DNA of 64,000 bases from an uncultured Thermococci archaeon (GTDB lineage Archaea > CAYQAE01 > CAYVLA01). The notes below the pieces were generated by a model that saw only the letters and a program-made list of their open reading frames with translations, was not told the origin of the DNA and searched no databases. Each line of letters begins with the position of its first letter. Position 1 is the stretch's first letter. Shown piece by piece: positions 1-64,000 of the stretch. The stretch covers positions 32,001-96,000 of the forward strand of contig CAZJVP010000020.1 in NCBI GenBank assembly GCA_964549615.1, given 5' to 3'. A program made the position numbers and the translations under genes.

Positions 1-26
1 GCTTCATCTCGCATCCCGACAACCCG

Positions 27-197
27 CTAACCCGCTCTCCAGGACTGGGTCACCAACCAGATCAAGAAACCGACTAATCCGATCAGGAAGATGCCCAACC
101 CGGTTATCTTCGCAGTCTGCCTGAACTCCTTCGCAGACGGCTTCCTAGATACTAGGAACACCCTCTTGCATTGCGAAAGGAACTTCTTTATATCCAT
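27..197 (-). CDS. secE: Protein translocase subunit SecE / Sec61-gamma
   Basis: MDIKKFLSQCKRVFLVSRKPSAKEFRQTAKITGLGIFLIGLVGFLI fits the KPxxxEF + TM pattern; lies downstream of ftsZ. Start trimmed to the ATG at 197, with an AT-rich box at ~235-248. Confidence 0.93.
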   Translation of the reverse strand: MDIKKFLSQCKRVFLVSRKPSAKEFRQTAKITGLGIFLIGLVGFLIWLVTQSWRAG

Positions 198-444
198 CAA
201 TAGGACCTTGCGTGCGCTGGCCTGGCAAACGCTCATAATAAATATTACTTCACGGACGGACGGCGGCTGCTGCTCACGTTGCACCCTGACCTCGTTCGGG
301 TAAGCCGTGGCCCGTCACAGCCGTAGGTCGGCCGAGCCCGGGTTACATCTCAGACGTCCCGACGTACGTGCCGACCACACACCGCTAGCGAGCCGAATAA
401 GGCCCGAATAAGGCCTGCTGTGCGCCGCGGGCAGTTCCAACTCC

Positions 445-1590
445 CTACAGGGATGAGATGCCGAGGTCCTCGAGCCTGAGCTTCCCTATCTCCTTGCTCG
501 GCTCGGCCTCGAGCAGCTGCGCAGCTGGCTTCTCAGCGGCCTTCCCAACGATGTAGGGGGAACTGACGCCGGAGATGATCACGAGAACCCTCATGGTATT
601 CTTGATCTCCTCGTCTATCTGGGCCCCCCAGATGATCTGAGCATCTGCGCTCAGCTTCGAGGAGACCATCTCGACGACCTTCTCCACCTCCTGCAGCTCG
701 ACGTCCGGCCCAGCAACGATGTTGATCAGCGCACCGGTCGCACCGCCGATGTCCACATCCAGCAGTGGGCTTTGCAGCGCGTCCTCAGCTGCCTCGATCG
801 CCCTGTTGTCGGTATCGCTCTCCCCAAGCCCGATCATGGCGACGCCGCCGCCCCTCATGACCGTCCTGACGTCGGCGAAGTCAAGGTTGACCAACCCAGG
901 CTTGTTGATGAGCTCCGTTATGCCCATCACTGCGCCCATCAGCGTCTCGTCTGAGACCTTGAACGCGGCGTTTATCGGGAGGCCGGGCGCCAACTCAAGA
1001 AGCTTGTCGTTGGGAATGACTATGACGGTATCCGAGGCCTCCTTCAGTTTCTCCAAGCCCATCCGGGCGTTCTGCATCCTGACCTGGCCCTCAACGGTGA
1101 AGGGCAGGGTCACGACCGCAACCGTCAGGGCGCCTGCCTTCTTCGCAAGGTCGGCACAGACCGGAGCGGCGCCGGTGCCAGTGCCTCCGCCAAGGCCGCA
1201 CGTCACGAAGACGAGATCCGCGTCCGAAACGACGTCCTTGATCTCGCTTTCGCTTTCCCTCGCGGCCTCCTCACCGACCGTGGGATCGTTGCCGGCTCCA
1301 AGCCCGCCAGTGACGCCGCGGCCAAGCAACACCTTCTTGTGGGCCTGGGTGTAAAGAAGGTCCTGCGCATCCGTGTTCAGCGCCACGACCGTACACCCGG
1401 TAACGCCCACCTCCATGAGGCGTTGAACCGTATTCGAGCCAGCCCCACCGACGCCCAGGACGGCGATCTTAGCCCTAGCCTCCTTGAGTATCTCCTCAAG
1501 CTCCTCATCGATCATCTTCTCGATGCTGGCTTGGGTAGACGATTTCTCCTCCTTCTTCAACTTGTCTAAGACGTCTTCGACAGTGCTCAA
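445..1590 (-). CDS. ftsZ: Cell division protein FtsZ (FtsZ1 type)
   Basis: GVGGAGSN, tubulin signature GGGTGTG, NLDFADV; conserved archaeal ftsZ-secE synteny. Confidence 0.98.
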
Positions 1591-1731
1591 GTGGACGACC
1601 TCCGAGAGCTATGACCTACAGCGGTCGACTTTGGCTCCACCCCCGTTTTTTCTTTCCATTAATATATGTGACGCCGCCGGAAACCGAAACGCCGGGAGGA
1701 CCCGGAATGACGCGGCCGCGCCAGGCAACGG

Positions 1732-2574
1732 CTACCGGCTGGCTGGCACCCTTCCGCGCAGACAGTCCCTGAGCCTGAAATGCTTCAGCCCGACCCTGCC
1801 CATGCTAGCCACCAGCCGCCTCCTTTCCTCACCTCCGATGCCTTTCCAGTCCAACACCGCGAAGCCGGGCCTCGGCACGCTCCTTTCAAGCAGCATCCCC
1901 AGCATGACGTCATCCACCTCCCCAATTTGGTGCTTCGGCACCAGGTGCGACACTGAGACCCGAGTCTCGGTGACAAGCTGCGTGAAACCCGAGGAGTAGT
2001 GAGGTCCACCGAAGGCGACCGCAACGGGCGCATCATCCCGCGCCACGATGGGCTCGTTGATGACGCGCGATATCGCCATGGCCAACACCTCCCCGGCTGC
2101 GTGATCGCGCCAGCGCGACGAGTCGCTGCCGATCTCGATGAAGAAGCTGGGAACATCCGTTAGCGGGCCGTGGTGGGTTGCCTCGAGGGTCACCCCGAAG
2201 CTCGGATCTGCATTCAGCGCCTTCAATGCGCGGAGCGCCTGTTGCATCTCGAGCGGGGATGCCATCGAAAGACGGCGAGCCTGCCCACCGTGAAACATGT
2301 CACCGACGTTCCCGGGAGGATGAACGGTGAGACAGGGCTGCCCGGATTCACTCTCATGGCGCGACGCAAAGATGACAAGATCTGGCCTCGGGGATAGGGT
2401 TTCCGGGAATCCGTCGAGGGAAACCAGCTCACCATCCAAGAGAAGGAGCCTCGCATTCGTTGCAGAGTCGTCCTGCCGGGGGGAACGAGGCGTTACCTTG
2501 GGCAATAGGCAAGAGGCTATGTTGGTACCGGCTGGATCATCCTTTGACGCCAAGACGACGATGGATCTCGCCAA
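1732..2574 (-). CDS. dtdA: D-aminoacyl-tRNA deacylase (archaeal DTD2/GEK1 family)
   Basis: SxxDPAGxNI, FASRHES, LTVHPPGN, EATHHGP, FIEIGS, GGPHY motifs. Start trimmed to the TTG at 2574 (uncertain). Confidence 0.9.
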   Translation of the reverse strand: MARSIVVLASKDDPAGTNIASCLLPKVTPRSPRQDDSATNARLLLLDGELVSLDGFPETLSPRPDLVIFASRHESESGQPCLTVHPPGNVGDMFHGGQARRLSMASPLEMQQALRALKALNADPSFGVTLEATHHGPLTDVPSFFIEIGSDSSRWRDHAAGEVLAMAISRVINEPIVARDDAPVAVAFGGPHYSSGFTQLVTETRVSVSHLVPKHQIGEVDDVMLGMLLERSVPRPGFAVLDWKGIGGEERRRLVASMGRVGLKHFRLRDCLRGRVPASR

Positions 2575-2704
2575 CTTTCCAAACCCCAGATGCGCCCACG
2601 AACGGCGGGGCGATGGTTCGGTTTCTTCCCGTGCCCCGCGCTTCATTTTAATAGTGTGCAGGGAAGTTAGAAAGCCACCACCCGTCATCCGGACATGATC
2701 GGCC

Positions 2705-4294
2705 TTGAGGCTTCCCTTTCCGAGAAAAATCAGAAAGCCATCCGTGCTGCTGCTCCTCGGACTGCTCGTAGGTTTCCATCCAGTGTTGCGTCACGGTCTT
2801 CCCCGGAGCTCCGAAGCGTGGTCACACCTAGAGAACCTGCGAAGGATACCCAGCGGATGGGACGCCTTGAAGTTCGGCAAGATGCTCGAACTCTTCGAGA
2901 ATCGCCAACACTACACGAAGTACCCATTGTTCTACGTCATGGGTAAGCTTCTTCGCATCGACTCCCCCTTCAAAGCCGCAGCGTTCTCCGCCGCGGTGTT
3001 CGCACTCCTTCCGCTCCTCATGTTCTTCCTTGCCGGGTCGGTCCTACAAGAACAGGAGGCGTTCGCCGCCGGTCTCGCAGTTGCAGTGACGTCCGCCTTC
3101 GTGTACACGATGAATTTCTTCTCGGGGGGTGAGCCGCTTGCCGTCGCCCTACTGCTGGCGGGCCTAGTCCTGCACCTAAGACGCGGGCCCATCTTCAGCC
3201 TTCCGATCTATGCGGCGATAGTCTTCCTTCATCCTTTCACATCACTCTTCCTTTGGGCCCTGCTGCTTGTGATGCCGTTCTTTCTCAAGCCCGATTCCAA
3301 AAGACGCTTGATCGAGCAGTGCATCTGCACCGGGATATTCTCATCGACCTTCCTTGGGTGGATCGTGTTACAAATCTCACGTGGCCTTCCGCTTGGCGAT
3401 TACATCCTTTCCAGCCTCAAGGAATGGGTGCTCCTGACGGCATTCGTCTGCCTGACCGGAGGGAGCCTAGCTGTCCAAGCTATGGGGGTGAGATTCGATC
3501 AGGTCGGCCGCCTGTTTGACTTCGTTTCCTGCATGATGCGTCTGCACCTGAGGACATTGATCTTGGTCCTTGAACTTGGGTTTCTTGGCCTCTTTGTCTG
3601 CAGCGGCGTCCCCGGCACCGAACAGGTCGTGCAGCCCGCCACGGCCCTTTTCTACCTTCCCTTGCTTGCAGCGATCGGGATGGTCTTGCTGCGGAGGCGC
3701 GAGGTTGAGCCATTCAGCGTCACCTTTGTCGCATCCGGGATAGGCCTGTTCATGGCCGGCACGTTGATCGTACCCAGGGCAATACCTGCATACAGGCTGG
3801 CCCCGTATGGAGCCATGGGACTGTCTCTTCTCCTTGGGCCATGCGTCGCGCACCCCAAAGGTAGGCTGGTTCTTCCCATGGTCCTAGCGGCGCTTGCAGC
3901 AACGACATATCCGGGGCCTTCGTTCTACTTCGGTTTTGACGAGCAGTACTACCCCGCCGAGATGGCAGCGGTTTCCAGGATTCCGGATCTCACGGCGAAG
4001 GCATGTGTGCTGTCCGATGTGAGGGTGGAGGATCTGTTAAGGTACGAAACAGGGCTTTCGGCCAAGACGGCAGCCGGCGAGCTCTTGGAAGTCGACATTG
4101 GCTGCGTCGTGCTGTTGAATAACCAGATGCGCAAGCATGGATTCTACCCGCCCGGCCATGAGTGGTTTAGGCGCCCGTTCAAGCTGGATGTCATGGGGCT
4201 TGAGAAGGGGTCGACGACCATCTACGACAACGGCTGGGCGCAGATCCTCGTCGTCACCGAGAACGGGGTGAGCCTGGGGTTGGTTTCACGTTGA
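2705..4294 (+). CDS. Polytopic membrane protein, probable GT-C-fold glycosyltransferase-like
   Basis: About 12 hydrophobic segments, first loop GLPRSSEAWSH...YTKYP, soluble C-terminal domain; overlaps the downstream GT2 gene by 4 nt. Confidence 0.55.
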   Translation: MRLPFPRKIRKPSVLLLLGLLVGFHPVLRHGLPRSSEAWSHLENLRRIPSGWDALKFGKMLELFENRQHYTKYPLFYVMGKLLRIDSPFKAAAFSAAVFALLPLLMFFLAGSVLQEQEAFAAGLAVAVTSAFVYTMNFFSGGEPLAVALLLAGLVLHLRRGPIFSLPIYAAIVFLHPFTSLFLWALLLVMPFFLKPDSKRRLIEQCICTGIFSSTFLGWIVLQISRGLPLGDYILSSLKEWVLLTAFVCLTGGSLAVQAMGVRFDQVGRLFDFVSCMMRLHLRTLILVLELGFLGLFVCSGVPGTEQVVQPATALFYLPLLAAIGMVLLRRREVEPFSVTFVASGIGLFMAGTLIVPRAIPAYRLAPYGAMGLSLLLGPCVAHPKGRLVLPMVLAALAATTYPGPSFYFGFDEQYYPAEMAAVSRIPDLTAKACVLSDVRVEDLLRYETGLSAKTAAGELLEVDIGCVVLLNNQMRKHGFYPPGHEWFRRPFKLDVMGLEKGSTTIYDNGWAQILVVTENGVSLGLVSR

Positions 4295-5358
4295 TAATCC
4301 AAATCGTGTCTTGCGCCATGAGCTTAGCCGTCCTCGTTCTGCATGCCATCGTATCGGCCCTGGCGGCCGGCAAGACCAAATCTTCAGCCCCGGCTTCTGG
4401 CGAGATCAACGTCATCGTGCCTACCTACAACGAGGGTGAGACCATAGGCGAGTGCCTCGGATCGCTCGGTCGGATGGATCCGACGAACCCGCCACACTCA
4501 ACATACGTCGTGGACGACAGTTCCTCCGACGGAACGCAGCAGATAGCGTCAACCTACCCCGGAGTGTCCTTGGTGAAAAGGCCGAAGCGAACGTCCAAGG
4601 CCGACGCGCTGAACTTTGCCGTCCGCAACATCAGGGGGGACATCTTCGCGATCGTCGATGGCGATTGCGTGGTCGCTCCGGATTGGTTGGGCCGACTGGT
4701 CTCGCCACTATCTGACGATTCCGTGGGGATATCAACCGGTTCGGTCCTCGTGCTGAATCGGAATGACTCCCTGCTAACCCGGATGCAAAGCTGCGAGATG
4801 GCTCTCCTGTGTCATGAACTCCTCAGGCCCGTCGAGAGGGTGGGAATGCTGTACTCCATCAACGGAAACAACTTCGCCTTCACCAGAAGGTGCTGGGAGA
4901 AGGTGGGAGGCTTCGATCCTTCCAAGCTGACTGAGGATACCGATTTTGCCATCAGGACAAGGGCGGCCGGCCTTCACGTCAGGTCCGCAGACTGCAGGGT
5001 GTTCACCCATGTTCCCTCGAGGTTCCGCGAGCTGCTTCGGCAGCGCAGAAGGTGGTACGTGGGCTGGTATCAGAAGCTCTCAAGCACAAACCTCCTGATC
5101 GGTGCACTGTTCATACTTCTCTTCTACTACGCGTTCTTCTTCTTCGTGGCCTGCTTCTCGCCGATCTCGCTCGCGTTCTTCCTGGCATATTACCTTGAAC
5201 TGGGCGCGACGTATCGGAGGGCCTACGGGCGAATCAGCCTTCTTGATCCTCTCGTGTTCATCGTTCTAACGCCTTTCGTTACGACCGCCGTCATAGCGGC
5301 CGCGATCCCCCTTGCTTTGAGGGGCAAGGATCGTCTCATGGTGCAGCAACACTGGTGA
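4291..5358 (+). CDS. Family 2 glycosyltransferase (processive-type signature)
   Basis: VPTYNE, VDDSSSD, KADALN, DGD, TED and QRRRW motifs; C-terminal TM helices. Confidence 0.92.
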   Translation: MIIQIVSCAMSLAVLVLHAIVSALAAGKTKSSAPASGEINVIVPTYNEGETIGECLGSLGRMDPTNPPHSTYVVDDSSSDGTQQIASTYPGVSLVKRPKRTSKADALNFAVRNIRGDIFAIVDGDCVVAPDWLGRLVSPLSDDSVGISTGSVLVLNRNDSLLTRMQSCEMALLCHELLRPVERVGMLYSINGNNFAFTRRCWEKVGGFDPSKLTEDTDFAIRTRAAGLHVRSADCRVFTHVPSRFRELLRQRRRWYVGWYQKLSSTNLLIGALFILLFYYAFFFFVACFSPISLAFFLAYYLELGATYRRAYGRISLLDPLVFIVLTPFVTTAVIAAAIPLALRGKDRLMVQQHW

Positions 5359-5501
5359 CCGCGCCCCGTTCCTTGGCTCGCTGAATCAGCCTGACCGCCG
5401 CCCCCGCCCCCCACGGGGTTACATATTTAATTCTGGATCAACGATCCTAGTCGAGAGGTCGCGGACCTCGCTTATCCCCTTTCCCGACCAGGTCGATTTG
5501 C

Positions 5502-6056
5502 ATGGAGTACCTTCGAATACCTCTAGACCGAGTGGGCGTTCTGGTGGGCAAGGAAGGATCCTTCAAGAAATTTCTTGAGCAAGCCACGGGAACGAGGGTC
5601 GATCTCAACAGTGCGACCGGCGAGGTCACGATCACCAAGGTCAAGGATACGGGAGATCCCCTTTCCGTGTGGGTGGCGCGCGACATCGTCAGAGCCATAG
5701 GAAGGGGCTTTTCTCCAGAGAAGGCATGCCGGCTTCTCGATGAGGGTCAGACGCTCAAGATAATCGACCTGGGATCCGAACTTGGAAAGTCCGACAGGGT
5801 CCTTCAAAGGCAGAGATCCAGGCTGATAGGCAAGGGGGGCAGGACGAGAGAGATAATGGAGCAAACGACGCGATGCGACATTTCCATCATGGGCAGGACC
5901 GTTTCCATCATAGGCGACGATGAGCAGGTCGCCGCGGCCCAAGAGGCAGTCGAGATGATCATCAGGGGTGTTCCACACAGCATCGTCTACCGTTTCTTGG
6001 AAAGAAAGAGCAACGAACTGAAACAGAGAGAAAAGGAGATCTGGCGGAAGGCCTAG
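5502..6056 (+). CDS. KH-domain rRNA-processing protein (Dim2p/Pno1/Krr1 family)
   Basis: Two KH GxxG motifs (VGKEG, IGKGG), AIGRGFSPE, G.PHSIVY; typical position upstream of top6B. Confidence 0.93.
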   Translation: MEYLRIPLDRVGVLVGKEGSFKKFLEQATGTRVDLNSATGEVTITKVKDTGDPLSVWVARDIVRAIGRGFSPEKACRLLDEGQTLKIIDLGSELGKSDRVLQRQRSRLIGKGGRTREIMEQTTRCDISIMGRTVSIIGDDEQVAAAQEAVEMIIRGVPHSIVYRFLERKSNELKQREKEIWRKA

Positions 6057-6070
6057 GATGGTGCGCGTGC

Positions 6071-7804
6071 GTGGCCTCCTCTGGAGAACTGCACAAACAA
6101 GGCGGCGAAGCCCAAGGCGCCTCGACCGCGGATGAGATCTTCAAGGACTTCAAGTCGCTAAGCCTCTCGGAATTCTTCCGAAAAAACCCGGCGATGCTTG
6201 GCCTGACGGGGAAGATGAAGTCCCTGTCCATGATAGTCCACGAGGCCGTCACCAACTCGCTTGACGCGGCAGAGGAAGCCGGCTCCCTCCCGGACGTGTA
6301 CGTAGTCATCGAGAAGTTGGACGGTGACTACCACTACAGGGTTGCCGTGGAGGATAATGGACCGGGCATTCCCGAGCAATTCATCCCGGACGTCTTCGGC
6401 AAGATGCTGGCGGGCACGAAGCACCGGTACGTTCAGAGGCGGGGCCAGCAGGGCATCGGCATCTCGGGGGCTACCATGTTCGCCCAGATAACCTCGGGGA
6501 ATCCGATCCGCGTCTACACGAGCACGGGGAAGAAGATAGTCGGTGCAGAGCTGAAGATAGACGTCAAGCGAAACGAGGGCAGGATTTTGAGCAAGACCGA
6601 GATCCCGACGGATGACTTCCGGGGAACGCGCGTGGAGCTTGAGGTTAAGGGGGTCCTCTACACGAAGGCCAAGCAAAGCCCTCTCGGATACATGAGGATG
6701 ACCGCGATTGCGAACCCTCACGCGAACATCACGATGCTTTCGCCCGACGGCGAGTTCTTCCGGTGGCAGAGGAGCACGAATGAGCTTCCAAGACGTCCCC
6801 AGGAGATCAAGCCCCATCCGTATGGAATCACGCCGGACGATCTGCTCAACCTCGCCCGAGGATCGGAAAACCGAAACGTCTCGGGGATGCTTGCGCAAGG
6901 CCTGTGCCGCGTGTCCTCTTCCAAGATTGGGGAGATCCGACTCGGAATGGCGTTCCGAGAGCTGCTCAAGCGCTACCAGGAGTACGTCACCGACGAAGTG
7001 AGAAACTCCATTGCGGAGGCCAAGAACATCGAGGACAAGGTGACGTGCTTCGGCAAGGTGCTCTCACGGCACAGGGCCAAGTGGGAGCACGTCCTCCGGG
7101 AGGAGGTGAAGAACGCAGACCGCATCCTGAGAAAGCGAGCGGCTCAGCTCAAGTTCGAGGAGGCCGAGGCAATCGTTGAGTCGTTCAAGCACGTAAGATT
7201 CCTAGCTCCGCCCACAAACGCCCTCTCCCCAATAGGCATGGAGAACATAATGAAAGGACTCAACGAGATCCTCAAGCCCGAGTTCGTCTATGCCTGCACG
7301 CGAGACCCGGCGACCTACAGAGGCGGCATCCCCTTCATAGTCGAAGTCGGGATCGCGTACGGGGGTTATTGCCCCCCTGGGATCGACGTCATCAGGTTCG
7401 CCAACAGAGCTCCCTTGATGTTCGACTCCGGAGGGTGCGTCATAACGGAGGCGGCAAAGAGCATAGACTGGAAGCGCTATGGGGTCTACGACATCGACAC
7501 CGCGCCGCTCACCGTATTCGTCAACCTCGTCTCGACCTTCGTGCCCTACACATCCACCGGAAAGCAGACCATAGCGGCGGAGGAGGAGATCCTTAGCGAG
7601 ATCAGGATGGGACTCATGGACGCCGCTAGGAACCTGAAAAGGCACCTCACCCACAAGAGGAGGATCTACGAAAGGGCATCGCGGAGGAGCTCGCTCCTCA
7701 AGTACGTGGATGAGACGGCGGCCGCAATAGCCAAGCTCTCAAAGAAAGACCAGTCGGAGATAAAGAAGAAGCTGGAGATGCTCATAGACAAGAAGTTCGT
7801 CTGA
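6071..7804 (+). CDS. top6B: DNA topoisomerase VI subunit B
   Basis: SEFFRKN, GHKL motifs EAVTNSLDA and DNGPGI, RGQQGIGIS, PHPYG, RFANRAPL. Confidence 0.97.
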   Translation: MASSGELHKQGGEAQGASTADEIFKDFKSLSLSEFFRKNPAMLGLTGKMKSLSMIVHEAVTNSLDAAEEAGSLPDVYVVIEKLDGDYHYRVAVEDNGPGIPEQFIPDVFGKMLAGTKHRYVQRRGQQGIGISGATMFAQITSGNPIRVYTSTGKKIVGAELKIDVKRNEGRILSKTEIPTDDFRGTRVELEVKGVLYTKAKQSPLGYMRMTAIANPHANITMLSPDGEFFRWQRSTNELPRRPQEIKPHPYGITPDDLLNLARGSENRNVSGMLAQGLCRVSSSKIGEIRLGMAFRELLKRYQEYVTDEVRNSIAEAKNIEDKVTCFGKVLSRHRAKWEHVLREEVKNADRILRKRAAQLKFEEAEAIVESFKHVRFLAPPTNALSPIGMENIMKGLNEILKPEFVYACTRDPATYRGGIPFIVEVGIAYGGYCPPGIDVIRFANRAPLMFDSGGCVITEAAKSIDWKRYGVYDIDTAPLTVFVNLVSTFVPYTSTGKQTIAAEEEILSEIRMGLMDAARNLKRHLTHKRRIYERASRRSSLLKYVDETAAAIAKLSKKDQSEIKKKLEMLIDKKFV

Positions 7805-7813
7805 GCCGGTCCA

Positions 7814-9679
7814 TTAACCCCTGAAGCTCGGCCTACTGGACAGGTTGCGTGAAAGGCCCAGAGGCCTTTTCGGGTACCCTTTGGTCGCCTCCAAGATGTG
7901 GGAGCCAAGCTCTGAGGTCGTCATCTGCTTGATCTCCCTGGGCCGCCTGAGCCTCACCGAAAGGTTCCCGGATTCGTTTTCCTTCTGGCCGAAGACCACC
8001 ACATACGGGATCCATTCCGTCTCAGCGTCCCTCACTTTCCTGCTTACGGAGTGCGGCCTGTCATCGATGTCCACCCTGACGCCTCGGGACTCAAGCTCGT
8101 CGGCAATCTTGCCCGCCTGCGGAAGAAGTTCATCGCTGACCGGACATATCCTGACCTGCACCGGGGAAAGCCACAGTGGAAAGCACGGCGCGATTCCTTT
8201 CTGTTGATCCAGGTACGCCTTCTCCAGGAGCGCGTAGAGGTTCCTGTCGATGCCGCCGCTTATGCTCGCATGCAACATCACAGGATGCTTCCTCCGCCCT
8301 TCCTTGTCCACGTAGGTGATGTCGAACCTCTCGGGGTTCTCTATGTCGATCTGCACGGTGGAAAGCGCCGAGGCCTTTCCCAACGCGTCGACAAAGTTGA
8401 ACTCAAACTTCATGACGAAGTAGAAGCTCCTTTCGTCCCACATCTCCACGAGGACCGGCTTTCCGACCCTCTTCACCAGCTTGACGGCGAAGTCCCTGTT
8501 CTGCTCGTAGAAGTCCCTGACGAAGCGGACCCCGACCTCGTAGTCGACATCCAAGCACCTCATCCAATCCATGCACAGGTCGTACTGCTTGGCGAACTCC
8601 TCGATTGCCCCGTTCATGTCCGCCGCCAGGGTGTGCATGTCGGGCATCGTGAAGGCCCGAAGCCTGCGCAGCCCGACGACCTCTCCGCTTTGCTCACGCC
8701 GGAAACTGAAGTGGGTGAGCTCGTACAGACGGAGAGGAAGATTCCTGTAGGAGATCGACATGTCATGCTTCATCAGATACTGCCCGAAGCATGCGGAGAA
8801 CCTCAGAAAGAACTCCCTCTCCTCGGACCTTAGCGTGTACTGCCGCGCCGGGAACCTGTCAAGGTACTTGGAGAGGCTCGGGTGGGAGATGTCGTACATG
8901 ATGGGCGTCTCCACCTCCATTGCGCCCGCCGATCGAACCATATCGGTAACGTGTTCCTCCAAGAGGCGCTTCATCAAAGTGCCCTTCGGATACCAGCGCA
9001 GGTTCCCCGTGTCGCTGCCTGGCTCGTAGTCGACGAGCTCCAACTTCTGCATAAGCTTGACGTGGGGCGGCACCTGGTCGACGGCCCGGGATTTGTACAT
9101 CTCATGATGCGCGAACTTCTGCAGGTTGGGGTAGGGGGTGAAGTCGAACTGCGAGACCTCGACGAGGTCTCCATCGGGGGTCAGGATGTACCAATGCGAA
9201 CGAATCTTCTGTTCCTTCTCAACCGCGAGCGGAACAGCTTGTGCCGCCGGGCCCTTGCCAGCGGCCCTGATCTCGCGGCTGAGCTCCGAGAGCGGATGCC
9301 CCTTGCACTTGAGCTCAAAGGCCTTATAGAAGCCAAAGGGTGCCCTCTTGACCTGCAGCTCCTTGGGAAGCCTCGACTCCAGATCCCTGAGGATCTTGAC
9401 TGCAGAATGCGGGGACGCCAGCTGGGAGGAGAGGTGGGCATAGGGGTACAACAGCACGCGCTCAGGGTTGACCTGTTTCGCGACCGCGCAGATCTCCGAA
9501 GCCGCCCTCTCCACGATCTCCTCGGCCGCCTGTTCGTCGGAGGATTCGACCGCAGTGAAGACGACGAGGACCTCCTTCATCTCGTCGCCGGTAAAGCCTG
9601 CTGGCACGGGCTCGGCGACCTTGGTCTTGCTCTTGATCTCGTACTTCATCGAGTCCGCATGGATGAAGAGGACTCTCAC
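7814..9679 (-). CDS. thrS: Threonyl-tRNA synthetase, archaeal type with N-terminal editing domain
   Basis: YPYAHLS and CKGHPLSELSR editing domain; LRFSACFG, FRREQSGE, RLRAFTMPDMH; C-terminal anticodon-binding domain. Confidence 0.97.
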   Translation of the reverse strand: MRVLFIHADSMKYEIKSKTKVAEPVPAGFTGDEMKEVLVVFTAVESSDEQAAEEIVERAASEICAVAKQVNPERVLLYPYAHLSSQLASPHSAVKILRDLESRLPKELQVKRAPFGFYKAFELKCKGHPLSELSREIRAAGKGPAAQAVPLAVEKEQKIRSHWYILTPDGDLVEVSQFDFTPYPNLQKFAHHEMYKSRAVDQVPPHVKLMQKLELVDYEPGSDTGNLRWYPKGTLMKRLLEEHVTDMVRSAGAMEVETPIMYDISHPSLSKYLDRFPARQYTLRSEEREFFLRFSACFGQYLMKHDMSISYRNLPLRLYELTHFSFRREQSGEVVGLRRLRAFTMPDMHTLAADMNGAIEEFAKQYDLCMDWMRCLDVDYEVGVRFVRDFYEQNRDFAVKLVKRVGKPVLVEMWDERSFYFVMKFEFNFVDALGKASALSTVQIDIENPERFDITYVDKEGRRKHPVMLHASISGGIDRNLYALLEKAYLDQQKGIAPCFPLWLSPVQVRICPVSDELLPQAGKIADELESRGVRVDIDDRPHSVSRKVRDAETEWIPYVVVFGQKENESGNLSVRLRRPREIKQMTTSELGSHILEATKGYPKRPLGLSRNLSSRPSFRG

Positions 9680-9729
9680 GCAAAACCCGGCTGCCCGGTT
9701 AACAACACCTCTATTAAATGATCCCCAGG

Positions 9730-12700
9730 CTATAGGAACTCGGCCAAGGTCATCTGGGGGACCTCGCGTTGACGGACCGGTTGAAAGTTGGACCTGATAA
9801 TCGCGATCTGCACCTCCATCGCATCGGTGCTGACGGACTGAGGCACGCAGTCCAAGAGCTCAAGAAGGGATGCAACATCAACTTCCACCGAGGATGGGAC
9901 GACTTGGCCCGAACACTCGCAGAGCCCGCTTAGGGGTATCCTGCGATACGAGGCGCCGCACTTGCCGCAGACGAACCCCCGCTTGCCGCCCTGCAAAGCG
10001 GCCCTCTCCGCAAGTTCAACGACCTCGGCGAGGACCCCCTGGCAGCAATCTTCCTCCAGTTCCTCGCCGCAATCAGGGCAGCGGAAGTCGGACAGATCCA
10101 TGACAGTGAAGGAGCCGCCGCACCTCGTGCACAGCAGTTCCCTCAAGTCGTGGCCGAGGACCGGACCATGTTCCTTGACCCTGACGCGGGCCCGCCTCGT
10201 GGCCTCCGGGGCACGGCCGCCCTTGCCATCGTAACTGTCCAAGAGGGTTCGCTGCTGGCTATCCGCCACCAACTCGTCTATCCGCAGGCCCAAGGCCTCG
10301 AATATGCGCCGAACGGGAGGAAGGATCTGCCTATGGATGTAGTAGTCGTGATCGATCCTCAACCCCTTTACTTTGACGAAGCTTGGATCTTCGGCCCTCT
10401 CGACCAGAAGCCCCTTGCCCTGCGTTATCACGAATGGGACCCTGTCCCCGATCTGCGGAGCGGCCCCGGGATCCCTCTTCTTGATCTTGTTGTACAGCTC
10501 AAGATGCGGCTGCCTACCCTTGTACTCCTGCGGCCGCTTGCTCAACGTCCTAGTCTGAACGAGCTTCTCGAGCGGCGTGACGTTGTCCCTGAGGTCGTGG
10601 ATCTGTTTCTTCATGTACTCGCAGGCGGCTTCCACATCGCCCTTCCTCAGCAGAAGGTCCAAGATGGTTTTCATCGTCTCGGTCGCCAGGTCGCACCACT
10701 CGCGTCTCACGGTCTCCAGACCCTTGACTTTGACGACCGGCTGCTTTCCCTCCATGTAGAGCGCGTACCTCTTCTTCGTGACGAAGAGGGCGCGCCTCGC
10801 GAAAGCCTCGTACTGGAGCTCCATCGGTGGTGGGAGGAGCCTCGTCAGAACGTCGCCGAGCCTGAGGCCCAGGGCGGCCGCATCCGCGGGGTCGATCTCC
10901 CTTGGGGCCTCCCCGGCCGGCTGAAGCTTGACGAACACGCTGTCCGTATCTCCATACACCACCTCGAGCGAAACGATGCAAGACCCTGGGGGGCTCCTCT
11001 CGATCTCGCTCCCGACAAAGGCCCTGCCGTCCTTCAGAGCGGCCCTGCCTATCTCCTTCTCAATTATCTCCTTCGTCCTCGAGATGTTATCCCGTCCGGT
11101 GCGCGTCACGGCGTTGGCGACGGTCAGCTCGTACATCCTCGACCTCGAGTATCCGAAGTAGCCATAGAAGCTGTTCAGGAGTATCTTGACCGCCCACTGG
11201 GTCATGTCGAGGATCCTGAATTCCTCCTCCCTAGCGTTTTTGGCCTTCTCCCTGAGAAGCAGCCTCTTTTCCAGAAGCCCCTCGAGTATCCGCGGAACGA
11301 TGCCCTTGTACGTCTCCGCAGGGACGAACCTCTCCCCAACGAGGGTCGAAAAGCAGATGTTGTTGGCTATCATTATGGTTGGGTACAGGGACTTGTAGTC
11401 CATTATGAGGATGTTCTCCTGAAGCCCGGCCTTGGGCTCCAGCACGTAGCCACCTTTGAGCCCCGCCTTGTCCCGTAGCTCCCTCCGCCGGGCCGTTTCC
11501 TCCGCATCCGGCTTACAGGGCATCACCCGCTCGTAACGCCGGAGCTCCCTTAGCAGGAGGGTGTCCACCATTATGGACTGCCCCCCCTCTATCAGGTCCT
11601 GCAGCGATGTCCCGCTGGCCTGGGCCAGCGCGATGTATCGGTCAAGGAGCCTCTTCGTCAGGAGGAGCTCTAGGGTAAGCTGGGCGTCCCTTCTTGAGTA
11701 CTCAACCAGCCTCTCCAGTCCGTTCTCTCGGCTCTTCCACAGGCCGGGGATCTCGGTGTGCGATACGTCGAGCTTGTCCTTTCCCAGGATCTCCCGCGCA
11801 ACTGCGCCCAAGCTGTAGCTCTTTAGCGGGAAGTCTTTCTTGACCAAGGGCAGAACGTCCACCACCACCCTTCCCGGAACCGTGATTCTCGTCTTGCTGC
11901 CGAACCGACGGTAGTAACAGTTCTTGTCTGCCCTTCCCAGCTTGGGCTTTATTCCGATCATCGACATCCTGTCGATGAGATAGGGGAGGTCGAACTCGTC
12001 GCTGTTGTACCCAAGCACGATGTCGGGGTCGTAGCGCCGGAGCACCTCGACGAATCTCCCCAACATCTCCTCCTCGCTGCCCAGGCCCTGAACTCCCTCG
12101 GCGCTGGCTGGCCGGCTCACCAGGACTAGGTCGGTCCTGCCTTCAAACGGCTCGCTGAAGGCCATGCTTATCATGATTATTGGATCCGACTCCGCTCGCG
12201 GAAGGCCGTTGCCGGACTCAGCTAGACACTCGATGTCGACGCACAGGTACCGCATCTCGGGGTGTTCGTCAAGCTGTATCGGCTCCACGTGCTTTGCCAG
12301 CGTCTCCACCTTAAGCTCGGTGAAGACCGTGTTGGTCTGGGTTGTCCGGTAGTTCAGGACACGGAACCAGCTGTTGCCGCTGAGGCCCTTGTCGATCATA
12401 AACCTGTTTTTGAAAAGGATGTCCGCCTCGAAGACTGCCCCGTAGCGGCGCAGGTCGTCCCTTATGTCCCGCACGTGCTTTGGATCCTTCGTTACGATCA
12501 AGAGCATCTTCTTCTTATGCTCTTGATAGCCGAAAGGCAGGAACCTCTCGACGACCTCGACATCGACGATCTGGGAGAACTTCTGCTTAAGGCCCTCGGC
12601 GAGGACCCTGATCCCGTCGTCGGATTGCTCCTCGGGATAGAGGTATAGGTAAGGCTTGAACCCCCGAACGAAACAGGTGACGGTTCTTCCTTGAGCATCC

Positions 12701-12792
12701 TTGCAGAACAGCCTGATGACCGGATCCCCGTTGCTCTCATACGAGTAGTCAGCTGCCAAGAGATAGAGGGATAGGGGATCAGGCATGGCCAT
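9730..12792 (-). CDS. polB: Family B DNA polymerase with C-terminal double zinc-finger extension
   Basis: Exo motifs DIE, YNSDEFDLPYL and YSRRDA; Pol motifs DYKSLYPTI, KILLNSFYGY and YGDTDS; KGLETVRR. Cys-rich ~170-aa tail ending QMTLAEFL. Confidence 0.97.
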   Translation of the reverse strand: MAMPDPLSLYLLAADYSYESNGDPVIRLFCKDAQGRTVTCFVRGFKPYLYLYPEEQSDDGIRVLAEGLKQKFSQIVDVEVVERFLPFGYQEHKKKMLLIVTKDPKHVRDIRDDLRRYGAVFEADILFKNRFMIDKGLSGNSWFRVLNYRTTQTNTVFTELKVETLAKHVEPIQLDEHPEMRYLCVDIECLAESGNGLPRAESDPIIMISMAFSEPFEGRTDLVLVSRPASAEGVQGLGSEEEMLGRFVEVLRRYDPDIVLGYNSDEFDLPYLIDRMSMIGIKPKLGRADKNCYYRRFGSKTRITVPGRVVVDVLPLVKKDFPLKSYSLGAVAREILGKDKLDVSHTEIPGLWKSRENGLERLVEYSRRDAQLTLELLLTKRLLDRYIALAQASGTSLQDLIEGGQSIMVDTLLLRELRRYERVMPCKPDAEETARRRELRDKAGLKGGYVLEPKAGLQENILIMDYKSLYPTIMIANNICFSTLVGERFVPAETYKGIVPRILEGLLEKRLLLREKAKNAREEEFRILDMTQWAVKILLNSFYGYFGYSRSRMYELTVANAVTRTGRDNISRTKEIIEKEIGRAALKDGRAFVGSEIERSPPGSCIVSLEVVYGDTDSVFVKLQPAGEAPREIDPADAAALGLRLGDVLTRLLPPPMELQYEAFARRALFVTKKRYALYMEGKQPVVKVKGLETVRREWCDLATETMKTILDLLLRKGDVEAACEYMKKQIHDLRDNVTPLEKLVQTRTLSKRPQEYKGRQPHLELYNKIKKRDPGAAPQIGDRVPFVITQGKGLLVERAEDPSFVKVKGLRIDHDYYIHRQILPPVRRIFEALGLRIDELVADSQQRTLLDSYDGKGGRAPEATRRARVRVKEHGPVLGHDLRELLCTRCGGSFTVMDLSDFRCPDCGEELEEDCCQGVLAEVVELAERAALQGGKRGFVCGKCGASYRRIPLSGLCECSGQVVPSSVEVDVASLLELLDCVPQSVSTDAMEVQIAIIRSNFQPVRQREVPQMTLAEFL

Positions 12793-12857
12793 GCCAGCGC
12801 GCCGCAGGTTCTAATAAATCATTTCCCGCGACGATGAACGTCAGGACCAGCACATGC

Positions 12858-13391
12858 CTACTGCGGTGCCTGTTCCCTCTCCTCCCCGGACGGCGTGGGA
12901 GCCTCCTCGACCTTCTCCTCAGCCACGCTCTCGGCTGGGGCTTCGGCTCCCTGCGACTCCTCGCCTTTCTTGCGCCTTCCAACGAAGAAGAGCACTGCCG
13001 CAGCCGCAAGCATGATTATCCCGACGGGCAGCATCCACCGCAGGATGAAGATATCGACGTCGCTCGTGGGCTCCTCCCCGTACTTCTTCTGGGTCGCGTA
13101 CCAGTTTTCCATGATTACTCCAACGAAAAGCATGATCACGCCCAGGACCACTAGGGCCCGGACGAAAGCGAAAGAGCCCTCCGTTGCCTCGGTCACGATC
13201 TCGATCTTCGGCAGCCCAGCGATGGCTTGTTTGACGTGCTCCTTGGTGACCAGGGTCGCGCCTGCATTGGACGCGGCCTTCTCGGAGTCCTTCCTGATTC
13301 GTTCAATGGCAGAGTCTATCTCCGCGGCCTTCCCAGGCAGTTTCGCGCGCCTTGACTCCAGAAACTCCTGGGCTTCTTTGCTCCATTCCAT
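12858..13391 (-). CDS. Small membrane protein with N-terminal PCP_red-like helical domain
   Basis: MEWSKEAQEFLE...IRKDSEKAA...VTKEHVKQA resembles the WxxEAxxxL...ITxExV pattern; followed by two TM helices and an acidic tail. Confidence 0.5.
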   Translation of the reverse strand: MEWSKEAQEFLESRRAKLPGKAAEIDSAIERIRKDSEKAASNAGATLVTKEHVKQAIAGLPKIEIVTEATEGSFAFVRALVVLGVIMLFVGVIMENWYATQKKYGEEPTSDVDIFILRWMLPVGIIMLAAAAVLFFVGRRKKGEESQGAEAPAESVAEEKVEEAPTPSGEEREQAPQ

Positions 13392-13478
13392 AGCGATTCC
13401 CTGCCCGCCTCGACATCTTTGCTTGACAGAGCAGACTCGATATCGATATAAATCTGTTGCGAGGGAATTCCCCGGAAT

Positions 13479-14243
13479 TCAGCTTCCGAGGCCCGCCTGG
13501 CCGGAAGCGTGAGCGCAATCCGGTTGTTGGACGATGCGCTGATCGTTGGCGTAGATGTTCATCCTTTCCTCCCTTGCAAAGCCTATCAAAGTCACGCCGA
13601 CCCTCCTAGCGAGCTTCACCGCCAACGCCGTGGTCGCCCCTCGCGAGGCAAGGATTGGGATGCCGGCTCCATAGCACTTCGCAACGATCGTCGAGTTCGT
13701 CCTCCCCGTCAACGCGGCCATGCATCTGCCAAGGTCGAATCCCTCAAGCAGGGCAGCCCCCACGGCCTTATCGAAGGCGTTATGTCGACCGATATCGTCA
13801 CACAAACTGGCCATCACGGGCAGACCCCCTTCGTCCGGAAGCTGGAACAATCCGCAGGTGTGAACGCCACCCGTCAGGCGATGGGTGCAGGAGGAACCCA
13901 CATGGTCCAGCGCGGCCAGTACCTGGCTCGGACTTGCCTTGACCTTTGATTCCAGCGCCTTGAAGCCCTTGATGGCGAGCATCCCGTGCCCGTCTAGCGA
14001 GCGCGCCCCGAACCGAGTCGTACTTGCGGCGATCTTTGGCCGGGCTGTTCGAATCTCCACCCTTGCCCAACCGCTCCCGCGGGCGAAGGTTTTGATGTCC
14101 CCGGGGACCTCTATCAACCCTTCGCAGATCAGGTGGCCCACGACCAGTTCTTTCACCCGGCCCGGTGACATCCTGACATCGATTGCGTGCTTGCCGTTGA
14201 CATGTATTGCCAAGGATACTTCTAAGGGCACCGGATCGCGCAA
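13479..14243 (-). CDS. fdhD: FdhD/NarQ family formate dehydrogenase accessory protein
   Basis: MSPG...LVVGHLICEG, TGGVH, DIGRHNAFDKAVG, TGR, TLIGFAR motifs. Confidence 0.88.
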   Translation of the reverse strand: MRDPVPLEVSLAIHVNGKHAIDVRMSPGRVKELVVGHLICEGLIEVPGDIKTFARGSGWARVEIRTARPKIAASTTRFGARSLDGHGMLAIKGFKALESKVKASPSQVLAALDHVGSSCTHRLTGGVHTCGLFQLPDEGGLPVMASLCDDIGRHNAFDKAVGAALLEGFDLGRCMAALTGRTNSTIVAKCYGAGIPILASRGATTALAVKLARRVGVTLIGFAREERMNIYANDQRIVQQPDCAHASGQAGLGS

Positions 14244-14501
14244 TCGCAGCGTCCGCCCTTCAGCGACTTGCGCACAGCTAAGGTATGAGAAGGCACGCGG
14301 TTGGTTCTTGGCCGCTGCTCGCGATCTCCTCTGCCCACGACCGCCACGTTCACCCGGGCCTATGCGAACACCCCGCCTCCGCTCACTTCACCTCGGTGTG
14401 GGCCTTCTTTATGGTATCCCGGTTCGGCTCAAAATCAACCCACTTTCAGCGAGGGAACGTGCTGACGACCTATCCACATCCATGCAACCTTCCATGGCCA
14501 A

Positions 14502-17201
14502 CTAGGCAGCGACCGAGCTGACGCGCGCGGCGTCTGGCACGCCCATCATCATCCTGTCGATCTCCGACACGAAAATGGCGGATAGATCCCTCATGTCCCT
14601 CACGAAGAACAGGCTCCCGCCCCCGATCTCCGCGAGCTGTCGAGCCAGCTCGGGATTATAGGACCGTCCAACCTGGGAGGGCTCATCCTGCTTGCCAATG
14701 CACACCACGGAGATGCCTATCCCTTGCCTTGCCGCCAGCCTAGCACACCTGCGGGCATACTCGGCTGCGAACTGTTTCGGCTTGGGATGCGTGGCATCCC
14801 CGTCCGTCAAAAGTATCATCTGTTTCCTGCGGTGCTCGCCTCGCTTCCCCTTGGCGCCATTACCCCCTTCCGGCTGGGCCTTTAGAAGGTCGATCCCCCT
14901 TCGTATCCCGGCCGCAATGTTCGTGCCGCCCCTGGGGAGGAGATTGGCGACCTTCGCAATCGTCACGTTCCTTCCCGAGCCGAACTCTGCAACCTCGGTG
15001 GACAGGTCCCTGAAACCGACCACCCCTACCCTGTTTCCGTACCTCTCGGCGATTATCGTCATGACCACAACTGCCTGTTTCGCGTACCAGAGTTTGTCCC
15101 CGTAGGCCATGCTGCCAGAAAGGTCGAGCACAACCACCACATCAAGGTTCCCTTCGATGACGAGATCCCTCCTTTCCGGCTCCCGCTCGTAGACGTAGAG
15201 GTTTTCCCGCCCGACGTTCTTCCTGCCCATCCTGATGGCATCGCGAATGGTCTCCCGAACGGCCATGTCCTTGTAGGAGTCGCCCCTTTGGTATTTTCTG
15301 ACATCCTTGACGTCGGAGCTGGGCAGCGGAGGCAGATCCTCGTGAACTACCCCCTGAAGCGCGTCATAAACCCGCCTCAGGATTCTCTCATCGAGATCCG
15401 ACATCAGAAAACGGGAAACCCTGTGGGTGAACGTGATCCCCTTCGAGCTCTTGATGAGGCCCTCCCTCACCAGGTGTTTCTTAAGCTCCTCCATCGGGCG
15501 GTTCCGGGAAACGCGACTGCCTGCGGGCAATTTCCCCAGGACGGCATAAAGCCTCGGGTACCGCTGAGGATTCCTGCTAACCTGCTCCGCTATATCGGAG
15601 AGCGACGCCTGTTCCTTGGCCTTCTCGGCGTAGAGCTCGTCCCTGGCTGCTGAGATCTCTTTCACCGCCTCGCCGAGGGCGTTCCCCTCCAGTTCCCTCG
15701 AAAGTGGGGTGACCTCCTCCGCTATGTTGCGGTAAAGCCGGGTGAGGGGCTCCCAGGAAATGCCCAACCGCCCTCTGATCTTGGCCATCAGGCGAGAGTC
15801 CCTGACGGATCTCCCAAGGTCCAGATAGTCGAACAGGAATGTCGAAAGGAAGACGATGGCGATCATCGACAGCACAAGTAGCATCGGCGGAATGCCCCTG
15901 AACGGGGATGGCATCTTGCCTGCGCCGGGCAACTGCCCTTTCGATTCGCCTTCACCAAGTAGGTAAGAGGTGTAGTTCGCAAGCGCCCAAGTTTGATTCC
16001 CGCTCGTGACGTACAGGATGTCTTCGTTAGGATCGTAAATCTTGGTGGTGGTCTCCTCCTCCAGGTCGGCCCCGATCTGCTGGCTTAACTCCTCCCAAAG
16101 CTCTTCAGGCACGGACTGGACTTCAGTGGCCTGTTCGCTGACATTTCCGAAATAGGGACTGATCGCCCCATCCAGAGCCGTTCCACCAGTCGGCGTCTGG
16201 ACCGGCGGGATCTGCCCTCGGGGCGGGGCCGCCAAGAATACGCCGAAGATCACGAGGATGACCAAGCCGGCGGCGGCCGGGATGTACCAATATCTTCTCA
16301 GCCGTCGGGCTTTCCGGGATCCTTCAGCTGGCGGCGAGCGCGCCGATAGCACCGCATCCTCGAATATGCTCTTGGCAAGCTCTCTGTTGGTCTTCCAAGA
16401 GAACGGGTTCACCTTTATCGAGTGTGCGAACGAGGCATAGCATGAGTTGTAGAGATCGTCCTCGTCAGGCTCCCTTCCTGCCAGAGCCATGCAGGCACAA
16501 ACGTTCTCGACAAACCTTATCCCTGACCTCGTGCTAGCGCCTGACTCCAAGTCAGGGTGGCTTCTGCTTCTGCTCAGGAACTTGGATGCAAGCCTCGGCA
16601 CGTAGTCCGGCAGCACGGTGTGACAGTTAGACTGGCTCGCAATGAACTTCTCCTCCTCCGACTCATTCTCCGGAAAGGAGATCGCAACGACCTGGAACCG
16701 ATCCAGCAACCTCTCGTCCACGACGCACTTGGTCGCGGTGGCAACCATTACCACGTCGACCTTTACCTCGCGTTGCCCCACGGAGACGATCCCATCGTCG
16801 AAGAAGTCGGCCAGAGCCTGGGCCACCTTCTCCGGCAGGGTGTCCAAGTCCTTTAGCAGGAGGCCTCCGCCGTCCGCCTTCTCGATGGCTCCTGCCACAT
16901 ACGATCTTGCGTCCCTGTAGCCGAACTTCCTGAGAGCCACAGGGTCCACGTCGCCGAACAGATCCTCCCTGCGCAGGCTGGCCGAGCAGGTCACCGTCTG
17001 GAACTCCAAGCCCATCGCGCGCAGGATGCTCGAGGCCACGGCCTCCTTCGGAGTCCCGGCCGGCCCGATGATGAGCAACGGCCGGCCCGTCAAGACTGCT
17101 CCGATGAGGTCGGCCTTCTCGCGCTCAGAAAGCAAGCTGCCCGAGAGATGCTCCTTGAGTCTTGCGACAATCTCCTCGCGCTCGCTCATGTGAGGTACCA
17201 T
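14502..17201 (-). CDS. Degenerate AAA+ domain - two TM helices - VWA domain protein (ChlD/MoxR-partner-like)
   Basis: Walker A-like GPAGTPKE, DLFGDVDP, LLDRF; TM segments at ~16225-16295 and ~15830-15895; intact MIDAS (DLSGSM, GGTNI, LLTDG). Confidence 0.8.
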   Translation of the reverse strand: MVPHMSEREEIVARLKEHLSGSLLSEREKADLIGAVLTGRPLLIIGPAGTPKEAVASSILRAMGLEFQTVTCSASLRREDLFGDVDPVALRKFGYRDARSYVAGAIEKADGGGLLLKDLDTLPEKVAQALADFFDDGIVSVGQREVKVDVVMVATATKCVVDERLLDRFQVVAISFPENESEEEKFIASQSNCHTVLPDYVPRLASKFLSRSRSHPDLESGASTRSGIRFVENVCACMALAGREPDEDDLYNSCYASFAHSIKVNPFSWKTNRELAKSIFEDAVLSARSPPAEGSRKARRLRRYWYIPAAAGLVILVIFGVFLAAPPRGQIPPVQTPTGGTALDGAISPYFGNVSEQATEVQSVPEELWEELSQQIGADLEEETTTKIYDPNEDILYVTSGNQTWALANYTSYLLGEGESKGQLPGAGKMPSPFRGIPPMLLVLSMIAIVFLSTFLFDYLDLGRSVRDSRLMAKIRGRLGISWEPLTRLYRNIAEEVTPLSRELEGNALGEAVKEISAARDELYAEKAKEQASLSDIAEQVSRNPQRYPRLYAVLGKLPAGSRVSRNRPMEELKKHLVREGLIKSSKGITFTHRVSRFLMSDLDERILRRVYDALQGVVHEDLPPLPSSDVKDVRKYQRGDSYKDMAVRETIRDAIRMGRKNVGRENLYVYEREPERRDLVIEGNLDVVVVLDLSGSMAYGDKLWYAKQAVVVMTIIAERYGNRVGVVGFRDLSTEVAEFGSGRNVTIAKVANLLPRGGTNIAAGIRRGIDLLKAQPEGGNGAKGKRGEHRRKQMILLTDGDATHPKPKQFAAEYARRCARLAARQGIGISVVCIGKQDEPSQVGRSYNPELARQLAEIGGGSLFFVRDMRDLSAIFVSEIDRMMMGVPDAARVSSVAA

Positions 17202-18220
17202 CCGAACTCGTGCAAGACTTCAAGCCCGAACTTCCTAGCATCAGCATCGGACATCCCCGTTGCGGCTGGAAGCACCGAACACAGCGCATCGTAGAGGTCC
17301 CTGGGGCTAGCGACCCTCGAGCCGCGCATGAGCGAGTACGCCTGGGTCTTCTCAAACATCTTGATGCTGGCCCTAACGCTCGCCGGCTTAGACCCCAAGT
17401 CCTCGTCCGTACGAGTTCTTTGCACCGCCCGACATATGGCCTCGACCATTTTGTCTTCGACCTGCACGCCGAGCTTGCGGGCTTCGTTGGCGATTATGGT
17501 GGATTCCTCGTGCACGGTCGCAGGATAGCTCATCTCGATCACGTCAACGCGGTCGAGCAGCACATCGATCAGCGGGACGTCGCCTGACTCTGGGGAGAGA
17601 TTGGAGGTCGCTATCATGAGGAACTCGGCCGGGTAGTCAACATCGTAGCCTGAGATCGTCGCCTTGCCCTCGTCGAGTACCTGCAGAAACGCCCCTTGCA
17701 GCCTCTGCGGCATCTTGGCTATCTCGTCGCAGAAGACGATTCCGTTGTTTCCCTTGAGCAGCTTCCCAGGGGTGAAGGCTCGATAGTCCGTCGGGGAATA
17801 CTTGAAGGCTGCGACTGGGTCGATGTCGCCCAGCAGGTCCTGGACCGTGAGATCCGGGCTGCCCTGAATCCTCACGAACCTCTCTAGTCCTGCGATGCGC
17901 CTCGTTGGAATGGACCTTCCCGCGTTTCCCGCCCTGGAGTACTTACTTGTGCAAACCGGGCACGAGATGCGATCGGGTTGACAGTTGAACTCGCATCCGT
18001 CGATCACTTCGATGGGACGAAGGAGCTTCGCCATCTCCTTTGCCATCGTCGTCTTTCCGCATCCCCTCGGACCCTTGAGGATCACGTCATGGCCCGCGAC
18101 GACCGACGCCAAGAACTGCTTCTTCGAATCCACCTGCCCAATTATCCGCGAGAGCGGGTCCTCGCCCCTCCTGACGTATTCGATCAGCGTCTCGCGCAGT
18201 TCCTCCTTGATCCCCATCAT
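17186..18220 (-). CDS. AAA+ ATPase, ChlI/MoxR-like
   Basis: Walker A GPRGCGKTT, CEFNC...CPVC insert, QGSPDLT.QDLLGDIDP, Walker B VFCDE, LLDR, SVRASI. Start trimmed to MMGIKEEL. Confidence 0.88.
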   Translation of the reverse strand: MMGIKEELRETLIEYVRRGEDPLSRIIGQVDSKKQFLASVVAGHDVILKGPRGCGKTTMAKEMAKLLRPIEVIDGCEFNCQPDRISCPVCTSKYSRAGNAGRSIPTRRIAGLERFVRIQGSPDLTVQDLLGDIDPVAAFKYSPTDYRAFTPGKLLKGNNGIVFCDEIAKMPQRLQGAFLQVLDEGKATISGYDVDYPAEFLMIATSNLSPESGDVPLIDVLLDRVDVIEMSYPATVHEESTIIANEARKLGVQVEDKMVEAICRAVQRTRTDEDLGSKPASVRASIKMFEKTQAYSLMRGSRVASPRDLYDALCSVLPAATGMSDADARKFGLEVLHEFGWYLT

Positions 18221-18480
18221 CCCACCGGGGCATGACACCTGCGAGGCTCGCCGTTTAACTGTTTTCGAGCAGGATGAGTGGCATATCCATTCTGCCTTCA
18301 GCACGCAGGAATCCGATCCTCGATCAAGACGTGTGCAACAACCGTAACCCAGAGTTCAAGTCCGGACGATATGAAAACCGTTCGGGGCATCTGGCATCGA
18401 CAAGCGAACGGCGCTCCAATCGACCCGTCGGAGCGCCACAGCGCGGCGTAAGATTAATAAGTTAGACGAGCGGGCGCGCA

Positions 18481-19305
18481 GTGCCCGATGTCCGCTATGC
18501 TATCAGGGGGTTCCATTTGGACGAGTACATACTTTTTTCCAAGAATGGTGAGGGCTCATTCGAAGTCAAGATCCCTTTCTCGGCCGATTCGCTGAATCAA
18601 GTCTCGCATCTCTTGACGAAGGAGGGGCTCATTCTCCCGAAGACTGAGATCGAGAAGCTCTACTCGAGCTTGGAAGAACTCAAGGGCATGCTCGCCGAGA
18701 TGAAGAGGCAGAGCGAGCTCTCCAACCGCCTGATCCAAGATGTCCTCAGGAGAGGACTCAAAGAATCCGAACTCAAGGATGACCGAGCTCCTGTGTCCTC
18801 CGATGAGGTTGGGCCGGAGAGCAAGGAAGAGCCTGAGATACCGAAGGACAAGATATCCATCCTTCCCTCTCCTAAGACCAAGGCCTTTGAACTCATCAGC
18901 CGCCTCGCGAACCAGCACATGGACAAAGAGTTCACGACCGCCAACCTGACCCTATATGAGAAGCGGGTCTTCTCGTTGCTCGTGAAGAGGTACGAATTCG
19001 TGAAGAAGGTCAGGAAAGAGGGAAGGAACATCGTCTACCAGTTCACTGAGCGTGCCCTCGACTTGATATGCAAGGAGCTCGGCGGAACTACTTCCATCAC
19101 GGTTAGTTCCCGCGTCCGGTCGAAGAATCTGGAGGAGTTCATGGACAAGATGAAGGAGAGGTACCCGCACTTCTCGTACTCTTCCGTTCCCACCCGCTCG
19201 GCCTACAAGCAGTACAAGCTGTTTTTCTCGGACAAGTCGGTCAGGAAGTCGGTCGTCGATAACCTCACGCGGATGTTCGGGCCCACTGGCATCAGGATCT
19301 CCTAA
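18481..19305 (+). CDS. Hypothetical protein (coiled coil plus possible winged-helix)
   Basis: 274-aa ORF with gene-like codon usage, TATA-like attaataag at ~18453, heptad segment LYSSLEELKGMLAEMKRQ; no family recognised. Confidence 0.7.
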   Translation: MPDVRYAIRGFHLDEYILFSKNGEGSFEVKIPFSADSLNQVSHLLTKEGLILPKTEIEKLYSSLEELKGMLAEMKRQSELSNRLIQDVLRRGLKESELKDDRAPVSSDEVGPESKEEPEIPKDKISILPSPKTKAFELISRLANQHMDKEFTTANLTLYEKRVFSLLVKRYEFVKKVRKEGRNIVYQFTERALDLICKELGGTTSITVSSRVRSKNLEEFMDKMKERYPHFSYSSVPTRSAYKQYKLFFSDKSVRKSVVDNLTRMFGPTGIRIS

Positions 19306-20216
19306 GTCGGGCCCAGCTCGCCCGAATCCAAACCCTCGATGACCCTGAAGATCACATCCCCTAGGGCCTTGAGGCTGCGCGCGTCGATCTTGTCCAGGTC
19401 GTCCTTCGCCGTGTGCCAGTATGAATTGAGCGGCCCATAACGAAAATCGATGAGCAGGCACGAGGGAACGCCAATTGCCATGAACGGCACGTGGTCGTCC
19501 ATAACGGCGATCTGGGATAGCTTGAAGTGCCGACCGTATCCTAGATCCTTCGCCTTCCGCCACACGTACTCCACGAGATCTTGGTCCGAGTTCCGGTCTT
19601 TCCGGATGCCGAGATGCCTGTCGCCGATCATGTCAGCAACGATGAGCCACTCGGGCTTCTGCTCGTCGGCGCCGAGTTTCTCGGCAAGATGCCTGCTGCC
19701 GAAAAACATCGTGGCTAGGTCGTCGCCCACATCCTCGCCGTCGAAGAATACGATCCACACAGTGTGGTTGAGGGCCGTTGAAGCCAGCACCCTTGACAAC
19801 TCCAATAGCAGGCCGGAGCTGGAGCCCCCGTCATTTGCGCCCGGGATCTCCTTCGTGTCATAGTGGCCGCCGACGGCAATGATCCGCCCCGTCTTCCCCG
19901 GGATGACTCCGATGATGTTCTCCATCCGGTAAGTTGTACCTTTGTAAGTGGCCGAGAAAGCGTCGATCCAGACCTCCAGACCCAGGCTCGAGAGGTAGCC
20001 TGAGATGTACCGCCTGGCCTTGACTATCGAATCGGAGCCGATCGACCTCGGGCCGAGGCTAACCAACTCTTCGACGTGGGAGTAGGCCCGCGCACCGGAG
20101 AATGGCGTCGCGCTCTCGTTCCGCACGACGACCCTTGATCCGTTCGCGCCGATCGCGTAGAAGCTGGCGGCAGCCCCAGCAACCAGAATACAGAGAAACG
20201 CAGCCTGTTTGCGCAT
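19302..20216 (-). CDS. Secreted M28-family zinc peptidase / glutaminyl-cyclase-like protein
   Basis: Signal peptide; GGHYDT, GANDGGS, FFDGED, DMIGD, DDH and WHT motifs. Confidence 0.88.
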   Translation of the reverse strand: MRKQAAFLCILVAGAAASFYAIGANGSRVVVRNESATPFSGARAYSHVEELVSLGPRSIGSDSIVKARRYISGYLSSLGLEVWIDAFSATYKGTTYRMENIIGVIPGKTGRIIAVGGHYDTKEIPGANDGGSSSGLLLELSRVLASTALNHTVWIVFFDGEDVGDDLATMFFGSRHLAEKLGADEQKPEWLIVADMIGDRHLGIRKDRNSDQDLVEYVWRKAKDLGYGRHFKLSQIAVMDDHVPFMAIGVPSCLLIDFRYGPLNSYWHTAKDDLDKIDARSLKALGDVIFRVIEGLDSGELGPT

Positions 20217-20273
20217 GAGAAGATATTAATAAGACGCGGGGGCGCTTAATAAGCTTCTCCGAGATGGCCGGCG

Positions 20274-21767
20274 ATGAGAAGGCGCGCGCTGCTTCTGTGT
20301 CTCATCCTACTACCCTTCCCGGATGCGGCTTTCGCGTTCATAAGGGTCGAGAGGACGCCGTGTTCGCTCGCCGACCTGAAGGGCTTCACCTCCTACTGGA
20401 ACGACTCCTACATCTTGACGATCGATGATATGAAGCTGCGGCTGGTCACCGGGATCGCCCAGGTCTCCAGAGGCACGTCGATCGAGAAGCTCATCTGGGA
20501 TCCCGAGATCGTTTCCGTCATGATCGATGATGAAGAGATCATGCGCAGGGCTTCCATCGCGAATCGGGACTATATCGACAACGATCCTCTGACCCGCCTG
20601 CCCTTCTTGGGGATAGGAGGGCTTGCGTCGCCCTACAACTACGCGAAAGGGATACTGCCTTATTCCCCGCCTCCCGCAACCATTCGTTGGAATGATGCCG
20701 GGGAGGGCGGCCTGCTGAGCTGGAAGTCCCAATACTCCTACTCGCCTGGAGATGCAATCCTCTGGCTCAATCGCACCTTCATCCTGAATTCGAGCCTTGA
20801 TGTTGAGTGCAGTTACTGGGTCACTTCCGACTACACCGCAATTCAGCAGCAGATCAAAGTCACCAATGGCGAGCTGTCGCAATGTCTGCCTTTCCCTTTG
20901 GAAACCGCCTTCTCCCTGGGGGATGCATTGAGCGGGAAGGCCATCAGCCTGCCCAACATGACGCTGTCCCCTGAGAGGTACCTCACCTACCCCCGCGACG
21001 CCCTTCCGGAAGCATGGTACAACGAATCCTTCGGCGCGTTCATCCTGCCGGAGAAGATGTGGAAAGGTGAGGAACTGCCCGGGATGCTCTATGTTGAGTT
21101 CGACCTCGCCGACCGCGACTGGTTCGGGATGTGCGCTTTGACGAGCTATAGCTTCCAGCCGAGGATAGGCGTCGGCGTCAAGATCATCTCGACCGACATG
21201 CCCAGCGGATTCAGGCCATACTGCATCTTCGTATCCGGGGAAGATGATCATGTCATCATCGGCTTCAAGCCCTTCGATGTGCCGGGTCCGTATGGAGATT
21301 TCGTGCCAGCCACGCTGGCTCCGCGGGAGACGGTGTCGCTGGACCTTGTGTGGTTCTTCCCCCAGGCGGAAGAGGACACCATGTCCATCTCGGACTTGAC
21401 AAGGTGGGGAGACTCCGCCCTCAGCGTTCTTGCCTTCCACGCCAATAGGACGAGGGCCGAGGAACTCCTCGACCAAGCGAACGACCTTGCCCGCGAGGGG
21501 AAGGTGGACGACGCCATCGAGAAGGCCCAGGCCGCAGTCGGGATCTACCGGATCCTCGGCAACCTATCCGACGCCCTGTTTGAGGAGGCAAGAAAGGTCA
21601 ACGCAACGATAAGCACTTGGAGGAGCGCTGCCGCCAAGCGAACCCCCCACCCCGAGAAGGGCAGTCGGCTCGCGATCCTCGTCAGCACGACCCTAGTTTT
21701 GTCCTTGATCTTGGCATTGGCCGCTTGGATCTACGTGATCGAACCGCGCCGACCACGGAAGGGCTAG
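20274..21767 (+). CDS. Secreted, C-terminally membrane-anchored hypothetical protein
   Basis: Signal peptide MRRRALLLCLILL, many N-x-S/T sequons, helical (TPR-like) segment, C-terminal TM and basic tail. Confidence 0.75.
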   Translation: MRRRALLLCLILLPFPDAAFAFIRVERTPCSLADLKGFTSYWNDSYILTIDDMKLRLVTGIAQVSRGTSIEKLIWDPEIVSVMIDDEEIMRRASIANRDYIDNDPLTRLPFLGIGGLASPYNYAKGILPYSPPPATIRWNDAGEGGLLSWKSQYSYSPGDAILWLNRTFILNSSLDVECSYWVTSDYTAIQQQIKVTNGELSQCLPFPLETAFSLGDALSGKAISLPNMTLSPERYLTYPRDALPEAWYNESFGAFILPEKMWKGEELPGMLYVEFDLADRDWFGMCALTSYSFQPRIGVGVKIISTDMPSGFRPYCIFVSGEDDHVIIGFKPFDVPGPYGDFVPATLAPRETVSLDLVWFFPQAEEDTMSISDLTRWGDSALSVLAFHANRTRAEELLDQANDLAREGKVDDAIEKAQAAVGIYRILGNLSDALFEEARKVNATISTWRSAAAKRTPHPEKGSRLAILVSTTLVLSLILALAAWIYVIEPRRPRKG

Positions 21768-22228
21768 GCGACGTCATCTATCCTCGCGACCATTTCTATC
21801 GCGTCCTCGCCGTCCCTGTAGTACCCGCTCATGACCCCGACCTCCTTGTAACCCATGGAGCGGTACAGGTTTATGGCAGCGAGATTGCTCGCCCTTACTT
21901 CAAGCCTCACGAATCGCACGCCGAGCTTCCTGAACTCCGAGTTCACGGACCGGATGAGGAGTTTGGCCACGCCCTTCCTCCTCTCGTCCTCCCTGACCGC
22001 GATCGATATTATGTGCCCCTCGCTCCGATATCTGATGTCGGCGATAACGTACCCGACGATTCCCGACTGGTTCTCAGCGACGAGAAAGGTATAGGGATTG
22101 ACCTTTGCCAGGAAACGCAGATAGCCCAAGGGATACGGGTAGCGAAACGCACTCTCCTCTATCTTCAAAATCTCAGGAAGGTCGTTCTCGCGAACCGACC
22201 TTACCCTAAGCCCGAGTGGAACCTCCAT
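21764..22228 (-). CDS. rimI: RimI/Ard1-family N-terminal acetyltransferase
   Basis: GHIISIAV, RRKGVA, LEVRASN..AINLY, YYRDGEDA. Start trimmed to MEVP. Confidence 0.93.
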   Translation of the reverse strand: MEVPLGLRVRSVRENDLPEILKIEESAFRYPYPLGYLRFLAKVNPYTFLVAENQSGIVGYVIADIRYRSEGHIISIAVREDERRKGVAKLLIRSVNSEFRKLGVRFVRLEVRASNLAAINLYRSMGYKEVGVMSGYYRDGEDAIEMVARIDDVA

Positions 22229-22502
22229 ACCTGACTCCCAGGCGTGCAGGGCGCTTGCGGCACGGCTATAAATATGGCGACCAACCCGGGCTCGCATTCG
22301 GATCTGCATTTTGTCGCCGGCCAAGGTGTTCCTCATTCAACTCCGAATGGTCGTCCTCGATCCTTCTTAAGCCCTCTGGCCTGCCTGCCTCCGGCCGTCC
22401 GTCGACCCGTGCCCTTAACAGAAGGTTACTTCCAGAACGCTTTCAGTGTCGACTACCTAAGATATTTCAGTCCTTGCGCGCGCCTCTTCCTCTCAGGACG
22501 AT

Positions 22503-22919
22503 GTGAGCCTCTTGAGCAACAAGAGCCGTGGTTGCAGCTATGAGAGGCAGCTCGTCGACCTGTTGCACGACGCGGGTTTCGCCGCGGTTCGGGTCGCGGG
22601 CAGTGGAGCCATGGCCCTGCCGTGCCCCGACATCGTCGCATGCCGCAAGGGCACGATACTGGCCATAGAATGCAAGACCACAAGGAAGAACCAAGTCTAC
22701 ATATCGGACGAGCAGATTGATGATCTGAACAGGTACTCCCGTATTGCGGGGGCCCACCCATTCGTGGCGGTAAGATTCTCGCACCAGGAGTGGTATTTCT
22801 TCGCGCCGTCAACGATCCCGAAGACCAACCGCAGCACGTACGTCGTATCGAGACGGCTGGTGGCGGGGAACGGTCTGACGCTTGCAGACCTGGATGCCCT
22901 CGCCCACAAAGGTGCTTAG
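22503..22919 (+). CDS. hjc: Holliday junction resolvase Hjc
   Basis: ERQLVDLL...GFAAVRVAGSG...PDIVA...IECK (PD-(D/E)xK nuclease). Confidence 0.93.
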   Translation: MSLLSNKSRGCSYERQLVDLLHDAGFAAVRVAGSGAMALPCPDIVACRKGTILAIECKTTRKNQVYISDEQIDDLNRYSRIAGAHPFVAVRFSHQEWYFFAPSTIPKTNRSTYVVSRRLVAGNGLTLADLDALAHKGA

Positions 22920-22922
22920 ATC

Positions 22923-24002
22923 TTGCAGATCCTGAAACTGGATCTGAAGAACGACACGGTCAAGCTCAGGACCGAGAACCTTGACGACCTGTGGGCGATA
23001 TACAACACCGTCCAGCCTGGCGATCTGGTCCGTGCGAGAACCCTGCGAAGAGAGAAAATACAGACCGATGATTCGCGTCCGGAAAGAGGAGTCAAGAGGC
23101 CGGTCGTCCTCACCGTCAGAGTCCAGAAGGTCGAGTTCCACAAGTATGTGAACATGGTGCGCCTGATCGGCACGATAGAGGAGGGAACCGATGTGGGCAG
23201 CCACCATTCGATCAACATCGAGGCAGGGACCGTTTTCTCGCTCGTGAGGAAGTGGAGGGACGCCGAGATAGAGCTGCTCAGGCAAGCCGTCAAGGAAGGT
23301 AACAAGCCAATGGTCCTGCTAGTCGCACTCGAGGAGGGGGACGCAAGCCTTGCCGTCGTCCGGCAGAGAGGAGTGGATTTCATCGACCAGGTCTCTGTAC
23401 ACATTCCGGGCAAGAGGGAACAGAGCGCGCGGGAGGCCGCAAGAAAGGAGTTCTACTCGATGCTGCTCAAGGCAATCGTCTCGGCCGCATCGTCCAGGGG
23501 GCTCAAACAGGCGGTCATCGTAGGCCCCGAGCTCATCCGAACGGGATTCAAGAAATTTGTGGAAGACCACCCCGAAGAGGTCGCGAAGATGAGCATCTCC
23601 TACGATACGTGTTTCAGCCCGGGAAGGACGGGCATCTACGAGGCCATTAGAAGGGGGGCGGTGGATAGGATAGTTGCGTCCAACCGGGTGTCCGCTGAGC
23701 TATCTGAGGTCGAGAGGTTCTTGGCCGAGGTTGCAAGAGAGGGCCGCGCGACGTACGGCTTGGCCGATGTCACGAACGCAGCGCGGATGGGGGCAGTCGA
23801 CACCCTGCTCATGACCGACCAGCTTTTCCGGGAAAGGAGGGATGAAGCCGATGCCCTTCTGCGCGAGGTCAAGAAGTATTCTGGGCGCCACATGATGGTG
23901 AGCACGGACCACGAGGGAGGCGCAAAGCTCCAGTCGCTGGGGGGCGTGGGGGCCTTCTTGAGGTATCAGATCGAGGCGCCAGCGGCGTCTCGCCGAAGTT
24001 AG
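22923..24002 (+). CDS. pelA: mRNA surveillance protein Pelota (aDom34)
   Basis: ENLDDLW, GDLVRA.T.R, eRF1-like domains ATYG...GAVDTLL and L.SLGGVGAFLRY. Confidence 0.95.
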   Translation: MQILKLDLKNDTVKLRTENLDDLWAIYNTVQPGDLVRARTLRREKIQTDDSRPERGVKRPVVLTVRVQKVEFHKYVNMVRLIGTIEEGTDVGSHHSINIEAGTVFSLVRKWRDAEIELLRQAVKEGNKPMVLLVALEEGDASLAVVRQRGVDFIDQVSVHIPGKREQSAREAARKEFYSMLLKAIVSAASSRGLKQAVIVGPELIRTGFKKFVEDHPEEVAKMSISYDTCFSPGRTGIYEAIRRGAVDRIVASNRVSAELSEVERFLAEVAREGRATYGLADVTNAARMGAVDTLLMTDQLFRERRDEADALLREVKKYSGRHMMVSTDHEGGAKLQSLGGVGAFLRYQIEAPAASRRS

Positions 24003-24180
24003 GTTCGGCCCGACGCGTCGAGATCGGACGAATGCGAGGGAGGGGGAGCCTTAGCTGGACACCGGTAGATCCAACCTGGCGCAGGCGGCTGACGTGTTCT
24101 TCGCTCCACGGCAGCTGAATTTGGGTGCGCGGAGAGTGGGTTGAGAGATTTATACGGAGCACATCCCGGGCATATACCTG

Positions 24181-25380
24181 ATGAGGATCCTCATCACCAC
24201 GTGGGTCTTTCCCACCCACGGCGGCATCATCACGTTCCTAGATAGGGTAGTCCCCTGGTTCACCGCTTCCGGCCACGAATTCGATGTCGTGGCCATCGCG
24301 CCCGCTTCGGATGCATACAAACCCTTCCCCCATCTACCACCTGAGCGCATCCACGGCCTGGCTCAGATTCACCTGCCAAGGCCCTTCTCCTTCCCTCTGT
24401 TTCACTTCATCCTCAAGGTGCTCCGCACCGTAAGAAGGCGCGAATGTGAACTCATCTTCTGCCAGGACCCCTTCTTCAGCGGCATCCCCTCGCTTGTCGC
24501 CTCTAAGCTGTTGGGCATTCCTCTCATGGTCGCGGATCATGGCATGATCACGAACTTCACCGAGCGGGAGTACTGGTCCAACTTTGGATTTCGCATGGTG
24601 TCGCCGTGGCAGTGGATCTCGAGACTTGTCATGAAGGCCGTCTTGTCCGGTGCTACGCTCGTGTATGCCCCTGGCCCCGATGTTGCCCAGCGAATACGCA
24701 CGTTCTTCGGCGAAGCGGCGTCGGAGAAGGCCCGGACCTTCCCAATCGGGATAGATACCGACCGCTTTCAGCCAAGAAAGGAGGTCAGGGAGGCGGTCAG
24801 AGCCGAGCTGTCGTTGGGCCGGTCTTTGACCGCGATCTTCGTCGGACGCCTTCACGTTGAGAGCGGGCTCGAGCACCTCATAGAGGCTGTGGGGCTGCTT
24901 CGCAGCGATGAAAGGCCGGTCGTTCTCGTCGTCGGGGACGGAGTGTTGAGACCGAGGTATGTGAGCCTCGCCGAGGCCAGAGCGCCCGGCGTCTTTCGTT
25001 TTCTTGGGTACAGCGACCGCGTGCCGGAATATCTCAACGCAGCCGACATCTTCGTCTTCCCCAAGGTCTTTGCGGGCGGCTACTCGATCTCGCTGAGGGA
25101 GGCGATGGCAGTGGGCCTGCCCTGCATCGCGACGGCGGGGGTGGACTCCCATGACCTGATCATAGAGTCCGGCACGAACGGCGTGCTGGTCCCCCCCAAG
25201 GACTCGGTCTCCCTCTCAAAGGAGATCGAGCGACTTCTTTCCGATCCGGATCTCCGAGAACGCCTGGGTTCCCAAGCAAGGCGCACAATCTTGGAGCGAT
25301 TCAGCATGGAGACTTTCCGCTCGCAGATGGAGAGACTTCTCTCGGAGGCAGCAGGGCCGCGTACGCGTCCCTCAGGATAG
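24181..25380 (+). CDS. Family 4 (GT-B) glycosyltransferase
   Basis: FVGRL, VVGDG, ADIFVFP, EAMAVGLPCIAT, GTNGVLV. Confidence 0.92.
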   Translation: MRILITTWVFPTHGGIITFLDRVVPWFTASGHEFDVVAIAPASDAYKPFPHLPPERIHGLAQIHLPRPFSFPLFHFILKVLRTVRRRECELIFCQDPFFSGIPSLVASKLLGIPLMVADHGMITNFTEREYWSNFGFRMVSPWQWISRLVMKAVLSGATLVYAPGPDVAQRIRTFFGEAASEKARTFPIGIDTDRFQPRKEVREAVRAELSLGRSLTAIFVGRLHVESGLEHLIEAVGLLRSDERPVVLVVGDGVLRPRYVSLAEARAPGVFRFLGYSDRVPEYLNAADIFVFPKVFAGGYSISLREAMAVGLPCIATAGVDSHDLIIESGTNGVLVPPKDSVSLSKEIERLLSDPDLRERLGSQARRTILERFSMETFRSQMERLLSEAAGPRTRPSG

Positions 25381-26494
25381 CCTCCATCTTGCTCCAGCTG
25401 TATTTCTCCTGGCAACGCCTAGCGGAAGATGCCATCGCCTCGTAGACATGGCGGTCGGACCTAAGCGTTCGAATTGCCTGCGCGATCGCTCCGATGTCGC
25501 ACGGGTCTACAACGATGCCGTTTCCCTCTGTCGAAACAAGCCTACTTTTCTCACCTATGTTGGATACGATTATGGGCTTCCCGGCCGCGATGGACTCGAA
25601 CAGCTTGTTGGGAATGGTCAAGACGTTGTTGGGATCCGTTGCCTTGTACAGCGCAAGAAGCGCATCTGCAGCCGCATCGTACTTCGGAACGTCCTCCGGG
25701 TCTATCTCGCCTCCGAAGATGACCTTCTCCTCGGCCCCCAGCCTCTTCACAAGCGACCGCAGGTCCGCCTCCAACGGACCATATCCGCCCATGAACAGCT
25801 TCACCCCTTCCAGCCTAGACACGGCTTCCACGACCTCCTCCAAGCCCCGCCCGGCAAAGAGCCCCCCTACGTAGAGGACCAGCAACTCATCCGCCCTAGC
25901 AAGGGAGCGTCGGATCTCCAACGCCCCTTGCAGGTGAGCCGGCAGCGGATCGAAGCAGTTCATGACCACGATGACCTTGGCGGCGCCTGCGCGAGTGGCG
26001 ATGTCCGCTATCGCCCCGCTGGTAGCGATTACCAGGTCCGCCCTTCGGATGAGCATGGGCTCGACGAATCTCAGGAACCAGACCAAAGCCCGCGGGGCAA
26101 AAGTCGAGATGAAATCAGGATACGACTCGTGCATGTCGTACACAAGGATGGCCCGTCTGAGCCTGGAAACGAGCAGGCCGGGAACGAGGGTATCCATGTC
26201 GTGGCAATGGACGGCGTCCACGCCGATTCGCATCGACTTGAGGAGGAGATTGATGTAGAAAAGCAGGAAACCGGGCACGAGGGGCAGGAAACGCCCGTAT
26301 GGGGCCCGAACCCTGATCCTGTAAACCTTCACGCCATCAACGATCTCTTCGTGCGGAAGGCGGCATTCCCGGTCCCAGCAGATTATACGAACCTCGTATC
26401 CACTTCGTTGGAGCGAGAGAGCCTCCCTCTTTACCCGCAGGTCCGGCTTGAAGGGATTTGCCAGGAACATTGAAACGCTGGGCAACGCTGTCAC
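25301..26494 (-). CDS. Family 4 (GT-B) glycosyltransferase
   Basis: DLRVKREA, HCHD, YDMHE, PNKLFESIAAGKPII. Start uncertain (GTG 26494 or ATG 26470); the 3' end overlaps the convergent GT4 by 80 nt. Confidence 0.9.
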   Translation of the reverse strand: MTALPSVSMFLANPFKPDLRVKREALSLQRSGYEVRIICWDRECRLPHEEIVDGVKVYRIRVRAPYGRFLPLVPGFLLFYINLLLKSMRIGVDAVHCHDMDTLVPGLLVSRLRRAILVYDMHESYPDFISTFAPRALVWFLRFVEPMLIRRADLVIATSGAIADIATRAGAAKVIVVMNCFDPLPAHLQGALEIRRSLARADELLVLYVGGLFAGRGLEEVVEAVSRLEGVKLFMGGYGPLEADLRSLVKRLGAEEKVIFGGEIDPEDVPKYDAAADALLALYKATDPNNVLTIPNKLFESIAAGKPIIVSNIGEKSRLVSTEGNGIVVDPCDIGAIAQAIRTLRSDRHVYEAMASSARRCQEKYSWSKMEAILRDAYAALLPPREVSPSASGKSPC

Positions 26495-26697
26495 ACCCGT
26501 GAGGGGATCGAAAAAGCTTTCCTTGGGCGCGTCTGGACGATCCACGCACAAGAGGCCATGAAGGAGAGGTATTTTAGCATGCTCAGCCGCCCGGTCGCGC
26601 TCCGGTCAGAAGTTGGCAGCGCGGTTGACCCGAGCCGTGCAGTCCCGCTTGCCAAATGTAGTCCGGAGGATCGTCCAATAGGGAGGCACCGGCGCAC

Positions 26698-27846
26698 ATG
26701 AGGATCTTGGTCGTTCCAGCGATCGACTGGTTCACCGCCCTTGAGAATAGGGTCCATCACCTCGCGCGATCGTGGGCTGCCAGAAATGAGATCCACATCG
26801 TCCATCTCCCATTGGGGGGCGACCCGATGCGTGGGAGCGAAGGCTATGCGATACACCGCCTCTCGACGGTGAGGACCAGGAACCTTTTGACATACTACCT
26901 GATCAACTTCCTGCCCCAGATCCTCCAGATGACCCGCCTTATCAGGAGGCAAGCCATCGAGTTGGTGGTTACGACGAACCTGTCCGCGGGAACGGCCGCG
27001 ATCCTCGCTGCCAGGATCTCGGGCGTCCCCTCCATCTTCGACTACTGTGACTACCTTCCGGCCTTCTCACGTTACGCGGGAAAATCGGCTTTCCTGCAAC
27101 CTATCCTTCGGACCATAGGCGAAATGATAACGGTCCTGAACTTCAGGATGGCAGACGCCACCGTCGCAACGGGCCATCTGCTCCGAGCCCACGCCATGGA
27201 CTTCTCGCGGGCTGTGCTGGAGATACCAAACGGGGTTGACGGGTCGCGCTTCGTCGGCGTGCCGAGGTGGCAGCCGGGCGACCGCCCCGTCTTGGGCTAC
27301 GTGGGCATACTGGAGTTCTTCGTGGACCTGCGCTCGGCAATGGAGGCACTCAAAGTTCTAGAGGGCGCAAGGCTGGTGGTCGCGGGCGATGGCAGAGACC
27401 GAGCCAAACTCGTTTCGTTCGCTCGCGCCTCAGGGCTGGAGGACAGGGTGGAGTTTCTCGGCAAGGTGAGCTATGATCAGTTACCGCGCTGGATAGCCAC
27501 CATGGATGTGTGCCTGCTGCCCTTCCAAAGGAGCGAACTGACCGAATCGGCACTGCCCCTCAAGATCCACGAATATGCCGCGTGCTGCAGGCCCATAGTT
27601 TCCACGCCGCTTTTCGAGGTCGTTCGAATGTATGGCGATCTCTTGGCGTATGCGGAGGGGCCGGCTGAGATCGCCTGCAAGGCAAACTGGATCCTAGAGA
27701 ACCGAAAGGAGACCATTCGAAGGATTCGGCGCAGCTATCTCAGGGCGACCGTCACCTACAGCTGGGCGCGCTTCGGGGCCCGATACCAAGAAGCATTTCT
27801 AAGGGCATTGGGGGCGCGGGGCACAGCCAACTTAGAGGAAGGGTAG
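26698..27846 (+). CDS. Family 4 (GT-B) glycosyltransferase
   Basis: IPNGVD, GYVG, DVCLLPF, PLKIHEYAAC.RPIVST. Confidence 0.92.
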   Translation: MRILVVPAIDWFTALENRVHHLARSWAARNEIHIVHLPLGGDPMRGSEGYAIHRLSTVRTRNLLTYYLINFLPQILQMTRLIRRQAIELVVTTNLSAGTAAILAARISGVPSIFDYCDYLPAFSRYAGKSAFLQPILRTIGEMITVLNFRMADATVATGHLLRAHAMDFSRAVLEIPNGVDGSRFVGVPRWQPGDRPVLGYVGILEFFVDLRSAMEALKVLEGARLVVAGDGRDRAKLVSFARASGLEDRVEFLGKVSYDQLPRWIATMDVCLLPFQRSELTESALPLKIHEYAACCRPIVSTPLFEVVRMYGDLLAYAEGPAEIACKANWILENRKETIRRIRRSYLRATVTYSWARFGARYQEAFLRALGARGTANLEEG

Positions 27847-27851
27847 TTCCC

Positions 27852-29714
27852 TTGAGGGTGCAAGACCTAAGGCCCGTCGCTATCGCCGTTTTGCTACTAC
27901 TTGCCCTCTCCGCGGTTGTGAGGCTTTACTTCGCCCAGCGATGGAACGGTTTGCCGACGAGCGACGCGTACTTCTTCGTCGCCTGGGCATCGGGGATTGC
28001 CCATTCCTCCCACCTGGATTTCCCCGGATCCGACGACCCCGCGTACGGGGACTACCCGAATGGATATGCGATGTTCACCTACATGCTTTCATCGACATCC
28101 GGCCTCCCAATCCTCGCCTTAGCCGGACTTCTCCCGATGATCATTGGCAGCCTTTGCACGCTTCCAGTCTACCTTGCTCTGCGCAGGGTATGTCCTGAGC
28201 CTGCCTACGCCGCCGTGGGGACGGCCCTCGTGGCCTTCTCCTTTACCTTCATCAAATACACTTCGGTCTCAATCCCCAACATGCTGGGACTCTACTTCTT
28301 TCCCCTAGTGGCCTGGGTGGCGCTCAAGCCGTCTTTGAGATCCAAGAAGCTGCTGCTCGTTCTGGCAATGTCCGTCGCGGCGGTCGCTCGGCTACACTAC
28401 CTCTCGCTGGTCTGTGTCGGGGTACTGCTTGCCATCGTGACCTCGAGAAGGCTCATGCTCAGGGCTTCAGGCGAAGAGCTCGACGTCCGGCGAGTGGCCT
28501 TCCTGCTCATCGTTGCCCTGGTGGCCGGCGTTCTGGCTTGGACGGCAGGCTACAGGATCATGCTGTCGATCTACGGGATAGACATCACGGCCCAGCCTCC
28601 AGCCCGCCTGAGCCAAGCCACTCGCCTCCAGGGGTATCCGGTTATCTTCGGATTGGTTCAGACCGCCGCGCTGCCGATCGGGCTCCTGGGACTTGCATCG
28701 GCATACTACGCCTCCAATTTCCGCAGGAAAACAAGAAGCCGGATGGACGCATTGCTTCTCTTCGTAGCGTGGTTTGCGTTCCTAGTCTTCGCCTCAGGCT
28801 TCTTCAGGGTCGAGTACTACCCTTTCCGTTTCAATTCCTTTCTGATGCTGCCCATGGGCATGATATCCGCGGTCGGACTTCGCCATCTTGAAGAGGCGAT
28901 GGCGAAACGTTCAACGACGAGGAAGGTTGCCCGGCTCGTCCTTCCAGGGGCGCTTCTAGTCGCGGCCCTGCAGCCCGTGGCACAGTCGTTCGTCATCAAG
29001 GACCAGGGAGAGAATCTATTGCCATGGAGGCAGGAGTACGGACCCCTCGAAGTCCCAGCAATGGAGTGGTGTGAGGCAAACCTGCTTCCCGGCGTGGATG
29101 ATTTCAGGCCCCAAGACGGCCTGCGCCGGCAGATGCTGATGGCCGACTGGGTGAGGTCGAGGGCGCTGAGGGCTCTGGGTTTCCGCCGTGTGCACCTGCA
29201 TTGGTGGTTCTTCCAGGGAGTGAACGTCCTGACGGGGGAACCGAATCCGTTCAGCGGCCTCGAGATCTACTCAGCCAACATCACCAAGGCAATGCTGCTG
29301 TTGGGCAGGCTCAACCTTCGCTCGACGACCGGGCTGGAGGAGGCGTACTACTACAAGTACATCTATGCTAGCGATCGGATGGCCGATCTCATCCGAAGGG
29401 AGTTCAAGAGACAGCCTGACTTTGAGAAGTTCGACACCTACGACGGGAGGTACGCATACTTCGCCACGTCCAACCCCGAGATGGACTTCGTGGCGAACCG
29501 GAGCTACGTGCCGACGGGCTACACGGTCAAGCGCGGCCCGTGGGGGGAGATCACCCGCTACCTTAGGCCGGGGGCCATTCCTCAAACCGATATGCTAGTC
29601 TACCGTCTGAGGCCGTTCGATAAAATCTATGGGGTCAGCGGGGTGGCGGTGTATGACAGGGTGCCGCTAAGTCCCGGTTACAACATGGGCAAATCGAGAG
29701 TCTTCTCGGCCTAG
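27852..29714 (+). CDS. Polytopic membrane protein, probable GT-C-fold glycosyltransferase-like
   Basis: About 11 TM segments, first loop GLPTSDAYFF...YGDYP, large soluble C-terminal domain; directly follows the GT4 cluster. Confidence 0.6.
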   Translation: MRVQDLRPVAIAVLLLLALSAVVRLYFAQRWNGLPTSDAYFFVAWASGIAHSSHLDFPGSDDPAYGDYPNGYAMFTYMLSSTSGLPILALAGLLPMIIGSLCTLPVYLALRRVCPEPAYAAVGTALVAFSFTFIKYTSVSIPNMLGLYFFPLVAWVALKPSLRSKKLLLVLAMSVAAVARLHYLSLVCVGVLLAIVTSRRLMLRASGEELDVRRVAFLLIVALVAGVLAWTAGYRIMLSIYGIDITAQPPARLSQATRLQGYPVIFGLVQTAALPIGLLGLASAYYASNFRRKTRSRMDALLLFVAWFAFLVFASGFFRVEYYPFRFNSFLMLPMGMISAVGLRHLEEAMAKRSTTRKVARLVLPGALLVAALQPVAQSFVIKDQGENLLPWRQEYGPLEVPAMEWCEANLLPGVDDFRPQDGLRRQMLMADWVRSRALRALGFRRVHLHWWFFQGVNVLTGEPNPFSGLEIYSANITKAMLLLGRLNLRSTTGLEEAYYYKYIYASDRMADLIRREFKRQPDFEKFDTYDGRYAYFATSNPEMDFVANRSYVPTGYTVKRGPWGEITRYLRPGAIPQTDMLVYRLRPFDKIYGVSGVAVYDRVPLSPGYNMGKSRVFSA

Positions 29715-29833
29715 ACCTGGCGGAGATTGGCCGCTCTCCTGGGCGTGAACCGGGCGTACAGGGGCAAAATCCAGCCCTATCTCGTCCTCTACCTTTCCCT
29801 TCTCCTCCAAGGAAAACCGGGATACCATGCGGT

Positions 29834-29989
29834 CTAGAACGATATCTTCTTGATCTCGGTGATGCCTTTGGCCTTCTTGTAGGCCTCGCAATCCCGCTTG
29901 CTACAGTTCTCAACGTACCGGTTGGTGAGGGTGCAGTAGGTGAGCCTCTGGTAGCCCTTCTGCCTCATGTACTCGCAAGAGCGTATCAT
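29834..29989 (-). CDS. 51-aa four-Cys small protein (not in the ORF track)
   Basis: Hand translation MIRSCEYMRQKGYQRLTYCTLTNRYVENCSKRDCEAYKKAKGITEIKKISF*; gene-like codons, gaagga upstream, TTTTTAAA box at ~30029-30036. Confidence 0.65.
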   Translation of the reverse strand: MIRSCEYMRQKGYQRLTYCTLTNRYVENCSKRDCEAYKKAKGITEIKKISF

Positions 29990-30098
29990 GCGGATCCTTC
30001 CCAGGCGCTGGCAGCAGCGCTGGGAGCATTTAAAAATGCATTTAGCCTGGGCGTCGAACCTGACGAAGGATGGAAGACGCGAAAACTAAGACGCGCCG

Positions 30099-30284
30099 CT
30101 AAGCCTTCTTGAGAATGGGGAGACCGGTTTTCTTGTTGACGATGACCTTCATCCCGGGAGGGATCTTGTCAACTGGTGCGCCACCTTTCTTCTTCGCCGC
30201 CGCCTCGTCGCCGGTAAAGTAGAATATCCGGCCCTTCTTGTACAGATAGTAGGTCTTTCCCTTCGACTGATACGAGTAGGCCAT
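30099..30284 (-). CDS. Small basic conserved hypothetical protein (TYYL...IFYF...N..TGLP.LKK family)
   Basis: 61 aa, Lys-rich; strong TATA region at ~30317-30330. I recognise the motif pattern from an uncharacterised family. Confidence 0.8.
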   Translation of the reverse strand: MAYSYQSKGKTYYLYKKGRIFYFTGDEAAAKKKGGAPVDKIPPGMKVIVNKKTGLPILKKA

Positions 30285-30394
30285 TCCAACCCACCGCTTG
30301 GCCCGCGCTGCCTGGGTTTATAAATATATTGCGGTTTGCTATTTCTTAAGCGATAAGCATTGCGATTGATTTTGCTTAACGGCTGCCAACGCAG

Positions 30395-30682
30395 TTACAC
30401 TTCGGGTCCTCGCGCTGATGCCTTGTTTTCCATGATGGCCTTGAGGACCTCATCCTTCGCCAAGCGACGCCCCGCCGAAACGAGCGCGCCCCCGACCACG
30501 ACTGCGGGCGTTGATCTCACTTGGTGCTGAAGAGCGGTCAGGAAATCTTCCTCCTTGTCGAGATCGTACTCCTTCAGTTCAATTTCGCCGGCCATCTCAT
30601 GGGCAAGCTCCGCAAGGATCTTCTTCGCATGTGGGCAGTTCGGACAGTCCTTCTTTGTGAACAGCATTACCTCAACCGGCAT
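30395..30682 (-). CDS. Thioredoxin/glutaredoxin-like protein
   Basis: CPNC active site and STP cis-Pro motif; 15 nt downstream of the nrdD-like gene. Confidence 0.9.
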   Translation of the reverse strand: MPVEVMLFTKKDCPNCPHAKKILAELAHEMAGEIELKEYDLDKEEDFLTALQHQVRSTPAVVVGGALVSAGRRLAKDEVLKAIMENKASARGPEV

Positions 30683-30697
30683 TCTGCTCCAGCTCCT

Positions 30698-32719
30698 TCA
30701 GATCGCATAGCGCTTCCTGTATAAGAGTTGTCTGCGTGACCCAGCGTTCCATCCCCCGATCTCCTCGCGAATCCCGACCCTGCTTACCTCGCCGCCGATC
30801 CTTGAAATCCAGTCGACATCCTCGGAGCGGCACGAGCTGCAGGCGTAGGACAACCCGGGAGACGTGGCATTACATCCCATGCACACCGTCAGGTCCTGCG
30901 TGAAGCTGAAAAGCCCAACCCCCGTTCGAGCCATCCTGAGCGTCTGCTTCCACAAGACCTCCGGCTTTGGCACGTCGGCCAACCACACATTGAAGGCCGC
31001 GCCTCCCCGAAGGAAGGGATGGAACTCGGCCTCTATCTCAAGCCTTTCCTCAAGGGGTATGTCTGCGGATGCCCTAACCTGCGCGCCGTCGGTATACGAA
31101 AAGGACCCGTCGGAAACATCTCCGTCCCCCACAAACCGAGCCTTGAACTCCCGGCGGTCGATGCGCGCCAACCTGTTGGTGGCCTCAAGCGAGGGCGACT
31201 GACAGATCCCGTAGCGCATGCCCGTCTCCCTCGACGACTCGCGCGCGAAATCGGCCATAAACCGGAGCAGTTCCAAGGCGAGGTGCCGGGCATCATCCGA
31301 CTCGTGGAGCTCCGACCCGGTGATGGACTTCACCGCCTCGTTCACGCCAACGACTCCGAAGAGCATGTGCTGCTTGTCGATCTCGAGCCTCGCCGCTTGG
31401 CCGACCGTCTGCGCAGCAAACCCGAGTGAACCCTCCTTCATCCTCGATTGTATCAGGTCCTTCTTCAACATGAGAACCGATCTTGCTAGGTTCATTCTCT
31501 CCAGCAGGAGATCGTACAGCCTCTTCTCCCTGCCGCGAGACTCGCAGGCGATCCTAGGAAGGTTGATTGTGACTTCCCCCAGCACACCACCCCTGAGGCT
31601 TCCGGTCTGTCCCGGAGAGCCCTCCACCATGAGCAGCGACTCAACCGAACAGTGCCAGGTCAGAATGTCGGGCCGGAACATATTGAGGAAGACCGGCGAG
31701 CCAAACCTCGCGGCCAGCTCGCACGCCGCGAGGTACTCGTCTCCAGATTCGTTTACCGCCTTGGGGTCGAGTTTGATTTCGACCTGCGGGAATGGGAAGG
31801 GCTTCCCGGTGAAGTCGCCCCTGAGGAGAACCTCGATCATGCCCCGGTATATGGCGAGCGACTCGTCGACGTAATCCGAGTATGTCTCCGGGCCCAAGAC
31901 CCCGCCCGGTTTCACCGCGCGAACTTCAAGGAGCTCCTGGGGAACTCCAGGATACAGGGAAACCGAGCTAAGCACCATCTGGCCTCCCCTCGCCACATAC
32001 TGCTGGCTCATCTCGTAGATGAACATCTGGCAAAGCTGCACGACGCCCCTTTCGTCCCTTCCCTCCAGGTACGGGGCCATGAAGACGTTGAAGAGGTTGT
32101 AGGACTGCCCCCCTGACCAGAAGACCTGGGACGCCGCGAGGGCCTTCGCGGCCTGGAATATGGCCACCTCGCCGTGCCTCGCGGGCCCGGCTACCGCGGT
32201 GTCCTTCCCGGACCCATCCACCTTCAGGCCCCACATTAGGATGTCCCTGAGATCATGGACGAAGCAGTAGGGGCGCGTGACGAAGTACTCCAGGTCGTGT
32301 ATGTGGATGACGCCACGGCGGTGGGCGTCCGCGATCTCGGTGGGGATGACCCTAGACAGCGCGTACTCCCTGGCTATCAGGTCGCCCATGTACTTGTGAA
32401 TCGATTCCGGATTGAACTGGGCGCTCGCCTCCATCCTCGCTTCGCCGGAAAGAATCCTCTGAACGTCGTACACCGGAAGGCCAAGCCGCTGATGCTTGGA
32501 CGCGATGTCGTCGAAGCCGTACTCTATTAGTTTGGCGTTGACGATTTCCCGGATCATCGTGGTCGTGGGCGATATGTCGATCCTCGAAAGATAGCTTTCG
32601 ACATCGGCGGCCACCTTCTCGGCGATGCGGAGCGGCGCGTTCGCCTCGTTCACGAGGGCCCTCACTATCTTGTTCCTATCGAAGGGCTCGATGGTGTCGT
32701 GGGAAGTCCGTACCCTCAA
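30698..32719 (-). CDS. Class III ribonucleotide reductase-like protein with ATP cone and degenerate catalytic motifs
   Basis: ATP cone, IHIHDLEY, RPYC, GGQS, TINLPRIA, GVVGVNE, CxxC-CxxC. Radical motif reads SRIGGE instead of SRITGY. Confidence 0.85.
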   Translation of the reverse strand: MRVRTSHDTIEPFDRNKIVRALVNEANAPLRIAEKVAADVESYLSRIDISPTTTMIREIVNAKLIEYGFDDIASKHQRLGLPVYDVQRILSGEARMEASAQFNPESIHKYMGDLIAREYALSRVIPTEIADAHRRGVIHIHDLEYFVTRPYCFVHDLRDILMWGLKVDGSGKDTAVAGPARHGEVAIFQAAKALAASQVFWSGGQSYNLFNVFMAPYLEGRDERGVVQLCQMFIYEMSQQYVARGGQMVLSSVSLYPGVPQELLEVRAVKPGGVLGPETYSDYVDESLAIYRGMIEVLLRGDFTGKPFPFPQVEIKLDPKAVNESGDEYLAACELAARFGSPVFLNMFRPDILTWHCSVESLLMVEGSPGQTGSLRGGVLGEVTINLPRIACESRGREKRLYDLLLERMNLARSVLMLKKDLIQSRMKEGSLGFAAQTVGQAARLEIDKQHMLFGVVGVNEAVKSITGSELHESDDARHLALELLRFMADFARESSRETGMRYGICQSPSLEATNRLARIDRREFKARFVGDGDVSDGSFSYTDGAQVRASADIPLEERLEIEAEFHPFLRGGAAFNVWLADVPKPEVLWKQTLRMARTGVGLFSFTQDLTVCMGCNATSPGLSYACSSCRSEDVDWISRIGGEVSRVGIREEIGGWNAGSRRQLLYRKRYAI

Positions 32720-32734
32720 TGTCCTACCGGCTTA

Positions 32735-32800
32735 TGAGAATTTCGATGAATGTCGGTTGACTGATAAGTAGCAATATATATAAAATTGAGCTTTTAAGCG
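32735..32800. promoter_or_regulatory. AT-rich divergent promoter region between the nrdD-like gene and the wHTH-thpR-cca unit
   Basis: aatatatataaaa at ~32772-32784 and ttttaa at ~32792, between divergent start codons. Confidence 0.6.
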
Positions 32801-32822
32801 CCAGCCGCGGGGGACCGGCCCC

Positions 32823-33308
32823 TTGATGCTTTCAAGAGCCGAAATGCAACTCCTCATATCGTTGAGGGATTCCTTCAAGACCAGGAGCGAGCTGGACGCT
32901 GAGGATCTCTGCCACAGGGACACGCTTTCCAAGTGCCTCAGAAGGATGGAAGAGCTGGGATTCATCCTCAGGACGCCCAGGTGGATGGACGGGCGCTACA
33001 CGGCCGAGTTCAACCTCACCAGGTGGGGCAGGGAGATGGCCCTGATTCTGGAATCCTTCAAGCTCGGGGATATGCCCGAGACGGGCATCACGGAGCAGCG
33101 CTTCAGGATCATGCTCCTCTGCAGGGAGGGCAAACGGTTCGGCGAAATACGCGATGAGCTCGGGATAGCCGAGCCGAACGTGGACAGACAGCTGAAGATC
33201 CTTCTAGCGGCAGGGATCATCCAGAAGGAGGGCGATGCATACCTGCTCAGTCCGAGTGGCAGGGCTCTTGTGAAGACCTTGGAACAGAAGGCAAGCCAGG
33301 CGATGTAA
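32823..33308 (+). CDS. Tandem winged-helix (ArsR/HxlR-like) transcriptional regulator
   Basis: Two wHTH repeats: TLSKCLRRMEELGFI...FNLTRWG and NVDRQLKILLAAGII...YLLSPSG. Confidence 0.8.
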   Translation: MMLSRAEMQLLISLRDSFKTRSELDAEDLCHRDTLSKCLRRMEELGFILRTPRWMDGRYTAEFNLTRWGREMALILESFKLGDMPETGITEQRFRIMLLCREGKRFGEIRDELGIAEPNVDRQLKILLAAGIIQKEGDAYLLSPSGRALVKTLEQKASQAM

Positions 33309-33875
33309 ATGCAGGAGAGGATCAGGTCGTTCATAGCGGTAGAGACCCCCCAAGAGCTGGTGGCACGCATCGAGCCATTGTTGGAGGATCTTGCCAAACT
33401 CGGCGATCTCCGCGTCGTGAGGAGGGAGAACCTTCATTACACCGTGAAGTTCCTGGGCGAAATTTCACCCGAGATGATCGGGCCTATCGGCGACCGCATG
33501 AGGTCGGTCAGCGGCATGCTCGGCTTCCGGATCAACATAGGCGGAATCGGAGCATTCCCGAGCGCAAGTAAGCCAAGGGTCGTATGGATCGGAGCATCCA
33601 GCGAGGGGGACAAGATGGTCGCGCTCGCGAGGCTGCTTGACGAGCGCCTTCACGAGCTGGGCTTTGCGAGGGAGAGAAGCTACGTCCCTCACCTGACCCT
33701 CGCGCGAAGCCGCACTGGGAGAGGGAGTCCCCGACTCGTCCGGTACATAGAGAGCATGCGTGACGTCCAGATTGGATCGATGATCGTCAATAGCATGGTT
33801 CTTAAGAAATCGGTCCTCACACCTCAAGGCCCGATCTACTCGGACCTTCTCAGGGTGGAGTCGCCGGGGGTGTGA
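33309..33875 (+). CDS. thpR: RNA 2',3'-cyclic phosphodiesterase (2H family, LigT/ThpR)
   Basis: RSFIAV, LHYTVKFLG and PHLTLAR (two HxT motifs), SVLTPQGPIY. Confidence 0.95.
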   Translation: MQERIRSFIAVETPQELVARIEPLLEDLAKLGDLRVVRRENLHYTVKFLGEISPEMIGPIGDRMRSVSGMLGFRINIGGIGAFPSASKPRVVWIGASSEGDKMVALARLLDERLHELGFARERSYVPHLTLARSRTGRGSPRLVRYIESMRDVQIGSMIVNSMVLKKSVLTPQGPIYSDLLRVESPGV

Positions 33876-35284
33876 AGCTGGCGGACCCTGAATCCCTCCT
33901 CCCAAGTATCCTCAAGAGGATAACCCCTTCCCCGAGGACGCGGTCCATAGTTGAGCCCCTCGCCCGGGCCATCACCTCCGAGATCGAGGGGATCGTTCAG
34001 GGCGTGTTGCCGGGCTGTGTAGTGGAGGTTGAGGGATCCGTCGCGAAAGGCACCTACCTGGAAAGCCAACACGACATCGATATCTTCGTGTTCTTCCCGC
34101 CGGAGACGTCGAGGCCGCAGATGGAGGAGACGATCCTAAGCGTTGGCAAACGGTGGGCGGAAAACCGGCATGCGAAGTACCAAATCGCATACGCGGAGCA
34201 TCCCTACGTAAGGGTTTTCCTTGACCACGAGGGCCTAACCTTCAAGGTCGACGTTGTGGGAGCGTTCCTGATACGATCCACATCCAAGCTCAAGTCCGCG
34301 GTGGACAGGACGAGATTCCACACAGCCTACGTCAGGCAGAGATTGACCCCTCAGCTCCGCGACGAGATCCTGCTGACCAAGCAGTTCATGAAAGGGATCG
34401 GCGTGTACGGATCAGAGTCCAGGGTCGGCGGCTTCTCCGGCCTCCTCTGCGAAGTCCTGACGATCGCTCATCGAACGTTCCTTGAGCTTCTCAGGGCAGC
34501 TGCGGAGTGGCGCCCCGGACAAGTCGTCGATGTCGAAGGACTTGGTGCCGGTCGGAAAACCTTCGACGCAGCTCTCGTCGTCATCGACCCCACGGATGGA
34601 CGCAGAAACGCCGCGGCCGCAGTCTCCCTAGAGAAGATGTGCACATTCATACATGCGGCAAGGAGCTTCCTCGAGAATCCGACCGAGCGTTACTTCTTCC
34701 CGAAGCCGAGAAGACCCCTGCCGAAGTCCGAGCTCATGCGTATCCTCAAGGCAAGGCGAACCAAGCTACTAATCATCGAGTTCCGCAGGCCAGACATCAT
34801 CGACGACATACTGTACCCACAGATCGAGAGGATGACATCCGCCCTCAGGGGACAGCTCGCCGAGAAGGGGTTCACCCTAGTCGGACCGTCCACCGACTCG
34901 GTTCGGGAGGATGGTGGAAAGATCCATATCCTCATCGAGCTTGGGGTTGCGTCGTTGGCCCGCGTCGAGAAGAGGAAGGGCCCGGGCTTGGACAGGATTG
35001 GCCACGCAAGGAGGTTCCTTGCAAAGCACAGGGAAGAATACCCGTATCTGGAGGGTGCGAACTGGTGCGTCGACGCCCCCAGGAAGTACAGCGAGCCGGA
35101 ACAGCTCCTCTCCTTCATACTGTCCAGCAACCCCCAGGGGATCCTCCCGGGCAACCTCGCTGCCGCTTTGTCGAAGGGCTGGGCGATCAGGGCTGACGAG
35201 GAGGCGGTCAGGCTGGCGTCGCCCACCGTGAGGCAGATGTTGACCGAGCATTTCTGCAGGCTTTTTCCCTGGGAGATCGAGTGA
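33872..35284 (+). CDS. cca: Class I CCA-adding enzyme
   Basis: GSVAKGTYL...DIDIF, YAEHPYV, SAVDRT.FHT, GGFSGLLCE, DPTD.RRNAAAA. Confidence 0.96.
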   Translation: MKLADPESLLPSILKRITPSPRTRSIVEPLARAITSEIEGIVQGVLPGCVVEVEGSVAKGTYLESQHDIDIFVFFPPETSRPQMEETILSVGKRWAENRHAKYQIAYAEHPYVRVFLDHEGLTFKVDVVGAFLIRSTSKLKSAVDRTRFHTAYVRQRLTPQLRDEILLTKQFMKGIGVYGSESRVGGFSGLLCEVLTIAHRTFLELLRAAAEWRPGQVVDVEGLGAGRKTFDAALVVIDPTDGRRNAAAAVSLEKMCTFIHAARSFLENPTERYFFPKPRRPLPKSELMRILKARRTKLLIIEFRRPDIIDDILYPQIERMTSALRGQLAEKGFTLVGPSTDSVREDGGKIHILIELGVASLARVEKRKGPGLDRIGHARRFLAKHREEYPYLEGANWCVDAPRKYSEPEQLLSFILSSNPQGILPGNLAAALSKGWAIRADEEAVRLASPTVRQMLTEHFCRLFPWEIE

Positions 35285-35394
35285 TGTTCAACAACTTACG
35301 ATAATTTCCACATGTATCCGAAATCTTTATAAGTCGCGGACGCGCACGCAAACGCCACCCGATTTCCCTCATTGCCGACTCGGCGGCGATTACC

Positions 35395-37626
35395 ATGGCG
35401 TGGACCAACAAGATGCCTGAGGTTCGGAAGAGCATAGGGGTGATAAAGCCCTGGAACAGGAAGGAGATCTACGACTCCCTGATCAAGGAAGCTGGCATCT
35501 CGCCAACGATGGCGAACAAGATCACAGACCTCGTCGAACTGGAACTCCGCCGGCTCAAGATCGAGAAGAACGTGGAGTGGCTTTCAGGAGAGATGATCAG
35601 GGTACTAGTCGAGAGGGAGTTGATCAATCAGGGGCTGGAGAACGAACGGAAGCTCTACAGCAGGACCGGCATGCCCCTCTATGACCTGGAGCAGCTCTAC
35701 TTCCATTACGACTGGGAGAACAGCAACCAGCACCCTGCCCCCGAGTTCATCCATAAGACCATGGCCGACCAGATGAGCCGTCAGTACGCGCTGATGAAGC
35801 TGTTTAACGTCGACATAACCACCTCCACGGGGGCCAGCTACAACCTGTCGGATGCCCACATGAGCGGGATGATCCACATCCACGACCTCGACTACCTCGA
35901 CCGGCCTTTCTGCAACCAGATCTCGGGACGCTATGTCTTTCGCAACGGCCTCTACATCGACGGCACGGGCCAGTATTGCAACGTCTCATCGCCGCCCAAG
36001 CACCTGGATACCGCCATCAAGCTCGCGTGCGAGTTTCTGGCCGCCTGCAGCAGGAACTGGAATGGCGGCCAAGCCTGGAGGAACATTGCGTGGGAGCTCG
36101 GACCCTTCATCGAGAAGGCAGCCAAGACGAGTTGGACGACGAAGGCCGTCAACGGCATGCAGATCCCCGCCAACATCGTCCAGGGCGCGCAGACCCTGAG
36201 GTATGAGCCGAACCACATACTGGTATCAAGGGGCAGCCAGGCGGCCTTCTCGACCTCGTACTTCCAGGCGAAGCCGCCGAAGTACCTCAGGGAAGCGGAC
36301 GTGGTTTTGCCGGGCGGCGAGGTTGAGAGGGACTCCAGCTACGAGCAGTATGCCGAGTACGTCTACATGTTCATGTACGCCTACCTGATGGAGTCCATAA
36401 AGGGCGATCACTCTGGGAAGATGTTCGACTGGATGAAGGACGACATCAGCATCGACCCAAAGCTCAGGTCGGACAATGAGATCTGCGAGAACATCTACGA
36501 GCCCACGATGAAGTACATCGCCAAGTTTGGCGGACCGTACCTGCTCAACGGCCGCAACGTCCAGGATGATGAGGTCGAATGCTCCTCCTGCTGCTCCCTG
36601 GTGATAAGATCCAAGGATCCAGAGGACTTCGAGTTAGCCGCAAAGGGGGTTCTCCAACAGGGCGGGTTTTCCTGCACGACCCTCAACCTGCCAAGGATCG
36701 CCTACGATGCTCACGGCGACGATGATGTCTTCTTCGAGCTTCTCCGGGAGCGAATGGAGGTCATGCGGGAGGTTCATCTGATCCGGCGGGAGTTCTTCAG
36801 GAAGGTGATGAAGAGCGGCGCCACTCCCTTCCTCCTGCAGCCGAGAATCAGGAGCGGCCCGGACAAGGACCTTACTCCCTTCTTTGACCTGGACAAGCAA
36901 AGCCTGCTCATGGGGATGGTTGGCCTCAATGAGGCCGTCCAGAAGCACCTGGGGCAGGAGCTCCACGAATCAGCGGATGCCCACAGGTTCGGCCTCAAAA
37001 CAATAAAGGCGATGGTCGACGCCGCGGCAGAGTTCAGTGAAGAGACCGGCGCGCCCTTCGCCGTATGGAGGACGCCAGCCGAAACCGCAGCCCACCGACT
37101 CGCCGGCATCGATAACGAGCTTTACGGAAACGAGGCAATCGTCCGGGGCGACCGGCGGTCAGGGGCCGTCTACTACACGAACTCCACGCACGTCAGGGTC
37201 TCTGCGGACGTCCCGCTCTTCCGAAGGATCCTGCTTGAGTCCTCCTTCCACGCGCTCCTAGGCAGCAACCTGCTGCACATCTGGTTGGGCGAGGGCAACC
37301 CTGACCCCGAGGCCATTTGGTCGCTCACCGAGAAGATCATTAACCAGACGGCGGCCGAGTACTTCACGTATACCAAGGAGATCAGCACCTGCTACAGCTG
37401 CTTCACGACCTTCTCCGGAATCGTCGACCGCTGCCCCAACTGCGGCCAGGACGGCAGCAACATCTACGTTCAGTCCCGCATCACCGGGTACATGTCGACC
37501 ATCGGAAGAGCAAAGGACATAATCGCGCTCAAGAACAGGGATATGACGGCGCTCGAGAATCTTCACTGGAACAAGGGAAAGAGCATGGAGATGATCGAGA
37601 GACACAGGACCCCGAACCTCTCTTGA
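35395..37626 (+). CDS. nrdD: Anaerobic (class III) ribonucleoside-triphosphate reductase
   Basis: ATP cone, IHIHDLDY, RPFC, finger-loop SSCCSL, TPAETAAHR, YYTNSTH, CYSC/CPNC, glycyl-radical motif SRITGY, WNKGK..E. Confidence 0.93.
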   Translation: MAWTNKMPEVRKSIGVIKPWNRKEIYDSLIKEAGISPTMANKITDLVELELRRLKIEKNVEWLSGEMIRVLVERELINQGLENERKLYSRTGMPLYDLEQLYFHYDWENSNQHPAPEFIHKTMADQMSRQYALMKLFNVDITTSTGASYNLSDAHMSGMIHIHDLDYLDRPFCNQISGRYVFRNGLYIDGTGQYCNVSSPPKHLDTAIKLACEFLAACSRNWNGGQAWRNIAWELGPFIEKAAKTSWTTKAVNGMQIPANIVQGAQTLRYEPNHILVSRGSQAAFSTSYFQAKPPKYLREADVVLPGGEVERDSSYEQYAEYVYMFMYAYLMESIKGDHSGKMFDWMKDDISIDPKLRSDNEICENIYEPTMKYIAKFGGPYLLNGRNVQDDEVECSSCCSLVIRSKDPEDFELAAKGVLQQGGFSCTTLNLPRIAYDAHGDDDVFFELLRERMEVMREVHLIRREFFRKVMKSGATPFLLQPRIRSGPDKDLTPFFDLDKQSLLMGMVGLNEAVQKHLGQELHESADAHRFGLKTIKAMVDAAAEFSEETGAPFAVWRTPAETAAHRLAGIDNELYGNEAIVRGDRRSGAVYYTNSTHVRVSADVPLFRRILLESSFHALLGSNLLHIWLGEGNPDPEAIWSLTEKIINQTAAEYFTYTKEISTCYSCFTTFSGIVDRCPNCGQDGSNIYVQSRITGYMSTIGRAKDIIALKNRDMTALENLHWNKGKSMEMIERHRTPNLS

Positions 37627-37629
37627 TCG

Positions 37630-37920
37630 AGCCGGGCTTGGAATCCCCTCATACATCCGTACACCGTTCCCGTTTCTAAGAGTCCCTATGACCTTCCAGT
37701 GCAGGACAAGCGTCCTCAAAGCCCGCTCCGAACGATTGTTGGTGAACTCCACGCCGGGATGACTCACCGCCGTGGACAGGTAAGGATAAGCAGCCTTGAC
37801 CTTCCTGACAAACCTTAAGATCTTTGCAGACCGGCACGCAAGCCTGCCTCTTTCCTCCGGGGGAGGATCGTTCTTCAGGGCTTCTTTGGACGTCTCATAG
37901 ATGCTGTGAAGACCCTTCCC
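37630..37920 (-). mobile_element. IS66-family transposase C-terminal remnant
   Basis: Minus-strand fragments GLHSIYETSKEALKNDPPPEER and PGVEFTNNRSERALRTLVLHWKVIGTLRN match the IS66 TNNxxERxLR...K..G..R motif; no N-terminus or terminal inverted repeats seen. Confidence 0.7.
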
Positions 37921-38071
37921 CAGAGATTAGGCCCCCATGTGCCGCGTATCTTTTTCCCCTGCCTTTCAACAGCGTCCTTCTGATCCTTCCCAGCCTTGTC
38001 GTTTCGGCTTGTGTGCCTTGTGTGCCCTGCACGCGTGCAGTTAAATAGGGTCAAGAGTCAGGCCTTGTGCA

Positions 38072-38485
38072 ATGCCAGGCTCAGCGAACCTCGCAACCCT
38101 CGGACTCCTACTGGTCCTCATCACGGCTGGGTGCCTTTCTTCCTCGGTCGAACCCGGTAGCCAGGCCAATCAGACAGACAACGCCACCTCGACCAAGATG
38201 ATCTACTACTACTTCTACAGTGACGCGTGCCCCGCCTGCAAACTGATGGAGCAGACCACGCTATCCAACAGAACGGTCTTGGATGCGCTCGAGGCAAATT
38301 TCATCCTCAGGAAAACGAATGCTGCCACGAACGCGCGCCTCGCGCAGAGATACGGCATCGTGTTCGTGCCCACGAGCGTCTTCACGCGCCCCGACGGAGA
38401 GGAGCTCAGGAGGGTTGTGGGTGCGGTCCCGGCCGAAGAGTTCCTCAAGCTGCTGGACGAGGTCGTCGCCCTGGCGCAAGGCTGA
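38072..38485 (+). CDS. Secreted/lipoprotein thioredoxin-fold protein
   Basis: Lipobox-like TAGC, CPAC active site, VPT cis-Pro. Confidence 0.88.
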   Translation: MPGSANLATLGLLLVLITAGCLSSSVEPGSQANQTDNATSTKMIYYYFYSDACPACKLMEQTTLSNRTVLDALEANFILRKTNAATNARLAQRYGIVFVPTSVFTRPDGEELRRVVGAVPAEEFLKLLDEVVALAQG

Positions 38486-38488
38486 CGG

Positions 38489-39583
38489 TCAGGCGCGCCG
38501 AGAAAAGCATCCCCAGTATGAGGCGAGAAGCCCACGGAGCCTCGCCGATGTCCTCTGTGCCTCCGAGGTCCGCTTCTCGTCATCAACCTTCCTCGGCAGG
38601 CGTTCGGTCGGACCCTCGAACGGCATGTGCAGGGTCCCGGTCATGAGAGAGTACCAACAGCTCGGGATGGCCGCGATATCGTAGCCGCTTCCCATGATGT
38701 CTAGATACAATGCCCCAAGTTCGTCTCTAAGGCTGCCGACCCAGGAGCCCAAGGTGTGCAAGTCGGCTTTGCTGAGGCCAAGATAGGTCTGGTAACCCAA
38801 GTGCGTTATGTCGAAAAGGTAAAGGTCGGACCCGCCGTTTCTTATGATGAGCTGGGGCCTGAACTCCCTCGCGATGGGCAGCAGAATCTCTTCCCAGAAT
38901 ATCCGGTAGCACTTGATGCCAGCGAAGGGGGGCATCGGGAAGTTCACGCAATAGCCTGCTCCTCGGCCCTCCCCGATCTCCTCGACGAAGCCTCTCAGCG
39001 GATAGAAGTTCGTCGGGTCATGGTGCACGGACACCGTCAGGACGGTCGGGTCGTTGTAGAATATATCCATCGTCCCATCGCCCGCATGGGCGTCGGTGTC
39101 CAGAACCATCACCCTCTCTATACCGAGGTCCCGCGCATGTTGAGCCGCGGCTGCGACATCGTTCAGGACGCAGAAACCGCCTCCCCGGGATGGGCCTGCG
39201 TGGTGAAGCCCTCCGAAGGTGTAGACCGGCAACCGTCTCTCCTTGGCAAGCTCAACCCCCATCATGGTGGCCCCGACGATTAGCTTGTTGGCCTCCAACA
39301 TCTCCCGCTCGACTTGGGTGTCCGCAGTCAGGTACGTGAGAAAGGTGCCGGGTATCTCGCTGGCCAACTGCTCAACGTAGTTCAGGTACTCCTCGGTGTG
39401 GATCTTGAGGAGATCGTCCCTCGTTGCCTTCTTGGGCCTGACCACCTCATAGAGGTGGTTTGGCATCCTCGAGACCAGGAAATCCCAGAAATCGGTGAAT
39501 CGCTGGCCGGAGAAGGCATAGCTGGGGGGCACGTCGTACTTGGCGAACGCCGAATCGTAGATAATCAGGAAAATTGGCGCCAT
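38489..39583 (-). CDS. Histone deacetylase / AcuC-family amidohydrolase
   Basis: GGLHHA, GFCVLND, DTDAHAGDGT, GGSD, GSGY. The start overlaps the DUF2070 stop (TGATG). Confidence 0.93.
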   Translation of the reverse strand: MAPIFLIIYDSAFAKYDVPPSYAFSGQRFTDFWDFLVSRMPNHLYEVVRPKKATRDDLLKIHTEEYLNYVEQLASEIPGTFLTYLTADTQVEREMLEANKLIVGATMMGVELAKERRLPVYTFGGLHHAGPSRGGGFCVLNDVAAAAQHARDLGIERVMVLDTDAHAGDGTMDIFYNDPTVLTVSVHHDPTNFYPLRGFVEEIGEGRGAGYCVNFPMPPFAGIKCYRIFWEEILLPIAREFRPQLIIRNGGSDLYLFDITHLGYQTYLGLSKADLHTLGSWVGSLRDELGALYLDIMGSGYDIAAIPSCWYSLMTGTLHMPFEGPTERLPRKVDDEKRTSEAQRTSARLRGLLASYWGCFSRRA

Positions 39584-41349
39584 CAGAAGGTCCGGCCCCT
39601 CAGGACGATGAAGATCAGCACGCAAAGGGCAATGACGGCGATGATCAGGACCGCGGTGAACCCCTTCCCCATCGACATCATGGAGTTGAGCGTCGTGACC
39701 ATCTCCGAAATCTTGCCGGGCCCGAAGACGTTGATGCTCGGCGTCATGCGCACATCCAACCGGGCCGTAACGGGAGAAAGGCCGCTCAGCGCGTCCTTGG
39801 TTGCGGCGAGGACGTCCTCAACCAGCCCTTCCGTCGAAGCACCCGCCGGGTTGAAGTCGCCCTTGAGGAGGTTGACCGAGTGGTTGTCACTGGTCATCAC
39901 TTCGCACTCGTCCACGAGCCCCGAGAGCCTCTCCGCGATCTTCTCCCTCATGCCTCCAACCATATTATTCGCATCTACAGCGACGTAGGCTACCTTCTGC
40001 GTTCCTATCTCCATGACGCAGACGCGTATCCCCAGGGGGCCGATGCTCTCGCCCTCGCACCCTCTGACCCCGAACCCGGCCCTGATCGGGAAGGTCTCTG
40101 CAGTTGATAGCCTACGCGCAAGTTCGGCCACCGCGTTCAACAGATCGTATCCCTCCCTGTCGCCCGCATGGATCGCCTTTGCAGATTCGCTGAAGCAGTT
40201 GTGGGCATCCACCAGTGCCACCTGCCTCGCTCCCGCCGCTTTCCCGGCCTCCATGGCCGCCAAGCCAAGGCCCAGCTCAACGTCCTCCGTTGGCAGCGGC
40301 GAGAACGTATTGATTGCGAAGAGGGACCCGTCGATCATCTGACCGACCAGCTTGGAGGACCCGACCTGGACCCTCTGCACGTTCGTGCTCTTGGAGACCC
40401 ATCCGTCCCTCTCCGAAAGGACCTCCCTTGCGACCCGGGCGAGCTTCCGGGTCTCCTGAGCCGACGTCGGGTTCAAGTCGTGGGTAGACGAGCCGTGGAC
40501 GACCAGCAGACACCCTGACTCCGAGGAAAGCTCGTCGTCAAGCAGTTTCGTCACATTGGAAGCCCCAAGGTTTCCCAGAGGGCCGGGGTGAACATATGGG
40601 ACGATGATCATCCCCTTCGGCTTGCCGGTGTCGGCGTCCCTGAAAACCAGATGGCCGGCAGGCACGGTCACGGACTGACCTATCGTCTGGAAGAATCGCT
40701 CCATTGACAAGGAGTTGCTCGTGAGGTGGTCGAAGAAGGAGCTTATCAGGTCAAACACCCCGAAGCCGAAGGCCTGCTTCATCGGGGACTCGATGATTTT
40801 CATGTAGACGAAAACGCCGGCCGCTATCGTGGCAAAAACCGCCAAGGCGACTATGGGTTTGAAGTTCTCCGGGAGGAGGTACAGGCCCGGGGCAACCCTT
40901 TCCATGGCTAAAAGGATGGCTATCTGGAAGAGAGGCTGCGTGCTCGCGGGCAGCACGCATGATATCCTGTTTATGTTGGTTATGGAGAGTATGGCGAAGT
41001 AGCTCAACGCGAAGGCCATCGCCTGGCCGAAGATGAGGGAGTCCAAAAGCAAGGAAGGGGCGAAAGCGTAGGGAACGAAGAAGAAGAGGGCGATGACCAG
41101 CATCGATATGAGGGAGAGGAACATCGACCTGCGTATGAACAAGCTCCTGCTCCATGGCCTCGTCATGGCGGTGGATGCCGCGGCGGAAAGCAGCGCTGGG
41201 ACGCCGAAGACCAAGAAGGAGAAGACGTAGTGGCCGCGCATGAACAGGCCAAAGAGGATCGTGATGAGGATCACCGCGATGGCGGTCGCGTGGTACCTCG
41301 GCACGCTGAAGGCATACTTCCTCAAGGACCTGAGCTTGTTTACGTCCAT
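39583..41349 (-). CDS. DUF2070 family membrane protein
   Basis: N-terminal TM bundle, then VHPGP...G.SN, HG.STHDLNP, DAHNC, DANNM, TSDNH.VN. Confidence 0.88.
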   Translation of the reverse strand: MDVNKLRSLRKYAFSVPRYHATAIAVILITILFGLFMRGHYVFSFLVFGVPALLSAAASTAMTRPWSRSLFIRRSMFLSLISMLVIALFFFVPYAFAPSLLLDSLIFGQAMAFALSYFAILSITNINRISCVLPASTQPLFQIAILLAMERVAPGLYLLPENFKPIVALAVFATIAAGVFVYMKIIESPMKQAFGFGVFDLISSFFDHLTSNSLSMERFFQTIGQSVTVPAGHLVFRDADTGKPKGMIIVPYVHPGPLGNLGASNVTKLLDDELSSESGCLLVVHGSSTHDLNPTSAQETRKLARVAREVLSERDGWVSKSTNVQRVQVGSSKLVGQMIDGSLFAINTFSPLPTEDVELGLGLAAMEAGKAAGARQVALVDAHNCFSESAKAIHAGDREGYDLLNAVAELARRLSTAETFPIRAGFGVRGCEGESIGPLGIRVCVMEIGTQKVAYVAVDANNMVGGMREKIAERLSGLVDECEVMTSDNHSVNLLKGDFNPAGASTEGLVEDVLAATKDALSGLSPVTARLDVRMTPSINVFGPGKISEMVTTLNSMMSMGKGFTAVLIIAVIALCVLIFIVLRGRTF

Positions 41350-41393
41350 CCCCGCACGCCTTCTTGCAGGAGAGGCCCTTGGAACAGATATAA

Positions 41394-41993
41394 ATGAAAG
41401 CGGACGGGAAAGCTGCCGTGGGAGTCGAAAGGGAGCCGAGGCTGTTCGTTTTCAATGCGCACCAGTGTGATCCGAAGAAATGCACCGGGCAGAAGCTGAA
41501 ACGACACGGCCTGGTCACGGTCGTGAAAAGGATCCCTTTCGGAACGGTGCTCCTGGACCCCTTCGCGACGATCACCCTGAGCCGGGGGGATCTGGACCGG
41601 GCGCTGGATCGGGGGATGACCGCCCTGGACTGCTCCTGGAAGAATGCCCAGGCAATATTTAAGAGAGGCGCAGGTTCCACGGTACGTAGACGGATACCCT
41701 GGACGGTCGCCACGAACCCCATCAACTACGGGAAGCCGTGCGAGCTGAGCACCGTCGAGGCCTTGGCGGCCGGCCTGTACATTTTGGGGTTCAAGAAGAG
41801 GTCCGAAGAGCTTCTGAACAAGTTCAAGTGGGGTCCCTTCTTCACGGTGCTGAACGGGGAACTCCTAGAACTGTACTCGGAAGCTGACACGTCCGAGGGC
41901 GTGGAGGAGGCCGAAAGAAAGGCTTTGGAGCGATTGCGATGCCAAGGTTCGAGGAAGCCGAAGCAAGGCTGTTCAACAAGAAGATCTGCATGA
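41394..41993 (+). CDS. tsr3: SSU rRNA aminocarboxypropyltransferase Tsr3 (DUF367)
   Basis: [39 protein letters not shown]. Confidence 0.93.
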
Positions 41994-42085
41994 AGTGCAA
42001 TGCGAGAAACCCGCCCAGGGCCTCCAAGTGCAGGAAGTGCGGAAGCAAGGCACTCAGGTTCAAGAACAAGGAGGTCAAGGGTTAA
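41939..42085 (+). CDS. rpl40e: 50S ribosomal protein L40e (not in the ORF track)
   Basis: Hand translation [48 protein letters not shown]. Confidence 0.96.
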
Positions 42086-42213
42086 CCTTACTGTGCCTGC
42101 GAGGGCGCACATCTAGCACTTGCCAACACCAAGATGGCCCGCACGCATGGAACGTCAGCCGGGCGCCCTAACGGGGGCTCACCGCGCGACCTCACAACAC
42201 AGCTCGCCCCGCC

Positions 42214-43146
42214 TCAGTACACCGGGCTGAGCCATTCCTTGTGTCGCTCGTCCGCACCCGTAGCGGCCCTGAAGTACGCCCTCTGGATCTCCGCCGTCAC
42301 TGGGCCGCAGGTACCCTTGCCGATCTTGACGTGACCGATCTGGGTCACGGGGGTGACCTCGCCCGCAGTTCCGACCATGAACACCTCATCCATCCCCAGA
42401 AGCTGGGCCCTGGTGAGGTCCACCTCCTGCACGGACCTGCCGGCCTCCTTGAGCAATTCGATAACGGTCATCCTCGTGATGCCCGGAAGGATCGAGGCTG
42501 TAAGAGGCGGCGTGAGAATCCTTTCGTCCTTCACGGCGAAGATGTTCTCGCCGCTTCCCTCGCTCACGAAGCCGCGGCTGTCCAGGAATATCGCCTCATC
42601 GAAGCCGTTCTCAACCGCCTCCATCTTGGCAAGCACCGAGTTCAGGTACTGCCCGCAAGCCTTCACCTCGGGAGGCAGCGACCTCGGCGAGATCCTCTCC
42701 CAGGACGTGAACATGACCTTCACTCCCTTCTCCAACGCATCCTCGCCGAGATACCGCCCGAAAGGCAGGGCGTAGATGAACATCCTCACCGGGTTCTTGA
42801 ACGGGTTGAGACCAAAGGGGCCGGGGCCTCGGTAGACCACGGGGCGCAGATAGCAGGTCTCACGGATCTGATTCTTCGCAACGACCTCCTTGCAGAGATT
42901 CGCGATCTCCTCGGGCGAGGCGGGAAGCTGCATCCTGTAAACCTTCGCCGAGTAGAAAAGCCTCGAGACGTGATCGGCCAACCTGAAGAGGAATACGTTC
43001 TTCTTTTCCTCATTCCAGTATCCGCGGATTCCCTCGAAGACGCCGGTCCCGTAGTGGAGGGCGTGTGTCGTGACGTGGATCTTGGCGTCCTCCCAGCGGA
43101 CGTACTCGCCGTCCATCCAGACGTACTGCGCCTTCCGTTCGGCCAT
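42214..43146 (-). CDS. ilvE: Branched-chain amino acid aminotransferase
   Basis: HALHYGTGVFEGIR, YLRP, KACGQY.NS, EGSGENIF, ILPGITR, GTAGEVTP. Confidence 0.96.
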   Translation of the reverse strand: MAERKAQYVWMDGEYVRWEDAKIHVTTHALHYGTGVFEGIRGYWNEEKKNVFLFRLADHVSRLFYSAKVYRMQLPASPEEIANLCKEVVAKNQIRETCYLRPVVYRGPGPFGLNPFKNPVRMFIYALPFGRYLGEDALEKGVKVMFTSWERISPRSLPPEVKACGQYLNSVLAKMEAVENGFDEAIFLDSRGFVSEGSGENIFAVKDERILTPPLTASILPGITRMTVIELLKEAGRSVQEVDLTRAQLLGMDEVFMVGTAGEVTPVTQIGHVKIGKGTCGPVTAEIQRAYFRAATGADERHKEWLSPVY

Positions 43147-43207
43147 TTGCAGCATCTCCCACGACATCGAGACATTTTTCAAACTCCTTTTTTATCTTAT
43201 CCCGTCT

Positions 43208-43303
43208 GCTCCAGTGGTGTAGCGGCCAATCGACCTTCTTCAGGGCCACACATCTGGGACTCTCGATCCCAGGCCCCGGGTTCAAATCCCGGCTGGAGCA
43301 CCA
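43208..43303 (+). tRNA. tRNA-Glu(CTC) with encoded CCA and a 20-nt intron at position 21/22 (43230-43249)
   Basis: Acceptor stem GCTCCAG/CTGGAGC, anticodon arm TGGGA-CTCTCGA-TCCCA, T arm CCGGG-TTCAAAT-CCCGG; D-loop interrupted by a 20-nt insert; T-rich promoter-like tract at ~43188-43200. Confidence 0.93.
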
Positions 43304-43636
43304 TGAACCTCAATTGACTGCCCGACCTTGCCTCCCTAGGATCCTGTACGATCTCACCGCGCACCGTGATTCGATTCCCCAACGGTCGCCTTGCAAGCCC
43401 CTTCGGCGAACGGGGATCTCAGAACACGGAGCTCTTCGCCGGCCTCTCGCTAAAAAGAGAAGGTAGCGGTCAACCTCGGTGGCTGTTTCGAAGGCTCATG
43501 GTCGCAGGGAATCCTCGACCGCCTTCCCAACCTTAATGCACACGTACTCCTTCGATCTCATGGGCCCTCCTCGGATACCGGGATGAACGGCGGTGGTCCG
43601 GGCTCCCCCCATTGCTTAGGCGGTTGGCCCAGCAAT

Positions 43637-44707
43637 TCAAGGCGAGCGCTGCTTCGTCCTTCGCTCGCCCGGCTGCCAGGGATCGGAACTAGTTTGGGGA
43701 ACTTCGAAGACCAGCAGCCTGTCGACCTCCAGGTTCACGCCGAAATCCTGGCTGTGCGTTGGGTCAATCGCCTCCACATACATCAGATACCTGGGGCGCA
43801 GAGGATCCCGAATGATGTCGACGTAGCTGTGAACGGGAAAAGGTTCCTTCTCGTACTGGGTCGTCGCCTTCCACCTTCCCCGAAAGATCGTCTCAAGATT
43901 GCATCCCCTCCAGTCCAACACGTAGGCGCCCAACGTGTTGGACACGGCCGCCCCGTTCCTGACCTCCCGGCTGTCGAACCCGACGAAGATGGGGCCCATG
44001 CAACCGGACAGGAAGCTCCCACACAGTAGATGATAGCGTGGCTGCTCGGTTCCGTCGAGCCTGAGCGGACCATGCTTCTTCCACTTGAAGCCGTCGCCGC
44101 TCGTCGCCAGTGCGGTTCTCACCTGCTTGCCGTCGTTGGCCTTGTACAGTGCAAGATACAGACCATCGACGATGCCGATGCTACAGTCCCTTGCTTCCCT
44201 TGAGTCATACGCCTCGCTGCGTTTGATAGCTTCGCACTCAAACCTCCAAGGTCCCTCGGGCGTTTCGGACGAGAAGAGGAACGTCCCCCATCCGGCCCCG
44301 TCGTCTAAAGCCAAGTAGAGATGGCAGCGATCGGTCGCAGGATCCTTGAGGAGCTGCTGTCCCTCGATGCTTCTCACCTCGACCCCCGAGAGGCGAGCGA
44401 CCTCCTCCTTGGCTATGGACTGGACCAACCTGAACTTCTCCCCATTCCTTGACGAGTAGATCTCGACCGCGTAACCCCTCACCCCCAGCTTGCGGGGCCT
44501 TGTCGTGAGCCAGAACAACCCTGAATCCAAGTCAAACAAAATCTTGCCTGCTCCCCTCCACGAGCCCGCTTTGAAGTCCGGCGGATCTAGAGCTATTCCG
44601 ATGAAATGCCTGCGGGTCAGGAAGAGCTGGGGAGGAGTAAGTCCCTGCCAGCTCGCCTCCGAGGCAGCATGGCGATGGCCCTTGCCCATGAGCATCCCGG
44701 TCGGCAC
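43637..44707 (-). CDS. Probable five-bladed beta-propeller glycoside-hydrolase-like protein
   Basis: Blade motifs SETPEGPW, ARDCSI..VDG.Y..LY, ATSGDGFKWKK; start uncertain. Confidence 0.5.
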   Translation of the reverse strand: MPTGMLMGKGHRHAASEASWQGLTPPQLFLTRRHFIGIALDPPDFKAGSWRGAGKILFDLDSGLFWLTTRPRKLGVRGYAVEIYSSRNGEKFRLVQSIAKEEVARLSGVEVRSIEGQQLLKDPATDRCHLYLALDDGAGWGTFLFSSETPEGPWRFECEAIKRSEAYDSREARDCSIGIVDGLYLALYKANDGKQVRTALATSGDGFKWKKHGPLRLDGTEQPRYHLLCGSFLSGCMGPIFVGFDSREVRNGAAVSNTLGAYVLDWRGCNLETIFRGRWKATTQYEKEPFPVHSYVDIIRDPLRPRYLMYVEAIDPTHSQDFGVNLEVDRLLVFEVPQTSSDPWQPGERRTKQRSP

Positions 44708-44838
44708 TTGGGCTTATTATCTCTTCCGAGCCAACGTGCCCATTTTTTTCAAGCATTTTGCTCCCGCCCAGGCCATACTCTTTCATCGTTACAGACATAC
44801 GTGCTCCAACTTCGTTCTCGAACTCACGAGGTGATCCT

Positions 44839-45444
44839 ACGAGACTCAAGATTGCGTTCATCTTGGCAGTTCTTGCTCTGGCCACGCAGCAGGCGATGGC
44901 TGGGGATCAGATCTTCGGAACCCCAAGCTACGTGCAAGCGTCCGTCCGGAACTGGTGGGGTAACGCCGTTCCGGTGTACTACTACGGCCGAGGCGAGCTT
45001 TATCTGGCCGCCTACACCGCCGTCGCAGGCGGGGTCAACGTACGAGGCTTCATGCACAAGGACTTCGTCTGGGACAACCCAACCGGACCGGCAACCGCCC
45101 GGTTCGACTTCGCGCTCTGCGCAGAGGTCGCGGTCGGCACGCCGGTCTCCGGCGTTGAGATCACCGTTACGGGATTCCTCCGCGACGTCACCAGCACGGA
45201 ATATCCGATCTACAGCGTCCTCTACAGCTACACGAGATCGACCCTTGGCTATCAGGTGTTCATCACGGGCGGCCCCCGCAACATCAGGCTCGAGATGGTG
45301 AAAGGCCACAGCTACACGATCGGATACGTGGTCGACGTCTCGGCGTACTGCTATCTGAGATCCCTCTGCCCAATGGCCTGCGCGAACCTTGGCGAGCAAG
45401 GCTGCAGCTTCTGGTGGCAGCCCACCGGGGTTTTCAACGGGTGA
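44839..45444 (+). CDS. Secreted beta-rich hypothetical protein
   Basis: Signal peptide (T/M)RLKIAFILAVLALATQQAMA after GAGGTGA. The apparent start codon is ACG; the ORF is open from 44758. Confidence 0.6.
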   Translation, partial: TRLKIAFILAVLALATQQAMAGDQIFGTPSYVQASVRNWWGNAVPVYYYGRGELYLAAYTAVAGGVNVRGFMHKDFVWDNPTGPATARFDFALCAEVAVGTPVSGVEITVTGFLRDVTSTEYPIYSVLYSYTRSTLGYQVFITGGPRNIRLEMVKGHSYTIGYVVDVSAYCYLRSLCPMACANLGEQGCSFWWQPTGVFNG

Positions 45445-45448
45445 TCGG

Positions 45449-45892
45449 ATGAGGCACATGCTTGCTCTCATCCCATCCGTCCTTTTTCTGCTCGGGTACG
45501 CCGGGTTGCAGGGGATCCGGGACGGCGAGTTGGCCAGGAAGCAGTCGACGGCAAACCGCCTATCGTTTGAGATGAGCGCGCTCTCCGCGCATGTGTCAAG
45601 AAGCATCCAGTCGGTCAGCGTGGGCAACGGATCCTACGAAGAGGCGCAGCGAGAGATCGCCGATGCCAACGAGCGCCTCGCGGCCATACAGCGGGATCTT
45701 GAGGCCACCTGGTCCGAGATGGACGAGCTCAAGGTGAAGGCTGCGGACGATGAGGCGCTGGCGAGGATCTTCAAGCTCGCGGGCATCGGCCTTTCGGCGT
45801 TGGCCTTCGGGTTGATAGGCAGCCGCGAATCCAGGGTTGCTCCGCACTGCCTAGTTGCAATGGCGCTGACGCTCATGTTGTCGGTGGTGTAG
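45449..45892 (+). CDS. Membrane protein with coiled-coil ectodomain
   Basis: N-terminal TM, heptad segment AQREIADANERLAAIQRDLE, two C-terminal TMs; operon-like spacing. Confidence 0.6.
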   Translation: MRHMLALIPSVLFLLGYAGLQGIRDGELARKQSTANRLSFEMSALSAHVSRSIQSVSVGNGSYEEAQREIADANERLAAIQRDLEATWSEMDELKVKAADDEALARIFKLAGIGLSALAFGLIGSRESRVAPHCLVAMALTLMLSVV

Positions 45893-45896
45893 GAGA

Positions 45897-46523
45897 TTGA
45901 GATCGGCACCGATCCTCGCCGTCCTCTTCTTGACATCGTCCGCCTGTGCCCTGACGATCGAGGAGGCCTTGCGTTTTGAAACCGAGCGGAAGCTCCACAT
46001 AAGCGTATCGGTCAAGGATCTTCAGACACCAAATCTTTCCTTGAGTTGGGCGATCCCGTCAAGCCATATTCTGGAGCTTCCACCTCTGGCGAACCAGTCA
46101 GGCGTGCTCACAAAGACTTCCGAATCTGCATTGACGGTCTTCGTCACATGCACGGAACCCGTATCATTCTCCTTCCTGGTAGAGTTTCCTTGCGAGGACA
46201 GCCGGAACCATGCCTTCCCGGCCGCCCGCTCGGGGGCCAACATCTCCAGACACACCCTTCGCGTCCTTCTTCCCGACGGTTGGACCGCCGCCGGATTCTC
46301 GCAGGGGTGCAGGAAGATATACGATCCTGAGGCGGGCAGGGTCGCACTGGAATGGGCCGATGTTGGTTCAGGGCGCTGCGAGGCGGTCCTCTTACGCCCG
46401 GGCCGGGAAGCGGAGATAAGGTGGAGACTGACCTGGATGATGATCCGTGGGTACGTTCTCGTAGGCCTTCTCGTCGTCCTCGTACTGCTTGGCGCAATCC
46501 TACTTCGTCGCATCGCCCTGTAG
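45897..46523 (+). CDS. Secreted, C-terminally anchored hypothetical protein
   Basis: Signal peptide, N-x-S sequons, C-terminal TM followed by RR. Confidence 0.65.
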   Translation: MRSAPILAVLFLTSSACALTIEEALRFETERKLHISVSVKDLQTPNLSLSWAIPSSHILELPPLANQSGVLTKTSESALTVFVTCTEPVSFSFLVEFPCEDSRNHAFPAARSGANISRHTLRVLLPDGWTAAGFSQGCRKIYDPEAGRVALEWADVGSGRCEAVLLRPGREAEIRWRLTWMMIRGYVLVGLLVVLVLLGAILLRRIAL

Positions 46524-46577
46524 CTCCTGCCCCCGGGGGATTTAGGATAGTAAAGACTCGCAGGAGGTCCGCGCGAT

Positions 46578-47972
46578 TTGACGGCGAAAACTCTTATATT
46601 TGGCCCGTCGAAGCCGGCGCCGGGACCTTCCTTGAAAGAGAAGCTCAACGTCCTCTTGCTGGGAATCGACAGCCTCAGAGCCGACCACATGAGCTGCTAC
46701 GGCTATCACCGGCTGACCACCCCGCACATGGACCGCATCGCGTCGAAGGGCGTTCTGTTTGAGAACGCATACAGTCCCTACATCCCAACCACGCCGGGAT
46801 ATACGGCCATGTTGACCGGCACCGACGTCATGACCAACCAGATGGTCAGCCTTAGTCCGAAAGGCCCCATACCGGAATCGATCAAACTCCTGCCGGAGAT
46901 CCTCCGCGAAAAAGGCTACAGGTCAGCGTGCATAGGCTTCGACACCCCGTTCTACCGGGGCTTCGACAAGTACGAGACCTACCATGCCTGGATGGCGTGG
47001 GAAGATGCACCGGGGCACAAGGCGGAGGCCCTGAACGAGAAGGCCCTGCCCGCCCTGGAGGAGATGGCCGACGGGCCATTCCTGCTCTTCCTGCGGCATA
47101 TGGACCCCCACTCGCCCTACCTGCCACCGCCTCCCTTCGACAGCATGTTTTACGACAAGGACCCATGCGACCCCTCCGTCAACACGATGAAGCCGGTCTT
47201 CGAATTCGCCCCCTTCGCCGAGTTCTTCAAATCCTGGATGCCGCCGGGCATAACCGACATAGAGTGGGTCGTCGCGCACTACGATTCGTCCCTTGCCTAC
47301 ATGGACGCCTGCATCCGCCGGATCTTCACCAGGCTTGAGGAGCTTGGCCTGATGGACAAGACCCTGATCGTCATAACCTCCGACCACGGCGAAACCCTGA
47401 CGGAGCATGACATCTACTTCGACCACCATGGCCTCTACGAACCGACGATACACATACCGCTCATCTATTACCTGCCCGGGCTCATCCCGGAGGGGCGACG
47501 AATCAAGGGATATGTGCTGCAGCAGGACTTGACCCCCACGATACTGGATCTTCTGGGATATGGGAGCCTGGCAAGGAGATTGGGCATGGATGGCAAGAGT
47601 GCCGTTCCCTTGATCGAAGGCCTAAGATCGACGAACTACTCCGAGTTCTACCTGACCGAGTGCACGTGGATGCGCAAGCGAGGCTGGCGCACCCCACACT
47701 ACAAGCTCATCGAGGCCTTGGAGCCTGACTTCCACAACAAGCCACCCTTGGAACTTTACGACCTCGTCGAGGATCCCCTTGAGAACCACAATATCGCCGA
47801 TGAAAGGCCCGAAGTCGTCGAGGCCATGAAGAAGAGCATGGATGGCTGGATAAAGAGAAGGCTTGCCGAGACCGGCAAGGGCGACCCGATACAGGACTAC
47901 CGGATCGGGCTGGACCGGCGCATAGGCTCCATCAAGACGGCCCGCGAGATGCAGGCCGCGGGCAAGAAGTAG
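46578..47972 (+). CDS. Sulfatase-like hydrolase (alkaline phosphatase superfamily, Thr at the nucleophile site)
   Basis: NVLLLGIDSLRADH, PTTPGYTAMLTG, DPHSPY, SDHGE, DHHGLY, ELYDL.EDP.E. Confidence 0.9.
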   Translation: MTAKTLIFGPSKPAPGPSLKEKLNVLLLGIDSLRADHMSCYGYHRLTTPHMDRIASKGVLFENAYSPYIPTTPGYTAMLTGTDVMTNQMVSLSPKGPIPESIKLLPEILREKGYRSACIGFDTPFYRGFDKYETYHAWMAWEDAPGHKAEALNEKALPALEEMADGPFLLFLRHMDPHSPYLPPPPFDSMFYDKDPCDPSVNTMKPVFEFAPFAEFFKSWMPPGITDIEWVVAHYDSSLAYMDACIRRIFTRLEELGLMDKTLIVITSDHGETLTEHDIYFDHHGLYEPTIHIPLIYYLPGLIPEGRRIKGYVLQQDLTPTILDLLGYGSLARRLGMDGKSAVPLIEGLRSTNYSEFYLTECTWMRKRGWRTPHYKLIEALEPDFHNKPPLELYDLVEDPLENHNIADERPEVVEAMKKSMDGWIKRRLAETGKGDPIQDYRIGLDRRIGSIKTAREMQAAGKK

Positions 47973-47984
47973 GCCGCCCATGCT

Positions 47985-48728
47985 GTGAGGGCCTCCATGG
48001 ACGTTCCGGTCGCTTTAGTCCAGTTCGATGCCGTGCCGGAGCAGGTGGAGAAGAACCGCGGGGCCATGGAACGGCTGGTCGAGGAAGCCGTGGGGCTCGG
48101 ATCCAGGTGGATCGTCTTCCACGAGGGAACGCTAGCCGACTACACCCCCAAGCTACCCAAGCTAGCCGAGGCCGTACCGGGGGGCCCGTCAACCCGCAGG
48201 ATGGCCGCGCTGGCGGCGGAGCTTGGTTGTTTCATCTCGTTCGGCCTCTCCGAAGTGGAAGGCGACCGCTACTACATCACCCAGGCGTTCGTCGGGCCAG
48301 AGGGGTTCGTCTACCGCTACAGAAAGACCTGGCTGTGGCGATCCGAAAAGGACGAGGGATACAGGAACGAGTGGGCCAGATATGACCCGGGCACAGGTCC
48401 CGAGCTCTTCCTCATTGATGGCGTCAGGGCGACCTGCTTCATCTGCGCGGATGCGGAGGCGCCGCGATGCATAAGGCGCGCTGCAGCGCTCAAGCCTCAG
48501 GTGGTCTTCTACCCTAACAACAGGGGAAGCCTGCCCGGCTTCAGGGTCTTCGGGGCCAGGGCAAGGAAGATCGGTGCTCCCATGCTTGTGACCAACAGGG
48601 TGGGCCGTTCGTGGAAATACGAGTGCAAGGGGGGTTGTATGATCTACTCATCTAGGGGGCGCGTGCTTGCCAAGGCCAACAGGGGAGGTCGCGAGGAGAT
48701 TCTCTTCCACAGGCTCAGGATTCCGTAG
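47985..48728 (+). CDS. Carbon-nitrogen hydrolase (nitrilase superfamily)
   Basis: Catalytic E-K-C triad in VFHE, YRKTWL, FICAD. Confidence 0.9.
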   Translation: MRASMDVPVALVQFDAVPEQVEKNRGAMERLVEEAVGLGSRWIVFHEGTLADYTPKLPKLAEAVPGGPSTRRMAALAAELGCFISFGLSEVEGDRYYITQAFVGPEGFVYRYRKTWLWRSEKDEGYRNEWARYDPGTGPELFLIDGVRATCFICADAEAPRCIRRAAALKPQVVFYPNNRGSLPGFRVFGARARKIGAPMLVTNRVGRSWKYECKGGCMIYSSRGRVLAKANRGGREEILFHRLRIP

Positions 48729-48863
48729 CCACCCGGTCCGTGCACCCGGCTGCCCGGCCTTAGGTACCTATCACCACGCCGATTGACGGGTCCTTCCGGT
48801 CAGCGACCGCGAAAAACGGAAAGCCTTATCTGAGAATCCGCCAACAAGAACGATCTGGAGTTC

Positions 48864-49253
48864 ATGACCGCAACATCGAGGGGCGTCCGAGATCTGAAGC
48901 GGAAGGCTGCGCGGGATGAGGATATCCTGGCCGTCATCTCGTTCGGCAGCTACGCAAGGGGCGAAAGCTACTCCGATGTTGACGTCTGCCTAGTCATGCT
49001 CCCACGGCGGTACGAGGAGTTATACCTTTCACAGAAGAGGCTCGATTATCAGGCCCTCCTTGGCCAAGACTTCGACGTTCAGATCTTCCAGCAACTTCCC
49101 TTGTATGTGAGGATCCGGGTCCTGCGGGAGGGTAGGGTCGAATTCTGCAAGGACGAACAAGCGCTCTACGACCTTGCATTTCAGACCATCGAAGAGTTCG
49201 AGGAGTTTGAGCCCATCTACCTTTCGTATCTGGAGGCCGTAGCCAGTGCTTGA
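48864..49253 (+). CDS. Minimal nucleotidyltransferase (MntA-like antitoxin)
   Basis: FGSYARG...SDVDV, DVQIF..LP; overlaps the HEPN gene. Confidence 0.92.
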   Translation: MTATSRGVRDLKRKAARDEDILAVISFGSYARGESYSDVDVCLVMLPRRYEELYLSQKRLDYQALLGQDFDVQIFQQLPLYVRIRVLREGRVEFCKDEQALYDLAFQTIEEFEEFEPIYLSYLEAVASA

Positions 49254-49692
49254 TAGGCAAAGGGTTCTCGCCAAACTGGACGAGCTCGACTCCTATCTCC
49301 GCGAACTCCGGGACATTGCTCCCAGAAGCTATGAGGAGTATCTCGCATCGCGCGAGAAGCGGAGGGCCTGCGAGAGGCTCCTCCACATATCCATCGAATG
49401 CATCATAGACGCCTGCAACGTCCTAGTGTCAGGCATGAGGCTTGGCCTTCCGGCCGGCGAGGAGGACCTCTTCGTGAAGCTCCGGGACGCCGGCCTCATC
49501 TCGTCTGAACTGACGGACATGTTGAAGCGGATGCGGGCTTTCAGAAACATACTGGTTCATAGGTACGGGAGCGTCGACGACAGGTTGGTCTACGACGCCA
49601 TAGAGCGCAGGCTGGGCGACTTCGATAGGTTCAAGACAGAGATCCTGGAGAGAATGCGGACCCCGGGACGCAGGGCGGATGCGACGAAGTAA
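49246..49692 (+). CDS. HEPN/DUF86 toxin (HepT-like RNase)
   Basis: ER.L...IE...D and the Rx4HxY motif RNILVHRY. Confidence 0.92.
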   Translation: MLDRQRVLAKLDELDSYLRELRDIAPRSYEEYLASREKRRACERLLHISIECIIDACNVLVSGMRLGLPAGEEDLFVKLRDAGLISSELTDMLKRMRAFRNILVHRYGSVDDRLVYDAIERRLGDFDRFKTEILERMRTPGRRADATK

Positions 49693-50081
49693 GTGCTGCA
49701 AAGATCGATGAAAGCAAGCCCCCATGGGCTCAAGCGTGGGTCGCTGCATTATCGCGTGGGCCATGCCACTAGGACGCCTAGATAGGAGACTAGAAAGCCA
49801 GGCTCATCTTCTCGAGTTGAAGGACGCATTGAAAAGTTCAAAGCCGAGATCCTAGAGAGGATTCGCCTCAGGGACGCAAGGCAAAGCGACCCAGTGGAGC
49901 TCCAAGGGTGAGACGGGGCAAAGCCTAGGATCGGGCGGTGACCAGATACTCCTAAGCACCCTGTTCATCCTTCTGGACATAGGAAGAAACAAACCGGGCT
50001 TCATCAAAGGAGCAAAGACGCCGACTGGAAATAGCCAGGGGCAACCATGGGCTGCGCAAAAAAAGATAGATTTTTCGGGAA

Positions 50082-51341
50082 ATGGACAACCTGCGCTCAT
50101 CTGTGCTGATTACTCGCACCTCCTCGAACCTACAAGCAATCCTTGCGATGGTCGTTTCCTCGGCTATCTTCTGCGTGTTCCCTGCCCCGGGACTGGAGGA
50201 TGGTCGGATCGGCGTCCTCTACGTCGGCTGCGTAGCGCGCTCGCAGCCCTTCTGGATGATGAGATCCGATCCCCTGTTCAGGATGCAATTCGTGCAGGCA
50301 ACGATCCGCGACTTCATGATGTATGGGCCGATGCCTGCCAAGACAGACGCTGACGTGCACAGGATGGTTAGGCTTTACATGCCACGCACCGACCGGGAGC
50401 TAACGGAAAACTACGATGCAATCGTCCTCTCCGAGGCCAACGTGGATGCGGTTGGTCCCCACATCGACAAGCTGGCCCGAGCCGTCTCCGAGGGGGGCCT
50501 CGGCCTCGTCATGGCCGGTGGCTGGCAGTCGTTCGGAGCTGCCAGCTCCTATCACCCGTGGAGCGAAACCTCGATTGGACGACTCCTTCCGACCGAAGAC
50601 ATCGCCGGAACCTGGGATGAGTCCGTGTTTCAACGCCTAGTGATCGACAGGCCCGATCACGAGCTGATGAGCAGCGTTCCATGGCAGTCGGGCGATCCCG
50701 CTTTGGCCGGCGGGATATGGCACCACAACCGGGTCACCGTCAAGCTAGGCGCCGATCAGCTTGCGCATGTGGTATCGGGCTCAGGCCACGAGGACCCCCT
50801 CATGGTCACATGGAGGATAGAGACCGGGCCCCGGACCTTTGCGCTGACAAGCGAGTCATGCCGCCTTCCCCTGTGGATCTACGCCTACGACTACGTCAGC
50901 AACCTGATGATCTTCCTAGACGAGCGGCCGGTCCCTCAGGATGTGAACCTCGTTCACGCCGCGAGGTCGAAGATGCTCGAGACCAAGACAAGAAGGTCGC
51001 TTCTTTCTTCCCTCCTCGATTTCTGTGAATCATTTGGAGCGAACACCCGCAGTATGATGTCTAGGCTTGAGAAGATGGATGAGATAATTGCCAGCGCCAC
51101 CCCCAGGTATCTTGAGCTTCGTTTCGACGATATGATGGAGACCTACCGCCGGGTTGGCGAGATCCTCGACGATGCTGAGGAGGAGGCCATCAAGCTCAAG
51201 AACCGAACCTTGCTCTGGGTCTACCTGATCGAGTGGCTTGCGGTGAGCGGAACGGCGGCGGTCTGTGGATTCCTGCTATGGTCGCTGATGTTGCGTCGCA
51301 GGTTCTACAGGGAGGTTCAAACCACAAGGCTCGCCAGGTAA
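50082..51341 (+). CDS. Surface-anchored GATase1-like (DUF1355-like) protein, paralogue 1
   Basis: Signal-like N-terminus, RLYMPRT...YDAIVLSEA, GGLGLVMAGGWQSFG, helical stalk, C-terminal TM + RRR. Confidence 0.75.
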   Translation: MDNLRSSVLITRTSSNLQAILAMVVSSAIFCVFPAPGLEDGRIGVLYVGCVARSQPFWMMRSDPLFRMQFVQATIRDFMMYGPMPAKTDADVHRMVRLYMPRTDRELTENYDAIVLSEANVDAVGPHIDKLARAVSEGGLGLVMAGGWQSFGAASSYHPWSETSIGRLLPTEDIAGTWDESVFQRLVIDRPDHELMSSVPWQSGDPALAGGIWHHNRVTVKLGADQLAHVVSGSGHEDPLMVTWRIETGPRTFALTSESCRLPLWIYAYDYVSNLMIFLDERPVPQDVNLVHAARSKMLETKTRRSLLSSLLDFCESFGANTRSMMSRLEKMDEIIASATPRYLELRFDDMMETYRRVGEILDDAEEEAIKLKNRTLLWVYLIEWLAVSGTAAVCGFLLWSLMLRRRFYREVQTTRLAR

Positions 51342-51657
51342 TGGACCAACACGGAAATCACCCCGGCAACAAAAGAAGGACGATGGCCGCGAAGCGTCAA
51401 TCCCCCTCTTGGGGCGGCCAAGTCGCTGGACCCGAACATACTCAGACTGGATTCGAGTTAACCCCAGCCGCTACCTTTAGGCTTAGACCCTTTTGGGCGC
51501 ACCCAAAGCCTTGATGGCAGAACCGCGGCAAACATCACCGAGGCGCCGATGGCTCGTTGCGCGACCCCGAAACGGTACGAGATGCCTTCAGGCTGCTGCC
51601 CGGCAGCGGGGACGGAACAGATAAGAGCATTGCAGGGAGGCGGAGAGCAGTGGTAGG

Positions 51658-52788
51658 ATGGCTTTGGAGCTGTGGATGCATGGCATATCGGCACAGGACC
51701 CGCAGGCCTGCCTGGAAAGGCTTCACGATCTTGGGTTCTCGGCCGTGGTTCTAGGCACCGACCAACGCCAGTTGGCCGCAGCCAAGAAAGTCGGGCTGCG
51801 TGCATACGCGTGCACCGGAACCTTCTCCAGATCCAAGGAATTCCGGGACGAAAGCTACCTTGCGATAGACGTCGAGGGAAGCCCCCGCGAATGGTTTGGG
51901 TCAACGTGCCCAAACCGAGGTGCGGTGAGGGACTTTAACCTCTCCCAGATACGGGATCTGGTGACTAAGACCGATGCCGACGGAGTCCTCTTGGACGGCT
52001 GTCGCTTTGCCTCCCCGGCCTCGGGCCTAGAGGCATTCTTCACATGCTTCTGCCCGACCTGCGAGAAGAAGGCCCAAGAGATGGGCTACGATTTTGCGAG
52101 GATGAGGAAACAGATCAAGACGATCTACAGGATGCTTGCTGACGGCCGGCTCGGCAAACGACCCGTGGACATGAACCCCTTCCTCTTGCTTTCATCGATC
52201 TCGGTCTTTCCCGCACTTGGCGACTGGATCTCCTTCAGGACGGAGTGCATAATCGAGCACTTTTCAAGCGCCTCGGAGCTGGTCAGGGGGGCGGGCGCCA
52301 AGATGGGCGCTTACATCTTCACTCCCTGCCTGTCGCCGCTGGTCGGACAGCGCTACTCCAGCCTGGCTAACCTGTTGGATGTGGCCTCCCCCATGATCTA
52401 CAGGAACTACCCCGAGGGCGAGGGTCCTGCATGCCTGAACAAGGAAGCCGCGACCCTTGCCCGGTTTCTACGTCGGGGCGGGCTGAAGGACCGCAATGCG
52501 GTGGAGATCGTGAACCGGTTCCTCGGCTTGTGCGAGGAGGACAAGACCATATCTGGCGTGGATAGGGAGATCTCGTTGGAGTCCATCGAGCGGGAACTCA
52601 CAAGGACCGTGGTGTACCTAGGCGGCCGGCCGAAGGTTGTGCCGATACTCTACCTCGGGGATGAGCTCGTGGAGAACTGCGTCCAAGCCGCATCGTCCGC
52701 TGGGGTGGACGGAGTCAACTTCTTCGTCTACAAGGATGAGTGGAGCGGCGTCGTGGAGAGGATCTCCCAGTGCGCGCATCCGAAGTGA
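51658..52788 (+). CDS. TIM-barrel glycoside-hydrolase-like protein (DUF187/GHL10-like)
   Basis: CPN...VR, DGVLLD..RF, CFCPTC, W..FR...I, D.ASPMIY. Confidence 0.6.
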   Translation: MALELWMHGISAQDPQACLERLHDLGFSAVVLGTDQRQLAAAKKVGLRAYACTGTFSRSKEFRDESYLAIDVEGSPREWFGSTCPNRGAVRDFNLSQIRDLVTKTDADGVLLDGCRFASPASGLEAFFTCFCPTCEKKAQEMGYDFARMRKQIKTIYRMLADGRLGKRPVDMNPFLLLSSISVFPALGDWISFRTECIIEHFSSASELVRGAGAKMGAYIFTPCLSPLVGQRYSSLANLLDVASPMIYRNYPEGEGPACLNKEAATLARFLRRGGLKDRNAVEIVNRFLGLCEEDKTISGVDREISLESIERELTRTVVYLGGRPKVVPILYLGDELVENCVQAASSAGVDGVNFFVYKDEWSGVVERISQCAHPK

Positions 52789-54008
52789 GTGGGTTCACAG
52801 CCAGGACCCACGTAGAACGTTCAGCCGCCGGCCTGTTGGCGGTCTGCATGGGATTCCTCCTTTCCGTCCCCTTATGTGCGGCGAGGAGCGATCCTGCGAC
52901 GGGACGGGTGAGGTTGATCTACTTCGGAGACCCGATAGGTGCAAGCCCCTTCCCCTTCATGATGAACGAGCCGCTCCTCGCACCTGCAGCCGTGATGGCC
53001 TGCAAGATGTGGTACCCCTACGAGACCATACGCAAGAGCATGCGGATCTATGCGCCGCGCACCTTCGAGGCGTTGGACTCGTCGTACGACATGATCATCC
53101 TCAGCGACGCCAACGTGCTGAGCTTCGAAACAAGGCACCTGGACTGGTTCTCCCATTTCGTGGCCGATAAGGGCGGAGGGCTCGCGATGATCGGCGGGTT
53201 CGAGTCCTTCGGGGGCCAGGGCTACTTGTCCTGGGGTCCGACGCCGGTGGGCGATGTCCTGCCGGTCGAGTGCGTGGCCGGAGGCTACAACGCCGAGGGC
53301 CAGATAATCATCGTCCAGCCGGATTGCCCCGTGGTCTCCAACCTCCCATGGAACACCTTGGGCCCGAGCAACTACCTTGGGGGAAATCGGGTCACGCTCA
53401 AGACGGGATCTGAGCTTGTCGCCAGGTTCTCGGACTCAAACCCCCTCTTTGTATGGTGGAAGTGTGGAAAGGGAAGGTCGTACGCGATGGCCGGTGACTG
53501 GACCCCGGCCGGGGGAACGCAGTTCATGAAGTGGGATTACTATGGGGACTATGCGGTGAACGTCGTCCTATTCACGGCAAGCGAGGAGGTCCCCGCCGAT
53601 GTAGAGATCATGCATTCGGTCAGAGGGATCCTTCGCGCCTATGGAGAGACGAAGGGCTACCTGTACTCCCTTATGGATTTTGCCGAGAAATTCGGCGCCA
53701 GCATGAACGGGATCGAGCGAAGCATCGGCGAGGCCGAACTGGAGGCCTCGCGTGCCAGGTCCCTCTATATGTCCTACGATTTCCATGGCGCCGCTTCAGC
53801 CGCCGCGGAAGCCGTGGCGATGCTGGAGGCTGCGTTGGATGACGCCGTCCGCGCAAAGGACAGCGCAATGCTTTGGGTATTCCTCGTAGAGTGGTTGGCG
53901 GTGATCTCGACTTGCATGGTCTCCGGCCTGGTGCTCTACGAGTTGATGATCGCGCGGCGGCTGCTCAAGCCAGCCCCATCGAGCATCTTCACCAAAGGCA
54001 TGTCCTAG
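52785..54008 (+). CDS. Surface-anchored GATase1-like (DUF1355-like) protein, paralogue 2
   Basis: DPATGRVRLIY.GD, MRIYAPRT...YDMIILSDA, GGGLAMIGGFESFG, DWTP.GG..FMKW.YY, C-terminal TM. Start uncertain (GTG 52785 overlaps the upstream stop). Confidence 0.78.
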   Translation: MSGFTARTHVERSAAGLLAVCMGFLLSVPLCAARSDPATGRVRLIYFGDPIGASPFPFMMNEPLLAPAAVMACKMWYPYETIRKSMRIYAPRTFEALDSSYDMIILSDANVLSFETRHLDWFSHFVADKGGGLAMIGGFESFGGQGYLSWGPTPVGDVLPVECVAGGYNAEGQIIIVQPDCPVVSNLPWNTLGPSNYLGGNRVTLKTGSELVARFSDSNPLFVWWKCGKGRSYAMAGDWTPAGGTQFMKWDYYGDYAVNVVLFTASEEVPADVEIMHSVRGILRAYGETKGYLYSLMDFAEKFGASMNGIERSIGEAELEASRARSLYMSYDFHGAASAAAEAVAMLEAALDDAVRAKDSAMLWVFLVEWLAVISTCMVSGLVLYELMIARRLLKPAPSSIFTKGMS

Positions 54009-54237
54009 AGACATGAACGCGATCAAGCTGCCGGCGGGGATTTGCCGTGCTTCCTATGTCCGACCTGCTCTCATCCCCCGCGAGCAGGCCAGCCATCCGG
54101 CGGGCAATCGTCCTTCTGGCAGTGCTGGATATATGGGCGGCGGCGCCAAGCGAAACCCATGTCGACCGTTGGTCGCCGTCGAGACCCCAGCCTCGCCCGC
54201 TGATAACACTAAATAGCCATCGGCCGATGCGCGGCCC

Positions 54238-55434
54238 GTGAGAGAAACCGCGGTTGCCGCTGTGTGCCTGTACCTCGCGGCAGCCTCGCTTGGCCCGACG
54301 GGTCTCGCGGCGACCAACGAGACGATCGCGAGGCAGCTCATGACCCAGCTGGGGAGGTTCGGGCCGTCCTATCCCGACTCACCAGACAGACACGACGCCC
54401 TTCTCCAGATCGACAGCCTCTTCCTGAACGATAGCCTTGGACCGCTCCGGGCGTTGGTCAAGGAAATGATCTCGACCGCGTTGTCCGACATCGTGGGCTA
54501 CCAAGGATCGGCCCCAAGGGTGTGGTACTTCTGGAACATGGGCTACATCGTAAAGGCGAAGGGCCAGGTGCTGGGGTTTGACCTTGCCGAGCTGCAGCTC
54601 GCACCGCTCAACGCTGAACAGAAGAAGCTGCTCGGCCAGAACCTGGACGTACTGTTCGTCTCCCATGTGGACAATCCGCATATAGACAGGGACCTTGTGT
54701 CGTACATGAGGGCCGAGTCGTTCGTCGTCTGTCCGGCTGAGGACGTCTCCTTCTTCGATACCGTGTTGGACAGGAAATGCGCGATCGTTGGCATGAAAGC
54801 GGGGGAGAAGCGTCAGGTCGGCTCCACGTCCGTGGAGGCTTACCCCGGTGACCACGGCGCCGGGGGACCCAACATGCGCTGTTACTTAGTATCAATTGGT
54901 GGAACCAAGCTCATGCAGACCGGCGACCAGCGCACCGTTGCGGAGTGGATGAAGGAGGTAGGCAGGAAGTCGCTCGACGTTCTCATGATCAACCCCCTTT
55001 GGGAATACAACTGGACGGTGGAGGCGGTCAGGACCATGAAACCGTCCTGCGCGCTGCCCGGAACGATGTACGATATGTCGCACGAGAAGGAGACCTGGCA
55101 CGGATATCCCTATGCCTTCCGGCTCAGGGAGGACGTGGGGCCGAACGTGTTCCCGATCTTCTTTGGGGAGAGGATATCGATCCCGACGTCGTCCTCGGAT
55201 TCCCTTTCCTTCGTGCTAATCGGCCTCGTTGCGGCAGCCGGCGTCGCGGTAGCGTATGGAGCGGTGGCCCGGAGGAGGAGAACGCCCGGCGCGAAGCTTC
55301 CCAAGCCAGCTGCGGATTTGATGTGCCAAAAGAGGTACGTTCCGGAGCTTTGCGTGACGTGCAGGCACTACGTCGTGAAGGGCGGCAAGATCCACTGCTC
55401 GAAGCACAACATCGCCCTCGACTCCGAGACCTAG
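54238..55434 (+). CDS. Single-pass MBL-fold (UlaG-like) protein with cytoplasmic Cys/His tail
   Basis: Signal peptide, NMGYIVK, LDVLFVSH, GDH, TGD; TM then RRRR and a C-x8-C-x2-C-x11-C-x2-H tail. Confidence 0.8.
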   Translation: MRETAVAAVCLYLAAASLGPTGLAATNETIARQLMTQLGRFGPSYPDSPDRHDALLQIDSLFLNDSLGPLRALVKEMISTALSDIVGYQGSAPRVWYFWNMGYIVKAKGQVLGFDLAELQLAPLNAEQKKLLGQNLDVLFVSHVDNPHIDRDLVSYMRAESFVVCPAEDVSFFDTVLDRKCAIVGMKAGEKRQVGSTSVEAYPGDHGAGGPNMRCYLVSIGGTKLMQTGDQRTVAEWMKEVGRKSLDVLMINPLWEYNWTVEAVRTMKPSCALPGTMYDMSHEKETWHGYPYAFRLREDVGPNVFPIFFGERISIPTSSSDSLSFVLIGLVAAAGVAVAYGAVARRRRTPGAKLPKPAADLMCQKRYVPELCVTCRHYVVKGGKIHCSKHNIALDSET

Positions 55435-55435
55435 G

Positions 55436-56660
55436 TCAGTCCTCAAAGGGGATGGGAAGCTTGTGCTTGGAGCAGTAATGACTTCCGGCCCTTATCGTGT
55501 TGTATCTGCAGAACGGACACAGTTCTTTGGCGGGCTTTCCCTGGCAGACCTCGTATGGCCTCTTCTTAGCCCTTCCCGCTTGGGCCGTTCCTTCCTTGCG
55601 TTTCCGGCTCCTCACGACCCAAGGCGAGACGACCCCCAGGACCAAAACGATTGCAACCGCAACATAGAGGAGTGGAATCCCGCTGCCTTCAGGCTTGGCT
55701 ATCTCGCCCCTGAATCGCGTGACCCCGGCGGATGTGGCAAACCAAACGTAGGCACCGTCGACTGCAATGTCACGGACTTCGCTGGACGCAAGGCCCTCTG
55801 ACCTCCTGTAGACGCCGATGCCGCCCCGTCGTCCGATGGCCGTGACTCCGAAAGTCAAGCTCCCGGCCCATATCCTCGAGTTCGTGGCGACGGACCCCAC
55901 CGAGTTGTCCGCGAGTCCTGTGGACTTGTCGTAGGTGACGATCGAGCCGTCTTCAGGATCGTACCGGCACAACCCTCCCGCCCCGGTGCCTATCCAAAGG
56001 AACTCGTCATCTGCGGCCAGCGCCAGGATCCGACTGTCCGAAAGGCCGTCGCCGATGCTGACCTGCTTCTTGAAGCTCAGGGAGGCGCGGTCGAAGCCGA
56101 GGACTCCGTTCGCGTTCGTCCCGAACCATATCATCCCTTTCAGAACCGCCACCGCGCTCGTTGTCTTCTCTGGCAGCCCCGCCCCGCCGATGGTCTGGAA
56201 CGAGGGGATCTCTGCGTCGAGAGAGGCCCGTGCTCCGCCGCCCGAGGTTGCTATGTACAGGTACTCCCCGTCGCTCGCTAGGTCGGCCACGCGGTTGTCG
56301 GGCAGACCGTTCTCCGTCGTGTAGGACTCCCAGGCACCTGATCTGTACCTAAACAGCCCGTCACCGAAAGTTCCCAGCCAGACGCCTCCCTTGGCGATAT
56401 GTATGCATACGACCCTGGTCGCGAGGCCGGGCGGACTCATGGCAGTCCAGGTCCCGCTGGACGCAGCGAACCTTGCGACCGCGCCGGCCATCCCAGCCCA
56501 GACTTCGCCCTTCGAGGCCGCTATGCTGAACACGTTCTCGTCCGGCAAACCTTCATCGCGGCCAAAGCTTGTCCACGTTGCTTCCTCTGTCTGCGCATCG
56601 CAAGACGGGGGAGAGAGCGTGAGGACTGCGATTATGCAGGCCAGCCCCGCCGCTACCGTT
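55436..56660 (-). CDS. Single-pass beta-propeller (two-component regulator propeller repeats) protein with cytoplasmic Cys/His tail
   Basis: Repeats GLPDENV, GLPDNRV, GLSDSRI, GLADNSV, GLASSEV with W.GT..G; TM; same Cys tail. Start codon unclear. Confidence 0.8.
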
Positions 56661-57675
56661 CCTCGGCTTTGAACGTAAGCCGGTAGACCACAGCGATCGC
56701 CACCAAGCCGAGCGCGGTGAACAGCGCCAGACGAATGATCCTTCTCTGTGAGCTCTTCTTCCTCCACTCCGATGCCTCCTTGGCGAGTTCGGCCTTCTTC
56801 CGCTGGAACGCATCGAGGCTTGATTTCAATGCTTCCATGCGTTGCTGCGAGGTAGTTCTGCCCCTTTCCGCTGTCCATCTCAGGCAGCTTTTCAGCAGTG
56901 CCTGGAATTCCGGGTTGTAGACGACCCCGGAGTAGTCGTCGGGGCCTCCCCGCTCCGTCAGGCCGAATGCGGGGAGCACTACAGACCGGCCCGCGTCCTC
57001 ATAGGCTATCACCGCCGGCACCATCCCGTCCTCATAGGAACTCTTGGCCTCCTGGGTCTTGTAGACCACGGCCATCGTGCCCACGGATGGCTTGGGAGGA
57101 TCCCTGGCTTTGGTCTCGCCCGCCAAGCTTGACCAGTAGAGCCTGACATCGCTGAAGAAGATCTGGTCCGGCAGCCCGGCGGCGATGGGATGGGTTGGGT
57201 CGCTTTTCACGTAAGTGTGTCCCATGGCTATCTTGCCTCCCACCACGGTCAGACGACCTTCGCTTGTCGCATTAGCAAAGACGGGCAGGATGGTGCGCGA
57301 GAGATTGGTCGCAAATGCAACTTCGTTGATCCCGATCAAACCTACGCCTCTATCGAACAGCTCGATCATCGCCGCCTGCAGTTCAGCAGGGATCAATGCC
57401 GAATAGATCGATATGATTCCGACATAGGTCTGGGGGAAGGCTAGGTACTCGACGAATTCGCCCAGCGAGCCCACAACGACTGGCTTGAGGCCCAGCGAGG
57501 TATCGTTTGCGATGATTTGGGCGAGAGCCGATGCATAGGCCCCGAAGATGTTGCTTTCACCGGGCAGCTGCTGGTAGCCATTCGCGCAGAGGATCGGCAC
57601 GATTCCTTCCTGGCCCGTCGCGATCGGAAGGCAAAACGCCAAGATGATGAATGCGACGAACCGCGTTCCCGGCAT
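56653..57675 (-). CDS. Surface-anchored class I GATase/ThuA-like protein
   Basis: Signal peptide, G.GLIGI, HPIAAGLP, GRSVV; coiled-coil stalk and C-terminal TM. Confidence 0.6.
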   Translation of the reverse strand: MPGTRFVAFIILAFCLPIATGQEGIVPILCANGYQQLPGESNIFGAYASALAQIIANDTSLGLKPVVVGSLGEFVEYLAFPQTYVGIISIYSALIPAELQAAMIELFDRGVGLIGINEVAFATNLSRTILPVFANATSEGRLTVVGGKIAMGHTYVKSDPTHPIAAGLPDQIFFSDVRLYWSSLAGETKARDPPKPSVGTMAVVYKTQEAKSSYEDGMVPAVIAYEDAGRSVVLPAFGLTERGGPDDYSGVVYNPEFQALLKSCLRWTAERGRTTSQQRMEALKSSLDAFQRKKAELAKEASEWRKKSSQRRIIRLALFTALGLVAIAVVYRLTFKAEER

Positions 57676-57677
57676 GG

Positions 57678-58559
57678 CTACACCTCCACGTAACCTCCGT
57701 TCTCGATGATGTGTAGCAGGATCTTGTCCGCAGCCAACTCCCCATCGATCTCGAACTTGACCATGTGAACCAGGTACTTGCCGTAGAGCTGCTTGGCGAA
57801 CAGCTTGGGATAGGCACTGTATGCTGAGCGGATGCGGTAGACTATGGAGACCCGGTCATTCCTGGCAAGATCGGAGAACACGATCCTGCCCTGTCCAGGG
57901 GCCTTGCTAGCCGGCAGCGCGCCGGCCGCAAGCGCGGCCTTGTCCTCCGCGGACACGTACGTCGTCTTGTTGGCGTTCACCGTGATCTCGAGCCCCTTCA
58001 GGGAGATCTCACGCATGAAGAAGTAATCCGAGACCCCCTCGTAGAGGCCTTCGATCATCTTGGACTTGTTCAAGACGACCGCGTAGACGGTCGGGTAGTA
58101 GGATGACCCGCTCGGCGGAAGAACGGGGTTGAGAGCCGGACCGAAATCGTAGACCACCATGGTTCGCCTCCCGCCCCCGATGTCCACATCGGACACCGTC
58201 ACCTCCGGCTTGTAGCCCAGATCCTGCACCAGGCCAAGCTTTCCACTGATCTGTTCGATCACCTCGCCGGCCCTTCGCGGATCGTCCACCTTTGGCGAAG
58301 CCTCGGTGAAGTTGGGCCGAACCGGCATGAGGAAGGAGAACGACACAGCAACCTGTTTGAGCGGCTCCCTGCAGATGAAGGCGACCGAGTACTTGTCCTG
58401 ATCAAGCTCCGATACGCCCGCGAGAGCTTTCAGCGGAAATGATTGATCTATCACGTTGATGGGCGTCTCTATCTTCTCTTTGATCAGGTAGAGGGAGATC
58501 AGGCTCCCCACTATCAAGGATATGACAAGGACGCCGATGAGCCGCCTCTCGACCTTCAT
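57678..58559 (-). CDS. N-terminally anchored extracellular hypothetical protein
   Basis: N-terminal TM (LIGVLVISLIVGSLISLYLI), beta-rich body with sequons; 2-nt gap to the next gene. Confidence 0.7.
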   Translation of the reverse strand: MKVERRLIGVLVISLIVGSLISLYLIKEKIETPINVIDQSFPLKALAGVSELDQDKYSVAFICREPLKQVAVSFSFLMPVRPNFTEASPKVDDPRRAGEVIEQISGKLGLVQDLGYKPEVTVSDVDIGGGRRTMVVYDFGPALNPVLPPSGSSYYPTVYAVVLNKSKMIEGLYEGVSDYFFMREISLKGLEITVNANKTTYVSAEDKAALAAGALPASKAPGQGRIVFSDLARNDRVSIVYRIRSAYSAYPKLFAKQLYGKYLVHMVKFEIDGELAADKILLHIIENGGYVEV

Positions 58560-58619
58560 GATCGACCGCCTCGGTTTGCAGAGAGGGAGTATAGAAAAAA
58601 GGGAAAAAAGGCAGAAGGC

Positions 58620-61313
58620 TCAACTTCTGCCCCTAAGTCTCCTGGCAGCTGCTAGCGATACGAGGAACAGTGCTGGAATCACTGCTTCAGGGACGCCAAA
58701 GTAATTGGTGTTGCGAAGGTCCCTGTACATGTACGGCCAGGGCGTCGACGAGGACAGCACCAAGCCGGATATCGGCGTCTCCACCCCGAAGATGCCCTTG
58801 GTGGCTATCACGCTCACATTGCCCCTCTCGTCGCCGTACAGAAGCTCGGTTATCCCGTCGCCGTTCATGTCCACGGCCACCGCGTGGTTCCACCGGAACC
58901 TGCCTGAGTTCACGGCCTGGTAGGTCCAGACGACCCTCCCGTCGCTGCCGCGCAGGGCATAGATCCTGCCGTCCGAGCCTCCGACTATGACCTCGGGCTT
59001 CCCATCGCCCGTTATGTCCGCGACTATCGGATACTCGGGCTGGAAGGCCCCTAGGACCTGGCTCGATAGGTTCTGCCTCCAAACCACGGCTCCCTTGTAG
59101 TCCAAGCAGTATACGAGGCCGGTTCTCCTGAGAGTGAACACGGTCTCCAGCTTGCTGTCGCCGACCAGATCCGCAACCTGCGCCTTGCTTACCCTCACCC
59201 GCATCCCTGAGTCGAAGACCCACTTGCGCGTGCCCGTGTCGTCGACGCAATACACACGCCCCTCGTAGGCACCGCCAACGACGATCTCAAGATACCCGTT
59301 GCCGTCGATGTCCGCTATCGAGGGCGCCGCGTTCAGGCGATCGCCGGGCTCCACAGGGCTCACCCATAGAGGTGTGCCGTCGGCCTTCCACGCGTAGATC
59401 CCGTAGAGCACCTCGTCCTCCGACGTCATAACTATGTCCAGACTGCCGTCGCCGGTGATGTCCGCCACCGCAACCGTATTCTCGCCTATCGATCCAACCG
59501 GAGCTTCCCACAAGGTCTTGCCGGTGTAGTCGAAGACGAAGAATTTCTTGAGCTCCTTCGAGCCGACCAGTATCTCCAGCTTGCCATCCTTGTTCAGATC
59601 CACCAGCGTGGGCGAGCAGTACAGTATGTTCGGGTCGCTGGGGGGCACCCCCGCCCACAAGAGCTTGTACCAGAGAGTCCTGCCCTGGTTGTCAAGCACC
59701 CGCATCGTTCCGTTCCTGGTATTGAAGACGATCTCCGGTTTGCCGTCGCCGTTGATGTCGCCAATCGCTGGCAACCTATAGATTTGATAACCGGCAGTGT
59801 AGCGCCACAGTTCTTTCTTAGCCTGGTAATCCAACGCGAACAGAATGCCCGTTCCGCTGGTGCCCACGATGATCTCGGGTTTGCCATCGCCGGTTATGTC
59901 CGCTGCGAAGGGCGGCGCCTCTATGCTGCCGCCGACATTGTAGGTCCATATGGGGTACTCCCTCGGGAAGTAGTTGTTGTTGTTCGGGGTTCTGCACATC
60001 AGTGGCCAGGGGGATGACCAATCTCCCACGAACATGCCTGGTGTCTTCAGCACGCTCACGTTGCCCCTCTCGTCCCCGTATATGATCTCTGCCCGCTGGT
60101 CGCCGTCCAGATCGGCGACGCACGGCTGGTTGTACTGGAACCTCCCTGCGTTGATGGCTTGGTAGGTCCACACAACCTTGCCGTCCGCACCGTTCAGAAC
60201 GTAGATCTTGCCATCCGAGCCGCCCAGAACAACGTTGGGCTTGCCGTCGCCCGTCACGTCCGCAAGAACCGGTAGCTCCGGATGGAATCCGTTCAGAACC
60301 GGAGCTGTCAGGTTGGTTATCCATAGCTGCTTGCCGGTGTGGTCAAGTGCATAAACGAGACCCGTTCTCTTGACGACGAACACGAGATCCAGCTTGCCAT
60401 CGCCGTTGAGATCGCCCAAGGGCGTCTTCCCCACCCTGTCCCGTTTCCCTGCAGAGTCTGCCGTGTCGAACACCCATTTCCTTGCGCCCGTGCGGTCGAG
60501 GCAGTATACGCGGCCTTGGTAAGCACCGCCAACAACGATCTCCACGTAGCCGTCGCCATCCAGGTCCGCAATGGACGGGCAGAAGTTGAGAATATCTCCC
60601 GTCTCAACCTGATGGACCCAGATCGGTTTGCCGTCTGCCTCCCAGGCGTACACCGCATACAGGGTTGCGTCCTCCGACGTCAGCACAATCTCCAAGTCGC
60701 CGTCGTTGTCGATGTCTGCCACTGCAGCAGTGTTGTCGCCAATCTTCCCTATCGGAGCGTTCCACAGCTCTTTACCGGTGTAGTCGAACACGAAGAACTT
60801 CATGAGTTCCTTGGAACCGACCATGATCTCCAGCTTGCCATCCTTGTTGATGTCGGCGAGAGCCGGCGAGCAGTACAACCGATCGCCCGGATCAGTGCTG
60901 GGGTCCCCAGCCCATAAGTTCTTTTGCCAGACAAGCTTACCTTGGTTGTTGAGGACCCGCATCGTGCCGTTCCTCGCATTGAAAACGATCTCCGGCTTCC
61001 CGTCGCCGTCGATGTCGCCCACCGCGGATATTCTGACGATCTGGAATCCAGCGTCGAATTCCCACAGTTTTGCGCCGTTCACGCCGTTGAGCACCGTCAG
61101 CTTGCCCGTTTCCCTGCCTCCGACGATCAGCTCGGGCTTGCCGTCTCCTGTTATGTCAGCCGCCATTATGGGCGATTCAATCCTGCCGCCCACGTTCGTG
61201 GTCCAAACTAGTGTTCCTTCAGCTAGCACTGGTACGATCCCTGCCAATCCGATCAAGCACGCAGCAAGTGCGACGCTGATCGGAAAGACTCGAAAACTCC
61301 TGCAGACCTTCAT
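58620..61313 (-). CDS. Secreted FG-GAP/PQQ-like double beta-propeller protein with VPE-TM-RR sorting-like tail
   Basis: Many DxxGDGxxE Ca-binding blades; ATG at 61313 after GAGGAGG; signal peptide; C-terminus VPEAVIPALFLVSLAAARRLR. Confidence 0.9.
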   Translation of the reverse strand: MKVCRSFRVFPISVALAACLIGLAGIVPVLAEGTLVWTTNVGGRIESPIMAADITGDGKPELIVGGRETGKLTVLNGVNGAKLWEFDAGFQIVRISAVGDIDGDGKPEIVFNARNGTMRVLNNQGKLVWQKNLWAGDPSTDPGDRLYCSPALADINKDGKLEIMVGSKELMKFFVFDYTGKELWNAPIGKIGDNTAAVADIDNDGDLEIVLTSEDATLYAVYAWEADGKPIWVHQVETGDILNFCPSIADLDGDGYVEIVVGGAYQGRVYCLDRTGARKWVFDTADSAGKRDRVGKTPLGDLNGDGKLDLVFVVKRTGLVYALDHTGKQLWITNLTAPVLNGFHPELPVLADVTGDGKPNVVLGGSDGKIYVLNGADGKVVWTYQAINAGRFQYNQPCVADLDGDQRAEIIYGDERGNVSVLKTPGMFVGDWSSPWPLMCRTPNNNNYFPREYPIWTYNVGGSIEAPPFAADITGDGKPEIIVGTSGTGILFALDYQAKKELWRYTAGYQIYRLPAIGDINGDGKPEIVFNTRNGTMRVLDNQGRTLWYKLLWAGVPPSDPNILYCSPTLVDLNKDGKLEILVGSKELKKFFVFDYTGKTLWEAPVGSIGENTVAVADITGDGSLDIVMTSEDEVLYGIYAWKADGTPLWVSPVEPGDRLNAAPSIADIDGNGYLEIVVGGAYEGRVYCVDDTGTRKWVFDSGMRVRVSKAQVADLVGDSKLETVFTLRRTGLVYCLDYKGAVVWRQNLSSQVLGAFQPEYPIVADITGDGKPEVIVGGSDGRIYALRGSDGRVVWTYQAVNSGRFRWNHAVAVDMNGDGITELLYGDERGNVSVIATKGIFGVETPISGLVLSSSTPWPYMYRDLRNTNYFGVPEAVIPALFLVSLAAARRLRGRS
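58700..61210 (-). repeat. Internal tandem duplication (two ~1.25-kb units) in the FG-GAP gene
   Basis: Unit 1 runs WTTNVGGRIESP...PWPLMCR.NNNYF and unit 2 runs WTYNVGGSIEAP...PWPYMYR.NTNYF, with near-identical blocks such as RNGTMRVL and YGDERGNVSV. Confidence 0.9.
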
Positions 61314-61989
61314 TTCATCCTCCTCTCTCCTTTCGAGTAGGCGCGCAGAGGCTTGTCGGCCTTCTCTTAAAGGTTGCGTCACCCAGTTCAGTTCACCGTC
61401 TAATCCAACCCGATTCAACCAGATGGACCCCTGGCCTGCGATGTCCCCGGATAAAGGACGGATGGCTAGAAACCCTAGTAGACCAAGAGACGCTGTCGAG
61501 GGGCCGCAGGGGCAAGAACGCCCTTGAAGGATTCGGTCGAGCCTTTTAGCCAGCACATCCGTACGTCCGAGAAGCTGCTCCCGCGGAATCAACCTTGAGG
61601 CCCGCCCGAGCAGGGATCACCCCAACATCGAGGTGGGATCGACTCGGCAGGCCCCGCAGATGTTCGGTAAACCCACATATGCCACACTTTGCAAGAGGAG
61701 CTATCGGTGGCTCAGCCCGAGGAGACACCGGCTTCCAACCCGCGACCGGGTGTATCGAATGGGTGGATGGGATTTCGGGTATCTCTTCTTCCCCGGAGGA
61801 GACAAAGGACTCCGGCCTCTCCAATCGCTTTGTCCGAAGCCCTGTGCATCAACGTGCCGTCCCGAACTTAATCGCCTGCTGGAGGTCATCCGGATCGGGA
61901 AAACGGAAGAGTGTAAACACGTCCCTTCGCCTGACAGCGAGCCCCAGCGGGGAACACTTAAGAGGCCTCGAAGGGCCCGAGCGAACCAC

Positions 61990-63207
61990 ATGAAGGCTCT
62001 GGCATCTGCATTCGGGATCGGTCTCGTAATCCTCGCATCCCTCGGGTGCATCCCGGCCCGGCAGGATCCAGCAACCGGGAAGGTACGCCTTCTCTACATC
62101 GGGGATTACGTTGGCCCCAACACCCCGGCCCGCTTCCTGGACGAGGAGCCGCTCATATCCGTGAGGGGGGTGCCGGCCACCCTTGCTTGGTACCAGGAGA
62201 CGTTCATCCGGAAATTCATGAGAATCTACATGCCGCGAACCTACGAGGACCTGTCGGGCAATAACGATGTCATCCTCTTCAGCGACGCGGGGGTGCGGAT
62301 GTTCGAGGCCAGACACTTCGCTTGGTTCAAGGATGCCGTTGTGAATGATGGACTGGGCATGGCGATGATAGGGGGCGTGGAGAGCTTCGGCGCCGAGCCC
62401 GGTAGGCCGCCCTGGATTGGCACGACCGTCGCCGAAATACTTCCCGTTGAGGGCGTGTTCCAGAGCTTCAACCCGGCGACCGGCACGGTGGCAATCCTCA
62501 AGCCGGACAACGAGTTCATCGCAAGCCTTCCCTGGGATACGTTGGTTCCCCCGATGAACACGTTCCTGAGGTTCAACGATCTGATCCTGAAGGAAGGCGC
62601 CGATGAACTGGCCGCGCTGATGGTTGGGAAGGAGAGCCATCCCTTCCTGGTCACCTGGCTGCAGGGAAAGGGACGGACGTTCGCCATGGGGGCCGACTGG
62701 ACGCCCACCGGCGGGGTCAACTTCATGAAGTGGGAATACTACGGAGACTACGCAAGCAACCTAGTGCTCTACACGGCGCAGACAAAGGTGCCGTCTGAAC
62801 ATGGGCTCAGACACGCATACAAGACGCTTGCGATGAAGTACCGGGACGGCAAGGTCCTCTTGATGGCGACGCTGGACTTCGTGGAGAAGTTCAACGCAAA
62901 CACGCGCTCCCTCGTCATCGACATAAACGCAAACGAGCTGCAGAAGAAGGAGGCCGAGAAGCTGTACATCGAGCAGGACTTCGAGGCAGCCGTGTCCAAG
63001 ATGAGCGAGGTCATCCAGCGAAACGACGAGCTCACGATCGAATCGTTGAAGCTGAGGGACAGGGCACTCCTCTGGGTCTACGTCATCGAGTACCTGGTCG
63101 TGACCGCCACCTGCCTCATCACGGGGACATTGGTTTACACCTTGATGATCAGACGCAGGCTCTACCGCGAAGTCGAGATGACGAGGGGCAAGGGAAGAAG
63201 GCTTTGA
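61990..63207 (+). CDS. Surface-anchored GATase1-like (DUF1355-like) protein, paralogue 3
   Basis: ATG at 61990 with signal peptide; DPATGKVRLLYIGD, MRIYMPRT, GLGMAMIGGVESFG, DWTPTGG.NFMKWEYY, C-terminal TM + RRR. Confidence 0.8.
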   Translation: MKALASAFGIGLVILASLGCIPARQDPATGKVRLLYIGDYVGPNTPARFLDEEPLISVRGVPATLAWYQETFIRKFMRIYMPRTYEDLSGNNDVILFSDAGVRMFEARHFAWFKDAVVNDGLGMAMIGGVESFGAEPGRPPWIGTTVAEILPVEGVFQSFNPATGTVAILKPDNEFIASLPWDTLVPPMNTFLRFNDLILKEGADELAALMVGKESHPFLVTWLQGKGRTFAMGADWTPTGGVNFMKWEYYGDYASNLVLYTAQTKVPSEHGLRHAYKTLAMKYRDGKVLLMATLDFVEKFNANTRSLVIDINANELQKKEAEKLYIEQDFEAAVSKMSEVIQRNDELTIESLKLRDRALLWVYVIEYLVVTATCLITGTLVYTLMIRRRLYREVEMTRGKGRRL

Positions 63208-64000
63208 AGAGCGCGAGCCGCTACGCTTTCATGGTCTTCATCCAGTTGCTGGCAGCGCACGCCAGCGGCGGGGCATCGGCCGACTCGCCCTACGGCGTGG
63301 TTCACGGAGATCGCACCTCCTTCCTGGTGGAGGGCGGCTTCAGCTGGACAAGGGTGGACTTCAACTGGAACGCCATTGAACCCCAGAATGGCACCTTTAC
63401 GTTCGAGCAATACGACAGTTTCGTTGAGAACTGCACGCGCGCTGGCATACACGTCTTGGCCATACTGGACTACTCCGCCAACTGGGCATCGTCCGGCCCA
63501 CCCGACTGGAAGGACATAGACCGGTTCCCGCCCAAGTACATGAGCGACTGGGAGGAATACGTCTTCCAGACCGTCAGCCACTTCAAGGACCGCGTCAAGC
63601 ACTGGGAGGTCTGGAACGAGCCCAACATTCGGTACTTCTGGTTTCCAAAGGCCGACGCGAAGGAGTATTACCGGCTGCTAAAGTCCGCCTACGCCGCTGC
63701 AAAGAGGGCCGACCCGGAGTGCACTGTTTTGATCGGAGGGATCATAGGATTCGACGTGCGATACCTCCGTGAGGTATACGAGCTGGGCGGAGCGAGGTTC
63801 TTCGACGTCATGGCAATCCACCCCTACTCGGCCGAGCCCTACGACAGATGCAACTTCAGCGGCAACATGTCGGCGCTCAGATCGCTCATGGCCGAGTACG
63901 GGGACTCGAAGAAAGAGATCTGGTTTACGGAGCTCAGCTGGACGGTCTCGCAAAACCTCTCGAAGGATGACCAGGCAGCCTACCTCATCCGCTCGTACGT
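63204..64000 (+). CDS. Secreted clan GH-A glycoside hydrolase (GH5/GH39-like), truncated by the window end
   Basis: Hand translation from TTG 63204 (TTGA overlap with the upstream stop): signal peptide, RVDFNWNAIEP, acid/base WEVWNEPN, FDVMAIHPY, nucleophile IWFTE. Confidence 0.88.
   Translation, partial: MKSASRYAFMVFIQLLAAHASGGASADSPYGVVHGDRTSFLVEGGFSWTRVDFNWNAIEPQNGTFTFEQYDSFVENCTRAGIHVLAILDYSANWASSGPPDWKDIDRFPPKYMSDWEEYVFQTVSHFKDRVKHWEVWNEPNIRYFWFPKADAKEYYRLLKSAYAAAKRADPECTVLIGGIIGFDVRYLREVYELGGARFFDVMAIHPYSAEPYDRCNFSGNMSALRSLMAEYGDSKKEIWFTELSWTVSQNLSKDDQAAYLIRSY

Follow-up and report, generated by a model that had tools for sequence, protein, structure and literature searches.

The gene at 30698..32719 (minus strand) of the window analyzed here, a stretch of 64,000 nucleotides, encodes psiNrdD, a degenerate, full-length paralogue of the class III ribonucleotide reductase (RNR) NrdD. 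We find that psiNrdD is very probably catalytically dead and under selection. As read from its sequence, it is without the elements that hold the substrate and relay the radical. The best explanation overall, which we put at just short of an even chance, is that this dead NrdD is a nucleotide sensor in the control of class III RNR genes.

The psiNrdD protein of 673 aa was recognized from the ORF list, profile matches, and orthologues. Its start codon is a TTG at 32719, whereas the aligned start codon of the orthologues is ATG. It matches the Pfam families NRDD (PF13597; 2.9e-106) and ATP-cone (2.4e-8), and its score against NCBIfam TIGR02487 (330.9 bits) is marginally above the cut-off of 326.35. 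Because it lies above this equivalog cut-off for NrdD, annotation pipelines will name psiNrdD an active reductase, and RNR counts for such genomes will come out too high. By BLASTP, it is 31% identical to the intact NrdD encoded at 35395..37626 (plus strand; 743 aa), a working-type protein with all catalytic motifs present. The nearest relatives, at 43-47% identity, are class III RNRs of the thioredoxin type. The host is a Hadarchaeota archaeon from a hot spring. A first-pass annotation had described a full-length NrdD paralogue with an unbroken 673-aa frame; its coordinates match ours, and we find 11 orthologues with the same losses.

We counted catalytic motifs in a psi orthologue set of 11 sequences from three genera against 98 relatives in a MAFFT alignment, restricting the comparison to columns with at least 95% conservation among those relatives. 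All psiNrdD elements given here lie on the minus strand. The NxN flap, which closes over the substrate according to parts of PMC11226230, survives as a remnant at residues 96-101 (32417..32434; MEASAQ against ENANLQ in relatives), and neither Asn97 nor Asn99 is kept in any psi sequence. At the finger-loop tip (residues 357-361; 31637..31651), CSVES replaces xxQCC, and Q-C-C has become V-E-[S/G/P] in all 11. In the gapless alignment from the FLN anchor, Glu360-Ser361 take the place of the Cys pair, the radical-initiator Cys position at the tip is Ser, Gly, or Pro in 11/11, and Cys357 lies three to four residues upstream; an alternative alignment sets Cys357 on the first Cys of the pair, and the loop alignment is thus ambiguous. 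Cys357 itself is present in 10/11 and is Ser (TCG) in the orthologue at locus L049. The Cys pair is missing from the psi sequences save as CC-VE in that of genome G002.

SPSLE (residues 508-512; 31184..31198) replaces TPAES, with the TPAE Glu (Glu511) kept in one of 11 sequences and a new invariant Cys506 just before it. YTDGAQ (residues 542-547; 31079..31096) stands for YTNSxH; the Asn (Asn544) is again kept in a single sequence, and Ser545 is Gly in all. In NVWLAD (residues 577-582; 30974..30991), which replaces HxWLGE, both His577 and Glu582 of the HxxxGE motif are gone from every psi sequence. The Gly loop reads SRIGGE (residues 639-644; 30788..30805): Gly643 of the RxxGY motif is kept in 11/11, Tyr644 in none (E/G/A/R), and the Thr before the Gly is variable. 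Thioredoxin-type NrdDs are set apart by a third Cys and a Glu in PMC4493059, and psiNrdD has neither the finger-loop Cys-Cys nor the TPAE Glu of that subtype. Our assignment of roles to the flap, HxHD, and the Tyr-Glu-substrate nexus follows PMC11226230 and PMC4493059.

Every substitution listed in the first-pass annotation is seen by BLASTP against the host's own NrdD: SRITGY to SRIGGE (residues 639-644, exactly 30805-30788), SSCCSL to WHCSVE, TPAE to SPSL, YTNSTH to YTDGAQ, HIWLGE to NVWLAD, and WNKGK..E to WNAGS..Q. The same comparison bears out the claimed retention of HIHD, RPxC, GGQ, and the four Zn Cys.

The gene is old and constrained. All full-length orthologues have 670-675 aa with an intact frame, and synteny is retained at every psi locus with flanks, across three genera. 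Pairwise Nei-Gojobori dN/dS for psiNrdD, with most pairs near saturation, is 0.125 at dS 0.52 and 0.107 at dS 1.0. The neighboring genes HDAC (0.123) and CCA (0.103) have similar values, and the working NrdD has 0.041 (range 0.04-0.10). In a 77-row tree, psiNrdD forms one clade (SH-aLRT 100) with a stem of 0.85, nested within catalytically intact relatives. By the orthologue, dN/dS, and phylogeny checks proposed in the earlier annotation, the substitutions recur in 11 orthologues under a dN/dS of about 0.1, and psiNrdD is a single clade among intact relatives. We therefore reject recent decay to a pseudogene, since dN/dS is like that of housekeeping neighbors and synteny is kept. psiNrdD is the positional descendant of the lineage's original thioredoxin-type class III RNR.

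The rest of psiNrdD is held in place by purifying selection, which acts most strongly on the specificity-site/dimer half and the ATP-cone. Conservation is lowest in the C-terminal half. The ATP-cone (residues 2-74; 32498..32716) matches PF03477 with 34.9 bits against a cut-off of 25.8, retains 13/19 conserved columns, and has a mean pairwise identity of 0.80 within the psi clade. The specificity-site hairpin, helices alphaA and alphaB, and loop 2, placed by column conservation at residues 161-255 (31955..32239), retain 39 of the 48 columns that are nearly invariant among relatives (hairpin plus alphaA 22/27, alphaB plus loop 2 17/21), and pairwise identity there is 0.80-0.85. The corresponding counts are 0/6 for the finger loop, 2/7 for the TPAE region, and 11/20 for the Zn ribbon and Gly-loop scaffold. 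HIHD (residues 139-142; 32294..32305), an instance of the HxHD motif described as triphosphate-binding in sections of PMC4493059, is intact in the psiNrdD of the window; its second His is kept in 8/11 orthologues and is Arg or Gly in three. An earlier reading of psiNrdD as a catalytically dead, nucleotide-sensing subunit fits these disabled catalytic elements and this constrained half; its heterodimer part fares poorly, as set out below.

Other features are left unexplained by a pure sensor role. Gly643 and Ser639-Arg640 are invariant in the psi clade, and the Zn(Cys)4 site (Cys613, 616, 627, 630; 30830..30883) is invariant in every aligned sequence. Cys152, aligned with the first-strand ("bottom") active-site Cys (32264..32266), is present, like Cys357, in 10/11 sequences and is Ser (AGC) in the G001 orthologue. 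Cys230 occurs in 11/11, where 99% of relatives have Ala; Cys333 and Cys506 are likewise new and invariant, as is the S/C-V-E tip of the finger loop. An intact CPNC redoxin gene adjoins. Because the Gly/Zn domain is still present, psiNrdD could additionally report activase or oxygen status.

We find that the promoters of psiNrdD and the working nrdD carry, at the sequence level, the same lineage-specific operator-like motif. In the psiNrdD promoter, the candidate operator CATCGAAATTCTCATAAG (32731..32748, minus strand) ends 11 nt before the start codon. An invariant alignment block, TTTTATATATA (32775..32785, minus strand), is a putative TATA-like box. Upstream of nrdD, the operator motif recurs in reverse orientation by motif match and footprint (35295..35310, within 35295..35333, plus strand), and the footprint alignment gives a second, weaker half-site that overlaps the TATA-like box TTTATAAG (35316..35333, plus strand). 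Phylogenetic footprints of both promoters contain invariant TATA and operator blocks. All six psi promoters and all six nrdD promoters contain the 16-nt candidate operator. A genome scan allowing two mismatches gave four matches, of which the two best are the psiNrdD and nrdD promoters and the other two lie inside ORFs; the reversed-genome control gave none. Across 88 loci (569 kb), all 25 matches fall in psi-clade loci at the psiNrdD or nrdD promoter positions. Neither inspection by eye nor the genome-wide scan with up to two mismatches found the candidate operator upstream of nrdJ or nrdG. A common operator implies co-regulation; it does not make psiNrdD itself the regulator.

A candidate DNA-binding partner is encoded next to psiNrdD. 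HTH161 (32823..33308, plus strand), divergent from psiNrdD, has 161 aa and two winged-helix (wHTH) domains (Pfam HVO_A0261_N, HTH_5, HTH_20). Its orthologues are present in three genomes with psiNrdD and absent from two without it, a tiny count from related genomes. Because HTH161 is the first gene of an operon that continues with LigT and the CCA-adding enzyme (HTH161-LigT-CCA), it may regulate something else. A search for NrdR (TIGR00244) found none in the host genome, which is 99.5% complete. Furthermore, all nine degenerate NrdD copies found upstream of an intact nrdD in other archaea combine wHTH (PF24038), ATP-cone, and NRDD domains in one protein. In a profile comparison with hhalign, the second wHTH of HTH161 aligns to the fused wHTH domain (probability 88%, E 2.8e-6); when HTH161 was compared by BLASTP with the fused wHTH from two loci, no similarity was found. 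psiNrdD itself begins directly with the ATP-cone and has no fused N-terminal wHTH. In the 77-row tree the fused proteins form a clade separate from psiNrdD, and the parallel is therefore one of analogy, not homology of function.

In the mechanism that we propose, psiNrdD would no longer reduce nucleotides and would act as a homodimeric nucleotide sensor, with a cone that reads ATP/dATP and a specificity site that reads dNTPs. Most likely in partnership with HTH161, it would feed into the transcriptional control of class III RNR genes. A regulator role for psiNrdD is plausible, if somewhat short of an even prospect. Only tentatively do we suggest that psiNrdD and HTH161 form a split, two-protein switch that sets psiNrdD and nrdD transcription at the shared operator. 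In such a pair, the parts that the wHTH/ATP-cone/dead-NrdD fusions combine would be divided between two proteins, and the pair would be functionally analogous to the NrdR of bacteria.

A different possibility, which we regard as unlikely, is that psiNrdD is a repurposed radical or redox protein. Gly643 would still be activated by NrdG, for a reaction or redox signal other than NTP reduction; alternatively, Cys152, 230, 333, 357, and 506 would carry out thiol/disulfide or metal chemistry, served by the CPNC redoxin. The invariant Gly643, Ser639-Arg640, Zn(Cys)4, Cys230, Cys333, Cys506, and loop tip all favor such a role, as does the presence of one NrdG2 in the genome (TIGR02495, 189 bits; contig C90, 55782-56351). 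Against this, the candidate radical-relay residues Cys152 and Cys357 are each replaced by Ser in one orthologue, the residue after the Gly varies (E/G/A/R) as under relaxed constraint, the substrate-binding elements are degraded, and conservation is lowest in the C-terminal half.

The redoxin bears on both sides of this question. Trx95 (30395..30682, minus strand) is a thioredoxin/glutaredoxin-like protein of 95 aa (Pfam Thioredoxin_3, 7.4e-12) encoded 15 nt downstream of psiNrdD, and its CPNC motif is invariant at all eight psi loci that have a redoxin, which supports a repurposed redox function. The coupling to a thioredoxin noted in the first-pass annotation is real as adjacency, but it is not special to psiNrdD: the same redoxin family lies directly downstream of catalytically intact NrdD relatives, and no Trx95 orthologue was found in G002, where psiNrdD is present. 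As intact relatives carry the same family downstream, the coupling is inherited from the ancestral operon. The CPNC redoxin gene would be that of the ancestral NrdD reductant, left in place, and the protein now probably serves the working NrdD. A complex prediction for psiNrdD with Trx95 scored 0.00, a value that, obtained without controls, counts neither for nor against binding.

It is improbable, in our view, that psiNrdD is a protein-level modulator, that is, a decoy or scaffold binding NrdG (via the Zn/Gly domain) or NrdD and tuning activation by nucleotide levels. The Zn ribbon and Gly-loop scaffold is partly retained (11/20 columns), and these parts of NrdD are thought to meet the activase, as outlined in PMC4493059. 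A single NrdG for two NrdD-like proteins would suit such a role, as would an ATP-cone in psiNrdD that passes the Pfam cut-off where that of the host's own NrdD falls under it (20.8 against 25.8). Against this, nrdG lies on another contig without the shared operator, and in G002 the partner NrdD has been swapped for a distant subfamily.

That exchange also weighs on the asymmetric heterodimer with the neighboring NrdD that the first-pass annotation had proposed, and which we consider quite improbable. The two genes are always near each other with an operator in common, and in the PcNrdD dimer one monomer is active at a time, according to PMC11226230. However, the dimer and specificity helices of psiNrdD are identical to the host's own NrdD at only 18/55 and 12/40 positions (33% and 30%), against 33/55 and 23/40 (60% and 58%) for an intact relative. 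In the G002 genus the neighboring NrdD has been replaced by a subfamily 26% identical to the NrdD of the window, and psiNrdD persists. Across loci, the working NrdD is 87-95% and psiNrdD 62-83% identical, with no sign of co-evolution.

There is very little to recommend the idea that psiNrdD is a still-working RNR with unusual motifs. It passes the TIGR02487 cut-off, and TmNrdD is active even though its crystal structure has no Cys at the loop tip, as reported in a section of PMC4493059, so motif reading can mislead. In psiNrdD, however, substrate-contacting and radical-relay elements are all lost together, several are variable among orthologues, and the host already encodes an intact NrdD and a class II RNR. 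Finally, a decaying gene without function is scarcely credible: the lost motifs and long stem would suit it, but the frame is intact in all full-length orthologues, dN/dS and synteny point the other way, and the clade has invariant residues of its own.

To our knowledge, the regulation of archaeal RNR genes is largely unknown, and NrdR is mainly bacterial. In yeast, Rnr4 is a catalytically inactive paralogue of the beta (radical-generating) subunit that is retained and pairs with Rnr2. Like Rnr4, psiNrdD is a retained, full-length RNR paralogue that has lost catalytic residues; unlike it, psiNrdD belongs to the glycyl-radical class, the catalytic subunit is affected, and heterodimerization is not supported. 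Thioredoxin-type NrdD (the NrdD2 of the subtyping by Wei et al., as summarized in part of PMC4493059; T. maritima 4COI/4U3E) matches psiNrdD in fold family and length and is likewise followed by a redoxin gene, and its ATP-cone, specificity-site helices, Zn(Cys)4 site, and Gly loop all recur in psiNrdD. In contrast, psiNrdD is without the NxN Asn residues, the Cys pair, the TPAE Glu, the YTNS Asn, HxxxGE, and the Tyr after the Gly.

The logic that we propose is like that of NrdR, in which an ATP-cone protein reads nucleotides and controls RNR promoters through a shared box, as described in parts of PMC9110341 and PMC12176259. The sequence relationship is limited to the ATP-cone, NrdR being a Zn-ribbon plus ATP-cone protein of about 150 aa. 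psiNrdD itself lacks a DNA-binding domain and would, unlike NrdR, need a separate wHTH protein. We infer an NrdR-like function by analogy.

In full-text literature searches, no paper turned up that describes a dead NrdD or the fused wHTH (DUF7347) form. In Bathyarchaeia-like and other archaea, the fused wHTH/ATP-cone/dead-NrdD proteins likewise place a dead NrdD beside a working RNR gene. They are of independent origin, and in the case of psiNrdD the wHTH is encoded by a separate, divergent gene instead of forming part of the same protein. Gly643 and Cys152 are still present in psiNrdD, whereas 8/9 fused forms have Ala for Gly643. The psiNrdD/HTH161 switch would be an archaeal analogue of NrdR at an earlier stage than the fused proteins. 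If this is true, a reductase copy without chemistry but with both allosteric nucleotide sites would be a ready-made sensor of the dNTP pool. Since the unfused case has a defined candidate operator at two promoters, the hypothesis is directly testable. Seen alongside the fused and truncated copies that degenerated independently in other archaea, psiNrdD suggests that a spare NrdD has turned non-catalytic repeatedly.

psiNrdD, the degenerate NrdD paralogue, is encoded at 30698-32719 (-) by an uninterrupted 673-aa frame with a TTG start, at a residue where its orthologues have ATG. The full-length, unbroken frame and ATP-cone reported in the first-pass annotation agree with the ORF and with Pfam (NRDD, 2.9e-106; ATP-cone, 34.9 bits, cut-off 25.8), and the protein scores narrowly above the cut-off of the NCBIfam NrdD equivalog (330.9 vs 326.35). 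The only other NrdD homologue in this 3.2-Mb, 99.5%-complete genome, the working NrdD at 35395-37626 (+), has every catalytic motif in place and shares 31% identity with psiNrdD. The genome also encodes a class II RNR with an ATP-cone and, on a different contig, a single NrdG2 activase; NrdR was not found in it. The sample that best matches this stretch of DNA, and may be its own source, is recorded as a hot-spring metagenome. The ATP-cone of the working NrdD (N-terminus, 35395-35650) scores 20.8 bits, under the Pfam cut-off that psiNrdD exceeds; activity regulation may now fall to the dead copy.

We searched 5.8 billion proteins, obtaining 907 matches at E <= 1e-30, and examined the best 120 of the 907. 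Among the matches listed, 13 are 63-100% identical to psiNrdD (ten full-length, 670-675 aa; one without its N-terminus; two fragments), and the next are ordinary archaeal NrdDs at no more than 47% identity. Many of the archaeal relatives listed are ~1140-1170 aa long, with intein/LAGLIDADG domains (PF14528 and PF14890; P0028, P0030, P0032, P0036, and P0039 among them). psiNrdD is present in three of the five genomes that make up its GTDB class (G000, G001, and G002); searches of G003 (91% complete) and G004 did not find it. Gene order is identical in every locus with flanking sequence: DUF2070, HDAC, an exported-looking thioredoxin, nrdD, a CCA-adding enzyme, LigT, and a winged-helix (wHTH) gene on the opposite strand, then, divergently, psiNrdD and a redoxin gene.

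By pairwise Nei-Gojobori estimates from the least-saturated pairs (most other pairs are near saturation), dN/dS is 0.125 at dS 0.52 and 0.107 at dS 1.0 for psiNrdD, 0.123 for HDAC, 0.103 for the CCA-adding enzyme, 0.089 for HTH161 (the wHTH protein), and 0.041 for the working NrdD. Recent decay of psiNrdD, a possibility raised in the first-pass annotation, is excluded because its dN/dS is about 0.1. Phylogenetic analysis of 77 rows (IQ-TREE quick search, LG+G4) groups 11 psi sequences in a single clade (SH-aLRT 100). This clade is nested among catalytically intact relatives on a stem of 0.85 substitutions/site, and its tips are several-fold longer than those of working NrdDs from the same genomes. 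The working NrdD itself is 87-95% identical to its counterparts at L044 and L046-L049, where other genes of those genomes are at 50-80%, and its dS is also lower there (0.75-1.4 vs 1.0-1.9), which reflects very strong constraint or else a recent spread through these lineages. In one metagenome contig (L050:3204-3206), a single-base change (GGA to TGA) splits nrdD at codon 381; contig L048, identical in all else, has the unbroken gene, and the change is either a variant or an assembly error.

All substitutions listed in the first-pass annotation are present in psiNrdD, SRIGGE lying at exactly 30805-30788, and they recur across the 11 psi sequences (the G002 genome copy together with ten full-length clusters; the incomplete P0006, P0015, and P0054 were left out of motif counts). 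We compared these 11 with 98 relatives, using the 188 columns at which conservation among the relatives is >=95%. Of these columns, psiNrdD keeps 120 and changes 68, a raw count that is not telling because its own working NrdD, of another subfamily, keeps only 129. It is the positions of the changes, not their number, that carry the meaning. Both Asn residues of the NxN flap, which bind the substrate γ-phosphate and base according to the Prevotella copri NrdD cryo-EM paper (PMC11226230), are kept in 0/11 sequences. The finger-loop Q-C-C has become V-E-[S/G/P] in 11/11; the TPAE Glu and the YTNS Asn are each kept in 1/11, and neither His577 nor Glu582 of HxxxGE is kept in any (0/11 each). The Tyr that follows the radical Gly, described in the same paper as bonding the Glu that forms a bridge to substrate and flap, is replaced by E, G, A, or R throughout (0/11 kept). 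The second His of HxHD, a triphosphate motif according to the T. maritima NrdD structure paper (PMC4493059), is kept in 8/11.

By region, psiNrdD keeps 22/27 relative-conserved columns in the specificity hairpin and αA, 17/21 in αB and loop 2, and 13/19 in the ATP-cone; it keeps 0/6 in the finger loop, 2/7 in the TPAE region, and 6/16 in residues 521-600. The T. maritima paper places the specificity effector along helices αA and αB at the dimer interface (PMC4493059). Pairwise identity within the psi clade is 78-85% over the first 255 residues and 44-63% in the C-terminal half. The same source describes a T. maritima NrdD that is active even though no Cys was seen at the loop tip in its crystal, and motif reading can therefore mislead; the psiNrdD losses, by contrast, are concerted, and some of them vary from one orthologue to another. 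We consider it highly probable that psiNrdD is a descendant of NrdD that is conserved but almost certainly no longer reduces nucleotides.

A redox or radical role, which we consider unlikely, would be in keeping with the retention of Gly643, the Zn site, cysteines, and the redoxin. Gly643 and the four Zn cysteines, already noted as kept in the first pass, are invariant in the psi clade, as are the clade's own Cys230 (Ala in relatives), Cys333, Cys506, and finger-loop tip S/C-V-E; Cys152 and Cys357 are each Ser in one orthologue, through real codon changes. The proposed redoxin coupling holds as far as position goes: a 95-aa redoxin of thioredoxin/glutaredoxin fold (Pfam, NCBIfam) is encoded at 30395-30682 (-), 15 nt 3' of psiNrdD, and its CPNC motif is invariant in 8/8 loci having the gene. 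The coupling, however, is inherited. Among 40 loci of other archaea, many of the remainder of which end at the nrdD gene, a same-family redoxin (CPxCP...ALQxQ..STP) lies directly 3' of nine catalytically intact relatives and upstream of two more, and no redoxin orthologue was found in the G002 genome, which keeps psiNrdD (best match 27% identity, E 7e-4). The thioredoxin after the working nrdD, at 38072-38485 (+), contains a CPAC motif and, at its N-terminus, a hydrophobic segment with a lipobox-like Cys; this protein is probably exported and not the cytoplasmic NrdD reductant. The working NrdD may thus be served today by the CPNC redoxin.

psiNrdD occupies the site where other archaea have an intact nrdD and redoxin, two such loci also adjoining LigT, and these redoxin-linked enzymes are its nearest relatives. 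The nearest relatives of the working NrdD outside the lineage are from Methanofastidiosia (46-48% identity). A second NrdD would likely have arrived first, the original copy then losing its chemistry. The first-pass proposal of an asymmetric heterodimer with the neighbouring NrdD fits poorly and is very improbable: the psiNrdD interface helices are only 30-33% identical to those of its own NrdD, and in one genus, G002 (L045:2072-4438), the partner has been swapped for another subfamily, of MCCR type and 26% identical to the window NrdD.

The best-supported role, which we advance tentatively, is that of a homodimeric nucleotide sensor in transcriptional control of class III RNR, probably acting with the wHTH neighbour. 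One motif, yrTCGAAATTnTCrTAAG, is common to the upstream regions of psiNrdD (103 nt) and nrdD (~110 nt). It lies at 32731-32748 in the psiNrdD promoter, 3' of a TATA-like box and ending 11 nt before the start codon, and within 35295-35333 in the nrdD promoter, in opposite orientation just upstream of a TATA-like box that a weaker second half-site overlaps. The G002 nrdD slot retains the old promoter and operator, ~190 nt further upstream. The motif occurs in 6/6 psiNrdD and 6/6 nrdD orthologous upstream regions, from which its pattern was derived; genome scan, locus scan, and promoter alignments are the independent tests. Scanning the 3.2-Mb genome (<=2 mismatches) gave four matches, the best two (0 and 1 mismatch) at the psiNrdD and nrdD promoters and the others inside ORFs, and no matches in a reversed-genome control. 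All 25 matches across 88 loci (569 kb) are in psi-clade loci at these two promoter positions, and the invariant blocks of both promoter alignments are confined to the TATA-like boxes and to the motif, which is lineage-specific and 16-18 nt long. HTH161, encoded divergently from psiNrdD at 32823-33308 (+), has 161 aa and two winged-helix domains; its orthologues occur in 3/3 genomes with psiNrdD and 0/2 without, genomes that are few and related.

Other NrdD paralogues, in small-genome archaea, have degenerated independently. One, at L021, is full-length and keeps GY without either active-site cysteine; two truncated groups (L027, L028, L031, L068, L071, and L074) are missing the finger-loop Cys and the entire Zn/Gly C-terminal domain. 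Our full-text literature search found no description of psiNrdD, of these copies, or of the fused, catalytically dead forms that we find in 9/27 metagenome loci, where a second NrdD-like gene lies directly upstream of an intact nrdD (L053:4101-6602, L055:4190-6616, L056:1616-4081, L060:1000-3306, L061:4451-6757, L062:1672-3996, L066:4437-6758, L069:4230-6611, and L079:2054-4369). All nine combine a wHTH (PF24038/ArsR-type), an ATP-cone, and an NRDD domain without the NxN flap or first-strand Cys; 8/9 have no finger-loop Cys, and 8/9 have Ala for the radical Gly. They keep the Zn cysteines, are 44-95% identical to one another, and form a clade separate from psiNrdD in the 77-row tree. BLASTP gave no match between HTH161 and the fused wHTH; by profile comparison, the second wHTH of HTH161 aligns with the fused wHTH at a probability of 88% (E 2.8e-6).
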